Assembly: GCA_963715865.1 (NCBI GenBank)
Contig: OY970280.1
Coordinates: forward strand, 384,001 to 448,000
DNA length: 64,000 nucleotides
Source of the DNA: Candidatus Bathyarchaeota archaeon
GTDB taxonomy: Archaea; Thermoproteota; Bathyarchaeia; Bathyarchaeales; Bathycorpusculaceae
Direction: 5' to 3'
How positions within the stretch are numbered: position 1 is the first letter of the stretch; each line of letters begins with the position of its first letter. Position numbers and translations under genes: made by a program. The notes beneath the pieces were generated by a model. It searched no databases. It was not told the origin of the DNA and saw nothing but the letters and a program-made list of their open reading frames with translations. Positions 1 to 64,000 of this stretch are shown here, piece after piece.

Positions 1-675
1 AGATAGCCAAGGAAAAGGTTGTCCTAAAGCTGCGGCTCGAAGACACATGCTTGAGTGAGTAAGAGGCAAAAAGTATAGAACAATTTTTAGAGCCTCAGGG
101 AGTTGGTTAAGCGAAAAGAAAGTACCACTTAGAAATGTCATGGGCAATACTACTATGCTGCTGAATGTATTGATATCGCTGTGCGACTTTGCCCATAATG
201 CGATAAGCACTCCAAGAGCCGAAAATGTGAATAAGGAAACAACCAAGACTATCGCAAAGAGAAGGTTAATTGAAAACAATGGCGAAAATGCAAGGCATAA
301 TACGAGTAAAGGTAATGTGCTAACTAGACCACGCACTACTCCCACCAACGTTTTCCCCATGACTATTGAAAAGAAACCTATTGGAGACATTAAACATTCA
401 TCGAAACATCTATAGAAAAGGCGATCAACGTGAAGCTTCATTCCTGCACCATTAAAGCTGCTTGTCATGACAGTAAGTGCGACTATGCCTGGAAGAACAA
501 ATGCGAGGTAATCATAACCATCAATGTACAAGCCTCGTCCTAAACCATACCCAAAAGCTACCAGATAAAGCAGAGGCGATATAAGGCTGGTTAAGAGGGT
601 TTTGGGCCAGTTCCGCCTAAGAAACCTCAAATCTGCCCATAACACGGAGTAAATGTCTTGCAATGTGCTTATCAT
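1..675 (-). CDS. ABC-2 type transporter permease (NodJ/DrrB-like), partial, runs off the window start
   Basis: Manual translation from ATG at 675 (MISTLQDIYSVLWADLRFLRRNW...YLAFVLPGIVALTVMTSSF...LPMTFLSGTFFSLNQLP...LPLTH) is open to position 1 and lies directly downstream of the ABC ATPase. Confidence 0.88.
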   Translation of the reverse strand, partial: MISTLQDIYSVLWADLRFLRRNWPKTLLTSLISPLLYLVAFGYGLGRGLYIDGYDYLAFVLPGIVALTVMTSSFNGAGMKLHVDRLFYRCFDECLMSPIGFFSIVMGKTLVGVVRGLVSTLPLLVLCLAFSPLFSINLLFAIVLVVSLFTFSALGVLIALWAKSHSDINTFSSIVVLPMTFLSGTFFSLNQLPEALKIVLYFLPLTHSSMCLRAAALGQPFPWLS

Positions 676-677
676 TT

Positions 678-1547
678 TCAGTTGCCGCCTACTTTTTCAC
701 CTGTTAGTTCTACAAACGTGTCTTCCAGGTTTGATTCTCTAATCAGGATGGTCTTTACATCAGAAGAAAGGCTTTGAACATAGCTTGTTGCTGTTTCTCT
801 GCTTGAGAAATAGTGATAACGGGTGTGCATGTTGTTTTCAAGAGTTTCTACGGTAAATAGTCCTATTTTTTGGCGTAATTCTGTAGGGCTTCCTAATGCT
901 ATTAGGTGCCCTTTGTGGATTATTCCCACCTGGTGACAGAGGGCTTCCGCTTCCTCGATATAGTGAGTAGTTAGGAAAATTGTGGTGCCGTCGTTGTTGA
1001 GGCGACGTATTAGGTCCCATAAGCTTCGTCTTGTCTGGACATCTAAGCCTACAGTTGGTTCGTCAAGAAAGAGCACTTTGGGCTGATGAACAAGAGCACT
1101 TGCGATCATTGCGGATCTTTTCATACCTCCTGAAAGGCTTCTCACCATCTGGTCACCTTGTTTGGAGAGTCCCACGTAATCAAGCAGTTCATTGATGCGT
1201 TTGTTGCGTTCAGGCGAATTTATACGTCGGAATCTTGCGTGCAACTCCATGTTCTCCTTTAAAGTTAAGTCTAGGTCCAGTGTTAGGTGCTGTTGTACCA
1301 CGCCGATTATTTTTTTCACTTCACCAGGTTCTTCAAGTACATTAAAATTTGCTATCCATGCATTTCCTGAGGTGGGTTTGGTTAAGGTGGTGAGTATGCG
1401 AATAGTTGTTGTTTTGCCTGCACCATTTGGTCCTAGAAAACCAAATATTTCTCCCTGGCTTACTGTGAGGTTCAAATCTTGGATTGCCCAACATTCCCCG
1501 TATTTTTTAGTCAACTTATCAATTAATATGGTTGCTTTCAAGATCAA
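678..1547 (-). CDS. ABC transporter ATP-binding protein (NodI/DrrA-like exporter)
   Basis: Walker A GPNGAGKTT, signature LSGGM, Walker B LFLDEPT, TTHY H-loop. Confidence 0.93.
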   Translation of the reverse strand: MILKATILIDKLTKKYGECWAIQDLNLTVSQGEIFGFLGPNGAGKTTTIRILTTLTKPTSGNAWIANFNVLEEPGEVKKIIGVVQQHLTLDLDLTLKENMELHARFRRINSPERNKRINELLDYVGLSKQGDQMVRSLSGGMKRSAMIASALVHQPKVLFLDEPTVGLDVQTRRSLWDLIRRLNNDGTTIFLTTHYIEEAEALCHQVGIIHKGHLIALGSPTELRQKIGLFTVETLENNMHTRYHYFSSRETATSYVQSLSSDVKTILIRESNLEDTFVELTGEKVGGN

Positions 1548-1596
1548 GCTCTCCTTTTTTGCTCTTCTCCATTTAATCTTGGCGTATCTTCTTAAA

Positions 1597-1612
1597 GATG
1601 GATTATCCAGCC
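1597..1612 (-). promoter_or_regulatory. Candidate operator GGCTGGATAATCCATC upstream of the ABC-2 operon
   Basis: Near-palindrome TGGAT-A-ATCCA, identical to the 16-mer at 54072-54087; lies downstream of a TATA-like CTTTAAAG on the minus strand. Confidence 0.45.
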
Positions 1613-1811
1613 ACCCCTACGTTATCTATTTCACCTTTAAAGGTTTACCGAAAACTTGATTTCGAGCAAAATTTTTGACACTTTAAGCAGAAACGTCGTT
1701 ACTTATTGCCATTTTTACAAATTGAGGCACTAGCCACACCCGAGTGTCGCGCGCTAGCGGATATGCGAAAAGAATAATAGCCCTCTAAAGTTTCATTAAA
1801 TAGGTGATTTT

Positions 1812-2270
1812 ATGGCTGTTAAAGTTGGCGATAAAGCGCCAGATTTCACACTGCCCTCACAAATGGGCGACAATGTGACACTTTCAGAATTCTTCGGCAA
1901 AAAGAACATAGTCTTATATTTTTATCCGAAAGATGAATCGCCCGGCTGCACACGGGAAGCCTGCAGTTTCAGAGATAGCTATGAAGAATTAACAAATTTG
2001 GGTGCTGAAGTACTCGGTGTAAGTGGTCAAAGCGTGGAATCTCACAAATCGTTCGCTACCCACTATGGTTTACCGTTCATTCTTCTCAGCGATAAGGACA
2101 ATAAGGTTAGGGAACTGTACGGTGTGCCTTCAACCATGGGCATAATTCCAGGACGAGTCACCTACATAATTGACAAACAAGGCATTGTCCGCCACATTTT
2201 CTCTTCCCAAACCCAAGCAGAACGGCACGTGGAAGAAGCAAAAAGAACGCTTGAGGAACTGGAAAAATAG
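1812..2270 (+). CDS. bcp: Peroxiredoxin, BCP/PrxQ subfamily
   Basis: [16 protein letters not shown] motif, with the peroxidatic and resolving Cys in CxxxxC spacing. Confidence 0.93.
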
Positions 2271-2301
2271 CAACTTGCCGCTTAAGTGGAGAAGCCGCTA
2301 A

Positions 2302-3537
2302 TTGCTGAATTTATACAATAGCCTTACACGAAAAATTGAGCCGTTCAAACCCGCAGAAGACATGCAGGTTAAAATGTACACTTGTGGTCCCTCAACCTAC
2401 CAGCGAGCGCACATTGGAAACTACCGCACCTTCCTCTTTGAAGACATTCTTCAACGCTACATGGAATACTTAGGCTACAAAGTAAAACGGCTCATCACAC
2501 TAACCGACGTTGAAGACAAAGCCATTGCTCAAGCAAAAAAAGAAAACCTCACCATAGAAGAACTAACAAGAAAAAACGAAGCCGCCTTCTTCCAAGATTT
2601 CAAGCTCCTAAAAATAAAACCGCCAGATTACGCCGTAAGGGCTTCCTCAGCCGTGGACCAAGCTGCAAGATTAATCGCTCAGCTTTTAGAGAAGGGCTAC
2701 GCTTACTGGTACACGTATAGGGGCGAAAAAAACGCTTGTTTCGACCCATTAAAATTTAGTGGTTTTGGAAAACTTGCCCATTTGGACATGAGTAAGTGGC
2801 CGAAAAAGAAGCGCCGCTTTCACAAGGACACTTACCCTGGGACTCCATGGAATCTTGGGGATTTTATTCTTTGGCATGGCTGCAGGCAAGATGATGTTTG
2901 CTATGACACGCAGATTGGCAGTGGCAGGCCAGCGTGGAACATTCAAGACGCAGCCATAGTAACCAAGCATCTGGGCTTCACAATTGACGTTGCCTGCGGT
3001 GGAATCGACAATTTGGTTAGGCATCATGATTATACGCTTGCCATTGCAGAAGCTGTTTCAGGTAAACAGTTCTCGAGGCATTGGCTTCATGGCGGTCACC
3101 TTTTTGTTGATGGCAAAAAGATGTCTAAAAGCATTGGTAACGTGTATTACCCAAGCGACCTTTTAGAGAAAGGTTTTAGTGGCGAGCAGTTGCGGTTCTT
3201 TCTTATCTATGGGCATTACCAGGAAAAACTAAACTTTACCGTCGAAAAGCTGGCTGAAACTAGTCGGAAACTGGATTCTCTCAAAAACATGGTTAAGGAG
3301 TTGCAAGAGTCAAAATCTGATCATTCCAATCCAGAGACAGAGGCGCTGACTAGCAGAATTGCTTCTGAGTTCGAGGGTGGCATGAATAATGATTTAGATG
3401 TTAAATCTGCCTTTGATAGCCTGTATGAAACAATCTGTGAGTTGCACAAGACGTGTGAATCATTAAACGTTAAAGATGTAAAAAATATATTGAATAGTTT
3501 GCGCAGGATTAATTCTGTGCTTCAATGCATTTTCTAG
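2302..3537 (+). CDS. Cysteinyl-tRNA synthetase-like class I ligase with an altered active site and no C-terminal anticodon-binding domain
   Basis: TCGP, HIGN and KMSKS motifs are present, but GRPAWNIQD replaces GRPGWHIEC and HHDYT replaces HHENE; the protein ends at 411 aa after the DALR-like helical domain. Confidence 0.85.
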   Translation: MLNLYNSLTRKIEPFKPAEDMQVKMYTCGPSTYQRAHIGNYRTFLFEDILQRYMEYLGYKVKRLITLTDVEDKAIAQAKKENLTIEELTRKNEAAFFQDFKLLKIKPPDYAVRASSAVDQAARLIAQLLEKGYAYWYTYRGEKNACFDPLKFSGFGKLAHLDMSKWPKKKRRFHKDTYPGTPWNLGDFILWHGCRQDDVCYDTQIGSGRPAWNIQDAAIVTKHLGFTIDVACGGIDNLVRHHDYTLAIAEAVSGKQFSRHWLHGGHLFVDGKKMSKSIGNVYYPSDLLEKGFSGEQLRFFLIYGHYQEKLNFTVEKLAETSRKLDSLKNMVKELQESKSDHSNPETEALTSRIASEFEGGMNNDLDVKSAFDSLYETICELHKTCESLNVKDVKNILNSLRRINSVLQCIF

Positions 3538-3777
3538 TTAGACTAATTCGCCTACCAGCTTAACTCTCTGAAAAGTTTCCTCTCTATGTGGAGCCATCTC
3601 TAATTCTTCAGTTAAGTCTTTTCCTGCTTGGTGCATGCCTAGGTGGTCTCCATCCATCCAGAAACTGCTTTGCGAGACATCGTAAACTTTGCCTTTGTAT
3701 GCTATGTAGGCTGGTTTGCCGTTTTTTCCGTTATTTTCTTCAAGCTCTTGTCGGGTTACCTTTTTTTGTTCAATCAA
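3538..3777 (-). CDS. Cytochrome b5-like heme/steroid-binding domain protein
   Basis: ELEENNG...AYIAYKGKVYDVS...H..MHQAGKDLT...APH pattern typical of small prokaryotic b5 proteins. Confidence 0.88.
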   Translation of the reverse strand: MIEQKKVTRQELEENNGKNGKPAYIAYKGKVYDVSQSSFWMDGDHLGMHQAGKDLTEELEMAPHREETFQRVKLVGELV

Positions 3778-3830
3778 AAAAATTCCTTCTTATTTTAAAG
3801 TTAGCGCCTGCATTTAAATCGTTTACGGCT

Positions 3831-4892
3831 CTAGTTTCTTATGCTGGGACCGGATGATGATTGGTAGGCTGCGTTTATGTTGATTCCGCCCACGCTTGTT
3901 TTGAGGGTTATGAGGAAGTTGCTTTCAGCTGGGTAATTGTTCGATTGTATTGGTGACTTGTCTCCTGAAAAGTTGTTGAGATTTGTTGTGATTTGTCCAA
4001 TTTGCGTTTGCGATTCAATCCTTGCTCCAACGCCATTATCAATGTTCATTGCAAGGTTAACTGCGCCTGTTGTGGTGGCCGCGTTAACTTGAACATTTCC
4101 TGAGAGCGCTTTGTTTTCCGTTATGTCAGTGTCAACTGTGCCTGTGGTTGTTTGCAGGTTAAATGTGTCGTTGCCTTGAACGTTTGCTTGGTTCATTCGG
4201 AACGAGACGGCTCCAGTTGTTGTTTTAAGTGATATGTCTCCTGCAATTACTGTGCCGTTTTCTATGTTCGCTTGAATCATGCCTGTGGTGGACTTAAGGT
4301 TTAACGACTCAAAAGTTGCCGGTTCAGCGGCGGTTAAGCTGATTTGTCCAGTTTCCGTGGTGATATTGAGGTTTAGGCGTACTGAAGGGCTGATGTAAAT
4401 GGTGCAGGTTACCCTTAGCGCTCTTGAGAAAAGTCCATGATTAGCGTAAGTGACTTTTGATGTGACCGTTAACGTGTTGCCAGCGGTTTCGTTGCTGAAG
4501 GTTACTTGGATTGGGTTGGTTGAATCAAAAACGCCTATTGAGCCTGTTGCAGAAGTGCCGATTAGGATGGTTCTGCCCGTTAAGTTTTGGGCTATAACGT
4601 TCACTTCTGCCACGTCAGCTTGAAAATTCAAGTTTAATGTGTTGATGTTTGGTTGGTTTACTTGGTTTGTTTGGTTAAAATTCACGGAGTGAAGCGGCGC
4701 AAAAATTATGGCGCTTACAATTACTGCCGTAACTACTATAGCGATTAGGATGATTGCTGTTACTATTAATGGGTCTTTTCTTATTGGTCTTGCTGGAGGT
4801 GCAGGGGTAAAAGTGGCTACTGGTGTTCCGCACTTATAGCAGAACCGAGCGTCTTCTTCCAGTTTAGTTCCGCATCTTCGGCAGTAAGGCAA
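3831..4892 (-). CDS. Zinc-ribbon + TM + DUF4097-like beta-strand repeat protein
   Basis: N-terminal CxxC..CxxC, one TM helix, then repeated (S/T)TTG.I/V beta motifs. Confidence 0.72.
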   Translation of the reverse strand: MPYCRRCGTKLEEDARFCYKCGTPVATFTPAPPARPIRKDPLIVTAIILIAIVVTAVIVSAIIFAPLHSVNFNQTNQVNQPNINTLNLNFQADVAEVNVIAQNLTGRTILIGTSATGSIGVFDSTNPIQVTFSNETAGNTLTVTSKVTYANHGLFSRALRVTCTIYISPSVRLNLNITTETGQISLTAAEPATFESLNLKSTTGMIQANIENGTVIAGDISLKTTTGAVSFRMNQANVQGNDTFNLQTTTGTVDTDITENKALSGNVQVNAATTTGAVNLAMNIDNGVGARIESQTQIGQITTNLNNFSGDKSPIQSNNYPAESNFLITLKTSVGGININAAYQSSSGPSIRN

Positions 4893-5046
4893 TTTGCATG
4901 AAACCTCAAGATACGAGGTATTGCAACTTGAAAAATTTAAGCCTTATCAAAAACTTTTCTCGTTTCCTTCTTTTTAATTCTCCAACTGTACTGTGGTTAT
5001 AGCAATTTTAATAAGGACGACACTAAACGATTTGTTGGAGATACAT

Positions 5047-6747
5047 TTGCCTGAAAAAGTTTTAGTTACATCCGCTTGGCCATACATTAACGTCACGCCA
5101 CACTTAGGCAACCTTGTCGGCTCCGTCCTATCAGCCGACGTCACAGCACGATACTACAGGTTGCGCGGCGATGACGTTTTGATGGTGAGCGGTTCAGATG
5201 AGCATGGCACCCCCATAGAGGTTGAAGCGCTACGGCAGGGCATTACGCCTAAAGAGTTAACCGACCGAAACCATGCCCGCGTAGCCGAACTCTTCCGTAA
5301 ATGGGACGCTTCCTTTGACAATTACACTCGCACTGAAAGCCCAGTGCACAAGCATTTCGTCCAAAAAACCTTACTGGAAATCCAGAAGAACGGTTACATT
5401 TTCGAGCAGGACACTCAGATGCTTTATTGCCTGCATGACCAGCGCTTCTTGCCCGACAGGTTCGTGGAAGGCAAATGCCCATACTGCGGTTACGAGCGAG
5501 CCCGCGGAGACCAATGCGACCACTGCGGCAGGCTTTTAGAACCTACCATGCTTGTTGAGCCGTACTGTGTAATCTGCAAAAACACGCCAACCGTGAAAAC
5601 AACACATCACTGGTACATCGACCTATCCAAACTCGCTAAGCCATTAACCCAGTACCTGCAGGATAACCAGCAACTTCCAGCCAACGTGAAAAACTTCAGC
5701 TTAAACTGGATAAAAGAAGGCTTAAAACCGCGAGCCGTCACCCGCGACATTGAATGGGGCATCCCCGCACCTTTCCAGGGAGCGGAAGGCAAAACCATCT
5801 ACGTTTGGGTTGACGCCGTCTTAGGCTACGTTTCAGCAACCATCGAGCAGTGCCAACGCATGGGGCAACCAGAAAAATGGCGCGAATACTGGTTTAACAA
5901 GCAAGCCAAAACCCTCTACTTCGTAGGCAAAGACAACATTCCATTCCACACAATAATTTTGCCCGCTTTGCTGTTGGCTTCAGGCGAAGACTACAACCTG
6001 CCATGGAACGTTTCCGCCACCGAATTCCTCCAGTTCAAAGGAGAAAAAGCCTCAAAAAGCCAACGCATCGGCATATGGATAGACGAAGCACTCGAAATGT
6101 TCCCTGTGGATTATTGGCGCTTCTTCCTAATTGCTACAAGACCCGAAAGCAAAGACACCAACTTCACATGGAGCGCATTCATCGAAAAAATCAACGCTGA
6201 CTTGAACGATACCTTCGGCAACTTCATCCACCGAACCTTAAGCTTTATTGTTTCAAAATTTGATGGAGAAATTCCAAAACCAACAAAGCTGGACAAGGAC
6301 GACCAAGCAATATTGCAGACAATAAAGGAAAAAGTGGAAACTGCCGCCAGAGAAGTTGAGAGCTCATGGTTGCAGTCAGCCGCTAACACGCTTATCAGCA
6401 TAAGCCGTATAGGAAACCAGTACCTCAACGACAAGGAACCATGGAACCTCATGAAAACCGACAAGGAAAAAGCCGCAACCATATTCTACGTTGCCGCTCA
6501 GGTAGTGAAAGCCATTACGGTGGTTTCAGCGCCTTTCATCCCAGAGACAGCGGAGCAGCTTTGGCAAACACTCAACCTTCAAGGAAGCGTAAGTAAAAGC
6601 AACTGGGATGAAGCATTAAAACCGTTAGAGCCAGGGCACAAAATAGCTAAACCAAAACCGCTGTTCCACAAAATTGAGGATGACGAGGCAAAACTGGATG
6701 AACAGTTGGCTCAGGTTAGAGCTAAACTGGCAAGCCAGCCTAAATAA
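5047..6747 (+). CDS. metG: Methionyl-tRNA synthetase (short form without the C-terminal OB domain)
   Basis: TSAWPYIN..HLGN, SGSDEHG, zinc knuckles, YVWVDA, GKDNIPFH, KASKS. Likely start is TTG 5047 after a GGAG SD; the ORF track starts at 4993. Confidence 0.95.
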   Translation: MPEKVLVTSAWPYINVTPHLGNLVGSVLSADVTARYYRLRGDDVLMVSGSDEHGTPIEVEALRQGITPKELTDRNHARVAELFRKWDASFDNYTRTESPVHKHFVQKTLLEIQKNGYIFEQDTQMLYCLHDQRFLPDRFVEGKCPYCGYERARGDQCDHCGRLLEPTMLVEPYCVICKNTPTVKTTHHWYIDLSKLAKPLTQYLQDNQQLPANVKNFSLNWIKEGLKPRAVTRDIEWGIPAPFQGAEGKTIYVWVDAVLGYVSATIEQCQRMGQPEKWREYWFNKQAKTLYFVGKDNIPFHTIILPALLLASGEDYNLPWNVSATEFLQFKGEKASKSQRIGIWIDEALEMFPVDYWRFFLIATRPESKDTNFTWSAFIEKINADLNDTFGNFIHRTLSFIVSKFDGEIPKPTKLDKDDQAILQTIKEKVETAAREVESSWLQSAANTLISISRIGNQYLNDKEPWNLMKTDKEKAATIFYVAAQVVKAITVVSAPFIPETAEQLWQTLNLQGSVSKSNWDEALKPLEPGHKIAKPKPLFHKIEDDEAKLDEQLAQVRAKLASQPK

Positions 6748-6761
6748 GAAGAGGCTAATAA

Positions 6762-7424
6762 ATGCAAATTAAAGCCGACCTACATGTTCACACAACCTAC
6801 TCGAAAGATTCACTGATAACACCCAAAGACCTCATTTATTTCGCAAAGAAACACGGCTTGGACGCTGTTGCCGTCACAGACCACGACCAACTTGAAGGCG
6901 CACGTAAAATAGCTAAAGAAACAGACTTCCTTATTATTCCAGGCATGGAAGTTTCAAGCCGTGATGGGCACATCGTTGCTCTTAACGTTCAAGAGTTAAT
7001 ACCTAGGGGTTTGAGCGCTGTTGAAACTGTCGAGCGGATTCATAAAGCAGGCGGAGTGGCAATTGCCTGTCACCCCTACGTGTACTTCAAGGGATGCTTA
7101 AGAGACAATGTCTGCGCCACGTTTGATGCTATCGAAGTCATAAACGCCCGAGCTTTCCCATTCAAGAGCAGTGTAAAAAAAGCAGAGCAAACCGCGAAGA
7201 ACCTTGGGCTTTCACGCGTGGCTGGAACTGACGCCCATTATGGTCCACAAATAGGTTACGCTTACACCGTTATAGAAGCCGCTGAACCCAGCGTTGAAGC
7301 AATAACTAAAGCTATAGTGAAAGGCGATTGCCAACCCTTTGGTGAGCCAGTGCCCGCTATTCTAAACGCACAGCAAGAGTTCCAAAGGTTAAAAAGGATG
7401 ATTAAAAAATTCAGCCATACTTAA
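6762..7424 (+). CDS. PHP-domain metal-dependent phosphoesterase
   Basis: DLHVHT, AVTDHD, GMEV, GH, CHP and GTDAH motifs. Confidence 0.9.
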   Translation: MQIKADLHVHTTYSKDSLITPKDLIYFAKKHGLDAVAVTDHDQLEGARKIAKETDFLIIPGMEVSSRDGHIVALNVQELIPRGLSAVETVERIHKAGGVAIACHPYVYFKGCLRDNVCATFDAIEVINARAFPFKSSVKKAEQTAKNLGLSRVAGTDAHYGPQIGYAYTVIEAAEPSVEAITKAIVKGDCQPFGEPVPAILNAQQEFQRLKRMIKKFSHT

Positions 7425-7491
7425 GAAGCAAAATTAGGGCATTGTTATTTTTAAAATGAATAAATTTTTTGGGTTAATTAGTTGCGTGTGT

Positions 7492-8226
7492 TTATTTGTT
7501 GGATGAATTAAGCCTGAAAGCCAACATATCCAAACCTATCTGTTTAGCATCTTGAAGAAGGTTTACTTTTGACTCACCTTTCTTTCTTTTCTCAGACCAC
7601 TTAACTCCGACTTCAAGCACTGGAAAACCAAGCTTTTTGCAGCGCACAATCATTTCAGTGTCAAAGAAATAACCATCCGACTTAGAAATGCTCAGCACTG
7701 TTTCTGCAACTTCTCGGCTCATTATTTTGAAGCCGCATTGGTGGTCATGTATTCCGTCAAGAAAAAGCAGCCTAACGAACAGGTTGTAAGTTAAACTGAA
7801 CAAGGTTCTGGAAACACGGCGCTGAACACATGAGCCTTCAACATGTCTGGAGCCGATTGCCATTCCACCGTTTTCTGTGACTAACTGTAAAAGCTGGGGT
7901 AAACATTCAAGATCAGTCGCCAAATCCACATCCATGAAGACTATGACGTTGCCCTTAGAGGAGCTGAGTGCGTTTTTGATAGCTTTGCCTTTTCCTAAAC
8001 GGCTAGGTGAATGCAGTAAAACCAAGTTTGGGTTAAATTTAGCCATTTTTGCCACAATAGCGTCTGTTCCGTCTGTGCTTCCGTCTTCAGATACTATTAT
8101 CTCGTATGATTTGGAAAAGGAACTAACAGCCGCTTCAACTTCCAGCACACATTTTTCAATCTGTAACGCCTCGTTGTATGCAGGCAGTACGATTGAAATT
8201 TCCTTTTTAGGCTGCACGTATTTCAC
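7492..8226 (-). CDS. GT2 glycosyltransferase (polyprenol-phosphate hexose synthase-like)
   Basis: LPAYNE, EDGSTDGT, FMDVD, GSR, DHQCGFK, FFDTE. Confidence 0.9.
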   Translation of the reverse strand: MKYVQPKKEISIVLPAYNEALQIEKCVLEVEAAVSSFSKSYEIIVSEDGSTDGTDAIVAKMAKFNPNLVLLHSPSRLGKGKAIKNALSSSKGNVIVFMDVDLATDLECLPQLLQLVTENGGMAIGSRHVEGSCVQRRVSRTLFSLTYNLFVRLLFLDGIHDHQCGFKIMSREVAETVLSISKSDGYFFDTEMIVRCKKLGFPVLEVGVKWSEKRKKGESKVNLLQDAKQIGLDMLAFRLNSSNK

Positions 8227-8466
8227 GACATTCTACCTTCCCAAACTCAAAAAACTAATGCTTCTTTATCATAAATGACTTGTGTATTTCCCCGAAAATT
8301 TTAACGGTGACATTCTTCACGATAGCATAAACTCTTTTTAGAGGTGCCCTATTAATTCTCATTCTAAAGGGGTCGCTAAAAAATAACGTCAACAACCAGC
8401 ACTAGCGGGCAGCCTCCATATAGAAGAGCAAGGCTTAGAAACCTAGGCCAGCGAACACTTGCATTT

Positions 8467-10047
8467 ATGGAAAAATACCGGTATGAACTGGCATTATTGA
8501 TTTTCTTAGCTGTCTTCGCTTTTGCTGCGTTGTATAATTTGGGTTTCATGTCTGTTCAATGGGATGAAATGCCCCACTTAAACGGAGGCTTGCTCCTAAC
8601 CCGCGGGCAAACGTACGAGTACATGACAACTTACGGCTATTACCCGCCACTTTTTGATTTAATAACGACGGGTTACTTGCAAATTTTTGGTTTAACTTCG
8701 GTTGCAGGAAGATTGGTTTCTGTGACCTTTGCATTGCTCGGTATTTTGGCTGTATTCGCGTTTTCCAACCGCATGTATGGTCCGAAAAATGCTCTAGTCG
8801 CAAGTGTTCTGCTTGGCACAATGCCCGGCTTCTTTTGGCTTTCAAGAGTAACAATGCTAGAAACAATGCTCATCTTCTTTTTCACATTGGTAATGTTCGT
8901 TTTTTACTCTTGGATAACTAAGAATAGTTACAAAGCGCTTTTTTTTAGCGGCTTAGCCTTAGGCATAGGCATTCTGGCGAAGTATCAAATTTTAGTCGCA
9001 GCCATAGCAATGATAGCAAGCGTTCTGTTGCTTTGCAGAAAAAGATTGAAGATAAGCTTGGCAAAGCTCATACTCATACTTGTAATAGCAATATTGGTGG
9101 TGGCACCTTGGTTTTTAATGATTTACCAAATTAATGGTGTAACTAAATTTCAAACTATACAGTATGTTTTACAAGTCGGCGGGGAAAACCGACCAGGATA
9201 CAGCAACCGATTTTTTTCTCCGGTATTCTATTTGGTTGAGATGACTTGGCCGTTTAATGACATTCCAGTCCACCCAATCTCGCTGCCTATTTTCATTTTA
9301 GGTTTATGCGGTTTAGCGTTGTTTGCTTACAGAAGAAAAAAGCAAGACATTTTCTTACTCACATGGTTCATAATAGTTTACGTTTTCTTTACCATTATCC
9401 CAGACAGACAATGGCGCTATGTAGACCCGCTTTTCCCAATTTTAGCAATCTCAGCAGCCAGCTTCATTATTTTTCTATACGGAAAAATCCGTGCTTGGAA
9501 GCCCAAGCAGATAGGGCTCAGCGGTGACCGCTTTAAGAAGTTTGCAGCGGCGCTTTTCATTGTTCTTGCTACATCAACGATTGTTTATAGCAGTTATGAT
9601 GCTTATCAGATGACTGCCCGAGACCAGATTCACATACCCATAGACGAGGCAACAAACTACTTGGCTAGCCACTTGAGCCAAAACCAGTCAGCAGTGATTA
9701 TTTGCGCTTCCAACCTTTTGGACCAAGACATGTTTAGGTTTTACTTGCCTGCAAACATGTCAAAAGACCAGATTTGGCAGTACCCGGACTTGGCTGTTGA
9801 TGCTTTTACACCTAACTTCAACATTACAGAATTTGTTGGTCTATGTCAGCAACGTAATGTTAAATACATTATTCTTTTTGATTATGGACCTCACACTCAA
9901 TTTTTTAACACTACGCTAGATTATACACAAGTCGAAACCATGATTTACAATACCCATAGATTTGGCGATCCATTGGACCAGCCTTTCTTTGGCTATTTCT
10001 CTAACAACAAGGGGTATAGACTTTTTCTAGTCCGTTTCTTAGGTTAA
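8467..10047 (+). CDS. GT-C fold membrane glycosyltransferase (ArnT/PMT-like)
   Basis: WDE motif after the first TM, YPPLF, many TM helices, RY motif; divergent from the GT2 gene. Confidence 0.8.
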   Translation: MEKYRYELALLIFLAVFAFAALYNLGFMSVQWDEMPHLNGGLLLTRGQTYEYMTTYGYYPPLFDLITTGYLQIFGLTSVAGRLVSVTFALLGILAVFAFSNRMYGPKNALVASVLLGTMPGFFWLSRVTMLETMLIFFFTLVMFVFYSWITKNSYKALFFSGLALGIGILAKYQILVAAIAMIASVLLLCRKRLKISLAKLILILVIAILVVAPWFLMIYQINGVTKFQTIQYVLQVGGENRPGYSNRFFSPVFYLVEMTWPFNDIPVHPISLPIFILGLCGLALFAYRRKKQDIFLLTWFIIVYVFFTIIPDRQWRYVDPLFPILAISAASFIIFLYGKIRAWKPKQIGLSGDRFKKFAAALFIVLATSTIVYSSYDAYQMTARDQIHIPIDEATNYLASHLSQNQSAVIICASNLLDQDMFRFYLPANMSKDQIWQYPDLAVDAFTPNFNITEFVGLCQQRNVKYIILFDYGPHTQFFNTTLDYTQVETMIYNTHRFGDPLDQPFFGYFSNNKGYRLFLVRFLG

Positions 10048-10053
10048 CTCCTT

Positions 10054-10500
10054 TTAGCCGATTTCTAAAAATTCAAAACCAGTATCCTTGCTTTTAGCTC
10101 TTTTAGCTGAAGAACCAGCCAGTTCTAGAATGACTACTTCGCCTATTTGCCATACATCAACTCCCATGCGCACGCAGCCTGTAACCGCCGTGTCATTTCT
10201 TCCGAAGCTTGCATGCATGTGCAGTTTCGGTTGCCCTTGCTCGTCAGCGAAGATTGTTCCTACACCGCAGGCTTCATGCACTCCTTTCAAAAGCGTTACC
10301 ATCGGTTCAGGAGGAAGAGCTTTGCCGTCTTTTGGTCCAACGACAATTTTGCTTTTGTCTTCTGCGCCGCCTAAAAAGAAGCACAGCGCACTGGAAACTT
10401 GCTTTTGGGAAGCGAATTTTTCTATAACTTCATGTAAGCGTTCGCCCTGGTGAAGCCTGAGTATGAAGATTCTTCCAAGTTTAGCTTCAGTAAATTCCAT
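10054..10500 (-). CDS. PPC/DUF296 domain protein
   Basis: GRIFILRL..GE, GVGTI and HMHASFG motifs. Confidence 0.85.
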   Translation of the reverse strand: MEFTEAKLGRIFILRLHQGERLHEVIEKFASQKQVSSALCFFLGGAEDKSKIVVGPKDGKALPPEPMVTLLKGVHEACGVGTIFADEQGQPKLHMHASFGRNDTAVTGCVRMGVDVWQIGEVVILELAGSSAKRAKSKDTGFEFLEIG

Positions 10501-10562
10501 GTTTTTAGCCCTCGCTTCAATGAATCAGACTGTTCGCTCATCAAGTATTAAAGATTGGCTTT

Positions 10563-11156
10563 TCAATAATTAAAACGCTGGTTCTTCCATACATCGGCAT
10601 TGTCACTGTATCCGCGTCGTTCCCAGAAGCCTAACTCTTTGCCCCGAGTAAACCGCAAATGCACCACCCACAACGCACTTTTATACGCGTATTTGCTTGG
10701 AACTACAAGGCGCACTGGAAAACCGCACCCTTCTTCCAATGCTTCACCATTAAGTTTGTAAGCTAAAAGCACGTCATCGCCATAGAGTTCTTCTCGGAAA
10801 AGCGAAGTGGTATACGAGTCGGCGCATTCAAAAGTTACAGCCCTAGCAACATCTTTAGGTTTAACAAGCTTCTCGATGTCGCGGATGCGTACGCCTTCCC
10901 ATTTGCAATCCAGAACGCTCCAGCCCTCAACGCAATGAAAATCGCTAACTGAGACGGACTTGGGCAACTGCATAAAATCATCCCAGCTTAACTTAACTGG
11001 ATTTTCAACTTCACCATCAATTGTCAAGGTGTAGGTTTCGAGTTTCAGCTGTGGATTAGTTGAGGTTATGCCTGGATGGTCAATGCCCCACCGTAAAATG
11101 CGGTCTGTCGCTGTTTGGTTGGGCGGCAACTTCCTGTTCAACTTTTCAGAAGACAA
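10563..11156 (-). CDS. Molybdopterin-binding oxidoreductase (sulfite oxidase/MsrP-like Mo domain, no signal peptide)
   Basis: DFHCVEGWS, WEGV, GFPVRLVVP..Y.YKS..W, GFWERRGY. Confidence 0.88.
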   Translation of the reverse strand: MSSEKLNRKLPPNQTATDRILRWGIDHPGITSTNPQLKLETYTLTIDGEVENPVKLSWDDFMQLPKSVSVSDFHCVEGWSVLDCKWEGVRIRDIEKLVKPKDVARAVTFECADSYTTSLFREELYGDDVLLAYKLNGEALEEGCGFPVRLVVPSKYAYKSALWVVHLRFTRGKELGFWERRGYSDNADVWKNQRFNY

Positions 11157-11212
11157 ATTGGACGACCCTAGTTGAAAATGGCTTTACATGAAGAAAAAGT
11201 TTACTTTGATTG

Positions 11213-12325
11213 TTAGCTTGTTTGGAAAAAGCTTGTTAACTGCTTTTGCTGTGGTTCTTCCTTACTGAATCCTGAGACTTTAACGCCGACTCTTCGAACT
11301 TCAAGCTGGCTTTCGCTTAGGAATTTTTCGAAGAGTTCTTTTACGTTTTTCCTGATTGTTTCTGGGTCTTTTGCTGATTGCTCAAGCGTTATTGTTCTGC
11401 TTTTGCTGCTTAAATCAGTCATGACCATGTAAATTGCAACTTGCTTGAAGCCCAAGTTCTTCTCCGCTAGCTCCTTTGAAATGTCATCTGTTAACTCGTC
11501 TGTTTTCTGCAAAATAAATGCTAAATCACGCGAGTCCTGCTTTAAGGTGCCGATTCTGCTTATTGATTCGGCTTCGCCTTGCTCTTGAACGGGTTCATTA
11601 TCAACCGCGTTTGCAGCATTATGAAAATAAATACCAAGCGTTTTGCCGAATATCTCGATGAGTCTTTGCACATCATAATTTGCTAAGTCACTTATTGTTT
11701 TTATGCCTAAGGAATCCATTTTTGCTGAAGTCTTTTTTCCCACGCCTAAGAGGCGGTCAACAGGCAACGGAGAAAGAAAACTTTGTGCTTCTTCTGGCTT
11801 GACGATTGTTAAGCCCTCGGGTTTTTGGCTGTCACAGGCAATTTTAGCGACAAGCTTGTTCGGTCCAACGCCCACAGAGAAAGAAATGCCCACTTGGTTT
11901 TTGGCTTCAGTTTTTATTTTTTGAGCGTAAGTTTTAGCGGTTTCGAAGCTACCTTGAACGTTCGCTGTAACATCCAAATATGCTTCATCTACGCTTACCT
12001 GCTCGAAACTGCTTGCGTAGCCACGAAGAATCCGCATTATGCTATCGCTTATTTGCTCATAATATTCGTAATCAACTGGCAAGAAAACTGCGTCTGTGCC
12101 TTCTAGTTTCCGTTTAGCAAGAAACAGGGGCATGCCAGATTTAACGTCGTATCTGCGAGCAACGTAGTTGCTGGTGCTTACTGCTCCGCTTTCCTCTGTG
12201 CGCCCCGAATAAACGCCAATGACAACGGGCTTGTCTTTGAGCGTTGGGTTGCGTAGCTCCTCGCATTGCGCAAAGAAATAGTCAAAATCAACCAGCATGA
12301 CCACACGGTTCTGCAATCGATTCAC
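11213..12325 (-). CDS. dinB: DNA polymerase IV (Y family)
   Basis: VDFDYFFAQCE, SNYVAR, SVDEAYLD, NKLVAKIA, HhH GVGKKT, little-finger domain. Confidence 0.95.
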   Translation of the reverse strand: MNRLQNRVVMLVDFDYFFAQCEELRNPTLKDKPVVIGVYSGRTEESGAVSTSNYVARRYDVKSGMPLFLAKRKLEGTDAVFLPVDYEYYEQISDSIMRILRGYASSFEQVSVDEAYLDVTANVQGSFETAKTYAQKIKTEAKNQVGISFSVGVGPNKLVAKIACDSQKPEGLTIVKPEEAQSFLSPLPVDRLLGVGKKTSAKMDSLGIKTISDLANYDVQRLIEIFGKTLGIYFHNAANAVDNEPVQEQGEAESISRIGTLKQDSRDLAFILQKTDELTDDISKELAEKNLGFKQVAIYMVMTDLSSKSRTITLEQSAKDPETIRKNVKELFEKFLSESQLEVRRVGVKVSGFSKEEPQQKQLTSFFQTS

Positions 12326-13188
12326 TTTCCTCTATCCTTAGGCATAAGCCAAGACCCATCACACGGCGCCGTGTTTAACTCAGCTAAGCCTTCCCTGCAA
12401 ACACCAAACTTCATCCCGTTCGCCGCTGCCAAGTCACGAACGCTTTTAAGAAGTCTGAACCTGAGCTCTTTTGGCAGGAGCGTGTTGCCGCCGAGTTTTT
12501 CGCCCTGCTGAAAATAGAGCGGTTTCAATTTCTCAGCAACTTTAGGCATGGCTTGCGAGAGACGCATCCAATTGTCTGGTTTAGCCTTGTAAGTTGAGCA
12601 TGTTAAATGTTTAACGCCTAAACTTGCTAGAGCGGCGATGAGTTTTTGCGGCTGGTCGTTTACTAAGGGTATAATGGGGTCTATTCGCACAGAGACAGGT
12701 ATGCCTTTTTTGATTAAGTCTTGCGCCGCTCTTAAGCGCTGAGATGGCAAGGGCGCATGCGGTTCGATGAGTTTCGCTAAGTTATCATCGTCTGTTGTTA
12801 TGGTTAACGCTACGGTTGATGGAACCTTGCTTAGCAGGTCATCGTCTCTAACTACAATATTGCTTTTAGTTATGATTTGTATTTTGCAGTTACTTTCCGC
12901 AAGAATTTCAAGGCACCGCCTTGTCAAGCCAGTAGATGCTTCGGCACGCGGGTACGGGTCAGAAGAGTTGGCTACTGAAACTGTTTCGCCGTTGAGTTTT
13001 GCTGCTTCCCGCTTCAAAGCCGCAAGCAGGTCTTTTTTTGGTCTGCAATCGCTGAAGCTCGGAATGTAACTGGAAGCGTAACAGTAGACGCATTGGTGGT
13101 CGCATCCAGTGTAAGGGTTAAACGTAAGCTTCGGCGGACAAGTGCACAGGCCAGAACGCCATGGGTCAAAGCGTGAAATCAACGGCAC
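12322..13188 (-). CDS. Radical SAM protein, spore photoproduct lyase-like family
   Basis: NPYTGCDHQCVYCYA, SDPY and ITKS motifs; overlaps the dinB start by 4 nt. Confidence 0.85.
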   Translation of the reverse strand: MPLISRFDPWRSGLCTCPPKLTFNPYTGCDHQCVYCYASSYIPSFSDCRPKKDLLAALKREAAKLNGETVSVANSSDPYPRAEASTGLTRRCLEILAESNCKIQIITKSNIVVRDDDLLSKVPSTVALTITTDDDNLAKLIEPHAPLPSQRLRAAQDLIKKGIPVSVRIDPIIPLVNDQPQKLIAALASLGVKHLTCSTYKAKPDNWMRLSQAMPKVAEKLKPLYFQQGEKLGGNTLLPKELRFRLLKSVRDLAAANGMKFGVCREGLAELNTAPCDGSWLMPKDRGK

Positions 13189-13424
13189 CTAACTTCACTT
13201 ACCAGTACTATTCAGTGAGGTAAACAAAAACCATTCGCAGGAAAATTTACCGTTCTTCAAAAAACATAGCTTGAAGTTACTTTCTAATTTTTATATCGTG
13301 ATCTTTCATTTTAATCTAATCGAGAGCGAAGTTCTCATGGCTCATCGCTGGCAACATCCACTCAGATACAAAATGTAACTGTGCTGGGAAAGCATTAAAT
13401 CTCTTCGTTTTCCACTATAAAAGC

Positions 13425-14834
13425 ATGAAAACTTTTCTTAGCTTCCTAAAAGAGGAAAACATGAGCTTATTCACCGATTTTTATGAGTTAACTATGTGCG
13501 CAAGCTACTTTGACAACAAAAACTTTGAGCCTGCCACCTTTGACTTGTTCATTAGGCGGCTGCCTGAAAACCGCTCCTACTTCTTATTCGCAGGGTTAGA
13601 ACAAGCCCTGCAGTACTTGCAAAGCATCAAATTCACAGAAGAACATCTGGCTTACCTTAAAAACCAGGGGTTTAGCCAAGATTTCCTTGATTATTTGCGC
13701 GGTTTTAGGTTTACGGGTGATGTTTGTGCTGTTCCAGAGGGCACAGTGACTTTTCCAAATGAACCCTTAATCCGCGTTACAGCGCCGATTATTGAGGCTC
13801 AGCTCGTTGAGACTTTCCTGCTAAACACTGTCAACTTGCAAACCATGATAGCCACCAAAGCCTCACGTGTAGTGCACGCAGCCAAGGGAAAAACTGTAAT
13901 TGAGTTCGGCTTAAGAAGAGAACAGGGCATTGATGCTGGAATGAAAGTGGCACGGAGCAGTTACATAGCTGGATGCCAAGGTACCAGTAACGTTTTAGCA
14001 GGGCAAGTCTATGGCATTCCAGTTTTCGGTACCATGGCTCATTCGTTTATCATGTCTTACCCGAAAGAGATTGATGCGTTCCGCGCTTTCTCCAAAACTT
14101 TCCCAAACAAGTCCACCCTTCTCATTGACACTTACGATGACCTTTCAGGTGCGGAAAAAGCTGCAGTTGTAGCCAAAGAGCTTGAGGCTAAGGGCTTTAG
14201 GCTTGGAGGCGTCCGCTTGGACAGCGGCGATTTGGCGCAAACAAGCAAAAAAGTCCGAAAAATCCTTGATGACCAAGGCTTGGCTTATGCAAAGATTTTT
14301 GCCAGTGGCGACTTGGATGAATTCAAAATCGCAGAACTGCTCAGTAACGGCGCACAAATTGACTCCTTTGGCGTAGGGACAAAAATGGGCACTTCAGCGG
14401 ATAGACCTTATTTGGACGTGATTTACAAACTCTGCGAAACAATGACCACTGATGGCGCTTTTTCGCCTATAATGAAGTTAAGCAAAGACAAAATCACTTT
14501 GCCCGGTCGAAAACAAGTTTACCGCTTCAAAAACGCCGAGGGAAACTTCGAAAAAGACGTCATCGCTTTGGCTAATGAAAAAGTGCAGGGTGAACCGTTG
14601 CTTGTTAAAGTCATGGACAAGGGCAAATTAATTTATAACCTACCATCGCTTGATGAAATTCGAGCCGCTGCTGCCGAGAACCTATCTAAACTTCCAGAGG
14701 ACTATAAGGTATTAACTGGTGCGCCTGTTTATCCGGTTGAGTTAAGCAGAAACTTGCAGAACCTGATTAAAACCTTAAAGCGACAATTAACCATAAATGA
14801 GATTAACCATGGAGTTTCTAACTCGCAAGCTTAA
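13425..14834 (+). CDS. pncB: Nicotinate phosphoribosyltransferase
   Basis: TDFYELTM, EFGLRR, GTMAHS, LIDTYD, VRLDSGD, FGVGT. Confidence 0.95.
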   Translation: MKTFLSFLKEENMSLFTDFYELTMCASYFDNKNFEPATFDLFIRRLPENRSYFLFAGLEQALQYLQSIKFTEEHLAYLKNQGFSQDFLDYLRGFRFTGDVCAVPEGTVTFPNEPLIRVTAPIIEAQLVETFLLNTVNLQTMIATKASRVVHAAKGKTVIEFGLRREQGIDAGMKVARSSYIAGCQGTSNVLAGQVYGIPVFGTMAHSFIMSYPKEIDAFRAFSKTFPNKSTLLIDTYDDLSGAEKAAVVAKELEAKGFRLGGVRLDSGDLAQTSKKVRKILDDQGLAYAKIFASGDLDEFKIAELLSNGAQIDSFGVGTKMGTSADRPYLDVIYKLCETMTTDGAFSPIMKLSKDKITLPGRKQVYRFKNAEGNFEKDVIALANEKVQGEPLLVKVMDKGKLIYNLPSLDEIRAAAAENLSKLPEDYKVLTGAPVYPVELSRNLQNLIKTLKRQLTINEINHGVSNSQA

Positions 14835-14925
14835 CGTTTCTTCTATTTTCATGCGAAATATGGCAAACACTTAATAGTCTTTCCAGAAAAGGATAAATGC
14901 TATCAAAAAAAGGGGAGAGCACATC

Positions 14926-16137
14926 TTGCAAGACCGTCCAGCTATAGTTGCTGTTGGTAGAACCAAGTTCGGAGAGCATTACGGCAAAGAGCCAGAAAAA
15001 CTAATTGAGGAAGCTTGGCTTGCCGCTTCAAACGAATGTAACATAGAACGCAAAGACCTAGAAGCCTGTTACATGTCAGATTGCTTTCTCCCAATTACAA
15101 ATAAACTAGGCTTAGAAGAAGGCTTCCTTTCAGAACTCACGGAACTTCACGTGCCTATGGAAGTAACTCGCTCTTTCAGCGCTGCATTGTTAACCGCTTG
15201 TCATGCAATTCAGGCCGGAGTCTACAACACAGTTCTAGTGGGCGGTATAGAAAAAATGACTGACCGCTGGGACAAAATACGCGACGACCTCATGCTTCTA
15301 GAAGACCCATGGAGCTACTATGCGGGTGGCACTCCGGAGTCAAATCATGAGCTTATGCTGAGAGCTTACATAAAAAAGCACAATATAACCGGCGAAAACC
15401 TTGACAAACTCTACATCGCTCTTGCTCAGGTGTCAGTTAAAAATCATGCGAATGCAACCAAAAACAAGTATGCTCAGTTCCAAAGAAAAATCACTGTTGA
15501 CCAAGTCCTAAACGCTAGGAAAGCAGCGCATAAACCCTTGGGGCTCTTCGATTTCGCGCCAATTTCTGACGGCGCATCAGCTTTGATTCTTACAAGCGAG
15601 GCAGTTGCCAAAAAGTTAAGTGACAATCCAGTTTACGTTTTGAGTTGCACTTCAGCCACTGATTACCTGAATTATCCCGCAAGAGAAGACCTATCCCATT
15701 TTGTTGCAGCTGAACTTGCCATGAAGAATGCTTCTCAAATGGCTAAAATAGCTTTGTCTGACATGAAGGTTATCGAAGTAAATGACCAGTCAACCATGAT
15801 GGAGCTTGTTTCCCTTGAAGATTTAGGCTTCTGCGAACCGGGAACAGCTTGGAAAAGCATATATGAAAGTTGCCAAAACAACCAAAACTGGTACGAAATA
15901 AACGGCAGGCAACTTTTCGTTAACACTGATGGCGGATTAAAAGCAGATGGAAACCCGTTAGGCGCCACTGGTGGAGCGCAAATTTTCGAGATTTACCGCC
16001 AGTTAAGAGGTGAGGCTGGCGAACGTCAGGTTAACATTGGTAAAGGTTCACCGAAGAATGGTTGTGTGTTAGAATTTGAGGGCTTTGGAACTAAAGCTTA
16101 CGTTAGCATTCTAGGAGCGAAGAAGGATGAGCAGTGA
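14926..16137 (+). CDS. Archaeal thiolase-fold protein lacking catalytic residues (probable pseudoenzyme)
   Basis: The fold is clear (GRTKFGE, GGIEKM, KNH.NA, PISDGA, GGLKA.G, RQLRGEAGERQV), but the ACAS Cys segment is absent, HDC is NDQ and GH is GN. Confidence 0.85.
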   Translation: MQDRPAIVAVGRTKFGEHYGKEPEKLIEEAWLAASNECNIERKDLEACYMSDCFLPITNKLGLEEGFLSELTELHVPMEVTRSFSAALLTACHAIQAGVYNTVLVGGIEKMTDRWDKIRDDLMLLEDPWSYYAGGTPESNHELMLRAYIKKHNITGENLDKLYIALAQVSVKNHANATKNKYAQFQRKITVDQVLNARKAAHKPLGLFDFAPISDGASALILTSEAVAKKLSDNPVYVLSCTSATDYLNYPAREDLSHFVAAELAMKNASQMAKIALSDMKVIEVNDQSTMMELVSLEDLGFCEPGTAWKSIYESCQNNQNWYEINGRQLFVNTDGGLKADGNPLGATGGAQIFEIYRQLRGEAGERQVNIGKGSPKNGCVLEFEGFGTKAYVSILGAKKDEQ

Positions 16138-17635
16138 ACCGATAGAGCGAAGGGTTTCTTATTTAGGCGACAGGTTAAAAGCAAGTCGCTGTCAAAGTTG
16201 CGGCAAAGAATATTTTGAAATGAGAGATTACTGTAGCAACTGTGGCAGAAAAAGCTACGGAAAAATGGATAGCATAGACCTGTTTTATGATAAAGGAAAA
16301 CTTGAATTATGCACTTTCATCAATGAACCCACAAACAAGTTCACGAAACTCTCAAGCTTCGTTTATGGAATTGTTTCTTTTCATGACGGTAAAATCCGCC
16401 TTCCCGGAAGGCTAACTGACCAGCTGATAAATGATGGTGACGATGTTGATTTTTCAAGTCTTGAGGGAAGAGAAGTGATTCCCCGTTTTAGAAGACGCTA
16501 TTCAGTAGGTAAAAGCGACTTGATTCCAACAATCTCTTTGGCTTTCACTTTAGCCGACGAGTACTATCCGCATCAGGAGTACAGTGTAGTTGCGCCAAAC
16601 AAAGAATATGATATCCCTGGCGTTGTAGGTTATGGCGTTTACACTTCCAGGTTTCGAATAAAAGAAGTCGGCCTCGAACGCGCTGTGCCCTTTATCGACG
16701 AAGATGCAGTAACAGCTGCAGTAGAGGCTGGAAAACTAGCGCTGATTCATTCAGGCGTCGACAGCAGATTAGTTGGGAAAGTTTACGTTGGCTCAGAATC
16801 TAACCCGTATGCGGTTAAGCCTATCGCGTCAAAAGTAGCTCAGGTTCTCAAGCTTGGCGAAGAAGACGGTGATATTCAAGGCGTTGACGCAGTAGACACA
16901 GAGTTTGCTTGTAAAGCTGCTTCAAGCATGTTTAAAGACGCGGCTTCCCTTGTCAGCTACTCACGGTCAGGCATAAAGTACGCTATGGTTATCGGTGCAG
17001 ATAACGCTCAAGCAGCACCAAGAGGCTGTCCTGGCGGTGAACTGGACACGTTTGTCGGGTATGGCGGCGCCGCGTTCATTTTCGGAAAACATGACGTTAT
17101 CGCTGAAGTTGAAGGATGGTACTCATGCACTTCTGATACACCCGATTTTTGGCGCAGAGACGGTGAACCTTTCCCGATGCATGGTGGACGATTCACTGGT
17201 GACCCAGCTTATTTCAAGCATGTTCGCAAGGCAGCTAGTAAACTTATGGAACGCTTAAACCTGAAAGCAAGTGACTTGAACTATTTTGTGGCGCATCAGC
17301 CTAACCCCCAGTTCCCAGTTAGAATCGCAAAGGAGCTTGGATTTAGAGATGAGCAGTATTTGCCTTCGCTTCAAATCAACAAGTTCGGCAACACTTATTC
17401 TGGTAGCTCGCCTGTGGGTTTAGCCGCAGTGTTAGACATCGCAAAGCCTGAAGAGCGTATCTTAGTTACAAGTTACGGTTCAGGCGCGGGAAGCGACGCG
17501 TACCTGCTGAGGACGACGAGTCAACTTTTGGATAAGCGCAGTCGGCAGAAAATGAACGTAAAGTTCCAGGCAGAAAACCCGTTTTTAGAGTACGTGGATT
17601 ATACAACTTATCGTCGGCTTAAACTTGGCATGTAA
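16127..17635 (+). CDS. DUF35 (Zn-ribbon/OB) fused to hydroxymethylglutaryl-CoA synthase
   Basis: N-terminal CxxC..CxxC + OB fold, then HMGS motifs DEDAVT, GSES.PYAVKP, EFACKA, HQPN, GNTYSGS, SYGSGAGSDA. Confidence 0.92.
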   Translation: MSSEPIERRVSYLGDRLKASRCQSCGKEYFEMRDYCSNCGRKSYGKMDSIDLFYDKGKLELCTFINEPTNKFTKLSSFVYGIVSFHDGKIRLPGRLTDQLINDGDDVDFSSLEGREVIPRFRRRYSVGKSDLIPTISLAFTLADEYYPHQEYSVVAPNKEYDIPGVVGYGVYTSRFRIKEVGLERAVPFIDEDAVTAAVEAGKLALIHSGVDSRLVGKVYVGSESNPYAVKPIASKVAQVLKLGEEDGDIQGVDAVDTEFACKAASSMFKDAASLVSYSRSGIKYAMVIGADNAQAAPRGCPGGELDTFVGYGGAAFIFGKHDVIAEVEGWYSCTSDTPDFWRRDGEPFPMHGGRFTGDPAYFKHVRKAASKLMERLNLKASDLNYFVAHQPNPQFPVRIAKELGFRDEQYLPSLQINKFGNTYSGSSPVGLAAVLDIAKPEERILVTSYGSGAGSDAYLLRTTSQLLDKRSRQKMNVKFQAENPFLEYVDYTTYRRLKLGM

Positions 17636-17740
17636 CAAAGGTTCTGCAAATCCAAGGTTGCAATGGGTTTAAGCTAGCAAATGTTTTATCTCCCTCCAGC
17701 TCTGATTCCTAAACAAGAAAAGGAGGGCTAAATCGCTGAC

Positions 17741-19564
17741 TTGAAAAAGACTTTGATAATACTGCTAATTGTTTTGCTCTGTTCCCCCTTTTACCTTAAT
17801 CTTCAAGTAGTTCACGCGGATGAGCCAGCCACTTTAGCTGATGCCATAAACAACGTTTTAAGCAACATTCAAACAACCGATTCGCCTTGGGAAGTGATTT
17901 ATGGTCAAGTTTTCGGGTTACAAAACCAAACAGCCTTTGACGATGCGATATTGCAGGCTTTAAACCAATCAGACTATCAAGACGTTATATTTATTGCTAG
18001 ACTTGCTGAACTAAACAATTATTCCTCATCTGTCATAAACGATAGTGTTCGTGCAGCGTTACAAAATATGCCTATGTGCGGTAGCTTACCAATAACTTAC
18101 TATAATAATGGCGACAGCGATTGCGCAAGCAGTTTTTTAGTGTATGATAGGTACATGGTTAACGCTTACAGGTATGCTCAGGAACTCGGTATTTCAGGAT
18201 GGAATTTAACACAAGCCTTCATAGATTTTGCGAACGCTTACTTGAAACCTCCAGAAAACAGTCAATATGGAGAAATGTTGTGGATTAATCCGCTGGAAAA
18301 TTTCTCTGAATCCTTTAGCAGCCGATATTATGATGAACATGCTGAGACTTTAGATATGTTTTTAGAGTTTGCTCTTGCTGGAGTAAATGAAACTGTTTCG
18401 TATAATGGGTTAACACTAAACGCTACAGATTTTGCAGATGATTCTTTGATAAATACTCAGAGTCATTGGAGTGGTTCTATTTATGGTTATGATTCCGCTA
18501 GTGGAGAGGTTGAATGTGAAATGGGAAATTTCGCTCAAGTAATAGCAGAATACCAAAATTTTAGGGGCAACCTAACTTATTTCGACAGAGTAATTCAAGA
18601 CTTAGAATATAAACTATTAGCAGAAAACTTTAGTTCTCCAGCTTGGGGAACTGTAGGCGTTCTTAAACACGCAGATGGCAATCCACAGTTACGTTTAGGC
18701 GAAACAATGGGAGCTTTAATTGCTTTGCAAATGCTGTATCCGTATTTTTCACCAGATATGCAGGATAATTTTGCAAGTATGTTACAGAACGGTGCTTGGC
18801 AGGGATTATTAACAAGTAGTCTATATGGTAATGGGCAGTTCAAATTCTTAAGTACGGATACTGGATACGGTAGTGATGCTTCATCACTTGGAGCTATGAT
18901 GTTGTTCTTAGACGGTATAGTTCCAAACACAGGCTACTTAGCTATGAACGCAAGCAACGAACGTTATCAAGATTACCGAACTTGTTTTCCCACTTCGCAA
19001 TGGAGTTTCAATTATCAAAACCAAACAATCTGTATTCCTGTGATAGCTGGAAACTTATCGTTTTTATTCGGTTCCGAGGAGGTCTCACAAAATTTTCCTT
19101 CAAACGGAGTTTACAACATCCAATTTGCTGACGACTGGAACAGCATTATTTCAATAACTAAGGTTGCAGACATAAGCACAACAACATTGCAACCTGTCAC
19201 GTTGCAAGCTATACCGCGATCGACCTCAAGCTCTACGCCAACTCCACAGCTTACGTTACCACTAGCCCTCACTCTAACCCCGACTCCAACACCTACGCCT
19301 ACACCATCACCGACTCCACAACCAACCCCAACATCGGCACCCGCACCTACGCCAGCACCAACCTCAACTCCAACCCAGCAAGATACGCCTACTCAAAAAC
19401 CCTCAGAACCCCCAATGCAAGCATATGTCATAGTATTCATCATGTTTGCCGCATTCGGGAGCGCTACAGCATTATACTACGTTAAGAGAAAAAATCGCCA
19501 AGTTGGCACCTTAGGTAACAAGAACCTTAGAACCTTCATATGTAGAAATAAAAAAAGGCTTTGA
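17741..19564 (+). CDS. Secreted, C-terminally membrane-anchored cell-surface protein with a Pro/Thr linker
   Basis: Signal peptide, many N-x-S/T sequons, PT-rich linker, TM helix and basic tail. Confidence 0.75.
   Translation: MKKTLIILLIVLLCSPFYLNLQVVHADEPATLADAINNVLSNIQTTDSPWEVIYGQVFGLQNQTAFDDAILQALNQSDYQDVIFIARLAELNNYSSSVINDSVRAALQNMPMCGSLPITYYNNGDSDCASSFLVYDRYMVNAYRYAQELGISGWNLTQAFIDFANAYLKPPENSQYGEMLWINPLENFSESFSSRYYDEHAETLDMFLEFALAGVNETVSYNGLTLNATDFADDSLINTQSHWSGSIYGYDSASGEVECEMGNFAQVIAEYQNFRGNLTYFDRVIQDLEYKLLAENFSSPAWGTVGVLKHADGNPQLRLGETMGALIALQMLYPYFSPDMQDNFASMLQNGAWQGLLTSSLYGNGQFKFLSTDTGYGSDASSLGAMMLFLDGIVPNTGYLAMNASNERYQDYRTCFPTSQWSFNYQNQTICIPVIAGNLSFLFGSEEVSQNFPSNGVYNIQFADDWNSIISITKVADISTTTLQPVTLQAIPRSTSSSTPTPQLTLPLALTLTPTPTPTPTPSPTPQPTPTSAPAPTPAPTSTPTQQDTPTQKPSEPPMQAYVIVFIMFAAFGSATALYYVKRKNRQVGTLGNKNLRTFICRNKKRL
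19225..19410 (+). repeat. Low-complexity (Pro-Thr)n coding linker
   Basis: Encodes TPTPTPTPTPSPTPQPTPTSAPAPTPAPTSTPT. Confidence 0.85.
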
Positions 19565-19625
19565 CAGAACCGTAACAAATACTTAATTAATCCGTGTGAA
19601 TTCTCAATAGCGAGGTGCCAAAAGA

Positions 19626-20906
19626 TTGATTATCGATGACATCGTAAAAGTGGTTTATGCGCCTCAGAAAGCATTCAAGCAATTAATTGAGAACCCAAAA
19701 TACTTGGGCACACTACTAATTCTGCTTCTTTTCATAGGCATACAAGTTGGGTATGAGTACGCGCAGTTTTCGAAAACTTACACTGAGCAGACATCGCCCA
19801 CGGTTGACCAGTTACCAGCATATACCAACGCGACTTTATGGCGAAGCGGTACGGGAATAGCATTAAGCAACAATTACAATGACTACTTCAACTACAGCGT
19901 TTACGTTGCAGCGCTTGGCACTACACCGACAGATCCGCAGGGATATTATAGTTTATTTGGAAACAGCAGCTTGGAAATTGATGCTGTAAACACAAACAAT
20001 ATATCAGCAGCTTTAGGCGACGCTTTCAACGTTGACTGCAGTGCCAGTGGCTTCCAAAACCTTTCAATGACAATAAAAATGGTGGCGCCTCAAACTGCAC
20101 CTCAAAACGCAGCTTTAACCCTGTACTCACTTAATGACTCCAACTACTACACATACGACTTAACATCTTCCTTATCAAACACGACAGCAATTGGCTTATG
20201 GCAAAACTTAACCATCCCAGTTGGGTCAGCTGCCCAAGGTTGGACTAGTGGTGGTGCACCTACTTGGGGTAATGTGACAGCTCTAAAACTAGACTTCAAC
20301 TACCTAGCTAATTCCAACATAACCATACGTATCGGCGCATTATTCTTCCGCGGTCAATATCAAACGCCCATCGAGTACAATAACACTGGACTTCTGCTAC
20401 AGTTTTTGCAAGTGTTCTCCTTACAGTTCATTTTCAGCTGGTTCCTGTTGACAGGGCTGATTTACCTATTCTTTAAAGGGCTAAAAACCAACGTGGCTTG
20501 GAAACCTATTTTTGTTGCTTTAGCTTTTGCTTTGTTCGTAATGGTTATTCGAGCATTAGTAAATCTTGTCGCAGCACTTACTTTGCCACCAGTTTATTAT
20601 CCCTTTGACCTTTCGCTTGGCGTACGTTTTGACGCTTTTGGATCAGTATTTTATCCTCCAGAGGCAGTAGGCACCCTATCAGCGCAGTCTCAAGCAATTT
20701 TCAGCAGTGCTGATTCGTTGACTTCAGCTTTCAGATTTGTAACTTCGGGAATATTTTACGTCGCATACGTGTGGTTAGGCGCCTTATGCACTATAATCGT
20801 TGGAACACTGAAACCAGAGTTTTCAATGGTGAAGAGAATAGTGATATCCGGTGTCAGCATAGCAGTCACAATTTTGCTATTGCTTTTGCTGGTGGGTATT
20901 GCTTAA
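19626..20906 (+). CDS. Yip1-like membrane protein with a large extracytoplasmic insert
   Basis: IVKVVYAPQKAFKQL N-terminus, TM1, a ~200 aa Asn/Ser/Thr-rich beta domain, then several TMs. Confidence 0.6.
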   Translation: MIIDDIVKVVYAPQKAFKQLIENPKYLGTLLILLLFIGIQVGYEYAQFSKTYTEQTSPTVDQLPAYTNATLWRSGTGIALSNNYNDYFNYSVYVAALGTTPTDPQGYYSLFGNSSLEIDAVNTNNISAALGDAFNVDCSASGFQNLSMTIKMVAPQTAPQNAALTLYSLNDSNYYTYDLTSSLSNTTAIGLWQNLTIPVGSAAQGWTSGGAPTWGNVTALKLDFNYLANSNITIRIGALFFRGQYQTPIEYNNTGLLLQFLQVFSLQFIFSWFLLTGLIYLFFKGLKTNVAWKPIFVALAFALFVMVIRALVNLVAALTLPPVYYPFDLSLGVRFDAFGSVFYPPEAVGTLSAQSQAIFSSADSLTSAFRFVTSGIFYVAYVWLGALCTIIVGTLKPEFSMVKRIVISGVSIAVTILLLLLLVGIA

Positions 20907-21044
20907 ACCAACGCAAGACAATCTCCTTAATTTTTTCCATTTTTTATAGCTGAAGCAGGCGCAGTTAGCAAGATTTATATGATTGAAGGTCAACTTTGCA
21001 AGTGAAAACCCTTAGCAAGGAATTTACACTTTAGGTGACTGAAA

Positions 21045-21338
21045 ATGGTTGCAATTAAGGATTTGAAGAATGGAATGAAACAGGTTAGCGTTGAAGCGAA
21101 AGTTGTTGAAAAAGGCGACCCGCGAGAAGTTAAATCACGATTCAAAGATGAGACTTACAAGATAGTTGATGCTGTAGTTGCAGACGAGACAGGCAGCATA
21201 AAACTGACATTGTGGAATGAGCAGATTGACCAAGTCAACGTTGGCGATAACATTAAAATTGACAACGGTTACATTACCAGTTTTAAGGGTGAAATCCAGC
21301 TTAACGTTGGGAAATTTGGAAAATTAACTGTTGAGTAA
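21045..21338 (+). CDS. Single OB-fold ssDNA-binding protein (SSB/RPA-like)
   Basis: IKDLKNGM..V.VEAKV, VADETGSIKLTLWNEQ, G.IQLNVGKFG. Confidence 0.88.
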   Translation: MVAIKDLKNGMKQVSVEAKVVEKGDPREVKSRFKDETYKIVDAVVADETGSIKLTLWNEQIDQVNVGDNIKIDNGYITSFKGEIQLNVGKFGKLTVE

Positions 21339-21573
21339 AGCACCAGTTACCGTTATCTATCAGTCTTAAAACATCTACCTCAAAGTAATATATGACGGGT
21401 TATTTGTTGGTGCACTGGTAGCGTTTGGTTTAAAACGTTGGCAGTTTCACCGATTAAAAGCGCGCAGGAAAAACGGTGAGTTAAGTCTGAAGCGAATAGT
21501 AAAGGGTTGAAATAACTAACTTTTTAGAAAAAATTTATTAATTCAATTCTTAATTGGGACATTCCTTGTTTAT

Positions 21574-24500
21574 TTGCGGAGAAGCAACATGCAGTTCAAA
21601 CTTATAGCGCCATACCAAGCCTCACCAGGGCAGGAAGCGGCAGTAGAACAGTTAGTGAACAACTTCTCCAAAAAAGAAAAACAAACCCTTCTCGGAATCA
21701 CCGGAAGCGGCAAAAGCGTCATATCAGATACAGATATTGTAATAAAGAAAAATGGCGTTCACTCAAAAGAAAAAATAGGGTTGCTAATAGACAGCATCAT
21801 CGCGGAAAATGAAAGCAAAGTAAAAATGGTGACTGGAACAGAGGTTTTGGATGCCTGTGAAGTTGAGGATGTCTATGAAGCTTACAGTTTCAATCCAGAA
21901 AGCAAAAAATCGGGATGGAACCGGGTAGAGCAATTTATCCGTCACAAATCCCCTAATAATCTTTATAGAATAAAAAGCTCATGCGGAAGAGAAGTTGTAA
22001 TTACAGGAGATCATAATTTCTTCGCGCTTAGAGATGGGAAGCTATTGCTTTTGAAAACTACAGACCTCAAGAATGAAGATTTCTTGCCCATTCCAAACAA
22101 GATCGAGGAACCAGCAAAGCTCTTGGAGAGCATTTCTGTAGAAAGTATTTGTTCAGAATTAAAATCATTCGCTTCATTGCCAAATCTTGCAGTTTCACTA
22201 GAAAACAACAAGAAAAGAATAACCTCTCTGATACCTTACTCAAAACTATACAGAATCTTACATTTCAATGAAAGGGTTCAATACAAAACCTACAAAGAGC
22301 TACTTGATATCGATCCTATATCTTGTAAGGGGGCGAAATTTGGGCTTTTTCATGGCGATAAGGATTTGCCGCTTAATATCAAAATAACTGATGATTTTCT
22401 TAGATTTTTAGGGTATTATATCGCAGAAGGTCATGGAGAAAAAGAGTATTTTATTATATCATCTGGCAATGAAGCGATTATCTCGGATTTTCTCCAGACC
22501 ATCGATAAATTAAGAATTCACAGTTCTAAACGTCCTGAGACTTACGATTATGTCTGTTATTCCACTTTCTATACATCGGTTATCAAAGCTTGGTGCGGCA
22601 GAGATTCTGGCTCCAAGCACCTTCCCCATTTCTGGATGCAACTTTCCAATAAGCAGCTTGCTAATCTGCTTATGGCTTATTTCTCAGGCGATGGATGCGT
22701 TAATGCAAAAACCGTATCATGCCTAACAAAAAGTAAACAGTTAGCATCCGACATAGCTTATTCGCTTCTTCGTTTTGGCATTGTTACACGAACTAGAAAA
22801 AGAATGGTACTTCTCCCACGAAAGAAAAAACGACTACCTTATTTTGAAATATGTATTTCAGGGCAAAAATTCTTGAAAATATTCAAGACAGAAATAGGAT
22901 TCGTGCAAAAGATAAAAAATGAAGCTCTGGAAAAGATTACATCAGGTTTAGGCAATACCAACGTTGACATTATTCCGGCGAATTCTTTGATCAAGAAAAC
23001 AAGAGAAGCTTTGAAAATCTTTCAAAAAGACCTATCTTCTTTAGCTGGCGTCAACCAGTCGTATATATCCATGATTGAAAATGGTCAAAGAATGCCTTCG
23101 AGAGACGTTACAAAAAAGATAGTTGCGGCTTTTTACCATTTAGCCAAGCAAAAAAACATGAGTGAAATATCTGTAGACATAGCCAGATTGGATAGTTTAC
23201 TTGAGATTTTCTGGTCTCCAATATCAAAAATTGAACGTATTGAAGGCGAAGAATTTGTTTATGACCTATCTGTGGAAAGCAATGAAACTTTCCTAGCGGG
23301 AACCGGAGGGCTATTTCTTCATAACACTTTTGTCATGGCTAACTTGATTAACAGGCTTCAGAAGCCAACGCTCATTATCGCACATAACAAGACGTTGGCG
23401 GCGCAGCTTTACGGTGAATTAAAAGAGCTTTTTCCCCACAACCGAGTGGAATACTTCATTTCATTTTACGACTACTACCAGCCAGAATCATATTTGCCAG
23501 CCCAAGACATGTACATCGAGAAAGACTCAACCGTAAATGAGCAAATAGAAAAAATGCGCATGCATGCCGTATCCAGCATCGTAAGCCGAAACGACACGAT
23601 AATAGTAGCCAGCATAAGCTGCATTTACAGTCTTGGAAACCCTGACGACTTCAGAACCATGGCCGCCGAATTAGAGGTTGGAAAGCAGACCACAAGGCAG
23701 GAACTCATCCATGCCCTAGTAGACATGCAATACGAGCGAAACGATATGGTGCTTGAAGCGGGCAGGTTCCGTGTTCGGGGCGACGTGTTGGATGTTGTGC
23801 CTTCCTACGAGAATGATATTTTACGTGTTGAACTTGAAGGAAACCGAATCAGCAAAATCAAAGAGGTCAACCTGTTGACGGGTGACGTGAAGGTAACTCT
23901 TGATAGGCTTACGCTTTATCCTGCTCGCCAGTACGTGGTGCCTGAAGAGAAACATGCCCTCGCGCTTGAGCATATAAAGCAAGAATTAGAAGAGAGATTG
24001 CCCCAGCTTCCTCCGCTTGAGGCTCAACGGCTTAAACAACGAACAAACTACGATTTAGAAATGATTAAGGAAGTCGGCTTCTGCGCAGGAATGGAAAATT
24101 ACAGCAGACACTTCGATGGACGCAATTCTGGCGAGCCACCGTTCACGTTGATGGATTACTTCCCTAAAGATTACCTCTTGATTATTGATGAGAGCCACCA
24201 AACCATTCCTCAAGCACACGCCATGTACAACGGTGACTACTCAAGAAAAAAGAACCTTGTAGACTTCGGCTTCAGACTACCCAGCGCACTTGACAACAGA
24301 CCACTCAGGTTTGAAGAGTTCGAGCGGAAAATGGGCAAAACACTCTTCGTCTCCGCAACCCCAGCCGAATACGAACTAGAAAAAAGTCGTCCACCAGTGG
24401 AATTAATCACTCGACCAACCGGGCTTTTGGACCCTGAGGTTGAGCTTCATTCTATAGCTGGACAGATGCAGCATTTGATGCAGGAAGCAAAGAAAACCAT

Positions 24501-25143
24501 CGAGCGAGGCGACCGCATCCTAATCACAACCCTAACAAAGCGGATGGCTGAAGATTTAGCGGATTACCTTGCTAAAGAAGGCTTCCGCGTAAGGTACATG
24601 CATTCTGAAATCGAAAGCTTAGACCGAATAGAACTTGTACGGCAACTGCGAGTCGGCGAATTCGACATTTTGGTCGGAATTAACCTCCTGCGTGAAGGCT
24701 TAGACATTCCAGAGGTTGCAACAATTTTCATTTTAGACGCCGACAAAGAAGGTTTCCTGCGAGATGAACGAAGCCTGATACAAACCATTGGGCGCGCATC
24801 AAGAAACGTCAACGGCAAAGTAATACTCTACGCCGATGTTGAAACAGCGTCGATTAAGCGAGCCATGAAAATCACCAGGTACAGACGCCAATTCCAGAAA
24901 CGCTTCAACCAGCTTCACCATATCACGCCTAAGACGATAGTGAAGAGTGTCTCTTTGAAAGAGGGCACGATTAAGGGTACCAAACACTTGGCGAAATCGG
25001 ACATTAAGCGCCAGTTGGTTGAGCTTGATGCGCAAATGAGGGAAGCCGCAGAGAAGCTGGAGTTTGAGCGGGCTATTGAGCTTAGGGATGCTATTGCAGA
25101 GTTGAATAGGGCGTTGTCTAAGAAGGTGGAAAGTGAGCGTTAA
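21574..25143 (+). CDS. uvrB: Excinuclease ABC subunit B, intein-containing
   Basis: GITGSGK|TFVMAN, HNKTLAAQLY, YYDYYQPE, IDESH, VSATP, INLLREGLDIPEV, QTIGRASRN, C-terminal UVR coiled coil. Start may be ATG 21589. Confidence 0.96.
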   Translation: MRRSNMQFKLIAPYQASPGQEAAVEQLVNNFSKKEKQTLLGITGSGKSVISDTDIVIKKNGVHSKEKIGLLIDSIIAENESKVKMVTGTEVLDACEVEDVYEAYSFNPESKKSGWNRVEQFIRHKSPNNLYRIKSSCGREVVITGDHNFFALRDGKLLLLKTTDLKNEDFLPIPNKIEEPAKLLESISVESICSELKSFASLPNLAVSLENNKKRITSLIPYSKLYRILHFNERVQYKTYKELLDIDPISCKGAKFGLFHGDKDLPLNIKITDDFLRFLGYYIAEGHGEKEYFIISSGNEAIISDFLQTIDKLRIHSSKRPETYDYVCYSTFYTSVIKAWCGRDSGSKHLPHFWMQLSNKQLANLLMAYFSGDGCVNAKTVSCLTKSKQLASDIAYSLLRFGIVTRTRKRMVLLPRKKKRLPYFEICISGQKFLKIFKTEIGFVQKIKNEALEKITSGLGNTNVDIIPANSLIKKTREALKIFQKDLSSLAGVNQSYISMIENGQRMPSRDVTKKIVAAFYHLAKQKNMSEISVDIARLDSLLEIFWSPISKIERIEGEEFVYDLSVESNETFLAGTGGLFLHNTFVMANLINRLQKPTLIIAHNKTLAAQLYGELKELFPHNRVEYFISFYDYYQPESYLPAQDMYIEKDSTVNEQIEKMRMHAVSSIVSRNDTIIVASISCIYSLGNPDDFRTMAAELEVGKQTTRQELIHALVDMQYERNDMVLEAGRFRVRGDVLDVVPSYENDILRVELEGNRISKIKEVNLLTGDVKVTLDRLTLYPARQYVVPEEKHALALEHIKQELEERLPQLPPLEAQRLKQRTNYDLEMIKEVGFCAGMENYSRHFDGRNSGEPPFTLMDYFPKDYLLIIDESHQTIPQAHAMYNGDYSRKKNLVDFGFRLPSALDNRPLRFEEFERKMGKTLFVSATPAEYELEKSRPPVELITRPTGLLDPEVELHSIAGQMQHLMQEAKKTIERGDRILITTLTKRMAEDLADYLAKEGFRVRYMHSEIESLDRIELVRQLRVGEFDILVGINLLREGLDIPEVATIFILDADKEGFLRDERSLIQTIGRASRNVNGKVILYADVETASIKRAMKITRYRRQFQKRFNQLHHITPKTIVKSVSLKEGTIKGTKHLAKSDIKRQLVELDAQMREAAEKLEFERAIELRDAIAELNRALSKKVESER
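21715..23325 (+). mobile_element. Intein (537 aa) with LAGLIDADG endonuclease and an XRE-type HTH
   Basis: Starts SVISDTD after Walker A Lys; block B TGDHNF; LGYYIAEG and AYFSGDG; block F VYDLSV; ends LHN followed by Thr; removal restores GSGKTF. Confidence 0.95.
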
Positions 25144-25239
25144 ACCAAGAAATTGAGGGCTTTGAAGCAAAAAGGTTGAAATCTTTCATGCTTAAACAAG
25201 TTACAATTTACAGAAGCGGAGTAGGAAACGGTTTACGTT

Positions 25240-28140
25240 ATGAGAGATAACATTTCAATTAAGGGTGCAAGAGAGCACAACCTCAAAAACATAGATGTAG
25301 AGTTGCCCAGAAACAAGTTTATAGTGATTACTGGGCTCTCAGGCTCCGGAAAATCCACCCTAGCCTTCGACACTATTTACGCTGAAGGCCAAAGAAGATA
25401 TGTTGAAAGCCTATCTGCCTACGCAAGACAATTTCTCGGCTTAATGGATAAGCCAGATGTTGACTCGATTGAAGGGTTATCTCCAGCAATCTCCATTGAA
25501 CAGAAAAGCACCAGCAAAAATCCCCGCTCAACCGTTGGCACAGTCACTGAAATATACGATTACCTCAGGCTGCTTTACGCGCGCATTGGTACACATCACT
25601 GCCCAAAATGCGGTAGTTCAATTCATCCTCAGAGCCCTGAAAACATAACCAGTTTAATTATGGCTGAGAAAGAAAAAACACTCATTTTCCTAGCACCAAT
25701 AATTCGGGGAATAAAAGGCACACATGAACAAGTTTTTGACGACCTCAAAAAACAAGGCTACACCAAAATTCGCGTTGACCAAAAAATTTACGATTCAGAC
25801 ACAATTAAAGAAGAAGTTAAACTTCTGCGTTATGAGAAGCACTGGATTGAAGCCGTTATTGACACAGTGAAAATTGTCGATGAGGAGCGCTCACGTATTT
25901 CTGAAGACGTGGAGCAGGCGCTTCAAGTAGGCAAAGGAACCATGATAGTCATTGACGCCCAAAAAGCTGACGCGGAAAAGAAGAAGGAGCTTGAACGCTT
26001 TGAAGATGAAACAATGTTCAGCACTTTTGGAGCCTGCCCTAACCATCCAGAAATAGTATTTGAAAGTCTCGAGCCGCGCATGTTCTCGTTCAACTCGCCC
26101 TTTGGCGCTTGCCCAAGCTGCCACGGCTTAGGTGAAATCACAGAAATTTCCGAAGATTTAGTGATTCCGGACAAGAATCTCTCTATTATGGATGGAGCTT
26201 TAGCTGTTTACGGCGGAATGGACCTTAGCTGGCGGGCACAGCAGCTTGCGACGGTGGGCAAAAAACACGGATTCGACGTTTTCACTCAAATGAAGGATTT
26301 GACAGAACAGCAACTGCACGTGCTTTTGTACGGCGACAAAGAACCATTGAACGGTCATTGGTCAAATGGGGCAAACATGTGGATGCGTGACGGTTGGGAA
26401 GGTGTAATCCCGCAAACGGCGAGGCTTTACCGTCAAACTGAAAGTGAATGGCGGAAAGAAGACATTGAAAAGTTCATGACCTCTAGGCCCTGTAACGCGT
26501 GCAAAGGGAAAAAATTGCAGCCAGTAGTGCTAGCCGTAAAAATACTGGACAAAAGCATCATCGACGTTACAGATCTCTCAATCGAAGAAGCGGTTGACTT
26601 CTTCCACAACTTACCAGCCAAACTTAACGAGAAAGAATTAGCCATTGCCAAGCAAGTGCTCAAGGAAATCAACGAGCGATTGGGCTTTCTTAAGAATGTT
26701 GGTTTAGGCTATCTTTCGCTTTCTCGTGCGGCAAGAACACTTTCAAGCGGTGAAGCCCAAAGGATTCGTTTGGCTACGCAAATTGGCAGTAACTTGATGG
26801 GTGTATTGTACATTCTTGATGAACCCAGCATTGGTTTGCATCAAAGGGATAACGCTAAACTCATAAGCACACTTCACCGCTTACGCGATTTAGGCAACAC
26901 GCTGATTGTTGTAGAACATGATGAAGAAACCATACGCAATGCAGACCATATTGTCGACATGGGACCCGGCGCAGGAGTCCACGGAGGACACGTTGTCGCA
27001 GAAGGCTCACCAGCTGAAATCATGGCAAATAAGCGAAGCCTCACAGGCAAGTACCTTTCGGGCGAATTAAAGATTGAATTGCCAACGACAAGGCGAAAAC
27101 CTGTTGGCTACATCAACGTTAAAGGTGCGGAAGAAAACAATCTTAAAAAACTAACTTTGCAATTGCCGTTAGGAGTATTATGTGGAGTTACTGGTGTTTC
27201 TGGTTCTGGCAAGAGTACACTGATGAATTTGACTGTTATTCCGCTTTTGCGGCAAATGTTCGGCGAACACGTCGATAAAGTAGGCAAACACGAATCGATT
27301 GATGTCCCAAAGTTAGTCAGGAATGTCATAGTTATCAATCAAGACCCAATTGGAAGGACACCGAGGAGTAATCCTGCAACTTACACTAAGCTTTTTGATG
27401 AAATTAGGCGCATTTTTGCTTCAACTAAAGAGGCAAGAGCACATGGTTACAAGGAAGGAAGGTTCAGCTTTAACGTGAAAGGCGGCAGGTGTGAAACCTG
27501 TCAAGGCGACGGCGTATTGCGTATCGAAATGAACTTCCTGCCTGATGTTTACGTGCAATGTAGCGAGTGCAAGGGAAAACGTTACAATAAGGAAACCTTA
27601 AGCGTTCTTTACAAGGGCAAGAATATTGCTGAAGTGTTGGATATGACTGTGGAGGAAGCGGCGAAGTTCTTTGAGAATACTCCAAGGATTTCACGCAAAC
27701 TTGGCACGCTCTTAGACGTTGGGCTTGGGTACATTAAACTTGGGCAAAGTTCAACCACATTGTCTGGTGGAGAAAGCCAACGCATCAAAATTACGCGTGA
27801 ACTTAGCAAACACAAAGTTGGGCACGTCGTTTACATGCTTGACGAACCTACCACGGGTTTGCATTTTGATGATACTAAACGGTTGATTAAAGTGTTAAAT
27901 CGGCTTGTTGACAACGGCAACACCGTTTACATCATCGAACATAACCTTGACGTCATTAAAAGCTGCGATTATCTAATTGATCTGGGTCCTGAAGGCGGAG
28001 CTGCTGGCGGTGAAGTACTGGCTCAGGGAAGGCCTGAGGAAGTTGCACAAAACGATGGGTCTTATACGGGTAAGTTTTTGAAAAAAATACTTAACCGCCA
28101 GCAAGAAGAAAATAGTTTGGCAGTGAAGCAGTCTGCATGA
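25240..28140 (+). CDS. uvrA: Excinuclease ABC subunit A
   Basis: GAREHNLKN, two Walker A motifs ([16 protein letters not shown]), zinc fingers, LDEPSIGLH and LDEPTTGLH. Confidence 0.97.
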
Positions 28141-29741
28141 TCCAAATAACTAACCCCTCAGACTTCAAAAGCTCAGATATGCCAACAAACCCGGGAGTTT
28201 ACCTTTTCAAAGACGAGCAAGGCGAAATCCTATACATCGGTAAAGCCAAAAGCCTGCGGGCGCGTGTCAAAAGCTACTTTTCAAACACAGACCAACCAGC
28301 GAAAACACGGCAGTTAGTTTCTAGGATTCGAAATATCGACTGGATTATTGTGAACAATGAGGTTGAAGCTTTGCTTTTGGAGAACAAGCTGGTTAAGCAG
28401 CACACGCCTAAGTATAATATTGACCTTAAGGATGCTAAAACCTACGCTTACATCTCACTCTCAAGAGAAGCTTTTCCGAGGATACTTACCAGCCGCAAAG
28501 TTTCACGCAAACTCGAATCCTTCGGACCCTACACTGACGGGTTTACAAGGCAGGATCTTCAGCGCTTAGTTGTAAGAGTATTCAAACTGCGCACTTGCAA
28601 GACGATGCCGAAACGCGCGTGCTTAAACTCTCACATTCACTTGTGCACTGCACCATGCATTGGAAACGTCACCGCTGAACAATACTTAGAGCAGGTTAAG
28701 CAAGCGCGCTCCTTTTTGAACGGAAACTATCAGCAAACAATCGAACAGCTCAAGTCTCAAATGCAGGCTGCCTCTGTAGAGCAGAAGTATGAAGGGGCCC
28801 TTGAGCTTCGCAACCAAATCGCTTCCATTAGGCTTTTGACGGAGCATCAGATTGTGGATAATGAGAGGCGGTTTGACCAGGACGTTTTGGTGTTCAAGCA
28901 GTTTGGCGAGAAAATGCTTGCTGTCCAGATGGGAGTGCGAAGAGGCGTTTTACTTGGCAAAAAAGAGTTCAGTGTTGACGTTCAGCCTCAGATTGAGCAG
29001 GAATTTTTGAAGGCTTTTTACACGACCAACCACATTCCGCGTGAGATATTGTTGAATAAGCCTTGTTGGCAAGGAACCGAAGAGAAAAAAGCCCTGGAAG
29101 AGTTCCTTTCAGCAAAAAGGTGTGCGCCTGTTTCGTTGACGATTCCCAGGCGAGCGGATAAACTTGCACTTGTAAAGCTTGCTGAGAAAAACCTTGAGTC
29201 CACCTTAGAAGTTGATAGTGCACTGGTTGATTTGCAGACTGAGTTTAATCTTCCAGTGTTGCCGCGCGTGATAGAGTGCTTTGACATTTCCAATTTGGGG
29301 CAGGAGCACGTGGTTTCAGGCATGGTAAGCTTCAAGGATGCGAAGCCTGACAAGAGTAACTACCGTAAATTCAAAATCAAAACTTTCGAGGGGCAGGACG
29401 ATTTCGCTGCCGTCAACGAAGTCGTCATGAGAAGGTACAGGCGTTTGATAGAAGAAAAAAGCCAACTGCCCGATTTAGTGGTTGTTGACGGAGGACCAGG
29501 GCAGGTTAGCGCTGCCAAAGCGGCTTTGCAATCGCTTGGGCTTCAGCTTCCGCTTATTGGTTTAGCTAAGGAGCATGAGGAAATTTATTTGCCTGATGAG
29601 TCTGCGCCTAGAAATTTTGATAAGAACAGTAGGATGATGCTTCTTTTGCGAAGGGTTCGTGATGCAGCTCATGAGTTTTCGCTGGGTTATAACCGAAAGA
29701 GAAGACAGATGAAAATCAAGGAAGAGTTCAAATCGGGTTAA
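28137..29741 (+). CDS. uvrC: Excinuclease ABC subunit C
   Basis: GIY-YIG (PGVYLF..YIGKAKSLR.RV.SYF), IECFDIS, DDFA, VVDGGPGQ, RVRDAAH; ends without the usual C-terminal HhH pair. Confidence 0.95.
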   Translation: MIQITNPSDFKSSDMPTNPGVYLFKDEQGEILYIGKAKSLRARVKSYFSNTDQPAKTRQLVSRIRNIDWIIVNNEVEALLLENKLVKQHTPKYNIDLKDAKTYAYISLSREAFPRILTSRKVSRKLESFGPYTDGFTRQDLQRLVVRVFKLRTCKTMPKRACLNSHIHLCTAPCIGNVTAEQYLEQVKQARSFLNGNYQQTIEQLKSQMQAASVEQKYEGALELRNQIASIRLLTEHQIVDNERRFDQDVLVFKQFGEKMLAVQMGVRRGVLLGKKEFSVDVQPQIEQEFLKAFYTTNHIPREILLNKPCWQGTEEKKALEEFLSAKRCAPVSLTIPRRADKLALVKLAEKNLESTLEVDSALVDLQTEFNLPVLPRVIECFDISNLGQEHVVSGMVSFKDAKPDKSNYRKFKIKTFEGQDDFAAVNEVVMRRYRRLIEEKSQLPDLVVVDGGPGQVSAAKAALQSLGLQLPLIGLAKEHEEIYLPDESAPRNFDKNSRMMLLLRRVRDAAHEFSLGYNRKRRQMKIKEEFKSG

Positions 29742-29833
29742 CTTGCCAATCTAATTAAAAAATAGAAACGCGTGGTTTTCTATAAATCGCAAATAAGCTG
29801 CGCAAAATTTTTACATGGCTATTTTGACGATGG

Positions 29834-29863
29834 TGGCGGGCCCGACGGGAATTGAACCCGCGG
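29834..29863 (-). repeat. att-like direct repeat: 30-bp copy of the tRNA-Lys 3' end
   Basis: TGGCGGGCCCGACGGGAATTGAACCCGCGG is identical to 33131-33160. Confidence 0.93.
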
Positions 29864-29948
29864 GTATAGTTGATTTGGCGAAAGCGCTGGTTGGGACTCA
29901 TGAACGAAACGCTAAGGATCCTGAGTATTTCTCAATTTTATGTATCTA

Positions 29949-29966
29949 CCTTAAAAGTTTTTAAGG
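29949..29966. promoter_or_regulatory. Inverted repeat CCTTAAAA-gt-TTTTAAGG over the abiEi promoter
   Basis: Perfect 8-bp arms ending 22 nt before the ATG and overlapping a TATA-like TTTTAA. Confidence 0.45.
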
Positions 29967-29987
29967 GTTGTTATATAAGTAACTACT

Positions 29988-30617
29988 ATGAAAAAGTTAA
30001 CGCGGTACATCTTATCAAAATTTGGCGGAAACGTAGCAACCAAAGACGAAATAAAAGAAGCCTGTAAACGCTTTGATTCCGACCCGGACAGCACGACAAA
30101 TTTCATGATATCATACGGGTATCTCGTGAGAATTCTTAGAGGACTCTATTACGTAAAGACCGTGGAAGAGTTTGAGCTTAAGAAATCGCCAGGTGCTTAT
30201 AAAATTCTTTTCCTCGGCCTAAATAAGCTTAAGGTCAAATGGTACTTTGGACTATACACCGGTTTAAGACTTAACGGTTTAACACATGAATTCTTTGATA
30301 CAATTTTCGTTCTCAACGACCAGATTTATCGTCCTAAAGCGATAAAAATAGCAGGAGAAAAGGTCAAATTTGTCAAGTTGACAGGCAAACTCGTTGAGTT
30401 TGGCATAGTGAACGAAGATTATAAAAGATTTTCCGATGTTGAAAAGACTCTTCTGGACCTCATTTACATTTCTAGGTATCGTTCTGTTCCAGAAGGAAGA
30501 ATAACTTCCATGATTGAGGAACATAAGGAAGAAGTGCGAACCGCCAAAGTTTTAGATTACTTGAGGTTTTATCCCAAAGCGGTAGAAAAGGTGGTTAAAT
30601 CTGCTGGACTTATCTGA
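29988..30617 (+). CDS. Type IV TA antitoxin, AbiEi-like
   Basis: N-terminal wHTH with YLVRILRGLYY, YFGLYTGLRLNGLT, FSDVEKTLLD; overlaps the AbiEii gene. Confidence 0.78.
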   Translation: MKKLTRYILSKFGGNVATKDEIKEACKRFDSDPDSTTNFMISYGYLVRILRGLYYVKTVEEFELKKSPGAYKILFLGLNKLKVKWYFGLYTGLRLNGLTHEFFDTIFVLNDQIYRPKAIKIAGEKVKFVKLTGKLVEFGIVNEDYKRFSDVEKTLLDLIYISRYRSVPEGRITSMIEEHKEEVRTAKVLDYLRFYPKAVEKVVKSAGLI

Positions 30618-31509
30618 GTTTGTTGCTTTCGTTGCTGAGAAATCAGGTATTGAAAAGCTAAGCTTGATAGAAAAAGACTTGACGATTCACAGAATGCTGA
30701 AAGACCTATATGATTCGAGGCATTTTGCTGAAAACTACCTCTTTAAGGGAGGCAGTTGTTTAGTCAAATGCTACTTCGGCTATTATCGATTCAGCGTTGA
30801 CTTAGATTTTACTTGGCAAGATCAAAAAGCGTGGCTAAACCTGGGAAAATACCAACTGAGAAGGCGCCTCCTTGAAGAAATAAGGAACATGGGCGCGTTA
30901 CTAGAAAATGCAGCTCAAGATATTGGTTTAGACTTTAAGAATGAACTGGAAAATGCAAAGTACTTTGAATTTGGCGGCGGCTGCAAAATGGTAACTTGTA
31001 AATTATGGAATAATACTGAGTTAACAAAAATACAAGTGAATTTCACCGATGAAATATTATTTCAACCCAAGATAGCCACTGTTAAGACATTATTAGAGAA
31101 CATTCCACTTTCAAAAGATGATACTGCCTATTTCAGGGAACAGTTAAGTTTTTACAAAACCTTCGCGGTGCAGGCATATGATGAAAAAGAAATTCTCTGC
31201 GAAAAAGTAAGGGCAGTACTCACGAGACGCGCGCGGAAATTGCGCGATTTCTATGATTTGTATATGCTTGAAAAATCAGGTTACAAAATCGAGGAACTGA
31301 GAGAACAAATTGTGGCAAAGGTAAACGCATGTCTGAACTACAAAAGGTATCGCGCAAATTTAGAGAGGAACATAAAATCGTTTGAATTATCACCCGTTTT
31401 GGAAGAGCCATTTGAAAGAGAACTATTTGTGGTTCAGCCGCCAAAGGATTTTGACTCCTTTCTCAAACGAGTACCCGATAGATTAGCCGACATTATGAAC
31501 GGAGTCTAA
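30604..31509 (+). CDS. Nucleotidyltransferase toxin, AbiEii/AbiGii family
   Basis: IEKD, FKGGSCL, YRFSVDLDF, EKVRA, RDFYDL. The frame is open back to 30586, so a CTG start at 30601/30604 after GGTGG is likely; the ORF track starts at 30664. Confidence 0.88.
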   Translation: MDLSEFVAFVAEKSGIEKLSLIEKDLTIHRMLKDLYDSRHFAENYLFKGGSCLVKCYFGYYRFSVDLDFTWQDQKAWLNLGKYQLRRRLLEEIRNMGALLENAAQDIGLDFKNELENAKYFEFGGGCKMVTCKLWNNTELTKIQVNFTDEILFQPKIATVKTLLENIPLSKDDTAYFREQLSFYKTFAVQAYDEKEILCEKVRAVLTRRARKLRDFYDLYMLEKSGYKIEELREQIVAKVNACLNYKRYRANLERNIKSFELSPVLEEPFERELFVVQPPKDFDSFLKRVPDRLADIMNGV

Positions 31510-31863
31510 ATCGATCCACACCAAAATTGGTTAAGACATCTTTCTTATAGCAGGGACCATAAAACTGTTTTTTGTGCATCGGAAAGTTTTGACTACATTG
31601 ATGCATGGAAAATCCCAAGTAACGGGAATTGAAAGTGACCGAAGCTATTGGGCTATGCTGGGACCTATGGAAGGGCGGCAGGCTACAGGGCAGGCCCTCG
31701 TGTATGGTGAGAGCGAACCTGCGTTTTTTCTCCTGCGGATGAAGAGGTGAAACCGGCGGAGGCGCCATTCTACGCGCGGATCGTTTCCCCTGCATCGCGT
31801 GTAGCCTAGCGCGGTTAGGGCTGCGTACAGGGTTTCCTCGTCTGCTCGGAAGTCTTTTCTCAT
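31493..31863 (-). pseudogene. Possible frameshifted small gene remnant
   Basis: GC-richer patch; ORFs 31645-31863 and 31493-31795 could join across an A6 run. Confidence 0.25.
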
Positions 31864-31908
31864 TTCGGCTCTATCTAATGCTGTTTTGAATAAAAAGGGT
31901 TTGTGCGC

Positions 31909-32208
31909 TTAGGCTTCTCGAAGCTGCTTGTTGAAGTAGCGTTGGAGCAGTATGCCTACGGGAAGGGCGACTAGAATCATAACCATTATTAGGGCAACAA
32001 TAAAAATCCAACCTCCTGGTAATGGTAACAAGAACCACATGATCACGCAGAGGAAGATTATCGTGGGTGCATTCAAGGCTAAGTATTTAACTTTCGCAAA
32101 ACGCGCAAAACGCGATGATACAGTCAGCTTGTCGGCAAAAACTGGACGGAACACTTCCTCGTACTCGCTGAATTGAGTTTTTTCCTGGCCTGCAAGTCCG
32201 TTAGACAA
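31909..32208 (-). CDS. Small two-TM membrane protein
   Basis: 99 aa ORF with two hydrophobic helices. Confidence 0.5.
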   Translation of the reverse strand: MSNGLAGQEKTQFSEYEEVFRPVFADKLTVSSRFARFAKVKYLALNAPTIIFLCVIMWFLLPLPGGWIFIVALIMVMILVALPVGILLQRYFNKQLREA

Positions 32209-32284
32209 CCAGTGAATCTTTCTTGCGGACGTGATTATGCTGATGGATGCGCTTCTTCTCCCGAGTTTCTTTAGCTTAACCTTC

Positions 32285-32860
32285 TCAATCGCAGAGACGG
32301 GTATGGCGTAGTTGTCTTGGCTGGCGTTCAGGAGCTGTTATTAGTGGTGTTGGGGAGATAAAACTTTTGCCAGCCAAGTAACCAATCAAGCCACCTGCAA
32401 GGGGTAATACTATAATGGCAAGAACTAAAAATCCTAAGCTTCCAATGGCTGCGATAATCTGATTAGCAAACAGTAAAGTGACTCCGAAAAAACCGACTGC
32501 AAATCCTAACCCAATGCCAAGTACAACATAGTCTATTCTTTTGCGTAAAACCATATCCGCTCGATTAAGCAGCCGCACTATTACAATCAAGATTATTAAG
32601 CCGTCCACTATTCCAGTGAGCCCAGTGAGCACTATTCCAGTGAGCCCAGTGAGCACTATTCCAGTGAGACCATAGCCCAGTATGGTACTATCGATGTAAC
32701 CAAGTTTTAATATTAATAGTATTGCCCTTGTTGAAAGGAGGTAAGATAGGGCTAAGCTAATCCAAAAGCGCTTATTGAATTTGAATTTTAAACTAGTTTT
32801 GTCTTCGCTTTTCATTATTGTCACGGACAATATTAACACCCTCTTAATTATTTTTCTCAC
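32285..32860 (-). CDS. Multi-TM hypothetical membrane protein
   Basis: Hydrophobic ORF with about 4 TMs and an internal 8-aa repeat. Confidence 0.55.
   Translation of the reverse strand: MRKIIKRVLILSVTIMKSEDKTSLKFKFNKRFWISLALSYLLSTRAILLILKLGYIDSTILGYGLTGIVLTGLTGIVLTGLTGIVDGLIILIVIVRLLNRADMVLRKRIDYVVLGIGLGFAVGFFGVTLLFANQIIAAIGSLGFLVLAIIVLPLAGGLIGYLAGKSFISPTPLITAPERQPRQLRHTRLCD
32606..32668. repeat. 24-bp tandem repeat, about 2.6 copies
   Basis: CACTATTCCAGTGAGCCCAGTGAG twice plus 15 nt; encodes (LTGLTGIV)n. Confidence 0.9.
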
Positions 32861-32932
32861 TTGTTTTTATGCTTTATGTCGATTTTCATACTTTGAAAGG
32901 GTTCCAAAAAAAGGGGGAAAAGATTGTTTTGC

Positions 32933-33079
32933 TCAAGGAGTTACTTTGACTGAATCTATAAGCAGATTGGCGCTCATTCCGTTGTCGTCTATGGCGACGA
33001 CAGCGATGTACCTAAAAGCGCTTCCATAATACCCGCAGTCAATCCACCCTGCTGAGCTTGGATAAACTGTTTGAACAGC
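32933..33079 (-). pseudogene. C-terminal fragment of a secreted/surface-type protein
   Basis: AVQTVYPSSAGWIDCGYYGSAFRYIAVVAIDDNGMSANLLIDSVKVTP* follows an in-frame stop and has no start codon. Confidence 0.35.
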
Positions 33080-33130
33080 TTATTTGCGGAAATCAAGCAA
33101 GATTATTCTTCTCAAAGCATAAGTTGTATT

Positions 33131-33208
33131 TGGCGGGCCCGACGGGAATTGAACCCGCGGCCTACGGATTAAGAGTCCGCCGCTCTGGCCTGACTGAGCT
33201 ACGGGCCC
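33131..33208 (-). tRNA. tRNA-Lys (anticodon CTT), CCA encoded, no intron
   Basis: GGGCCCG acceptor stem, TAGCTCAG D-arm, GCGGA-CTCTTAA-TCCGT anticodon arm, GGTTCAATTCC T-arm, GCCA end. Confidence 0.96.
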
Positions 33209-33334
33209 GCATAAAGGCTTCTTTTGAAAAAGGTTCCACTGAATAATATAGAGCTTGCGGTTTTGTTGTTGCATCTTGATGCAGTGAAAAACTAATAACA
33301 AAGCAGCCCTTTAATTTTTTATGGAGCAGTTTTT

Positions 33335-33622
33335 ATGGTAAACTCTTTGGGCGAAGTTTTCATTCTAAAAACTACGGATAGAGCAACAGGCGTTCCTGCA
33401 CTGCTCAACAAGTTTGGCTTAGGCGATTATTCTGGGAAGCAGGTGGCTTTGAAGGCTAATTTTAACAGTGCTGACCTGTTTCCAGCATCAACCTACCTTG
33501 ACACCTTAAGAACCATAGTGCAAACCCTAAAAAACGCAGGTGCAAGTAGCATAACTTTGGCTGAACGAAGCGGCATGGGCGACACAGAGCAGGTTCTTAA
33601 AGCGCAGGTTGCTATGCATTAA
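33335..33622 (+). pseudogene. Truncated DUF362-family gene (N-terminal third only)
   Basis: VALKANFNSAD.FPAST..DTL...AERSGMG; ends at 95 aa where it meets the convergent GDPD gene. Confidence 0.65.
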
Positions 33623-34286
33623 CACGCATGAGTATGTCTGGCTTATCGCTGGCTATGCCGTCCACGCCTTTCGCAGCGTATTCTTCTACTTCTTCTGGTT
33701 TGTTTATGGTCCAAACTATCACTTTTAAACCGTTCTGGTGTGCTTTCTGAACATTAGCCGTATGCGTGAACCTATAGAAAGCAAGAAGATAGTTCGCTTT
33801 CAACTCTAACGCTGCTTTCACTGGATTCTTATGCTTAGCGTAAATCAACCCAATCTCAATGCCCTTATCTAGTTCTCTAACTTTCTTCAACGCATCTTCA
33901 AGAAAAGAAACGATTACAACACTCTTCCCTAATCCTCGCTCGTTCACTTTCGAGAGCACTTGCTCCTCAACGCCCGCTTCCTTCAACTCAATAAACACCT
34001 TCACTTTCTTATCCAAAAAATCAAGCGCTTCCTGCAAAGTCGGAATTTTCTCGCCTCCCGCGGCAGAAAAACCTTTGATTTCTTTAAGCGTAAGCTCACT
34101 TACCAAGCCTTCGCCATTGGTTGTCCGCTTAACATCTGCATCATGAATAACGACAAGTTGGTTGTCTTTGGTCTTTCTAACGTCTAACTCAACCGCATCT
34201 ACGCCGATTTCCATGGCTTTCTTAAAACTCATCAACGTATTCTCAGGAGCATAAGCCCTGGCGCCCCTATGACCAACACGCAACAT
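33612..34286 (-). CDS. Glycerophosphodiester phosphodiesterase
   Basis: GHRGA, ENTL, VELDV, HD, IELK, VWTIN, DGIASD. Start is ATG 34286. Confidence 0.93.
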   Translation of the reverse strand: MLRVGHRGARAYAPENTLMSFKKAMEIGVDAVELDVRKTKDNQLVVIHDADVKRTTNGEGLVSELTLKEIKGFSAAGGEKIPTLQEALDFLDKKVKVFIELKEAGVEEQVLSKVNERGLGKSVVIVSFLEDALKKVRELDKGIEIGLIYAKHKNPVKAALELKANYLLAFYRFTHTANVQKAHQNGLKVIVWTINKPEEVEEYAAKGVDGIASDKPDILMRVNA

Positions 34287-34767
34287 AATAAACTGTTTCT
34301 TCAACAAAGAATAATACTTTGTGCAAGTTTCCTCTGCTCAAAGCATTCACAGGCACTTAATAGTTATAACTTTGGCATTAGGCTTGACTTTGACTATACT
34401 ACTGTAGAACTGCCAGCTGGATTGTTTGAACAAAACTTTTACGCGATCGAACATATGTCACTAGCTTTTTAATCTCCGCCAACCGTTCACTTAGGAAAAC
34501 TGACTTTATCATAAACGCGTCAGAAGCAAGCTCAATAGTCATCACTTTAGCGCTCGGCTTCACTATCACTATACTAGAGTAGGCTATTCAACAGGCTCAA
34601 TAGTTGCGACTATTGCGCCGCGATTAGTTGCAACTAAAAAATCTAGGCTGAATCTTCGATTGTAGTTCTGACAATTTTTAATAGCTACCTAGCTAACATT
34701 ATTTTACGAATCGAATCGAATGCTTATATAGATTCGAGACCCACTCAAACGTTGAGTGCGGTGACCG

Positions 34768-35229
34768 ATGCCTTTTCAAGAAAAAATCGTTCTAAACCCA
34801 ATCGGTTATGTTAAAACTGAAGCGGTTGGCGATGAAGTTAAAGACAAATCCAGAACCTCGCAAATCGTCCTTCGTGATAATTTGGTTGAAGCTTTAGACG
34901 GCATCACGGGTTTTTCGCATTTGTTTGTTCTGTTCTGGCTGAGTCAAATCCAAGATGAGCAACGAATGATTATGAAGGTTCATCCTAGAGGCAGAATGGA
35001 CATGCCTCTGCTTGGAGTTTTCGCTACCAGAACCAACCTTCGCCCAAACCCCATAGGACTAACATTAGTTGAGCTGTTAAAAGTTGAAGGCAACACCTTG
35101 ACTGTCCGCGGTCTTGACGCTTTCGACGGCACACCAATCTTGGATATTAAGCCCTTTGATTCTTGGGACACCGCTAAAAACGCCAGAGTTCCTGATTGGT
35201 GGATTAAGCTGAACGAGAAAAAACCGTAA
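34768..35229 (+). CDS. trmO: tRNA (t6A37) N6-methyltransferase TrmO/TsaA
   Basis: PIGYV, GVFATR...RPNPIGL, GLDAFDGTPILDIKP. Confidence 0.9.
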   Translation: MPFQEKIVLNPIGYVKTEAVGDEVKDKSRTSQIVLRDNLVEALDGITGFSHLFVLFWLSQIQDEQRMIMKVHPRGRMDMPLLGVFATRTNLRPNPIGLTLVELLKVEGNTLTVRGLDAFDGTPILDIKPFDSWDTAKNARVPDWWIKLNEKKP

Positions 35230-35233
35230 AGGC

Positions 35234-35773
35234 TTATAGCAATTCTTGGATGCCGTATTTTGCGTCAAGCACTTCCAAGAGTTCTTTTCTAAGATCTTCA
35301 CCCTTTAAACCACCCGCCCTAATGCCTCCAATTTCGTTGGCAAGAGCTGCATCTTTGCAAGCCTCTTTTAGCCAATTTTCAAAGTCGCCCCTGTAAAGGT
35401 GAAATTCAACTGAGTCTATTCTGACCTGTTTGATAAACTTGTAAAATTCTTCAAGCGTCTGTGCAGTTAAGTTTGTGGGCTGATTAATGTCGTAGTAAAA
35501 GTGGAAACCCATTTCTTTCGGAACTGGCATGAACGCTTTAAGGGATGCTTTTCCTTTTTCAGTTATGCCATATCCGCCGCCGACTCTTTGCAAAAAGCCC
35601 TTTTTTGCTAATTCTTGGATTTGCTGTATTGTTTGGTTTGGGTTTAAATTGACTTTTTGAGCAAACATGTTCAGGTCCATGCGGTTTGTGGCTTCACTTA
35701 TCGTTTTTAAAACTTTAAATTGTTCTTCTTTCAACAACCTTCCCTCAAGTGTTCGGTTACTCAACCATTCCAA
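35234..35773 (-). CDS. wHTH + DUF5752-like domain protein
   Basis: N-terminal winged helix; C-terminal FHFY...LEEF...SVEFHLYRGDFENW. Confidence 0.65.
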   Translation of the reverse strand: MEWLSNRTLEGRLLKEEQFKVLKTISEATNRMDLNMFAQKVNLNPNQTIQQIQELAKKGFLQRVGGGYGITEKGKASLKAFMPVPKEMGFHFYYDINQPTNLTAQTLEEFYKFIKQVRIDSVEFHLYRGDFENWLKEACKDAALANEIGGIRAGGLKGEDLRKELLEVLDAKYGIQELL

Positions 35774-35892
35774 TTAATACTTATCTAGGGAAATTTAAAT
35801 GTCTTAACCACCACTTAGCTAAAGAAAGGCAACCGTCAAGTTAATAGCAAGTTTTTTTATTCCCAAAACTAAACATTACTCGGTGAAAGCCA

Positions 35893-36216
35893 TTGAAGAA
35901 CAGTTACATCATCATATTAGTTACCAGCAAAGATAAGCAGGAAGCAGAAAAAATAACGCAGTCGCTTTTGAAGGAACATTTGATTGCTTGCGCAAACATC
36001 GTTAATCCAGTCACATCATTTTTTCATTGGTCTGGCAAAATCGACAGGGCTGAGGAATGCTTAATCGTTATGAAATCACGCATGGACCTGTTTACTCAAG
36101 TTGCTGAGCGCGTGAAGGGCTTGCATAGTTATGAGATTCCAGAGATTCTTGCGCTTCCGATTGTTGAGGGCTCGAAGGCTTATTTGGATTGGATGAGTAG
36201 TGTGCTCAAGCCTTAA
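35893..36216 (+). CDS. cutA: Divalent-cation tolerance protein CutA
   Basis: LIACANI, SFFHW.G, HSYEIPEI, YLDW. Confidence 0.93.
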   Translation: MKNSYIIILVTSKDKQEAEKITQSLLKEHLIACANIVNPVTSFFHWSGKIDRAEECLIVMKSRMDLFTQVAERVKGLHSYEIPEILALPIVEGSKAYLDWMSSVLKP

Positions 36217-36289
36217 GTACATTTTTGTACCGATAAGCCTTAAATAGTACATTGGCGTATGCTTCTGAACCATACGGAGAATAAACAAA

Positions 36290-36340
36290 ATGGGGAATCG
36301 CCTTTGGTTCACAAGCATTAACCGAAACCAAACCAGCTAA
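36290..36340 (+). promoter_or_regulatory. 16-codon Trp-containing leader ORF ([16 protein letters not shown]) overlapping the trpE frame
   Basis: ATG 36290 lies 9 nt after GGAGA; CTT TGG at 36302-36307; stop TAA at 36338-36340. Confidence 0.5.
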
Positions 36341-37706
36341 CCCCCTAAAAATCAAAAAAATCACAATCACACAACAACCCCTCGAAATATTCTCAAAACT
36401 CCAAAAACAATACCAAACAACCTACCTTTTAGAATCCATCGAAGGACCAAAAAAACTCGCACAATACTCATTCATCGGATTCGACCCAAAAATAACCATC
36501 CAAGCTAAAAACAAAAAAGCCCAAATCAAAAACGAGAGAAACGGGGAAATAATTAAAGAGGTAACAAGCGACCCACTGCAACTTATAGAAGAACTGCTTA
36601 AAGGCGACTCTGTTCCCACTCGTAAGTTTCGATTCGTCGGCGGAGCTGTTGGCTATATTTCTTACGATGCCGTTCGTTACTGGGAGAAACTGCCCCTGAA
36701 GTGTCAAGCTGACCTTGACTTCCCTGACTTGGAGATGGGCATATTTGACGACGGCTTAATTTTCAACCACATAAAAAAACAAGCCTTCTACTACTACCGC
36801 AACGAGAACCGCTTGGCTGAAGTTGAAAACCTGCTCAGGCAACCTGTTGATTTTGACGAATTATCTTTCACTCAACCAAAAGTTAACACTAAAAAAGAAC
36901 ACTATGAACAGGCGGTAGAGAAAGCAAAAGAGTACATAACCGCAGGCGACATTTTCCAAGTTGTTCTCTCCAAACGCTACCAGTTCCAAATAAAAGGCAA
37001 CCTAATCCCATTCTACCAGTCGCTGAGAAGCATCAACCCTTCACCCTACATGTACTTCTACAAGTCAGGCGAGCGGCAAATCGTTGGCTCTAGCCCAGAA
37101 ATGCTCGTCCGAGTTGAAAACAGAAAGGTAGAAACCTTCCCAATTGCAGGCACCAAGCCAATTGCTGACAAACCAGGCGAAAACAAAAAGATAGCTAGAG
37201 AATTGCTTGATGACCCTAAAGAGCGGGCTGAACACGTTATGCTCGTTGACTTAGCACGCAACGATATCGGAAGAATTTCTAAGTTTGGAAGCGTTCACGT
37301 GCCCGAATTCATGAAGGTTCACCAGTACAGCCACGTACAACACATCGTCTCACAAGTTGTTGGCGAACTTAAAGAAAACCTTCAAAGCTACGATGCGCTA
37401 AGGGCTGTTTTTCCTGCTGGCACGGTTTCTGGAGCACCAAAAGTACGCGCCATGGAAATCATTGACGAACTGGAACCTGCAAGGCGTGGACCATATGCGG
37501 GTGCTGTAGGCTACTTCTCATACAATGGCAATGCAGACTTTGCCATAACCATCCGCACACTCTTCGCCGATAAGAACCAAGCTTACATCCAAGCTGGCGC
37601 AGGAATCGTGGCTGATTCCGTGCCTGAGCGAGAGTGGTTCGAAACTGACCATAAGGCAAAAGCTCTGATGCAGGCGCTTGAGCAGGCTGGAGGTGCAAAA
37701 CCATGA
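36290..37706 (+). CDS. trpE: Anthranilate synthase component I; start codon out of frame (frameshift required)
   Basis: The frame is open from 36285 to 37706 ([64 protein letters not shown]) with no ATG/GTG/TTG before 36729. Confidence 0.9.
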
Positions 37707-38293
37707 AGGTAGTGGTAATTGATAATTATGATTCGTTCGTTTACAACCTTGTCCAGTACATAGGTGAACTTGGCGCAGAAACCATAGTTTACAGAAACAA
37801 CCAAGTTAACCTAAAACAGTTAACCCAGCTTAAACCCGACAGAATCGTGATATCGCCAGGACCAGGCACACCTGAAGATGTCAAGTATTTTGGCGTTTGC
37901 ACATCAATTCTGCAGACTATGAGCCGAACAACGCCAACTTTAGGCGTTTGCCTAGGTCATCAAGGAATAATCAACGCGTTCGGCGGAAAAATCATCCATG
38001 CAAAAAGGCTCATGCATGGAAAGACTTGCACCATAAAACATGACCAAAAAGGCATTTTCACAGGTGTCCGTAATCCTTTCACTGCGACAAGGTATCATTC
38101 GCTTGCTGGAGAACGGTGCTCCATTCCTTCGTGCTTAGAAATTACTGCAGAATGCGTTGATGACGGAGAAATCATGGGCGTTCGCCATGTTGAGTACCCG
38201 ATTGATGGCGTACAATTTCATCCTGAATCAATTCTCTGCGAGGACGGGAAAGTTATAATTAAAAACTTCTTGGATGGCAGACGACGGCAATGA
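37703..38293 (+). CDS. trpG: Anthranilate synthase component II (glutamine amidotransferase)
   Basis: IDNYDSF, SPGPG, GVCLGHQ, RYHSL, QFHPES. Confidence 0.95.
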   Translation: MKVVVIDNYDSFVYNLVQYIGELGAETIVYRNNQVNLKQLTQLKPDRIVISPGPGTPEDVKYFGVCTSILQTMSRTTPTLGVCLGHQGIINAFGGKIIHAKRLMHGKTCTIKHDQKGIFTGVRNPFTATRYHSLAGERCSIPSCLEITAECVDDGEIMGVRHVEYPIDGVQFHPESILCEDGKVIIKNFLDGRRRQ

Positions 38294-39348
38294 TTAGGGA
38301 AGGCATCCAGAAACTCATCGAAGGCTACAGCCTAACAAGCGATGAATCAGGAGAAATAATGAGGGAAGTTATGTCGGGAAAAGCAACAAACTCGCAAACT
38401 GCCGCTTTTCTAACAGCCTTACGAATGAAGGGTGAAGCGGTTGAGGAACTCATCGCCTTTGCATCCGTTATGAGAGAGCATAGCAGCCAAATACATCCCC
38501 ACGTACATAGCCGCCTAGTCGATACTTGCGGGACAGGCGGAGACAAAATAAAAACCTTCAACGTAAGCACAGCAGCAGCCTTCGTCATTGCCGGAGCCGG
38601 CGTCGCAGTTGCTAAACATGGAAACAGGGCTGTAACCAGCAAAAGTGGAAGCGCCGACGTATTAGAAGAGCTCGGTCTTAACCTACATTTGGAACCTGAA
38701 GCAGTTGAAGGCATCATAGAAAAAGTCGGCATAGGCTTCATGTTTGCCCCAGCTTTTCACCCTGCTATGAAATTTGCCGCTGAGCCAAGACGCGAGATAG
38801 GCATTCGCACAGTATTCAACGTTCTTGGACCATTAACGAATCCAGCATGCGCTAATGCTCAACTGCTCGGCGTTTACGACCCAAAACTGATCAGCCCATT
38901 GGCTTATGCTCTAAAGCGGCTTGGATGCGAAGAAGCAATGGTTGTTCATGGATTAGACGGGCTAGACGAGATATCAACTGTAGGAAAAACAGTAATTGCG
39001 CACCTAAAGAAAGGCGAAGTAACAAAGTTAGAAACTATTCCAAGCGATTTCGGCGTAAAAAAAGCAAGAATAACTGACTTACAAATGTCAACGCCTGAGG
39101 AAAGCGCAGAAATCCTCTTTAAAATTCTAAATGGCAACGTTGCTGATGACCCGAAAGCTGAGCTTGTGCTCGTCAATAGCGCTGCAGGAATCATTGTGGG
39201 TGGGAAAGCAGAAGATTTCAAAGGCGGCATGGAAATAGCAAGAGAATCAATCGAAAGCGGAGCTGCCTACGCTAAGCTTAAGATGTTGGTTAAGGCTTCA
39301 GGCGGAAGCCTCTCAAAACTAGAGGAGTTCGAAGCGCAATATGAGTGA
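38290..39348 (+). CDS. trpD: Anthranilate phosphoribosyltransferase
   Basis: DTCGTGGD, NVST, KHGNR, SGSAD, GLDEI. Confidence 0.96.
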   Translation: MIREGIQKLIEGYSLTSDESGEIMREVMSGKATNSQTAAFLTALRMKGEAVEELIAFASVMREHSSQIHPHVHSRLVDTCGTGGDKIKTFNVSTAAAFVIAGAGVAVAKHGNRAVTSKSGSADVLEELGLNLHLEPEAVEGIIEKVGIGFMFAPAFHPAMKFAAEPRREIGIRTVFNVLGPLTNPACANAQLLGVYDPKLISPLAYALKRLGCEEAMVVHGLDGLDEISTVGKTVIAHLKKGEVTKLETIPSDFGVKKARITDLQMSTPEESAEILFKILNGNVADDPKAELVLVNSAAGIIVGGKAEDFKGGMEIARESIESGAAYAKLKMLVKASGGSLSKLEEFEAQYE

Positions 39349-40120
39349 CTTTCTGGATATGCTGGCGCATGATGCCAAAGAAACCATTAATAGCGGATAC
39401 TATGAAACGTTAAAAGCTACAGGAAGCATGCGCGTTAGTTTGAGGAAGGCAATTTTAGATAGCCAAGTTAATCCGGTCATAACTGAAATTAAAGCTGCTT
39501 CACCCTCAGCCGGTATAATCAGAAGAAACGTTAAACCAAGCATGATTGCGAAAGCCATGGAAAAAGGCGGAGCAGTTGGCATTTCAGTTCTAACTGAGCC
39601 AAAACACTTCAACGGCTCTCTAGAAGCGTTGGCTCAGGCACGAGAGGCTGTGAAACTTCCCATACTCATGAAAGACATAATCATTATTCCCGAGCAAATA
39701 GAAACTGCCTCACAATTAGGCGCCAATGCAGTCTTGCTAATTGAAGCTCTTTTTGAAAGAGGCTATTGCGAAACCAGCGTCGATAAAATGATAGCTTTTG
39801 CTCACGCAAGGGGCCTTGAGGTTTTGCTGGAAACACACACAGAAGAAGAATTCCAATCGGCTATTGAAACCAACGCTGACCTTGTTGGAATTAACAACCG
39901 AAACATCGCAACCCTAAAAATCGACTTAAGTACAACAAAGCGCATCCTTGAAAAACATAAGAATAATGGCAAAATGGTCATAAGTGAAAGCGGAATAAAC
40001 ACGCCAGCAGACATACGTTTTCTTCGTGAAAGTGGTGCATGCGCTTTCCTTGTCGGATCAGCCATCATGTTAACCGATAACATTGAAGAGAAAGTTAGGG
40101 AGTTTGTGAATGCAAAATGA
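39341..40120 (+). CDS. trpC: Indole-3-glycerol phosphate synthase
   Basis: EIK.ASPS, SVLTE, KD, GINNR, SESGI, LVGS. Confidence 0.94.
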
Positions 40121-41313
40121 AACTAAGCAATTACCCGATTGATGGAAAATACGGGAAATATGGCGGCCGTTTTGTTCCAGAAGTTCTGATGGCGGCGATT
40201 AAGGAGTTGGAAGAAGCCTACGAGCAAGCTCGAAAAGACCCGAATTTCCAGAAAGAGCTTGATTATTACCTTTCAGAGTTTGTGGGAAGACCAACACCGC
40301 TTTATTACGCTGAGAACTTAACGCAGAAACTAGGCGGCGCCAAAATTTACTTGAAGCGTGAAGACTTGACCCATGGAGGAGCACACAAAATAAACAACAC
40401 AATGGGGCAGGCGTTGTTGGCGAAGCGAATGGGCAAGAAACGTGTAATCGCCGAGACAGGAGCAGGCCAACACGGCGTAGCAACAGCAATAGCATGCGCT
40501 GCCTTAGGCTTGAAAGCTGAGGTTTACATGGGTACAGAAGACTGCGAACGGCAACGGCTTAACGTTTTTAGAATGAAGCTTCTAAACGCACAAGTGCATC
40601 CCGTAGAAACTGGCTCAAAAACCTTGAAGGATTCTATTAACGAAGCGTTTAGGGATTGGGTTACAAACCTTGAGAACACATACTACTTAATCGGCTCAGT
40701 AGTGGGCCCTCACTCCTATCCCATGATTGTTAGGGACTTCCAAAGCGTAATCGGCAAAGAACTCAAAGAACAATTCCAGAAAAAAGAAGGCCGACCGCCA
40801 GATGCACTTGTTGCTTGCGTAGGCGGCGGAAGCAACGCCATGGGCACCTTCTACCCATTCGAAGATGATTATGAAGTGAAGCTTTATGGTGTTGAAGCTG
40901 CAGGTCAAGGCTTAGAAACAGGCAAACACGCAGCCTCACTTGGCGCAGGAGCAGAAGGAGTCTTTCACGGCATGCTAACGTACGTTCTCCAAGACAGTAA
41001 CGGGCAAATACAGAACACAAGCAGCGTTTCAGCAGGCTTAGATTATCCTGGTGTTGGACCAGAACATTCCTTCTTAAAAACGTTCAAGAGAGCACAATAC
41101 ACTTCAGCCACAGATAAGGAAGCGGTGGAGGCTTTTCTCACCTTGTCCAGAGAGGAGGGCATTCTTCCTGCATTGGAATCCTCGCATGCAGTAGCTTACG
41201 CAATGAAGTTAGCCAAGCAGATGAAGAAGACGCAGTCAATCGTTGTCACATTGTCCGGACGAGGAGACAAAGACGTGGAAACCGTAGCAGACTACATAGG
41301 GGCAAAAATATGA
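40117..41313 (+). CDS. trpB: Tryptophan synthase beta chain (TrpB1 type)
   Basis: [42 protein letters not shown]. Confidence 0.97.
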
Positions 41314-42125
41314 ACGCTATAAACGAAGCATTCCAAAAAGCAAAGGCGCAGGGAAACGGCGCGCTCGTCGGCTACATTATGGCTGGAGACCCAAAGCCAG
41401 AACTGACACCGAAAATTGCTGATGCCCTAATCAAGGGCGGCGTAGACATTTTGGAGCTTGGGCTTCCCTTCTCTGACCCAATTGCTGATGGACCAACAAT
41501 TCAGGCTGCAAGCGTACGCGCGCTGGCTGCTGGAACAACGCCTGTTAAGGTGCTAGAAATTGCTAAGGAAATACGACAAAGCCATGATGTGCCAGTTGTA
41601 ATAATGACCTACTATAATCCTGTTTTCAGGATGGGGCTCGAGAGGTTTTTCGGTTTAGCTGAGAAATGCATGGTTGACGGAGTTATAGTTCCTGATTTAC
41701 CAGTTGAGGAAGCAGGTGACTACAAGAAAGCCGCAAGCAAATTTGGTGTAGACACAATTTTCCTAGCAGCACCTTCCACTTCCAATGAGCGGCTTGCAAG
41801 GATAGTTTGGTGCTCTTCAGGCTTTCTGTATCTTGTTTCGCATTTCGGGGTGACAGGAGCAAAAGCAACGATAGAAGATTCAACCATTCACTTAGTCAAG
41901 CGTGTTTTACCCTTCACATCCGGAAGAATTCCATTGGCGGTTGGGTTTGGCGTTTCGAAGCCTGAGCATGTTCAGCGCATTGTTGGGGCAGGAGCTGACG
42001 GCGTCATAGTTGGAAGCGCCTTCGTCAATCTAATTCAAAAGCATCGGGAAAAGATTGATGTTCTGCTAAATGAACTGCAAGCGACCGCTTGTAAATTAAA
42101 AGCGGCAACAAAAATCATCCAATAA
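41310..42125 (+). CDS. trpA: Tryptophan synthase alpha chain
   Basis: [36 protein letters not shown]. Confidence 0.96.
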
Positions 42126-42195
42126 TTTGTGAAAACCAGAAAAATTCGTTTTGTGTCTGGGAAAGTTTTAATGTTCGTTCTAACCTTTAACTTTC

Positions 42196-42513
42196 GGCGG
42201 TGGATCTTAGGCGGTGGGGTAGGGGTCCATTGTACCGTAAACCCTCTATACGACGGGCCGACATCTGCGGATGAGGCGTCAAAGGCCGCTTGGATCTTCA
42301 TTTCCGAAACATTGACTATCCGTCCTTTGGGGCTGGCGGTCAGTGTGCAGCTTCCGTAGGGGAGTTGTTTCACTGTTCACCAGGCGAACCCGGCTAGGCT
42401 CGGGAGAGAGCAACCTAAGTTTGGACGTTATGCGCTCAAGGGGGTGCGGGTAAGAGCGTAGGGCTTGAGGTCTCCAGGCGGAGTCTAGGCGTCAAACCGC
42501 AGTGGTCCACCGC
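42196..42513 (+). ncRNA. ffs: Archaeal SRP (7S) RNA
   Basis: Terminal helix GCGGTGGATC/GGTCCACCGC, Alu-like 5' domain, helix-8 GCTAGGCTCGGGAGAGAGCAACC, upstream TATA-like TTTTAAT, downstream T-run; ~318 nt. Confidence 0.92.
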
Positions 42514-42653
42514 TACTGTTTTTCAGCAATTTATCCCTACAAAAAATTCATATTACTGGATAACCCAATAAGCTCAATCAGGTTACTATAGAATGGCTAG
42601 GAGTGTGTCTTTTGAGCCAATTTGAAAAATGGCAACAAAAAATTTTGGAAAGA

Positions 42654-43196
42654 TTATTCTTTTACAAAATGGTGCTTTTCAATGAATCTAGCGGCATCCA
42701 GAATTTCTTGTGCCTGCTTCACACTTAACCTAAACCTTTTCTTACCCAACTCGTCAACCGCTCTTTCCACCTCACCTAACCCAATGTAATCTTTGCTTAA
42801 GCCTTCCAAAAGCAGCGTCCAAGTACTCCAAACCCTAAGTCCATACATTTTGGAAAGGTTCGAGAGCAGTTTTTCATCAGCCAACAGCTCGGCTTTTTTC
42901 TCCACAGCCAATAGCAAGGTTTCGGCATCCGCTATGGAAATGTTTTCGCCTTCAGCCAACTTCAAAGCAGACTTGGCTAAACGTTCAGGAACAGGCTCAA
43001 TCCTCAGCCAGCCATCTGCCAAAGCATTGCCGACTGCTTTTGCGTCAGCACAGCCGAGCCTGACGCCCTCATCAAAAACCTCAACCTTAACCCTCTCGGT
43101 AACAATTACGGTGCCAAAAAGCTTCTTCAACAACGATAGTTTGCCGATCTGCGCTAGGTGAATTAGCGGTCCCGCATCAGAAACCACGGCAGGCAA
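42654..43196 (-). CDS. PIN-domain toxin-like protein (DUF3368 type)
   Basis: VVSDAGPLIHLAQIG, ADAET, LLADE. Confidence 0.85.
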   Translation of the reverse strand: MPAVVSDAGPLIHLAQIGKLSLLKKLFGTVIVTERVKVEVFDEGVRLGCADAKAVGNALADGWLRIEPVPERLAKSALKLAEGENISIADAETLLLAVEKKAELLADEKLLSNLSKMYGLRVWSTWTLLLEGLSKDYIGLGEVERAVDELGKKRFRLSVKQAQEILDAARFIEKHHFVKE

Positions 43197-43201
43197 TGGG
43201 T

Positions 43202-43510
43202 TTATTCTCCGTACTTCGCCTTCAAGTACTCTTTGACTCCTTCGGAGTCCCAGTTAACCGCTACGCATTCACGCTCAAGCAACTCCAAAAACTCCCTTAG
43301 CGAAATACCCAAAATCTCTGCTCCTCGTCCAGCGCTCAGTTTGCCTTTCTCGTAAAGGCGTACTACGCAGTCGCGTAAGCCGTCCTCGATGAACTCCTTA
43401 AAAAGTGTTGAGCGGTCAACATTTTCAAGGGCTCGAACAGCCTCAACTCTACGCAAGTTACGCTTTGATAAGCGCACGGTGACAACGCTGCTTTTTTCAA
43501 CTTCGACCAT
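43202..43510 (-). CDS. Antitoxin-like protein, UPF0175 family
   Basis: RHH-like N-terminus, LYEKGKLS.GRGAEILG.S..EF; lies directly upstream of the PIN gene. Confidence 0.82.
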   Translation of the reverse strand: MVEVEKSSVVTVRLSKRNLRRVEAVRALENVDRSTLFKEFIEDGLRDCVVRLYEKGKLSAGRGAEILGISLREFLELLERECVAVNWDSEGVKEYLKAKYGE

Positions 43511-43686
43511 GCAATCGCCTTACTTATAAAGAATACAATGTAACACATAAAACTTACGCAAAAAAATAAAACAAGCGAACCCATTTTCAAAAATCTAGAA
43601 GTGTTAGGTTTCATTTGTTAAAACTGGATATTGGCAATTCACAATTAATATAAATAATACAACTGCAAATACAGCAATCGAAAACC

Positions 43687-44625
43687 ATGAGCATGCAACA
43701 GGAGCTTCCGCAATGCCCCGTATGCGGTTCAACAAGCGGATACGAGCTTTCAGGAATGGTTGGAAAATTCGCTAAATGCTTCCAGTGCCAAACCAAATGG
43801 AAATTGTTCATAGAAAACCAAAAAATAACAGGCTTAACGCTTTATGAACTGCCAAAAAACGGAGCCGCACTATACAAAGTCGCAAGCACAAACCTCCCCT
43901 TATTCATCGCACTCGGCAAACCTATTGCATTACCTTTCTGGAAGAACCTTAAACTCGACGGAAAAATAGACTGGGAATTCCTATCGAAGGCAGTAGACCC
44001 AACCATTTTAAAATCCGTCATAATAGACAAATCAGAACTCGTCCTAAATGCTTGGACAGGCAACCGCTACATACAAAACATTAATGTGGCACCAGGTCCT
44101 GCGCGTGCAAGAATGATTTTGCAAATAGGTGCTCTTCTGCTTACAAGTCGCAGGCTTATCTGGCTGGAAAGGCGACAAATCGGCGTGTGGAAACCACAAA
44201 TCACCTACCAAGTCGCCCTCGACATGCCACTGGAAAACATAAAGGGCATCTTAGCAGAAAGCGGAGACTGCGGCACCTGGGCATCCGCAAAAAAAGTTTC
44301 AATCGTCACCAACGACGGCGAAAAAACCTTCAACCTGCAAAGCGCCTTCCAAGAACTGCTCAGGCCAATGATTGAAAGCGCCATAAAAATGCGAATAGAC
44401 GAAAATGAAGCTGAAAAGAAAAGAGAAAAAATACATGTCATGCTGGACTTCTCTTTTTTGAAATCAACCATGGAAAAAGGCGGCCTAGTAATGCAAGTGC
44501 TCAAATGCCCCGAATGCGGAGCCACCGTTGATTTTCCAAAAACCGGAAACGAAACACAATGCGTCCACTGTGGAAAAACAATTTACGCTCAAGACGTTTT
44601 CGAAAAAGTGAAAGGACTAATATAA
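43687..44625 (+). CDS. Hypothetical protein with N- and C-terminal Zn ribbons and a central PH-like region
   Basis: CPVC..CFQC at the N-terminus, GALLLTSRRLIW, CPEC..CVHC at the C-terminus. Confidence 0.6.
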   Translation: MSMQQELPQCPVCGSTSGYELSGMVGKFAKCFQCQTKWKLFIENQKITGLTLYELPKNGAALYKVASTNLPLFIALGKPIALPFWKNLKLDGKIDWEFLSKAVDPTILKSVIIDKSELVLNAWTGNRYIQNINVAPGPARARMILQIGALLLTSRRLIWLERRQIGVWKPQITYQVALDMPLENIKGILAESGDCGTWASAKKVSIVTNDGEKTFNLQSAFQELLRPMIESAIKMRIDENEAEKKREKIHVMLDFSFLKSTMEKGGLVMQVLKCPECGATVDFPKTGNETQCVHCGKTIYAQDVFEKVKGLI

Positions 44626-44671
44626 CAACTTTCATATCAGTTTCTAACGTTCTTCAGCGTTCGCGTAATGC

Positions 44672-45202
44672 TTACTTTGATTCATCAAGGCTTTTTTTGT
44701 AAAGCGCTTTGTCGATTATTCTTACGTCCAGGTTTTGTTTGGCAGCTGTTTTCCTCATTGCCAAGAGCAGTTTTAGATAATTCTGAGTTGTTAACAAGTT
44801 AGGCGGTGGATTGCCAAGCAACGCTTTCCAAACTGCTACGTCTATGATGCCGTATTGTTTGGGGTCAAAAAACGCGAGGATCACGCTGGCTAACACCGGG
44901 CTGACGCCTTCCAGCAGTGTGAGGCAGTTCATTCGGTAGGCGTCTTCGCAAGAAGGAATGCTTAGAGCTTGGCTTGAAAGGCGGTCAACAGTTGCCTCAT
45001 CATTTCGAGTCACTAACGCTAAAATCCGCGCTTTCTTCTCAGGCTCTTCTTTAAACTTCCACTCAACAACCTGCGCTAAATCACCGCAAGTTAACGCCTT
45101 TGCCTTTCTGAATTTGGCGCCCAACTCCCGCTCTTTCTGCGCTTGCCAACCGAAGCTTTTATCGTACTTGCGGCTCCACAACAAGAAATCAGCTTTATCC
45201 AC
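44672..45202 (-). CDS. Hypothetical protein with an HhH-glycosylase-like motif
   Basis: LEGVSPVLASVILAF..P..Y.IIDVAV. Confidence 0.5.
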   Translation of the reverse strand: MDKADFLLWSRKYDKSFGWQAQKERELGAKFRKAKALTCGDLAQVVEWKFKEEPEKKARILALVTRNDEATVDRLSSQALSIPSCEDAYRMNCLTLLEGVSPVLASVILAFFDPKQYGIIDVAVWKALLGNPPPNLLTTQNYLKLLLAMRKTAAKQNLDVRIIDKALYKKSLDESK

Positions 45203-45294
45203 GCAAATTCACCTACAGCGAATAATTGAGAAATCGCTTACATTTCTGCCTTTGCCCAAAAATAATCAAAAATAAATTAAGAAAAGGTTGATGG

Positions 45295-45420
45295 TTAATT
45301 TTGGTCTACTAGATGCGCTGTTCCGTCTGGACAATACACTTTCTCATCTTTGCCAACTCGACTGTAACGTTCACTGCACATGTGCAGGAGCGTGCAACCG
45401 TCGCAATCTCTACTCAGCAT
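45295..45420 (-). CDS. 41-aa Cys/His-rich microprotein (MLSRDCDGCTLLHMCSERYSRVGKDEKVYCPDGTAHLVDQN)
   Basis: GGAGG SD, upstream TTTTATAA, downstream T-tract; below the ORF-track length cutoff. Confidence 0.7.
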   Translation of the reverse strand: MLSRDCDGCTLLHMCSERYSRVGKDEKVYCPDGTAHLVDQN

Positions 45421-45481
45421 TTCTTCGCCTCCTTTAGGGGCTTTCACGATGCTCAAAATTCGCTTATAAAACTATGTAACA

Positions 45482-45499
45482 TGCATGTATATACATGCA
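45482..45499. promoter_or_regulatory. Perfect 18-bp palindrome TGCATGTATATACATGCA
   Basis: Lies between divergent genes, about 10 nt upstream of the minus-strand TATA. Confidence 0.5.
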
Positions 45500-45577
45500 A
45501 TCGCCAATCCAGCATGCATTCGCAAAAGTTGTAGAACACTTAAATTATGCATTCTAACTATTTGTAATGATGCACGC

Positions 45578-45910
45578 TTGAGCAGCAACCCACAAAGCCA
45601 AGAAACCAAAAAATTCTATTTCCAAGAAATCGACAAAATAATCTGTTTTCCAAACCAAGGAAACCAAGGAAAATACTGCAACTACCACATACAACTCAAA
45701 GGCAAGAAAACTGCAAACCAGCTTGGGGAATCAGCAGTCCTCGGCGAATTCTTGGATAGTCGAGAAATCGAAAACAACTACCCTTACACGGTAGGCTACT
45801 ACAAGGAATACAGAGGAGAAGGCGCAAGCTTTAAGCCTGAATACTTGGAGTTACGGAAAATCTGCACGATTGAAGAATTCTGGCTGTTTCTTAATGCCTC
45901 AAATGTTTAG
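45578..45910 (+). CDS. Hypothetical protein
   Basis: Protein-like composition from TTG 45578; the ORF track extends to 45485 across the palindrome. Confidence 0.55.
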   Translation: MSSNPQSQETKKFYFQEIDKIICFPNQGNQGKYCNYHIQLKGKKTANQLGESAVLGEFLDSREIENNYPYTVGYYKEYRGEGASFKPEYLELRKICTIEEFWLFLNASNV

Positions 45911-46138
45911 TCGTGCGTCGACTACATAAAAACTAACCCGCAACTGCACATGGATTTTAAACGGATAATTGCCGAAGGCAACCTTGTAGCAGTCCACAGC
46001 CACCTAAAACCCAACCCTCAAGACAGTGGAGCAGCAGTTGTCGATATTTTCCGAGTAGAAGATGGCAAGCTGGCGGAGCACTGGGACGTAATCCAGCCCG
46101 TTCCAACACAAGCCGCAAACAAAAATGGCATGTTCTAA
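45911..46138 (+). pseudogene. C-terminal half of a SnoaL/NTF2-like protein
   Basis: KRIIAEGNLVAVH...VVDIFRVEDGKLAEHWDVIQ; the frame is cut by the upstream gene's stop at 45908-45910. Confidence 0.7.
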
Positions 46139-46659
46139 ACGTGACTTTCCACGCGGACGATTGGTTTACCCATAATGTCTCGGATTGTATCCGCCACTTT
46201 GAATGGCGAGCGGACAAGCAGAAGTTTGGTTTCTCGTTCACCCTGAGAGTTAACCGTTAAATCCCCATAACCAAAAATCCTGCCGCCAATGGACTGGTAA
46301 ACCATTAAATCCCCAAAACCCGAAGGGGTAACAACAAACGAATGCAACCTAATAATGCCATGGCGAATTTCTAAGCCATCCTGCCGTAGCACGTAAGTGT
46401 TGGATGCCCGAAAAACCAGCAGCTCCAACATGCTAAGCAACCATATCACGCCAAAAGCCAGAAGAGTCCAAGTGGCAACTGCTAAACCAGCCATATATGA
46501 AAAGGCAACACCGAAGTATATTTCAAGCCAGAGAAAGAGAACTGAAACAACAAAAACAGTGACCGTTCGAACGATAGCTGCTGGGGTAACCCAAGGCTTT
46601 CCCGACCAAACCACAGCGCCATGCTGAACATGCTTATCAGAAGACAAACTAAAACACAA
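46135..46659 (-). CDS. Membrane protein with a bacterial PH (bPH_2-like) domain
   Basis: Two TMs, then YVLR...GII...QSIGGRIFGYGDL. Confidence 0.7.
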   Translation of the reverse strand: MCFSLSSDKHVQHGAVVWSGKPWVTPAAIVRTVTVFVVSVLFLWLEIYFGVAFSYMAGLAVATWTLLAFGVIWLLSMLELLVFRASNTYVLRQDGLEIRHGIIRLHSFVVTPSGFGDLMVYQSIGGRIFGYGDLTVNSQGERETKLLLVRSPFKVADTIRDIMGKPIVRVESHV

Positions 46660-46708
46660 CCACTAGGCAATAAGCAAAGAGCGTATTTAAGCATTAAAGT
46701 CAAATGAA

Positions 46709-47254
46709 CTATGCAATTAACGCTTCAAATATTTCAAGTGTTTCGTCTTTCTGCGCCTGTTTTTTGATCGCATTGATATTCAATTTGGTGAAAGCTAAAA
46801 TTGCCTTAACATCTTCCTTATCTTTAATTGCGCGTTCAGGCGGCAGGGTTACCTTAATCATCCTGAGTTTCGCTACAATCAAGCCTTCAGGTGATTGAAA
46901 AAAGGTTTTTAGGCTATCGATTTTTCCTGATTTTTTATCCAGTTTGCCATCTGAAAGTATGATGTCAACAGTGTATGGTGTAGTTTTGTCTTTGAATGTC
47001 GCTATTTTATAACCTGATGTTAATGCAGTCTCAATTTTTCGTTCATCAACTTCTAAATCTGCCTGTCTTAATGAAGACGCAATTTTTCTTTTCAAGTCAG
47101 TTTGGTTAGTGACTGCAATTATCATGTCTACATCAGTGGTGGTTCGGGGAACGCCGTAAAAACTCGCTGCCAACGCACCAGTGAAGGCATAATCTAAGCC
47201 TACTTTGTCAAAGGCATCAGCAAGCTTCTTAACAAAATTGTAAAATGCTTCCAA
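46709..47254 (-). CDS. Nucleotidyltransferase (DUF6036-like), putative toxin
   Basis: YAFTGALAASFYGVPRTTTDVDM, SPEGLIVAKL, KD.ED. Confidence 0.75.
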   Translation of the reverse strand: MEAFYNFVKKLADAFDKVGLDYAFTGALAASFYGVPRTTTDVDMIIAVTNQTDLKRKIASSLRQADLEVDERKIETALTSGYKIATFKDKTTPYTVDIILSDGKLDKKSGKIDSLKTFFQSPEGLIVAKLRMIKVTLPPERAIKDKEDVKAILAFTKLNINAIKKQAQKDETLEIFEALIA

Positions 47255-47260
47255 CGCTAA

Positions 47261-47470
47261 TCACCGGTTACGCTTGGCCCATTCAAGACGCTCACGCAAT
47301 TTCTCAAGAAGATCTTCCTCGCTAATTCCTGGATACTGATTTTTTATGCCATCCGCGCAAATGCGCACGCATCCATCAGTCATGTCCATGCATATTAGCA
47401 CTTTTTCTTCAGGCTTTAAGCGTCCTAAACGTTTCCAGTCCTTATCCATAAACAGTACACACGCATTCAA
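47261..47470 (-). CDS. Small partner protein of the nucleotidyltransferase (putative antitoxin)
   Basis: PEEKV...GIKNQYPGISEEDL...L.ERL; likely start is MDKDW. Confidence 0.6.
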   Translation of the reverse strand: MNACVLFMDKDWKRLGRLKPEEKVLICMDMTDGCVRICADGIKNQYPGISEEDLLEKLRERLEWAKRNR

Positions 47471-47598
47471 GAATATAATTGCGGGGTAGTGCTTAAAATA
47501 ACCTTACATGACTTCAAATTGAGCACACAGCTGGTAACCGAAAAATATCGCTACATACAACGCCATAAAATCGTCCATTCGCCGATTGCATTAATGCG

Positions 47599-48279
47599 CT
47601 ACTTTTTCTCCCCGTTCCTCTGAGGCCTATGAGCAGGCCAACACTTCTGGCAGTACACGGGTCGATCTGCACGAGGTTGAAATGGCACTTTGCATTCGCA
47701 GCCGCAGTCGCTGCAAACAGCGGTGTAAACTGGTTCCTGGTGAAATTGCTTAAACAAATGGTAATTCTTGAGGCGTGGCCACCCAGTCTTGGCGTAGCGT
47801 AGCATTTCAGGGTTGTCTTTTAGCCAGCGCATCATGTGGAAGAAGCTTTTGCCTCTTTTTTCTTCACGTTCAGCTAATGGTTCATAGCCTAAGTTGCGGA
47901 TTTCATCTAGATACGCGATTTCTGTAAGCTTCTGCGCTTCGCCGACGACTCTTATGCGTTTAACGCGGTCTTCACCGTAAACTTTGCGGAGTTCCTCAGC
48001 GGCAACATCAAAGATGCAGCCTTGGCAAATGTGGATTGCCTCGTCTGGCTTAAGGTTAAACCATGCGACAAGTTTAGATACGATGCGTGAGGATTCTTGC
48101 AGGTACTCTTTTTCGCGGAAGATTTCTTGGTAGAACCTTACGTCGATGAGGTCGTATTTGAATTCGCCTGTTTCTTCTCGGTAGGCACCGACTACAACGC
48201 CGTAAAGCAAGTCGCCGCTGCCTGCGTCATCAACAATAACTGTCAAGTAATGATGTTCCCTCTCTTTCTTCTTATGCAA
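47599..48279 (-). CDS. RNase HII-like fold protein with a C-terminal CxxC-x17-CxxC domain
   Basis: VIVDDAGSGDLLYGVVVGA resembles GIDEAGRG; ends CSDC..C.VPFQP..DRPVYC..C. Confidence 0.55.
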   Translation of the reverse strand: MHKKKEREHHYLTVIVDDAGSGDLLYGVVVGAYREETGEFKYDLIDVRFYQEIFREKEYLQESSRIVSKLVAWFNLKPDEAIHICQGCIFDVAAEELRKVYGEDRVKRIRVVGEAQKLTEIAYLDEIRNLGYEPLAEREEKRGKSFFHMMRWLKDNPEMLRYAKTGWPRLKNYHLFKQFHQEPVYTAVCSDCGCECKVPFQPRADRPVYCQKCWPAHRPQRNGEKK

Positions 48280-48347
48280 TGTTTAATTCGTGTATAAAAA
48301 TAGTCCTCCCAAAAAGAAAGAGAACTAAAGGGGCAGTGCCTTAAAGT

Positions 48348-48998
48348 TTATGATGCTGTTGCTAACTGTTGCTTAATACCTTCCGCAGGGCTTTGTAATA
48401 TGCTGAGAACTCCTTTTTTTCCAAGGCGCAGTTGTCTCTCGCCTCTAAAAATGCATACGTGGGCATTCTTTATTTCAATGTTTTTTCCAACAGCGATGGA
48501 GTTTATTTGTCCTTCCCATAGGCAGAGTTTGATTTTTCCAGTTTCGTCTCCAACCAAAGCGTTAACTACCGTGACAGTGTTGCCAAACTGCGTGTGAACC
48601 TGCGCCGGTTTAGGAATCTCCAGAACTTCAGCCTTCACATTAATCCGTTTCATACCAGCCCTCAAATCATGAACAACAATGTAAATTGATTCTGTATTTT
48701 GTTTAGCGATTTTTTTGCATATTTTATCAGTGCTCATCCAGCTTTCAAAAGGATTATCCTTTCTCAACAGAAATTGTTCATCAACTCTGAACTGAGCCAC
48801 AGCATTGTTGTCTTTTTTTATTAGAAAAATTATTTCATCTTTCACTTTGCCACGGTATTCAACTGTAAGGTTGCCGCAGACGGCTTTTTCGTTGTTTCTT
48901 GCTTTAATTAGTGCTTGGAAAACTTCAGAGGGGTAAATGTTGTGTTTTACTGAAAGAAGAGCAATGTGCTCCCCTAAAGTTGATTTTTTCTGTCTCAA
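48348..48998 (-). CDS. OB-fold nucleic-acid-binding protein with an N-terminal extension
   Basis: DLRAGMKRIN..A.V, VGDETGKIKLCLWE, G..QLRLGK.G. Confidence 0.75.
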   Translation of the reverse strand: MRQKKSTLGEHIALLSVKHNIYPSEVFQALIKARNNEKAVCGNLTVEYRGKVKDEIIFLIKKDNNAVAQFRVDEQFLLRKDNPFESWMSTDKICKKIAKQNTESIYIVVHDLRAGMKRINVKAEVLEIPKPAQVHTQFGNTVTVVNALVGDETGKIKLCLWEGQINSIAVGKNIEIKNAHVCIFRGERQLRLGKKGVLSILQSPAEGIKQQLATAS

Positions 48999-49321
48999 AT
49001 TCCTTCTCCCTTGTCATGTCATAGTTAGGAGAAAAAGTAAAGTGCAAAGTTGATTTATACTTTCTCTCAAATATGTCGAATGCCTACATTATATCAAAGG
49101 TACTTATATTAGTCTGACTATAAAAAAAGGCATTTCATGCTGTTTTTAAAGAAATTTAGGACTTAACTTATACTTATGAAAGCCTTTCAAAAATCCCCTC
49201 GGCTTCATTTTTCCCTCCATAGAATTCAATCAAAAGGGGGTTTGGAATAATAATTGGATGTTTAATCTAAAAAATAGAAGCATTCAATTTATAAGCATGG
49301 ACGATACGTTAAAGGGGTAAT

Positions 49322-49343
49322 GTGTAAGAAGCGATTTTTGCAC
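49322..49343 (+). promoter_or_regulatory. GNRA-capped hairpin in the 5' leader of the CxxC-x17-CxxC gene
   Basis: GTGTAAGAA-GCGA-TTTTTGCAC, between a TATA-like TTTATAAG and a TAGGAG SD. Confidence 0.4.
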
Positions 49344-49372
49344 ACCAAATATAGTAGGAGTTGAAATAGCGA

Positions 49373-49513
49373 ATGTATAATAACAAAGAAATGCACAAGG
49401 CAACCTGCGCTGACTGCGGAAAAGAATGTGAAGTTCCTTTCAAGCCAGACGGCACAAGGCCAGTTTATTGCCGCGAGTGCTACTCAAAACGAAGACCACC
49501 ACGAAGATATTAA
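49373..49513 (+). CDS. 46-aa CxxC-x17-CxxC zinc-finger microprotein
   Basis: MYNNKEMHKATCADCGKECEVPFKPDGTRPVYCRECYSKRRPPRRY; T-rich tract downstream; missed by the ORF track. Confidence 0.9.
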   Translation: MYNNKEMHKATCADCGKECEVPFKPDGTRPVYCRECYSKRRPPRRY

Positions 49514-49670
49514 GCTCATTAGCTGAACATCTTTAACTTCGTCTTTAGTTATTTTCTTTTTTTATTTTTTTAATATTCTGGAGCTAACCCCACTCTGTCT
49601 TGCTAGAACCACAATTATTATAATTCTCGCCTCAAATAACAACGCTACATGTAAAAGGGAGCCAATTGAA

Positions 49671-50435
49671 GTGAAACAGTTTCTCATTACACCATCGGCA
49701 GGTAAACGCTTAATCGCCAAAGCATTAGCAAATCACCCGACGATTTTAACTGCAATTAAAAACGGCACGCTCGTAATCGTCGCTGGAACAACAAACGGCT
49801 ACATAGCTGAAGAAATACTAAAAACCCAGAAAAACTCCGGCGATTTCTCAAGAAAACACTTTTTCCGCGGAATAACCCTGCCTCCAAACAAAACCGTAAG
49901 CGTGGAAGGGCGACTAGCTGACGAAAGCAAGTTTCCCGGAGACGCAATAATAGTCAAAGGCGTTTGGCAAAAAGGCAAAACAATAGCCGACGTAGTTGAT
50001 TCTCTCAAAGAAGGCGACGTCATCTTGAAAGGCGCAAATGCTTTGGATTTAGAGCGCAAACAAGCAGCTATCCTAATCGGTCACCCGAAAGCTGGAACCA
50101 TAGGCTTAGCATTGCCCGCCGTTGCAGGACGCCGAGTAAAACTAATAATACCAGTAGGTTTAGAGAAGCGCGTAAACGACGATTTATATGCTTTAGCTGA
50201 AAAATTGAATGCGCCCGGTGCAGGTGGCTACCGTTTATTGCCTGTTCCCGGCGAAGTGTTTACTGAACTTGACGCGGTGAACTTTTTGACTGGAGCCAAT
50301 ACTGAGTTGATTTCGGCTGGCGGAGTCTGCGGCGCAGAAGGGTCATGCTGGCTGGCTGTTATTGGCACAAAAGAACAAGAGGAAAACGCAGAAAAACTTG
50401 TGGCTTATGAACCAGCATTTAATCTGGAAGAGTGA
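49671..50435 (+). CDS. Hypothetical protein
   Basis: 254 aa ORF with Gly-rich motifs ([30 protein letters not shown]). Confidence 0.7.
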
Positions 50436-50635
50436 AAAAGCGCTATTTGATGGACATAGTAGGGATTAAAGACGGAATAAGAGTGTTTAACATGGAATAA
50501 CTCGTTTTGCCTAATTCGGTGGAACACAGAATGAAACAGTAGCGGCTTTTTTATTCAAACTGTCAGTAGGCGGTAAGATGCACACGCTGTAATAGCTAAG
50601 GACTCATTCAATAAGAACTGAAAAGGCGTTTAACA

Positions 50636-51085
50636 GTGAAAAAGTCAAACCTCATAGCTTTAGTTTGCGTCATTGCCGCAATCGGAGCCATCAGCCTATC
50701 GTTGGTAACATTAGCCAGCATAGACCGATATGAGTCCAACGGTTATGTAGATTCCCATTCCTCAGACTCAGACTTCCCCTATGTTCAAGGCGTCACAAAA
50801 AGCAATGGCTACTACAATATTTCTTTAGCATTTTCAAACGTAACGGATCCTATAAGATTAGACAACATCCTCATCAACCCAAATAGCCAAGAAAACGTCA
50901 CAGACCTAACCATTTACGTAAACGGTACCACCGTAAACACATATCCACTTAGTTACCTACACAGCGGCGATAGCCTCCAAGTCAACCTCACATTACCCTG
51001 CACCGAATACGCCTCAGGATCAACAATATCACTTTGCGTCATGGGCGACTGCATTGGGTGCGGCGAAGGCGTTGTGCTTCCATAA
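50636..51085 (+). CDS. Hypothetical membrane-anchored secreted protein
   Basis: N-terminal hydrophobic helix followed by an Asn/Ser/Thr-rich beta domain. Confidence 0.6.
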   Translation: MKKSNLIALVCVIAAIGAISLSLVTLASIDRYESNGYVDSHSSDSDFPYVQGVTKSNGYYNISLAFSNVTDPIRLDNILINPNSQENVTDLTIYVNGTTVNTYPLSYLHSGDSLQVNLTLPCTEYASGSTISLCVMGDCIGCGEGVVLP

Positions 51086-51260
51086 CAGGACTTGATACCA
51101 AAAAAGAAACATCAAAACACGGGTCGCGACAACCGGAGCAAAACATAAAATAAGTTGTTTCTAGATAACCTTTTAAAACCGCAACTGGAATTGCCCTTCC
51201 TCGGCAAAAAATAAAAAAGAAGTTTTAACATGCAAAGCAAAAATAATCCTTAACTAAAAT

Positions 51261-51494
51261 TTACTCTTGACCATGGTGCATAATCATTCCTATGCCATGT
51301 CCTTCTTTTCTTTTAGACCACATCCTTGATCTCCAAACGTCCGCACCCTGTGACGCTAATTCTGTCATAATATCAATATCTTGCCTGATTAACTCCATGA
51401 TTGGCTGGTTTAACTCAAGCTCGAAAGTAAATTTTACCTTGCCACTTTTTTCGTCTGCCGTAACTTCACCTCCTAAAACACTCAACAAAATCAA
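51261..51494 (-). CDS. Small hypothetical protein
   Basis: 77 aa ORF only; no motif recognised. Confidence 0.35.
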   Translation of the reverse strand: MILLSVLGGEVTADEKSGKVKFTFELELNQPIMELIRQDIDIMTELASQGADVWRSRMWSKRKEGHGIGMIMHHGQE

Positions 51495-51613
51495 AAATCT
51501 GTTTCGACGATATTACTAGGGTTAGATGGGGCTTTTTTAAGTATACGTGGCTGTGCCTGTACTACAACATTAATCAAGTTTATGCTGATTAACTTGTTTC
51601 TTGGCTACGCTTT

Positions 51614-52220
51614 TTACTTTATGCTCCAGTATCGAGCTAACGCCGCTAACGCTTCCTCAAACAAGTAGTTCTGCGGCATCACGTCAACTTTTATGCCCAT
51701 TTCCCTCAAGGCTTCAGCAGTTGTCGGCCCAATGGTTGCAGTTGTCACTTTGCCATTTATTATGCCACGGAGCTTTTCCATGGAGGCTTTTTCAGTGAGC
51801 ATTGTGAAAATGTTTTTTGCACTTAATCCGCTGCCGAAAACAATCGCGTCAATCTTTCTAGAAATTAAATCTTGAAAAAACCTGTCTTTCAGTTTCTCGT
51901 CCACTGGCAAGCCTGACTCGTAAACATAAACCTCTTCCACTTGGGCGCCCATTTCCTTGAGCTTCTCAGTTAAAGTCGGCGTTGCCCCAGTAGTCCTTGG
52001 AATGCGTATCTTTTTGCCTGAAATGTCTTTGCCTTGCAAGCACTCGATTAATCCTTCAGAACTGTACTTCAATGGGACTAAGCCCACATGTACGTGGTAT
52101 TCGTCTTCCAGCGCCTGAGCAGTTCGCGGACCAACCGCGATAACAAAAGCTTTACCTAAGCCTTCTTTCAATTGGCTGGATTGCTTTAGGCTCTCAGCAG
52201 CGCTAAAAAGCTTTCACGCC
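51614..52220 (-). pseudogene. hemD: Uroporphyrinogen-III synthase, 5'-truncated and frameshifted
   Basis: AVGPRTA.AL, YSSEGL, EEVYVY, FGSG, IGPTTA.AL; the N-terminus is missing and the GVK remnant at 52212-52220 is out of frame. Confidence 0.75.
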
Positions 52221-52224
52221 GCCT

Positions 52225-53499
52225 CTAGAAGGGAGAGTAGCTATCGAAAAATTCCCAAGCAACATTGAATCGCCAAGGGTCACCCTTTTCTGTGAGCTGT
52301 ATTTTTCCATCTTTAGTTTCAATTAAGCCCTTCACTTGCAATCGTTGAATTGCCTCGGGGAATACCTCTTCGGGTAACTTTCCAAACCGAGACTGAAAAA
52401 CGTCACGATCTAAAGGAACACGAATGTAAATGAGCATCATGGCTTTCCTCATCTCATCTTCAACCGAAAGCTTGGTAACCCGCTCAATCGGAAAAGTACT
52501 GCTTCCCACCGCTTCAATATAAGTCTGGACATTCTCGATGTCAGAGTACAAAAAGTTGCCAATATGGCCCATAAAAAAGCCCGCTCCAGAACCTACTACT
52601 TCGGAAGAAGGCTTTTCAAAATCCTCCTTAACACGGGAAAATCTGTTGTGACAAGTAGGATAATACCCATTCTTCCTGAAAATATTGGAAGCTTCAAGAT
52701 ACATTTCCATTTCGACACTGGCATCGCCAGTAGCAGGCAACTCGCCAGATTCAATTTTCTTTGCAAGAAAAGTATCAGGATACAAATCTAAAGGATAACA
52801 ATCTACACTCTCAAGTTCAAGCTCCAATGCCTGTTCTATGTCTGCTTTCCATTGCCTAGGCGTTTGGCCTGGTAAGTTATAAATCAAATCAATGCTAACA
52901 CCAAGTCCCTGCTTTCTAGCCTGTTTTAGTTTTGCCGCAACTTCACGTTTGCTGTCACGGAGCATCAGAATTTTGCGGAATGTGTCATCAAACGTTTGAA
53001 CCCCAATATCTAATTGGTTCACCTTCTGTGAATAAAGCAGGCGTATTTTACTTTCGGAAAGATTGGTGGTGCAAGCTGCAAATTTGGTCTGATGATCCTT
53101 GCTAAGGTTGAAGTTCTCTCGGCAGAAATCCAAGATATCTACTGTTTGCTCATTTGCAAGAATAGAGGGGCTTCCACCGCCAATGTAGAGTTCATTAAAA
53201 AGGCTGGACTTGATATAATTGTTCTGGGCGTAAAGACTCAGTGCTTTCTTTAGAGCAGTTAGATAAGGGATAATACTCTGCTTATCGCAACTAACAGGAA
53301 AATAGCAAAATGCACACTTTCCTTCACAGAAAGGAATCCATGGTTGCAACTCTCTTGTTTGTTCAATCGTACTGCCTGTTTTCAGAAATTCAGCAAAATC
53401 TGTCAAGACACTGGAAGTAGGAAGAGCCCTATCTCTGTAAGTCATAGGAGGCCAATGTTGAATAGTCTTGTATGGCCAACCATTATTTGCATCCTGCAA
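52225..53499 (-). CDS. HemN/HemW-like (class C) radical SAM protein
   Basis: WIPFCEGKCAFC, YIGGGSPS, IGVQTF, IDLIYNLPGQT, VGSGAG, C-terminal HemN domain. Confidence 0.85.
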   Translation of the reverse strand: MQDANNGWPYKTIQHWPPMTYRDRALPTSSVLTDFAEFLKTGSTIEQTRELQPWIPFCEGKCAFCYFPVSCDKQSIIPYLTALKKALSLYAQNNYIKSSLFNELYIGGGSPSILANEQTVDILDFCRENFNLSKDHQTKFAACTTNLSESKIRLLYSQKVNQLDIGVQTFDDTFRKILMLRDSKREVAAKLKQARKQGLGVSIDLIYNLPGQTPRQWKADIEQALELELESVDCYPLDLYPDTFLAKKIESGELPATGDASVEMEMYLEASNIFRKNGYYPTCHNRFSRVKEDFEKPSSEVVGSGAGFFMGHIGNFLYSDIENVQTYIEAVGSSTFPIERVTKLSVEDEMRKAMMLIYIRVPLDRDVFQSRFGKLPEEVFPEAIQRLQVKGLIETKDGKIQLTEKGDPWRFNVAWEFFDSYSPF

Positions 53500-53715
53500 T
53501 AAGCGGCACCTTTTGAGTAAAAGTGTTATTTTGTCTTTTAAAGCTAACCATACCTCGGAAAGAATAAGCCTTTAACAATCAATATTAGTCTCAACAAAAG
53601 TCAGCAAACGATTATAATAGCGGACAATTCTGGAGCGGTTCGTTAGACAGATTGACTAGTTGGTAGCTCCAAAGTCCATGACGCTGTTAAGTGTGCGCGA
53701 GTAGTAACCCGGGAG

Positions 53716-54030
53716 TTACCGTTCCCAGACTGTAATTTCTACCGAAATCTCCCCTTTTTTCAACAGATACGGGGTCGCTGGGGTACGCTTGATTTTTTTC
53801 CAATACTCTGTATGTTTCTTTGTGCTTGGACGCCTTCGCCTCTTCAATCCTTCCTCTATAGACTCAGTCACCTTGCGCACAAACTCGCTCGGTTCAAAAT
53901 TTACCAAGTGGGTATAAACAAGACTGTTCTCAATTCTCTTGTGTCCAAGTATGTGCTTGACGTGGAGGGCGCTTTTAGTCCTCTGGTACTCGTGTGTGGC
54001 CTTCCAGTCTCTGAAGGATTTGAATGCTAC
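53716..54030 (-). pseudogene. Tyrosine recombinase/integrase C-terminal fragment
   Basis: In-frame VAFKSFRDWKATHEYQRTKSALHVKHILGHKRIENSLVYTHLV keeps the LGH...Y box; a stop codon lies upstream. Confidence 0.75.
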
Positions 54031-54071
54031 TCAACTTGACATTAGCTTAAGTTAAGCCAAAGTTTATATAG

Positions 54072-54087
54072 GGCTGGATAATCCATC
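54072..54087 (+). promoter_or_regulatory. Candidate operator GGCTGGATAATCCATC directly after the TATA of the Btu-like operon
   Basis: TTTATATA at 54063-54070; identical to the reverse complement of 1597-1612. Confidence 0.5.
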
Positions 54088-54113
54088 CATGCTGTAGAGG
54101 GGATTAAAGATAG

Positions 54114-55103
54114 ATGAACAACAAATATGTCATTTATATTGCCACCATTATAACCATCGCCTCAATTGCTTCTGCCGCTTTCATGTACGTTAATTATTCA
54201 GCACAGACTGCTAACCTGAAATCTCAGAATTCCAATCTGACGTTTGTAGATGATGAAGGTTACGTAACCAATTTAACCTCTGTTCCTCAGAGAATTATCT
54301 CGCTTGCGCCGAGTTGTACGCAAATCTTGTTCGCTATAGGCGTGGGCGACAAAGTTGTGGGTGTGACAACCTATGACGATTACCCGTACAATTTCTCAGC
54401 TTGGATCGCAGCTGGCAACATGACGAGCATAGGAGGCTATTCAACTCCAAACATGGAAGCCATTGCTTCGCTTCATCCCGATCTAATAGTCTCCGACAAC
54501 ATAAACGATGCTAGCCTCCCAAACATGAGAAGCTTAGGCTACAAAGTACTCGTGCTTAATCCAAACAGCATCAACGGCATTTACCAAGATATATCGCTCC
54601 TAGGCAGGGCAACAGGCGCCACACCTCAGGCAACCGCGCTGATTAATAACATAACCAGCAGCATCAACGCGATAACCGCGAAAATCGCAGCCACAAACAT
54701 CACAGCTCCTCTGAAAGTCTACTATGAGATTTGGTCCAATCCGCTCATGAGTGCGGGCTCAACATCTTGGGTAAGCGATGTTATAGCCAAAGCTGGAGGC
54801 GTCAACATCTTCGCTGACGTGGCCCAAGGATATCCAACTGTTAGCTCTGAAACCGTAGTACAACTTAATCCAGACGTAATACTCTTGCCCACAAGTCCAG
54901 GAGGCTCAGGAGGAATGGCGTTCTACGGAAGCATTGCCCAAGTCGAAGCAAGACCAGGATGGAACTCGATAAGTGCGGTGCAAAACAACAGAGTCGACGC
55001 CATCGACGAAGAACTCTTCGCTCAACCAGGACCGAGAGTCGCTGACCAAGTGCTGGCTGTCGCTACTTGCTTGTACCCGCAACTCTTTAACTCAACCTCC
55101 TAA
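54114..55103 (+). CDS. ABC substrate-binding protein, cobalamin/iron-siderophore (BtuF-like)
   Basis: PQRIISLAPSCTQILFAIG..DKVVGV, PNME.I..L.PDL, AVQNNRV, PGPR. Confidence 0.88.
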   Translation: MNNKYVIYIATIITIASIASAAFMYVNYSAQTANLKSQNSNLTFVDDEGYVTNLTSVPQRIISLAPSCTQILFAIGVGDKVVGVTTYDDYPYNFSAWIAAGNMTSIGGYSTPNMEAIASLHPDLIVSDNINDASLPNMRSLGYKVLVLNPNSINGIYQDISLLGRATGATPQATALINNITSSINAITAKIAATNITAPLKVYYEIWSNPLMSAGSTSWVSDVIAKAGGVNIFADVAQGYPTVSSETVVQLNPDVILLPTSPGGSGGMAFYGSIAQVEARPGWNSISAVQNNRVDAIDEELFAQPGPRVADQVLAVATCLYPQLFNSTS

Positions 55104-55122
55104 TTTTTTTTGTAGTGAAAAC

Positions 55123-56202
55123 ATGAGTGCGGACAAAGTTGAAGGCACATACTTTAAGCGCTCTTCGCAATGGAAACTAATTATAATCACGCTAATAGTA
55201 GCTTTAGTTGCAGTCGTCATTGTTTCTCTTAACGTGGGTTATGCTCCGATTTCATTCTCCGAAATCCTCTCAATAATAGGTAAACAAATTCCATTCTTGA
55301 ACGGCTCAATCAATCCGTCATCCATATCCGCAGTGGATGAAGCAATAATTCTTCAAATTCGCCTTCCCCGCATTTTAGCAGGTGCTCTGGTTGGCGCCGC
55401 GTTGGCTGCAGCAGGAGTATTGTACCAAGGCGTCTTCAAAAATCCGATGGCTGACTCCTATCTGCTCGGTGCCTCAGCAGGAGCGTCGGTAGGATTTACC
55501 GTTGCCGTCCTGTACGTCACTTCAGCCTTAACGTTCATAGGCTTTGGAACAGCGCAAATCTTCGCTTTCATATTTGCTTTATTAACTACGTTTTTGGTGT
55601 ATTTCATTTCAAGAGTTGGAAACAAAGTCCCGATAACCACGTTGCTGCTTTCCGGCATAATTGTAAACATCTTCCTGCTAGCGATAGAAACAGTTATGGA
55701 ACTCCGCTCCAATCAAGCTCTCATGGGTATAGTAGCGTGGCTTGCAGGCGGATTCTCCGACATCGTGTGGGCGGACGTCTGGGGAATACTGCCCTTCGTT
55801 CTGATAGGAACGGCAATAGCGTACTTTTTTGTCCGCGACCTCAACGTGCTTTCCCTAGGGGACGACACAGCACAGCATTTAGGCGTGAACACGGAAAGAG
55901 TGCGACAAATACTTTTAATTTTAGGTTCTCTAATGACGGCGGCAGCGGTCTGCATAAGCGGAATTATAGGCTTCGTGGGCCTAATAGTTCCTCACATGAC
56001 AAGGCTCATAATCGGACCTGACCACAGAATTCTCTTGCCTGCCTCAACAATCGTTGGCGCAATCTTCTTAGTGGTTTGTGATGCCATAGCGCGCGTAGCA
56101 ACGGGGGCTTCCGAACTGCCTGTTGGTGTCATAACTGCGCTTGTAGGAACGCCTTTCTTCATCTACCTTCTTAGGAGGAAAAAGACAACTTATTCACTTT
56201 GA
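55123..56202 (+). CDS. FecCD/BtuC-family ABC permease
   Basis: IRLPRI, FKNPMAD, LGDDTA.HLG, GIIGFVGL.VPH, ELPVG. Start is ATG 55123, not 54973. Confidence 0.92.
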   Translation: MSADKVEGTYFKRSSQWKLIIITLIVALVAVVIVSLNVGYAPISFSEILSIIGKQIPFLNGSINPSSISAVDEAIILQIRLPRILAGALVGAALAAAGVLYQGVFKNPMADSYLLGASAGASVGFTVAVLYVTSALTFIGFGTAQIFAFIFALLTTFLVYFISRVGNKVPITTLLLSGIIVNIFLLAIETVMELRSNQALMGIVAWLAGGFSDIVWADVWGILPFVLIGTAIAYFFVRDLNVLSLGDDTAQHLGVNTERVRQILLILGSLMTAAAVCISGIIGFVGLIVPHMTRLIIGPDHRILLPASTIVGAIFLVVCDAIARVATGASELPVGVITALVGTPFFIYLLRRKKTTYSL

Positions 56203-56219
56203 GAGGAGAATGAAAGCGC

Positions 56220-57560
56220 ATGGTGTTGCTGAATGTTGATGGCGTCGAATGCCGTTACGGCTCTGTAAAGGTTCTTGAGGGAGTTACCCTTTCAGTCAAG
56301 GAAGGTGACTTCGTGGGAATTCTCGGACCAAACGGGTCTGGAAAAACTACGCTTTTCAAAAGCATCAGTAGGACACTTAAACCTCACAAGGGTACAATAC
56401 TGCTCAACAATGCTGACGTATACACTCTCAAGAGCATAGAGGTGGCGCAGCACATGGCCATTGTTCCACAAGAAAGCAGCATAGGGTTCAGCTTCAACGC
56501 GCTCGATATAGTTCTCATGGGGCGTAACCCGCACATGCGCAGGTTCCAGATGGAAACCGCGAAGGATTTGGAAATTGCCAAAAAAGCCATGAACATGACG
56601 AATACATGGTACCTGGCGAAGAGACCAATAAACGAGTTAAGCGGCGGCGAAAAACAACGTGTCGTTATTGCCCGTGCGTTAGCGCAGGAGCCTGAAATTC
56701 TGTTGCTGGATGAGCCGCTTACTCACTTGGACATAGTTAACCAACTGGAAATAATGGACCTTGTGAAGGGTCTTTGTGTGAAAGAGGGCTTGATAGCCCT
56801 AGCAGTTGTCCATGACCTCAACTTGGCTGCTCGTTACTGCAACTATGCCTTGCTTCTAAAGAACGGAGAAGTCTTCGCTGCAGGATCTTTGGATCAGGTT
56901 CTGACAAGTAAAAACATAAAAAGCGTGTTCCACGTAGACGCTATAGTGAAAAAGAATCTTGTCACAAACTCTCTCTACGTTATTCCGTTGTCACCTCCAA
57001 AGTCTTCACCACCAAAAAACTGCTCGATTCATTTGATTTGCGGGGCTGGCACCGGAACCGCGCTCATGAAGATTTTCTTGGAAGAAGGTTACAGCGTCAC
57101 GGCTGGGGTGCTCAACGTGTTGGACACCGATTTTGAGACAGCGGAATTCCTGAATATACCGGTGGCGAGTGAAGCGCCGTTTTCTCCCATAACCGAGAAA
57201 ACTCAGAAAGCTAACTTAGCCATGATTAGTAAGGCGAGCACCGTTGTGGTGACTTCGGTTCCGTTTGGCCACGGTAACCTGCAGAATCTCGAGGCGGCGA
57301 AGGAAGCCCTGAAGAAAGGCATTCCGCTTTTCGTCATTGACCAGGTGCCTATTGAAAGCAGAGATTTCACTCAGGGACAAGCGACAGCGTTGTTGGGGGT
57401 TTTGAAAAGTATGGGCGCCGTTTTCGTTAAGAATCAAGATGAGCTTTTGCATATGCTTAATGTGTCAGAGGAAAAGTTGAAAATGGCGAAGGATGTTCTG
57501 CCAAGTATTGCTGATCACTTAAAAGCTGGGCGGGCTTCTTTAGGAAAGCCAGATAACTGA
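56220..57560 (+). CDS. BtuD/FecE-like ABC ATPase with a ~180 aa C-terminal extra domain
   Basis: GPNGSGKT, LSGGE, LLLDEP, HDLNLA; then IHLICGAGTG...FGHGNL.NLEAA. Confidence 0.9.
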   Translation: MVLLNVDGVECRYGSVKVLEGVTLSVKEGDFVGILGPNGSGKTTLFKSISRTLKPHKGTILLNNADVYTLKSIEVAQHMAIVPQESSIGFSFNALDIVLMGRNPHMRRFQMETAKDLEIAKKAMNMTNTWYLAKRPINELSGGEKQRVVIARALAQEPEILLLDEPLTHLDIVNQLEIMDLVKGLCVKEGLIALAVVHDLNLAARYCNYALLLKNGEVFAAGSLDQVLTSKNIKSVFHVDAIVKKNLVTNSLYVIPLSPPKSSPPKNCSIHLICGAGTGTALMKIFLEEGYSVTAGVLNVLDTDFETAEFLNIPVASEAPFSPITEKTQKANLAMISKASTVVVTSVPFGHGNLQNLEAAKEALKKGIPLFVIDQVPIESRDFTQGQATALLGVLKSMGAVFVKNQDELLHMLNVSEEKLKMAKDVLPSIADHLKAGRASLGKPDN

Positions 57561-57585
57561 TAAAAAGCGAAATGGGGAAAAGAAA

Positions 57586-58254
57586 ATGGACTTGATTATT
57601 GGCGGCGGAAAATACGGGTGCAACGCAATTGAATATCTCAGACGGAAGCGCAGAAGTTTCGTGGTCGTGGATGTAGATTCGAGTTGTCTCGCAGTCCAAA
57701 GGTTCGCTCTGAAATCTTCCGTCAGCATCGGTTCAGAGGGTGAATACTTCGTTATTGGGGGATTTCCGAAGGTTTTAGAGTTGATGGACTCCTTGAAGCC
57801 TGAGTACGTTTTTCCCACTGCTCCGGTTCACATAGCCGCTGATATGGCGAAAATCAAGTTTAATCTTATCCCGTGGAGTGAAGCAATAAACAGTATTCTG
57901 CCCAAATTGCCTGAGGTTGTTGTCCTCCAAGCGGGAAAAGGAAAACTGATCTTAAGCTTCAACAGAGACCACGACTGTTTGGATAACTGTGCAATGCCTG
58001 AGGTTTGCCCCTCTTCAGGGACGAAGAAACCGTGTACCATGATCAGACTGATGAGGTTTGCAAGTCCAGAAGCGTTTATTCTGATAAGTTATTCGATGGC
58101 TCCAGGCATGGGCGCGTTGAAGGGTAGTGAGCTTTCGGAGTTTTTTGATTGGGCCAAGACCAAAGAGAATTTCGTCGTTGGCACAGCTTGTGATTGTCAC
58201 GGAGTCTTTTCAGCTTTTCATAAAGTTCCAGTAAACGCTGAGAGACTGAAGTAA
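57586..58254 (+). CDS. NAD(P)-binding Rossmann protein with a Cys-rich C-terminus
   Basis: IIGGGKYG...VVVD; CLDNCAMPEVC, KKPC, TACDCHG. Confidence 0.65.
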   Translation: MDLIIGGGKYGCNAIEYLRRKRRSFVVVDVDSSCLAVQRFALKSSVSIGSEGEYFVIGGFPKVLELMDSLKPEYVFPTAPVHIAADMAKIKFNLIPWSEAINSILPKLPEVVVLQAGKGKLILSFNRDHDCLDNCAMPEVCPSSGTKKPCTMIRLMRFASPEAFILISYSMAPGMGALKGSELSEFFDWAKTKENFVVGTACDCHGVFSAFHKVPVNAERLK

Positions 58255-58569
58255 GCAGCGTAGTCAAATTGGTCTTTTAAGCTGTCAGGATACTGCTTTT
58301 CAGCCGCTCAGCCGCCATCGCTGCGTCAAGAGACTTAAACGTTTTCGTTCTTGTAGTAGGCAGAATGGTTAACCGCATGATCCAAGAAATAGACCAAATC
58401 AACATGAAGACCACGAGCAACATAATTTACGAAGTCAAAGACGCACAAATTTCTTAACAAATTCATAACTATATTATTGACGCCTAATACGAATCCCCAG
58501 TTTTTCTTTTACTTTAGTGCAAATTAAAAAAAAGAATAGGTTGGTTGATTGCCAACATTTGCGGTTTAT

Positions 58570-59079
58570 TTAACTGGTTGCAAAGGTTGAAGCAGGTATT
58601 GTAGCATTCACGACTATGTTGTAGATAGTATAGGAACTAGTTCCTGAGGTGTATGTGTAGTCTCCAGTCCCATTCCAATTGACAAGCGCAGTATCATAAT
58701 TGTACCATGCTGCACCCCATGTAGACCAATCAGCAGTGTAATTGCCCTCTGTCCATGCGCCATCATTAACTTTGTCCCAAGATTTTTGTTGACTTACGCT
58801 TAGAATATAACTGTAGTTACCAGATGCACCACCAGGTATATCAACCCTCAGCATAAGACTTGACGTATTCACGTTATTGCCTGCGAACTCATAAGTTACT
58901 AGTGCCCCATTAGTAGTTTCATTAACGCTGAACTGCAAACTAGTCGCACCTACAACACTCACTGGCTGAGTGGTTCCGCCATTTCCGCTATTATTAAGCA
59001 ACACGAATGCTGCCACACCTGCAATAACAATGACAACAACTAAAACCGCAACAATAATGTATATTGTCTTCTTGTTCAT
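58570..59079 (-). CDS. Hypothetical membrane-anchored secreted protein
   Basis: N-terminal TM helix followed by a polar/aromatic beta-rich domain. Confidence 0.65.
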   Translation of the reverse strand: MNKKTIYIIVAVLVVVIVIAGVAAFVLLNNSGNGGTTQPVSVVGATSLQFSVNETTNGALVTYEFAGNNVNTSSLMLRVDIPGGASGNYSYILSVSQQKSWDKVNDGAWTEGNYTADWSTWGAAWYNYDTALVNWNGTGDYTYTSGTSSYTIYNIVVNATIPASTFATS

Positions 59080-59210
59080 CGAATCACCGATTTTGCTTTA
59101 CCCTTGTTTAATGAAAGGGCATATAAGCTTTTACCCGAATTTAAACTACAAAACCGTAATTTTCCAAAGACCTTTTACAGTGTAGTCTTTGAAAAAATTA
59201 TCGTTAAGCT

Positions 59211-61298
59211 TTACCGTTCAATTGAGATTTTGCTGACTCCAGCCTCTTTTTCAAGAGTAATCACATGATCAGCTTTTCCTGCGAATGCTTCACTGTGTGT
59301 AACTGCGATTATTTGTTCAATTGCTTTGAATCGGCTTATGGCTTCAGCTAACCGCTCTATGCTGCCATCTTCGCTGCCAAGGTTTTCTGTGGGTTCATCA
59401 AGCATTAGCATGCTTAAGCCGTGACCAGTTCGCGACTGCATAATCAACTGCCCCAAACCTAAACGGTAAGCAAAAGCCAAAAGCGTGCGTTCTCCGCCTG
59501 AAAGGTTTGAAACTTCCCGGTCAACGCCTGTTTCGCTTTTCACGTAAGGAGTGTAAGTTTCATCAATAAGCACGTTGAGCATGGGTGTTTCTCCGCCAAC
59601 TAGACTATCGAGGACTTGCTGAACAAAATTGCGCAAAACCTTCACAAACTCGCTCCGAAGTTTAGGCTGAATACTACGGTAAGCATCACGAATAGCGCTT
59701 AAAAGTTCAACGGTTCTGCGGATTTTCTCCATGCGCTCAAGCTTTTCCTGTGCAAGATTAATCCGCTCTTTAGTTTCGTCTAAGCGTCTGAAAAGGTCTT
59801 TTTTGCGGTTCTCTTTCGTGCACAAATCCGACTCTAACATGTAATACTGCTGGAAAGCCTGTTCACGCAGTGTTCTTGCCGCGTCAAGTTCTGATAAGTC
59901 AAACTTGCCGATTTCAAACTGTACCAGCTCAAGCTGCAAACGCAGATCAGCTTCAAGCTTCTGTTTCTCCTCAAACTCGCTTGATAGATTATTAAAGTTG
60001 TTTTCTTCTTCGCTCAGGCGGTTTTTTAATTCCTCAGCTCTTGTCATGCAAGTTTGCAAGTTCGAGTAAGCTTCAGAAGCCAAAGTTTTTGTTTTCTGCA
60101 GACTATCAATTTCAATTCGTAGCTGACTGATTGCTTTTTCGCGTTCACTATTTTCCTGTTGAATCTTTGAAAGCAGATTACCTTTGTATTCACCATCTAA
60201 CGGTTGCACACAAAGCGGACACTTGCTCTCCTGCGACAACGAAACAACTCTCTTTTTATCCGTTTGCAGGTTCCTTGCCGTCGCTTCTTGATCCGCTCGT
60301 AAACTGCTGATTTTATCATCAAACGCTGCCAAAGAAGAATGCAATGATTCAACAGGCTGATTAATTGGCAAACCTGCTTGCTCAAGTTTACCCAAGCACA
60401 CTTTAGCTTGAGCATCAATTGAGTTTTGGCGCTGATGCAAATTATCCACGATCGTTTTTTTGCCTTCAATGCGCTGATTTAGCGAAGCCAAAGTGTTAGT
60501 CATGTTAACAGCGTCGGCATGTAGCTTTGCTTCTTTTCGCTTAAGCTCCTCAATAACTTGTCGTTTCTCTTCCAGCTTTTTCAGCTTTGAATCTGCTTCA
60601 TCCAACGCTTTCTTGGCAACCGCCAACTTCTGCGTTGCGTTCTCAAGGTCCATTTCTAAAAGTGCGTATTCTTCACTTGCCCTGTTGCATTCGTTGCTGA
60701 GTTTTTCTAAGCCATTAACGTCTGGGTCTTTCTCGTAAACCCGTTTTTCAGTCTCATAATCTCGTTGGTACTGCGCAATATTGCTCCATGCTGTTTCGTA
60801 ATCGGATAAACCGAATAATTCGTCCAAACGTCTTTGCCTATCGCGTGGTTGAGCATCCAATAGCTCTTTGAGATGTTCTTGCCTAAACCAGACAATTTCT
60901 CGGTAAAGATCCTTATCTAAACCTGTAATCGCCTTAAACTGCTCGGCAATCGCATCGGTTTTCATGCTAGCAACAAGCGTCTCATCCTCATAGAGCTTGA
61001 GTTCTTCAAAATTTTGGATAATACTTTTGCCCTTTCTTTTTAATCCACGCGTAAGCTTGTAGGTGCTTCCGTTCTGCATAAACTGGACAGTGACCCTGCC
61101 AGAATCTGCACCTTCACGCAGCAAATACTCAAAACTCCTACCTATCGACTCACCGAACAAAGCGAAGTCAACCGCATATAAAACGCTGGATTTTCCACAG
61201 CCCAAACCGCCGACAAGACAGTTAAAACCGCGTGTGAAGGGCACTGTGGATTTAACGTGGCTGCGAATGTTTTCCAGCTGAACTATTTCAATTTTCAT
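59211..61298 (-). CDS. rad50: Rad50 ATPase (short coiled coil)
   Basis: GGLGCGKSS Walker A, CPLC zinc hook, LSGGE, LDEPT. Confidence 0.9.
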   Translation of the reverse strand: MKIEIVQLENIRSHVKSTVPFTRGFNCLVGGLGCGKSSVLYAVDFALFGESIGRSFEYLLREGADSGRVTVQFMQNGSTYKLTRGLKRKGKSIIQNFEELKLYEDETLVASMKTDAIAEQFKAITGLDKDLYREIVWFRQEHLKELLDAQPRDRQRRLDELFGLSDYETAWSNIAQYQRDYETEKRVYEKDPDVNGLEKLSNECNRASEEYALLEMDLENATQKLAVAKKALDEADSKLKKLEEKRQVIEELKRKEAKLHADAVNMTNTLASLNQRIEGKKTIVDNLHQRQNSIDAQAKVCLGKLEQAGLPINQPVESLHSSLAAFDDKISSLRADQEATARNLQTDKKRVVSLSQESKCPLCVQPLDGEYKGNLLSKIQQENSEREKAISQLRIEIDSLQKTKTLASEAYSNLQTCMTRAEELKNRLSEEENNFNNLSSEFEEKQKLEADLRLQLELVQFEIGKFDLSELDAARTLREQAFQQYYMLESDLCTKENRKKDLFRRLDETKERINLAQEKLERMEKIRRTVELLSAIRDAYRSIQPKLRSEFVKVLRNFVQQVLDSLVGGETPMLNVLIDETYTPYVKSETGVDREVSNLSGGERTLLAFAYRLGLGQLIMQSRTGHGLSMLMLDEPTENLGSEDGSIERLAEAISRFKAIEQIIAVTHSEAFAGKADHVITLEKEAGVSKISIER

Positions 61299-62533
61299 TT
61301 TGCCAGCTCCTCAATGGTTTGCTTGACTTTCTCGTCTTGCTTTCGCGTTAAAGGCTCTATGAGACTGAGTGCGGAACGTGCGATTTTGTCAGCTTCTTCG
61401 CGACTGTAGCGCTCTGAGAAAATCTGCAGAAAATACTCAAAAGCTTTGGTCTTCAAATCCTTAAATTCGCTTTCAAAAATTGAACGCACTATTTCGTCTG
61501 AAACAACGCTTTCCTTTAGCAATACGATTGGGTGAACAAGCAAAGCTTTCTCGCCAGCACTTCGGATTTTGGCTATGTCGATTTCTGCTCGGCTTGCTTC
61601 AGCTGGTAACGTGCCTTTCAAAACTGGAATTATTATTGCTCCTTCCGAATCAGCGTCTTTTACAAGTTGAGTGGCTAATTCAGTGATTTTTGCTGATGCC
61701 ATGCCTGAGAAATCTTGCTCAAAAATAACGAATTTACGAGTAGATGTAAGTTCTATGAATTCTGGTTTTACTTCGCCTTTCTCGTTTACTGTAACGTGAA
61801 GGAAGCCTTTCGGGTACTTGGCTTCTCTGTAATCAGTTGTTTCGGTGCAGCCACTGTATGCTAGAAAGCCTGTTTTGAACTTGCCCAAGTACCGTTCATG
61901 CACGTGACCAGCAGCATAATAATCAAAGCCGTTTGGCAATTGCTCCGGCGAAACTTCAGCTTCAATGTAAGGTGGCTTAACGCTTGGCAAGTCCACAGCG
62001 GCGTGGAAAACAAAAATGTTGCAAACCTTGTTACTAGGTGTTGGAGGGTTTTCTTCCATAAACTTTGGGAGTGCCTCTTCAGTTTTATGCTTGTTATGAA
62101 AGTTTGGTATGCCATAAACGTAGCAGCAGTCGGGTTTGCGCCAGCATGCGCCGCTGTATCTTGGCAGATGGTGGATTAATCCTGCGCTATCTAGTGGGTA
62201 GAGGATTGTGCCGGTTATGATGTTTGGTGCGGAATCGTGTGAGCCGTCAACAGTTAAAACTGGAATGTTGGCGTCTTTGAGGCGTTTAAAGCTTCGGATA
62301 GTGTTCTCTAAAGTAACGTTTGATGGTCTTGCTTGGTGGAACAAGTCGCCTGCGATAATCATGAAGTCAGGTTTTAACTCGATTGCTTTATCAACCAACT
62401 CTTTAAACGCATTGTCGAAGTCTTGCCTTCTAGCTTCTAAACCGTACTGCGCGTACCCTAAATGCAAGTCTGAAGCGTGAACGAAGCTGAACGGCTTCAA
62501 GTTGCCTGTGACTCCCTTTTTGTTCCCCTTCAC
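61295..62533 (-). CDS. mre11: Mre11 nuclease
   Basis: SDLHLG, AGDLF, GSHD, YYAAGHVH, YSG; overlaps rad50 by 4 nt. Confidence 0.92.
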   Translation of the reverse strand: MKGNKKGVTGNLKPFSFVHASDLHLGYAQYGLEARRQDFDNAFKELVDKAIELKPDFMIIAGDLFHQARPSNVTLENTIRSFKRLKDANIPVLTVDGSHDSAPNIITGTILYPLDSAGLIHHLPRYSGACWRKPDCCYVYGIPNFHNKHKTEEALPKFMEENPPTPSNKVCNIFVFHAAVDLPSVKPPYIEAEVSPEQLPNGFDYYAAGHVHERYLGKFKTGFLAYSGCTETTDYREAKYPKGFLHVTVNEKGEVKPEFIELTSTRKFVIFEQDFSGMASAKITELATQLVKDADSEGAIIIPVLKGTLPAEASRAEIDIAKIRSAGEKALLVHPIVLLKESVVSDEIVRSIFESEFKDLKTKAFEYFLQIFSERYSREEADKIARSALSLIEPLTRKQDEKVKQTIEELAK

Positions 62534-62659
62534 TTTTGATTAGTAGTTTGCCTATCTTAAAGTGTTTATGCGTGTTCAAAATTTAGGCGATTTTTTGTTT
62601 TTTAATGGGATAAAATATAAACCACGATTTGCATGTTAGTTCGAAAGGCGCTTAATTAG

Positions 62660-63478
62660 ATGAAATGCCAGGTATGCATGCAAGAAACTCTTCTACCGTT
62701 TCGCTGTCCATATTGTGGTGGACAGTTTTGTAGTGCTCACCGTTTGCCTGAGAATCATGCATGCCCAAGAATTGAGTTTGCTCGTGCCCAAAGGCAGGAA
62801 CAAGTGATTACACCTCAGTCGTATGACTCTTATCAGTACAGTTATAATTTCGGTCAGCAACCGTTCAAGCGCGAGAGGCATGTTTACTTTAGTCATAAAG
62901 AGTTTAAACACATAACGATTGCAGCGCTACTTGTCATCGGCATTGGTTTTTCCATCGGATTGTATGGAAACCTTTTTGGAGGCTTCAATTTTTATTGGAC
63001 TTGGGATATGATGGCTGTTTTCGCAGTTATCATGACAGCCACTTTTTTGGTCCATGAAATTGCGCATAAAATTATTGCTCAAAAAAAGGGTTTATGGGCT
63101 GAATTCCGCTTAACAACTTGGGGAGCACTGTTGACTTTCGTTTCTATATTTTTGCCTTTTAGGATGATTGCTCCAGGCGCAATGATGATTGCCGGGTCGC
63201 CGAACGGTGACGAAATCGTAAAGATTTCTCTTGCTGGGCCACTAACTAACATCATTTTCTCTACTGCGCTTCTCGGATTAGGGTTTGCTTTACCACCAAG
63301 CACTTATGCGAGCATGCTGCTTTTTGCCGCTTACATCAACGCTTTCATGGCAGTCTTTAATCTGATTCCATTCGGAATTTTGGATGGCTACAAAATTTTC
63401 AGTTTTAACAAGAAGCTTTGGGCTTTAGCTTTCATTCCCAGCGTTATTCTTACAGTGTTCACTTTCTTCTATTTCTAA
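62660..63478 (+). CDS. AN1-type zinc finger fused to an M50 site-2 metalloprotease
   Basis: CQVC...FRCPYC...FC..HRLPE.H.C; HEIAH; AGP; NLIP...LDG. Confidence 0.88.
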   Translation: MKCQVCMQETLLPFRCPYCGGQFCSAHRLPENHACPRIEFARAQRQEQVITPQSYDSYQYSYNFGQQPFKRERHVYFSHKEFKHITIAALLVIGIGFSIGLYGNLFGGFNFYWTWDMMAVFAVIMTATFLVHEIAHKIIAQKKGLWAEFRLTTWGALLTFVSIFLPFRMIAPGAMMIAGSPNGDEIVKISLAGPLTNIIFSTALLGLGFALPPSTYASMLLFAAYINAFMAVFNLIPFGILDGYKIFSFNKKLWALAFIPSVILTVFTFFYF

Positions 63479-63709
63479 AAAAGATCTAATTTTTATTGCG
63501 ATCTCGCGAAGAGTGGCTTGTCCCTAAATTCGCTAAAGTTTATTTTTGGGTTGGGGCCTCGTATTTTTGAGTAACATCCAATCTTGGGAGGTGAATCCTA
63601 GCGGGGCAAGATGAACACGAGACCCTACAAATTTTACTTTGCTCTTAAAGTTATCATAAATGTTGGTTTCTTTCTCATCTTGAGCAAGCAATAGCTTCTC
63701 TGAAGTTTG

Positions 63710-64000
63710 CTATTGGCAACTTTGTTTCTCAAAAAGTACATTAGGAGCTATCCTTGGGTAGTCTTTCATCACCTTTTGAAGCTTTTTCAACGATACATTT
63801 TCGATGACAAAAGTGGGCAAAGGCGCAACTCCGCCTTTTTGGAATAGAGAATTAACAATCTTGCTTTCGTCAACTTTAGGTTCAAAGGCTGCAAATCGAA
63901 CCCAGAAGCTATTTTGCTTCAAGATTTGAAAGATTTCATCCAATTTTTCATCGGAGAGATAGTCAGGATGTAATTCTACGAGAATTCTCACGTCTCCTTT
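63710..64000 (-). CDS. Partial CDS running off the window end (possibly the C-terminus of an FkbM-like methyltransferase)
   Basis: The frame is open to the window edge; the ILVELHP motif is suggestive only. Confidence 0.4.
   Translation of the reverse strand, partial: KGDVRILVELHPDYLSDEKLDEIFQILKQNSFWVRFAAFEPKVDESKIVNSLFQKGGVAPLPTFVIENVSLKKLQKVMKDYPRIAPNVLFEKQSCQ

Follow-up and report, generated by a model that had tools for sequence, protein, structure and literature searches.

A widespread cysteinyl-tRNA synthetase offshoot with a rebuilt amino-acid pocket and no anticodon-binding domain

What does an archaeon that already has a normal cysteinyl-tRNA synthetase (CysRS) do with a second, shortened CysRS-derived protein whose amino-acid pocket has been rebuilt? 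The question is raised by a 411-aa protein (P0001) encoded by a Candidatus Bathyarchaeota archaeon (GCA_963715865.1, contig OY970280.1). The window discussed here is the whole stretch of DNA that was analysed, positions 384,001-448,000 of the forward strand, 64,000 nt, and Table 1 gives the features in its coordinates. An earlier note on this DNA read the gene as an amino-acid adenylating ligase with a different substrate and probably a small-molecule acceptor. We believe the note described the protein very well, and that neither of these two functional claims follows from what it described.

Table 1. Coordinates, in the window, of the paralog, its motifs and its neighbours.
Feature	Positions	Strand	Basis
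Bcp/PrxQ-type peroxiredoxin (PGCTREAC two-Cys motif)	1812..2270	+	PF00578, 137 bits
CysRS-derived paralog P0001, 411 aa	2302..3537	+	PF01406, TIGR00435, AF2 model, dN/dS
Cys28 codon, zinc ligand retained (CGPS), clade-invariant	2383..2385	+	Alignment to 1li5
HIGN, the class I HIGH motif, residues 37-40, clade-invariant	2410..2421	+	Motif read and alignment
Clade-specific CP1 segment WPKKKRRFHKDTYPGTPWN, residues 166-184, with Lys/Arg run	2797..2853	+	Clade alignment
GRPAWNIQD, residues 208-216 (canonical GRPGWHIEC)	2923..2949	+	Clade alignment, 1li5 alignment
VRHHDYT, residues 239-245 (canonical FPHHENE)	3016..3036	+	Clade alignment, 1li5 alignment
KMSKS loop, residues 273-277; K273, M274, S275 and K276 invariant	3118..3132	+	Clade alignment
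C-terminal helical bundle, residues 314-407	3241..3522	+	Model helices; 1li5 alignment to residue 391
Cytochrome b5-like protein, 79 aa, convergent	3538..3777	-	PF00173 on orthologs
Zn-ribbon and LiaG-like membrane protein; syntenic context only	3831..4892	-	Profile matches, synteny

The gene begins with TTG, and the MLNLYN start is found at the same position in its relatives. Its product matches the CysRS catalytic domain of Pfam (PF01406) with 259.5 bits over residues 15-320. The class I catalytic core has its HIGH-type and KMSKS motifs, which do not vary within the clade to which the protein belongs, and its TDxxDK segment is intact and invariant over deep divergence. The HIGN spelling is not unusual, being read also in the canonical cysS of the same genome. 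An AlphaFold2 model built on an 81-sequence alignment (pLDDT 93.9, pTM 0.93) has a Rossmann core, CP1, a stem-contact fold and the helical bundle, with its lowest confidence at residues 160-200, the clade-specific CP1 segment (pLDDT 73-83). The modelled fold is that of a CysRS, and the motifs, the Pfam match and the model all agree with the earlier statement that the Rossmann core, HIGN and KMSKS are intact. Foldseek finds CysRS 8qhp at TM 0.90 and the CysRS-tRNA complex 1u0b at TM 0.85, and it finds MshC (3c8z, 8hfm/8hfn) at TM 0.83-0.84. The MshC-like architecture claimed in the note is therefore real, but since the TM values for CysRS and MshC are similar, the fold cannot tell a tRNA enzyme from an MshC-like one.

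The chain is short at its C-terminal end. Aligned to PDB 1li5 with HMMER, from which all E. coli numbering used here derives, it stops at about residue 391-394 of 461, so the C-terminal alpha/beta anticodon-binding domain is missing, as the note had said. The match to NCBIfam TIGR00435 (cysS) tells the same story, covering model positions 1-401 of 466 with 319.7 bits, which is under the curated cut-off of 340 bits. The note had also called the end of the protein a helical DALR-like domain. The modelled bundle bears out the helical part of this description, and no Pfam DALR_2 match was found in the protein. Nor does the genome hold elsewhere a gene for a stand-alone anticodon-binding domain that could act in trans.

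Does this protein supply the cell with Cys-tRNA? A canonical cysS of 474 aa lies elsewhere in the 2.35-Mb single-contig genome (1602177-1603562, 505 bits), complete with GRPGWHIEC, FPHHENE and the C-terminal domain. SepRS is absent from the genome, where the best match scores 49 bits and is PheRS-like. The protein is thus not the only route to Cys-tRNA and is a paralog in the sense the note intended, about 38% identical to the genome's own CysS. The note had named a sole Cys-tRNA route as one thing that would refute it, and this is not the case here. A canonical cysS accompanies the paralog in each of the four paralog-bearing relatives that were checked. It is not the housekeeping CysRS but an accessory protein beside a normal one. 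A single ordinary tRNA-Cys(GCA), with G1:C72 and U73, is predicted by ARAGORN in the genome, and no dedicated or unusual tRNA for the paralog was found, either near the gene or anywhere in the genome. The sole tRNA of the window is a tRNA-Lys 30 kb away. A second tRNA-Cys reported by ARAGORN (87 nt, position 2154193) has weak stems and no Rfam tRNA match and lies inside an ORF; we reject it as a false positive. We also give up the argument that short CysRS forms of family f18, serving as sole CysRS, show the anticodon domain to be unnecessary, for the same genomes also encode SepRS.

The amino-acid pocket is where the paralog departs most clearly from its parent family. The zinc ion of E. coli CysRS is held by Cys28, Cys209, His234 and Glu238, and the substrate thiolate is bound by the zinc ion and hydrogen-bonded by Trp205. 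Two of these four ligands are replaced in the paralog, by Asp at 209 and Thr at 238, while Cys28 and His234 are retained. In GRPAWNIQD, H206 has become Asn213, E208 has become Gln215 and C209 has become Asp216, with W205 kept as Trp212; W212, N213, Q215 and D216 are invariant across the clade. In VRHHDYT, P233 is Arg240, E236 is Asp243, N237 is Tyr244 and E238 is Thr245, and H234 and H235 are kept as His241 and His242. The alignment to 1li5 reproduces both motif readings of the note, along with its C209D, E238T and H206N. Position 238, the fourth ligand, varies within the clade between Thr, Asn and Val; Cys28, Asp216 and His241 do not vary at all.

Chance does not explain these substitutions, which are fixed throughout a clade whose most distant members are about 45% identical. 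The rebuilt pocket that the note saw in one protein is fixed and clade-wide. Seven substituted positions, spread over both halves of the pocket, are invariant in the clade and near-invariant in another state in CysRS, in MshC-like proteins and in the other short forms. The note held that its case would fall if such substitutions were common in verified CysRS enzymes. They are rare: Asp at 209 occurs in only 2 of 109 full-length CysRS representatives (P0184 and P0271, from otherwise canonical lineages) and the complete set in 0 of 109. Seven positions that changed jointly and were then frozen point, in our opinion, to some alteration of the substrate, of the metal or of the geometry of the acceptor.

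It is important to realize that this is not the same as a different amino-acid substrate, which the note concluded and which does not follow. A new substrate is possible rather than demonstrated, given the invariant triad of Cys28, Asp216 and His241 and the retained Trp212. The simplest reading of these residues is a metal site with three protein ligands at which a thiolate could bind. The zinc of MshC has only three protein ligands, Cys/Cys/His, and protein farnesyltransferase binds its substrate thiolate at an Asp/Cys/His zinc site. Hence the alignment suggests that the paralog has probably kept a putative thiolate-binding metal site of this three-ligand kind. We would place cysteine or a close thiol analogue slightly on the probable side as the amino acid, and a non-thiol substrate somewhat on the other. 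Persulfide synthesis of the CARS2 type requires both lysines of KIIK, and since the paralog has Ala in place of the second, a cysteine persulfide synthase seems unlikely.

How far does this form of the protein extend? When 1.8 billion representatives were searched exhaustively with HMMER and the motifs tabulated, the matches defined a clade of proteins of about 400-425 aa without a C-terminal tail, recognisable by CGPS ... GRP[AS]WN[IV]QD ... RHHDY[TN] ... KMSKS. In the phylogeny that the note proposed as a check, a tree of 139 sequences, the clade forms one monophyletic group (support 100) with a long stem and lies outside all 109 full-length CysRS representatives. Its neighbours in the tree likewise have no anticodon domain, and in them the canonical ligands are retained. 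The profile scores separate the same groups: six clade members score 270-320 bits on TIGR00435, all below 340, whereas other short forms with intact ligands score 354-393 and stand above the cut-off. A pattern scan of species-representative genomes finds at least 545 loci. The best 80 of these at least 545 are almost all from Bathyarchaeia MAGs of peat and soil, with Hodarchaeota and Promethearchaeota besides, and one member at 45% identity sits on a clearly bacterial contig that also has genes for a PBP, ExbBD, RecO and GrpE. The clade is found mainly in the Bathyarchaeia, and also in Asgard archaea and bacteria. Among family proteins of 721 aa or more there are no Rosetta-stone fusions of the clade; every longer match is a canonical CysRS joined to a cysteine synthase and is no more than 38% identical. 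The ESM Atlas has similar unnamed clusters only.

The acceptor is a separate question, and the segment that bears on it is CP1. In the alignment P-K-K-K-R-R-F-H-K-D-x-Y-P-G takes the place of the canonical KAGAR-type CP1 element. P167, D176, Y178, G180 and N184 are invariant in the clade, and the basic run is conserved in its archaeal and its bacterial members. CysRS* is altered at the MSGA element, equivalent to the KAGAR-type element, with which base pair 1:72 of tRNA-Cys is read (Mukai et al. 2017, PMC5389517). The clade members are also basic as whole proteins, with pI values of 8.5-9.8 (one at 7.3) compared with 4.9-6.4 in full-length CysRS. We regard this shift as weak evidence for an RNA acceptor; 36% of the long ORFs in this genome have a pI of 8.5 or more. 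The generalisation that all forms without the anticodon domain are basic is false, the f18 forms having pI values of 5.4-6.8. The note thought a small-molecule acceptor probable, and we do not believe this follows: the MshA, MshB and MshD partners are missing, there is no conserved biosynthetic neighbour or fusion, CP1 carries a Lys/Arg run, and CysRS* serves a tRNA (PMC5389517). RNA is a tentative choice as acceptor, with a modest lean in its favour over a small molecule, which we consider rather unlikely, and the remainder goes to a protein as acceptor, to chemistry that stops at the adenylate and to a role without catalysis.

Three known systems invite comparison besides the canonical enzyme. 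Canonical CysS shares the Rossmann core, CP1, the stem-contact fold and the helical bundle with the paralog (TM 0.85-0.90), but the paralog has no anticodon domain, has two ligands changed, carries a Lys/Arg run in CP1, scores 270-320 bits with its clade against a threshold of 340, and coexists with a true cysS. GluQRS (YadB), a shortened paralog of GluRS, adds glutamate to queuosine in tRNA-Asp. The likeness to it is a functional analogy only: both are accessory class I paralogs without an anticodon domain, and the RNA site to which GluQRS transfers its amino acid is not A76. Its parent family is GluRS, however, and nothing suggests a modified-nucleoside target for our paralog. MshC is likewise CysRS-derived, about 410 aa long and without the anticodon domain, and the functional parallel is limited to showing that a truncated CysRS can be tRNA-independent. 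Compared here by profile score and fold, it also differs in its ligands, which are Cys/Cys/His where the paralog has Cys/Asp/His, and the paralog's clade belongs to archaea and anaerobic bacteria rather than to the Actinomycetota. The CysRS* of Desulfobacterales also lacks the anticodon domain and has changed CP1 residues, and still charges a dedicated tRNA-Cys(UCA) (Mukai et al. 2017, PMC5389517); its gene adjoins selC* and selB* (PMC5389517). As a second cysS copy without the anticodon domain and with an altered CP1 it resembles the paralog, a likeness drawn from the published description. Yet the paralog has no linked tRNA and apparently no linked elongation factor, and its amino-acid pocket is rebuilt.

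The paralog is thus a member of the CysRS superfamily that stands outside the CysRS equivalog by its score, two of its ligands, its missing anticodon domain and its lack of a housekeeping role. It stands outside MshC as well. On TIGR03447 (MshC) it scores 184.8 bits, and other clade members score 164-189, under a curated cut-off of 485. The pathway partners are wanting in the genome too: for MshA there are only generic GT4 matches of at most 144 bits (cut-off 462), for MshB there is no match, and for MshD the best reach 31 bits (cut-off 163).

The neighbourhood was the other source of functional ideas. The peroxiredoxin gene that the note placed 31 bp upstream is there, on the same strand, and the two genes are probably co-transcribed because the spacer leaves no room for a promoter. 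A peroxiredoxin is found directly upstream on the same strand, 14-80 nt from the paralog, in 69 of 86 loci. The convergent cytochrome b5-like gene is downstream in 75 of the 86 and is retained where the paralog has been lost, so it is syntenic context only. In the sub-clade of at least 61% identity the conserved block runs UDG, methyltransferase, hydrolase, peroxiredoxin, paralog, cytochrome b5-like protein, Zn-ribbon protein and MetRS. Because the whole block is equally syntenic there, the position of the peroxiredoxin alone proves little. Members at 52-62% identity are without the peroxiredoxin and cytochrome b5 neighbours of the block. One lineage from two taxonomic families (L010-L012) has a Y-family (DinB/Dpo4-type) DNA polymerase gene 4-31 nt downstream of the paralog, and DinB lies within 2.5 kb in five further loci. 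Elsewhere the divergent members neighbour genes for RidA, a YgaP-like protein, IF1, a nitroreductase, DUF3795 and LonB, with no neighbour common to all of them. The sole immediate same-strand partners are a peroxide-stress gene, the peroxiredoxin, and a DNA-damage-tolerance gene, DinB. No glycosyltransferase, deacetylase or acetyltransferase is a conserved neighbour in any lineage examined.

Is the paralog maintained? Against ten syntenic relatives its dN/dS is 0.05-0.20, which is purifying selection, although roughly twice as relaxed as in its neighbours (peroxiredoxin 0.04-0.13, MetRS 0.06-0.09). In sequence, then, the class I ATP/adenylate machinery (HIGN, KMSKS, TDxxDK) is shown to be intact and under purifying selection. 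Of 272 high-quality genomes sampled from the class Bathyarchaeia, 65 have the paralog, as do 11 of 111 genera, with 38 of the 55 genomes of the window's own genus (g1) having it and none found in several whole families of the sampled class (0/23, 0/34, 0/23). Two sister genomes record its loss. One (G190) reads MetRS, Zn-ribbon protein, cytochrome b5-like protein, a 208-bp gap and peroxiredoxin, with no trace of the paralog in between. The other (G300) has the Zn-ribbon and cytochrome b5-like genes followed by a decayed remnant of the paralog, corresponding to residues 212-411 at 33% identity with in-frame stops, and has no orthologous peroxiredoxin. These genomes show the paralog to be accessory and dispensable, and lost more than once.

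What, then, would such an enzyme do? Our best explanation, a tentative one to which we give somewhat less than even weight, is an active but dispensable CysRS offshoot that transfers a thiol amino acid to an RNA acceptor beside the normal CysRS. The Cys28/Asp216/His241 triad would hold a metal with one position open, next to the retained Trp212, and for that reason a thiol substrate is favoured. The metal would then have one oxidisable thiolate ligand in place of two. The enzyme would most likely activate cysteine or a close thiol analogue to the aminoacyl-adenylate and hand it to an acceptor recognised without anticodon reading. We favour the acceptor arm of a tRNA or some other RNA because the basic CP1 run is conserved, small-molecule pathway partners are absent, and CysRS* offers a precedent. 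The role might be auxiliary charging in times of stress or RNA modification, comparable to CysRS* or to GluQRS. Several things speak against this. The seven joint pocket changes are hard to explain if cysteine and A76 of tRNA both remain substrates, no dedicated tRNA is found, MshC shares the domain layout yet works without a tRNA, and the peroxiredoxin link may be lineage synteny, for the peroxiredoxin persists where the paralog is deleted and divergent members have no peroxiredoxin. Another reading of the pocket changes is a changed specificity toward a non-thiol amino acid, for example Ser/Thr, 2,3-diaminopropionate or a derivative of cysteine that is oxidised or acidic, with any acceptor. 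Arg240, Asp216, Asp243, Tyr244, Asn213 and Gln215 would then form a new polar pocket with or without a metal. The coordination and clade-wide invariance of the seven substitutions in both pocket halves, the loss of the Glu238 ligand at a position now free to vary, and the fall of the clade below the cysS cut-off that ligand-intact forms without the anticodon domain exceed all suit this idea. But an invariant Cys28 and His241, a ligand-competent Asp216 and a kept Trp212 have the look of a retained thiolate-binding metal site; Asp at 209 also occurs in the two otherwise canonical full-length lineages, and the evidence names no candidate substrate. We hold this reading to be possible but doubtful.

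A ligase of the MshC type, in which the amine or hydroxyl of a small metabolite attacks the adenylate of cysteine or another amino acid, would not need a tRNA at all, and its product could be, for example, a low-molecular-weight thiol or redox buffer working with the probably co-transcribed peroxiredoxin. The architecture, length and fold agree with this, as do the lack of an anticodon domain even in trans and the lack of a dedicated tRNA. The operon-like pairing with a thiol peroxidase in most loci, the loss of both genes in G300 and an accessory distribution that suits a metabolic add-on point the same way. On the other side, the MshC profile scores are far too low, the genome is without MshA, MshB and MshD, the gene has no glycosyltransferase, deacetylase or acetyltransferase as a regular companion in any lineage, there are no fusions, and a conserved Lys/Arg run on the acceptor side would be odd for a neutral sugar acceptor. 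The peroxiredoxin also occurs without the ligase in G190 and the ligase without the peroxiredoxin in divergent members. We consider this rather unlikely. Regulatory roles do exist among aaRS paralogs, and a dispensable gene linked to stress genes could encode a pseudo-synthetase that binds RNA or protein, or a maker of dinucleotide polyphosphate alarmones in a stress regulon. HIGN, KMSKS, TDxxDK and the residues of the pocket have stayed the same across deep divergence, however, and pseudo-enzymes usually lose such residues, so a non-catalytic or adenylate-only protein is very improbable. Under the RNA-directed explanation that we prefer, and under the metabolic one alike, the clade could be an unrecognised class I synthetase-like enzyme with a substrate pair of its own, either RNA-directed, joining a thiol or some other non-standard amino acid to an RNA (stress recoding or a GluQRS-like modification), or making a novel protective metabolite in anaerobic archaea and bacteria; as a complete claim we think this rather unlikely.

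If it were true, a new CysRS-derived biochemical activity would take its place beside MshC and CysRS*. To our knowledge few aaRS offshoots have a known function (MshC, GluQRS, PoxA and CysRS*), and each of them brought new chemistry or new translation biology. The clade is large, with its 545 or more loci, is old enough to be shared by Bathyarchaeia, Asgard archaea and bacteria, and evolves under purifying selection. A literature search found no publication that describes it. From the sequences we would call it a widespread CysRS offshoot, without a published study that we could find, that appears to have kept its ATP chemistry while its pocket was rebuilt and its anticodon reader is gone. NCBI annotates members as 'class I tRNA ligase family protein' and JGI as 'cysteinyl-tRNA synthetase'. 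Labels of these kinds mislead the reconstruction of metabolism and translation in uncultured anaerobes.

The active-site pocket of the CysRS family appears, from these motifs, to have been remodelled in more ways than the WN[IV]QD/RHHDY signature of the paralog clade alone would indicate. One short variant, P0157, carries AEPAWNVQC/FNHHENT, another, P0268, has WHIQD/FPHHSAQ, and three more (P0200, P0247 and P0256) have GRPG(T/N/S)xxYC. Asp at position 209 (E. coli numbering) also occurs in two full-length proteins, P0184 and P0271. The FPHHECE motif of P0184 looks as if it may compensate for this Asp.

The genomes of family f18 listed below contain one CysRS each. It is acidic, about 390-430 aa long, lacks the anticodon domain, has the motif YPHHECE and scores 382-426 bits, above the curated cysS cut-off of 340 bits (NCBIfam TIGR00435). 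SepRS was examined in two of these genomes, G008 and G016, and both have a full copy (599 bits) besides the short CysRS.

An 87-nt tRNA-Cys(GCA) called by ARAGORN in the window's genome, outside the window (C1:2154193-2154279), was rejected. Its variable region is long and A-rich. The call has no Rfam tRNA match and sits within an ORF, and is therefore a false positive, one that could mislead automated tRNA counts.

At most Bathyarchaeia loci the cytochrome b5-like and Zn-ribbon/LiaG-like genes converge on the paralog, and they remain where it has been lost. Genome G300 retains a decayed remnant (residues 212-411, 33% identity, in-frame stops) adjoining both genes intact, while in G190 (locus L110) the paralog is cleanly absent and a 208-bp gap separates the cytochrome b5-like gene from the peroxiredoxin gene. 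Several other copies are truncated, contain a TGA or have a match length that is not a multiple of three (loci L065, L086 and L095; genomes G439 and G396); either the genes themselves have decayed to pseudogenes or the long-read assemblies contain errors there. Cytochrome b5 is not a protein one would expect in an anaerobic archaeon.

Features in the window and at related loci
Feature	Location	Strand	Remark
Cytochrome b5-like gene	window 3538-3777	-	79 aa
Zn-ribbon + LiaG-like membrane protein	window 3831-4892	-
Paralog remnant	L109:1729-2430	-	genome G300
Y-family DNA polymerase	L010:2752-3849		3' of CysRS-like gene
Y-family DNA polymerase	L011:2743-3831		3' of CysRS-like gene
Y-family DNA polymerase	L012:399-1505	-	3' of CysRS-like gene
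Short CysRS, f18	L116-L120		genomes G032, G104, G008, G016, G040

At three loci, the CysRS-like gene is followed, 4-31 nt past its stop codon, by the start of a Y-family (DinB/Dpo4-type) DNA polymerase gene, a pairing that belongs to one Bathyarchaeia lineage extending over two families. The predicted translational coupling of an aaRS-like gene to a translesion polymerase is unusual.

Follow-up and report, generated by a model that had tools for sequence, protein, structure and literature searches.

A conserved leader cassette at trpE of Bathyarchaeia with a candidate tryptophan-sensing +1 frameshift site

Results

The only Shine-Dalgarno-preceded start codon near trpE is out of frame

The window analysed here, a stretch of 64,000 nucleotides, lies within the single-contig genome (2.35 Mb) of an uncultured peat archaeon of the Bathyarchaeia, and the records nearest to this organism are MAGs of Bathyarchaeia recovered from peat, bog, fen and soil. 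It contains a trpEGDCBA operon, and the upstream neighbour of trpE is cutA on the same strand (Table 1). The trpE frame is open on the forward strand from 36285 to 37706 (473 codons from stop to stop); a TAA at 36282–36284 shuts it just 5′ of the leader ATG described below, and its own stop codon lies at 37704–37706. A sequence-only reading of the window had pointed out that this frame contains no ATG, GTG or TTG until 36729, and indeed the first such codon is a TTG at that position. A start there would remove the whole Anth_synt_I_N domain, since Pfam places this domain at residues 31–168 of the open frame (E 1.9e-34) and the solved structure of Sulfolobus TrpE (PDB 1qdl_A) aligns from residue 25 (E 1e-104). 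The conserved N-terminal domain recognised in the sequence-only reading is thus encoded here, followed by a Chorismate_bind domain at residues 204–457 (E 5.4e-99), and the class features of TrpE (both domains and the trpEGDCBA operon) are all present. The part of TrpE encoded 5′ of TTG 36729 is 49–88% identical to that of other loci, and conservation of the N-terminal domain at the protein level is clear.

The only Shine-Dalgarno (SD)-preceded start codon near trpE is ATG 36290, which is one base out of frame, so that trpE lies in the +1 frame relative to it. As had been claimed, this ATG opens a reading frame of only 16 codons, which ends at a TAA (36338–36340) and in which the codon after TGG is TTC. 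The 16S rRNA 3′ end of this organism is GGAUCACCUCCU, and across the genome the spacer between GGAG and ATG peaks at 8–11 nt, a range that the 10 nt of the leader fits. A +1 move from the leader CTT was predicted to land in the trpE frame, and it does, at TTT GGT (36303–36308); the predicted product of such a shift is a TrpE of 471 aa, consisting of MGNRL and 466 further residues.

Table 1. Features of the trpE leader and the trp operon (window coordinates)
Feature	Positions	Strand	Details or basis
Promoter region	36217-36251	+	GTACA 36217-36221, GTAC 36227-36230, GTACA 36247-36251
TATA-like TTAAATA	36240-36246	+	Between GTAC 36227-36230 and the third box, GTACA
SD GGAG	36276-36279	+	10-nt spacer to the out-of-frame leader ATG 36290
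Zero-frame leader ORF	36290-36340	+	ATG GGG AAT CGC CTT TGG ... TAA, 16 codons
SD-like GRGG (here GGGG)	36292-36295	+	Internal, 6 bases 5′ of the P-site CTT; candidate frameshift stimulator
Shift heptamer CTT TGG T	36302-36308	+	CTT 36302-36304, TGG 36305-36307
trpE (anthranilate synthase component I), post-shift coding part	36306-37706	+	Pfam, PDB 1qdl_A
trpG, trpD, trpC, trpB, trpA	37703-42125	+	ORFs, Pfam families, junction sequences

The genes of the operon are joined by four ATGA overlaps and one 8-base overlap (trpD/trpC), and the six Trp enzymes together contain 4 Trp in 1,942 residues. Translation of trpG-D-C-B-A is probably coupled to that of trpE, and because the genes overlap, the entire operon would follow trpE translation. 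Upstream of the leader, 92 of 93 loci have a TATA-like motif 46–54 nt 5′ of the leader ATG, and in 64 of the 93 at least two GTAC motifs precede trpE. In Methanothermobacter, trpE is repressed transcriptionally by TrpY acting at the TRP-box (TGTACA), and the tandem GTACA boxes that flank the TATA box here resemble this arrangement; they are a possible operator for a Trp-responsive transcription factor. The sequence-only reading had seen no trpY-type repressor in the window. A TrpY gene was indeed not identified there, but the GTACA boxes qualify the claim, since conserved tandem boxes around a TATA box mean that transcriptional control may exist besides the frameshift. Such control, at what are here putative sites, would add a layer of regulation and is no alternative solution to the frame problem.

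The out-of-frame leader is conserved in related trpE loci

Loci for trpE were gathered from 40 relatives and 80 further species genomes by anchoring on the conserved N-terminal domain, and 96 distinct loci had sufficient upstream sequence. An SD followed by ATG RGG NAT HRY NTT TGG, with trpE in the +1 frame, was present in 94 of the 96, and the consensus extends by one base to ATG RGG NAT HRY NTT TGG C. An alignment of trpE 5′ ends had been proposed in the sequence-only reading, which envisaged that relatives might instead have an in-frame ATG-GGA-ATC and no conserved CTT-TGG; the opposite was found, the out-of-frame ATG and NTT-TGG being shared by all 94 loci.

The cassette is compact. The leader start codon lies exactly four codons 5′ of NTT-TGG in 94/94 loci (ATG in 92, GTG in 2), with G enriched at −14 to −11 relative to it, and positions +2, +3, +5, +6, +9 and +14 to +18 are invariant. 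Information content drops sharply after +19, so that the leader is conserved over its first six codons only; its length ranges from 7 to 34 codons, the sequence after TGG is poorly conserved, and the region 3′ of the cassette is A/C-rich and G-poor. Position +4 is G or A only (69/25), while +3, +5 and +6 are always G. This variation is synonymous in neither frame (Gly/Arg in one, Trp/stop in the other). Opposite the U of the anti-SD CCUCC, either base would pair, as G·U or A-U; GRGG varies only in such a way that pairing with CCUCC would persist.

In the 25 of 94 loci where the second leader codon is AGG, a TGA in the trpE frame overlaps the leader ATG, and an upstream in-frame start is therefore impossible. 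Between the upstream stop and 30 codons past the site, a canonical in-frame start is absent from 53 of the 94 loci, and those in the other loci are sporadic and non-conserved. In-frame ATGs further upstream, at offsets of −7 and −12 to −26 codons in some relatives, were rejected as start sites on the same grounds; in this window they are blocked by the TAA at 36282–36284. An in-frame ATG lies directly 5′ of TTT in 9/94 loci and in several loci of other families, so direct initiation may coexist in some lineages.

At the proposed shift site, TTTGG (+14 to +18) is invariant (94/94), whereas the first base of the P-site codon varies (CTT 62, ATT 18, GTT 12, TTT 2). The Phe codon of the trpE frame that overlaps TGG is TTT in 94/94 cassettes, compared with 42% of the other Phe codons in the same genes (926 TTT, 1,228 TTC); a TTC at this codon would abolish the zero-frame TGG. 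The stretch within which a shift could occur is narrow, because the +1 frame opens only after the overlapping TGA and a zero-frame stop follows soon after TGG in some leaders, for instance one codon past TGG in locus L076.

The two exceptions among the 96 loci, L011 and L038, have lost the TGG, and in both the leader ATG reads in frame into TrpE. L011 (ATG AGG AAC CAC CTT GAC ..., MRNHLDNQ...) carries changes at several positions and appears to have genuinely lost TGG in evolution. L038 (... CTT TGC AGC ..., MGNRLCSTQ...) belongs to a MAG assembled from long reads, and a sequencing deletion is a possible cause there. As both run from the leader ATG into TrpE, they show that the leader ATG is the start.

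Independent sequence data agree with the assembled contig. At least 14 peat or wetland DNA runs share roughly half of the words sampled from this stretch, and contigs of 352, 394 and 226 bases from three such runs cross 36142–36493 with substitutions only. None has an insertion or deletion between 36278 and 36321, and the four Gs that the sequence-only reading wished to see confirmed are kept. Position 36308 is C in all three DNA runs and in one RNA run, giving the consensus heptamer CTT TGG C, and a metatranscriptome contig of a relative (36287–36419) contains the cassette without an indel.

The cassette is found in several families and also precedes trpS

About 100 related species-level genomes share the layout, at TrpE identities as low as 43%, and the cassette is present in eight families of Bathyarchaeia including that of this genome. 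A loose motif search of 400 genomes of the class returned many recurring matches. Twenty of these from seven other families were retrieved, and in 19 of the 20 the motif was followed by TrpE in the +1 frame with 43–58% identity to the TrpE studied here; leaders in these families include MGYSLW, MRDRVW and VGYRVW. A scan for the exact pattern in one genome of each prokaryote species gave at least 120 loci. Of the 121 matches listed, 71 precede a TrpE in the +1 frame, and the other 50 are chance matches, mostly bacterial ones in which the motif sits within an ordinary gene. Within the 2.35-Mb genome itself, two genome-wide scans found the trpE cassette and no second one; a look-alike at genome position 1258541 was rejected, being located between two transporter genes with a downstream gene that has its own start.

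A strict pattern applied to 160 Thermoproteota genomes gave five matches outside Bathyarchaeia: two, in genomes of other Thermoproteota classes, precede TrpE, two are chance matches and one precedes trpS. The latter is followed by a +1 ORF of 363 residues without a nearby in-frame ATG, though with an in-frame GTG just before TTT, and this ORF is a tryptophanyl-tRNA synthetase (TIGR00233, 227 bits; cut-off 177). The order to which the trpS cassette belongs has as its named relatives Candidatus Culexarchaeum, Culexmicrobium and a Methanomethylicia MAG. Six trpS loci of this order carry ATG RGG GAT NNN NTT TGG, one of them a 48-residue fragment at a contig end; the form seen in Culexarchaeum/Methanomethylicia is ATG AGG GAT AGY GTT TGG, and that of a sister family is ATG GGT GGT CGC GTT TGG. 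In two of the trpS loci, L262 and L269 (MRDSVW and MRDNVW), a stop codon comes right after TGG. A search with the present TrpE as query found no TrpE in five of the genomes with a trpS cassette. In the genome studied here, trpS has an ordinary in-frame ATG. The layout is thus restricted to Trp-related genes, and its occurrence before trpS in another archaeal class strengthens the link to tryptophan; trpE and trpS are unrelated genes, with tryptophan as their sole common link.

A model for frameshifting at the leader Trp codon

We consider it highly probable that a conserved and obligatory recoding event takes place at the start of trpE, and likely that this event is a prfB-like programmed +1 frameshift at NUU-UGG that senses charged tRNA-Trp. 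In this model, ribosomes would bind the SD GGAG and initiate at ATG 36290, in a frame that cannot yield TrpE. After five codons, CUU with peptidyl-tRNA-Leu would occupy the P site, and UGG, the leader's single Trp codon, would have entered the A site. If Trp-tRNA is plentiful, UGG would be decoded, and at the nearby stop a 16-residue peptide would be released and no TrpE made. If Trp-tRNA is scarce, the A site would stay empty and peptidyl-tRNA-Leu would slip from CUU to UUU (36303–36305), where its GAG anticodon could re-pair as G·U, A-U and G·U. Gly-tRNA would then read GGU (36306–36308) and translation would proceed in the trpE frame, with the trpEGDCBA operon switched on as a whole through translational coupling. 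The GRGG, which precedes the P-site codon by six bases, would probably drive the ribosome forward, much as the SD-like element does in prfB.

Slippage from CUU to UUU at a starved UGG codon was the central proposal of the sequence-only reading; conservation of the cassette supports it, while the exact slip site, like the Trp dependence, the role of GRGG and the coupling of the operon, is a point that we infer. The genome contains genes for tRNA-Leu(GAG) and tRNA-Gly(GCC); a tRNA-Trp gene was not found by ARAGORN, with or without introns. Freedom at the first base of the P-site codon (C, A, G or T) is what would be expected if only re-pairing on UUU matters, though for the Ile (AUU) and Val (GUU) variants this re-pairing is poor at the first position. 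The 6 nt from GRGG to the P-site codon is one codon shorter than the distance from SD to start codon and recalls the compressed spacing of prfB. If NAUC also paired with the GAUC in the 16S rRNA tail, the extended pairing might account for the conserved A+8/U+9; it would need a bulge, and we offer it as an idea only.

Several further ideas were rejected. No stimulatory RNA structure was found downstream (MFE −15.4 kcal/mol, z −0.99), and there was no Rfam match in the cassette region at E ≤ 1. Re-initiation past the leader stop would find no start in the trpE frame before 36729. Transcriptional slippage or RNA editing would have merely GGGG and TTT as runs to act on, and there is no G run in 25/94 loci; the indel-free metatranscriptome contig also speaks against it, if weakly, since contigs drop rare variants.

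Alternative explanations for the conserved cassette

The main rival to a slip at NUU-UGG is a frame change directly after initiation, in which the ribosome would start at AUG, skip R and continue with GGN AUH ..., so that the protein begins M-G-I-A-F-G and UGG is a mere consequence of the Phe-Gly codons. In the +1 frame, the variable positions +7, +10 and +13 each come third in their codon, and their variation is synonymous there. Read this way, the cassette encodes a conserved G-I-(A/V/T/M)-F-G with conservative replacements, the trpS cassette included, whereas the zero-frame residues change radically (N/Y/D/H, then R/C/H/Y/S/N). This period-3 variation fits +1-frame coding 5′ of the slip site and thus argues against a slip at NUU-UGG. 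Zero-frame TGG and +1-frame TTT-GG share the same letters, and what tells them apart is the invariance of T+16 and the link to Trp genes. Coding in the +1 frame leaves that invariance unaccounted for (TTT in 94/94 cassettes against 42% elsewhere). The encoded peptide would lie outside the TrpE fold and be followed by the poorly conserved A/C-rich linker, and it would be common to two unrelated proteins linked by tryptophan alone. A shift this early also provides no Trp sensor, the initiator tRNA cannot re-pair on UGG or UGA, and both natural in-frame variants retain the zero-frame MRNHL or MGNRL. Given that T+16 is invariant, that the peptide lies outside the TrpE fold, that TrpRS shares the cassette and that the genes behind it are Trp genes only, we prefer the slip at NUU-UGG and regard an early shift as unlikely.

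A second possibility is a +1 shift at NUU-UGG whose rate is low and constant, so that it merely determines how much TrpE is made or makes up for an old indel, with no response to Trp. Regulation cannot be shown by sequence alone, and the promoter GTACA boxes could carry all of the Trp control. We nevertheless find this rather improbable, because no codon but the one in the A site needs the pathway's product to be decoded, and because the same cassette precedes trpS in another class and, in this genome, stands at trpE only. Moreover, slow A-site decoding is the general trigger of +1 shifts, as described in a review of recoding (PMC5009743), and a shift without regulatory value could be replaced by an in-frame start, which has happened in only 2/96 loci.

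Initiation of TrpE at a non-canonical in-frame AUC (36297; AUH in most relatives), with the leader as a separate modulating uORF, is very improbable. The codon at +8 to +10 is indeed ATC, ATA or ATT in 92/94 loci, but L021, L076 and the f68 trpS loci have GTT or GTC there. Such a start would lie 17 nt from the SD (optimum 8–11 nt) and only 1 nt from the internal GRGG, and it would not explain the exact five-codon spacing, the invariance of T+16 or why every locus has an out-of-frame ATG.

Finally, the sequence-only reading had named as the simpler alternative one extra G in the GGGG run, through assembly error or recent mutation, with trpE truly in frame (one G fewer would give ATG GGA ATC GCC TTT GGT, an ordinary start) or else a pseudogene; its likelihood is now negligible and it is already refuted, as far as sequence data can do so, by the same frame offset in 94/96 related loci from different assemblies and sequencing methods, by the 25 loci whose AGG second codon leaves no G run, by the indel-free contigs from three DNA runs and by the clear protein-level conservation of the N-terminal domain.

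Discussion

A close parallel to the trpE cassette is bacterial prfB, where, as presented in a recoding review (PMC5009743), CUU_UGA_C lies behind an SD-like AGGGGG and a slow A-site codon causes peptidyl-tRNA-Leu to move +1. Both have a short SD-led zero-frame ORF followed by a main ORF in the +1 frame without its own start (here in 94/96 loci), and in both a G-rich sequence resembling an SD comes shortly before the shift site, here as a putative stimulator compatible with pairing to the 16S rRNA 3′ end. The P-site CUU of prfB slips onto UUU, and here NTT-T is invariant with CTT in 62/94 loci. The negative-feedback logic would also be the same, with A-site decoding becoming slow when the product of the pathway is scarce. 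The differences are nonetheless substantial: the A-site codon of prfB is the stop codon UGA, read by RF2, whereas that of the trpE cassette is the sense codon UGG, which depends on aminoacyl-tRNA supply; the shift would take place at codon 6, not codon 26; between the SD-like element and the P-site codon there are 6 nt, compared with 3 nt in E. coli prfB, and the element overlaps the start codon; the host is an archaeon; and the controlled gene is a biosynthetic operon, or trpS. With UGG instead of a stop codon in the A site, the cassette would work like prfB but falls outside the prfB family.

For yeast Ty1, the same review reports about 40% shifting at CUU_AGG_C, dependent on the supply of one aminoacyl-tRNA (PMC5009743). 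The trpE cassette shares with it a seven-base site in which the P site holds CUU, the A-site codon is a slowly read sense codon and the +1 frame continues with the Gly codon GGC. Ty1 lacks an SD-like element, however, and uses a constitutively rare tRNA to fix the Gag:Pol ratio, while here the supply of the limiting tRNA would follow that of the amino acid made by the operon; the cassette would work like Ty1 but is no member of that system. Frameshifting at starved, 'hungry' codons is established according to the review (PMC5009743), and a study of human cells describes that tryptophan shortage provokes frameshifting at Trp codons (PMC13751296). Antizyme resembles the cassette in having an obligatory +1 shift within a metabolite-responsive feedback switch, but it is eukaryotic, and its shift occurs at a stop codon and is stimulated by polyamines and a pseudoknot.

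Like trpL attenuation (Rfam RF00513) and the Trp-codon leaders of bacterial trpS, the cassette places a short leader ORF with Trp codons before trp genes, and in both arrangements a ribosome would read tRNA-Trp charging so that starvation raises output. It is not a trpL-type attenuator, however: it has a single Trp codon where trpL has a tandem pair, it lacks terminator and antiterminator hairpins (z −0.99, no Rfam match), trpE has no start codon of its own, and control would be exerted by reading frame during translation and not by transcription termination.

Leader-peptide attenuation and T-boxes are bacterial devices, and amino-acid sensing at the level of translation in archaea is, to our knowledge, largely unknown. 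Within the literature on tryptophan, trpE, archaea and recoding that our search covered, which included the recoding review and a survey of frameshifts across genomes, there was no description of a frameshift at trpE or trpS. Few candidate archaeal frameshifts appear in the review, and none there is of the kind seen in the trpE cassette (PMC5009743).

The cassette has practical consequences for annotation. Gene callers will cut trpE to TTG 36729 (325 aa) or flag it as a pseudogene, and with trpE mis-called, Trp prototrophy could be mis-scored in many cassette-bearing genomes of Bathyarchaeia; the same risk applies to TrpRS in Culexarchaeia. Being short and self-contained, the cassette is directly testable in reporters, and it may serve as a synthetic Trp-responsive switch.

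We think it reasonably probable that SD-AUG-GRGG-NAU-HRY-NUU-UGG is a portable cassette, a sense-codon amino-acid sensor that archaea of several classes have placed before unrelated Trp-related genes. If so, it would be a very compact sensor of about 35 nt and would rank among the first +1 frameshifts in archaeal cellular genes. It would also be the first case known to us in which starvation for one amino acid activates a biosynthetic operon through a frame change at a sense codon, and would thus give these archaea a counterpart of bacterial attenuation and T-box control.

Sequence variation within the cassette

With the leader ATG numbered +1 to +3, the variable positions of the cassette are +7, +10 and +13 in the window and at all related loci; +8 is almost always A and +9 almost always T. 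Because the cassette varies with this period of three, the +1-frame reading G-I-(A/V/T/M)-F-G is conserved 5' of the proposed slip site. The approximately 25 codons that follow the cassette are A/C-rich, nearly G-free, of low complexity and poorly conserved, and they encode an N-terminal extension that the solved Sulfolobus TrpE (PDB 1qdl_A) does not have.

Features around the trpE start and the trp operon (window coordinates)
Feature	Position	Remark
Tandem GTACA boxes and third box	36217-36251	tandem pair directly 5' of the TATA-like element, third box directly 3' of it
TATA-like TTAAATA	36240-36246	between the GTACA boxes
Cassette positions +7 to +15	36296-36304	
N-terminal extension of TrpE	36309-36390	
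Segment surveyed for Trp codons and trp gene junctions	36306-42125	

Relatives with an in-frame ATG

In two relatives, the loci L011 (Candidatus Bathycorpusculum acidaminoxidans) and L038 (MFD01299.bin.2.99), the Trp codon is lost and the leader ATG runs in frame into TrpE. Judged from their sequences, these loci represent natural "constitutive" versions of the trpE leader, although the in-frame reading of L038 could instead stem from a long-read homopolymer error. At a further set of related loci (L019, L021, L092, L093, L098, L105, L108, L109, L124, L126), codons 4-5 read NAT GTT, so that an in-frame ATG stands right before TTT (ATG TTT GG). Since this ATG sits 4 nt 3' of the internal SD-like GAGG, direct initiation may exist alongside the frameshift route in these lineages.

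Bathyarchaeia-type trpE with the cassette was also present on contigs filed as bacterial MAGs (Candidatus Acidoferrum, Limnocylindrales and Sulfotelmatobacter; L037, L052 and L206), names that are probably due to binning contamination.

The cassette upstream of trpS

In Culexarchaeum/Methanomethylicia relatives (L259-L263, L269), the tryptophanyl-tRNA synthetase gene trpS lies in the +1 frame behind the cassette ATG AGG GAT AGY GTT TGG, and two of the leaders end at a stop codon right after MRDSVW or MRDNVW. Loci of a sister family (L264-L267) carry ATG GGT GGT CGC GTT TGG together with an in-frame GTG. An in-frame ATG is absent at most of these trpS loci. With the one query used, no TrpE was found in five genomes of the trpS-cassette group.

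In the whole genome holding the window, ARAGORN predicted 34 tRNA genes without the intron option. When introns were allowed it listed 44, and the introns of some were implausible. It found no tRNA-Trp, Phe, Tyr or Asp gene; these genes probably contain non-canonical introns.

Promoter elements and operon composition

At least two GTAC motifs precede trpE at 64 of 93 loci in relatives, where the TATA-like element keeps a constant position of about -49. In methanogens, the "TRP box" (TGTACA) is an operator type, and the GTACA boxes of the window resemble it. The boxes, as putative operators, and the fixed TATA suggest an additional, transcriptional layer of control over trpE; a gene for a matching regulator was not found. 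The six trp enzymes of the window have just 4 Trp codons among their combined 1,942 residues (zero in TrpG, TrpD and TrpC), and the genes overlap at every junction, four times by ATGA and once by 8 bases. Both features fit an operon made for translation under Trp shortage.
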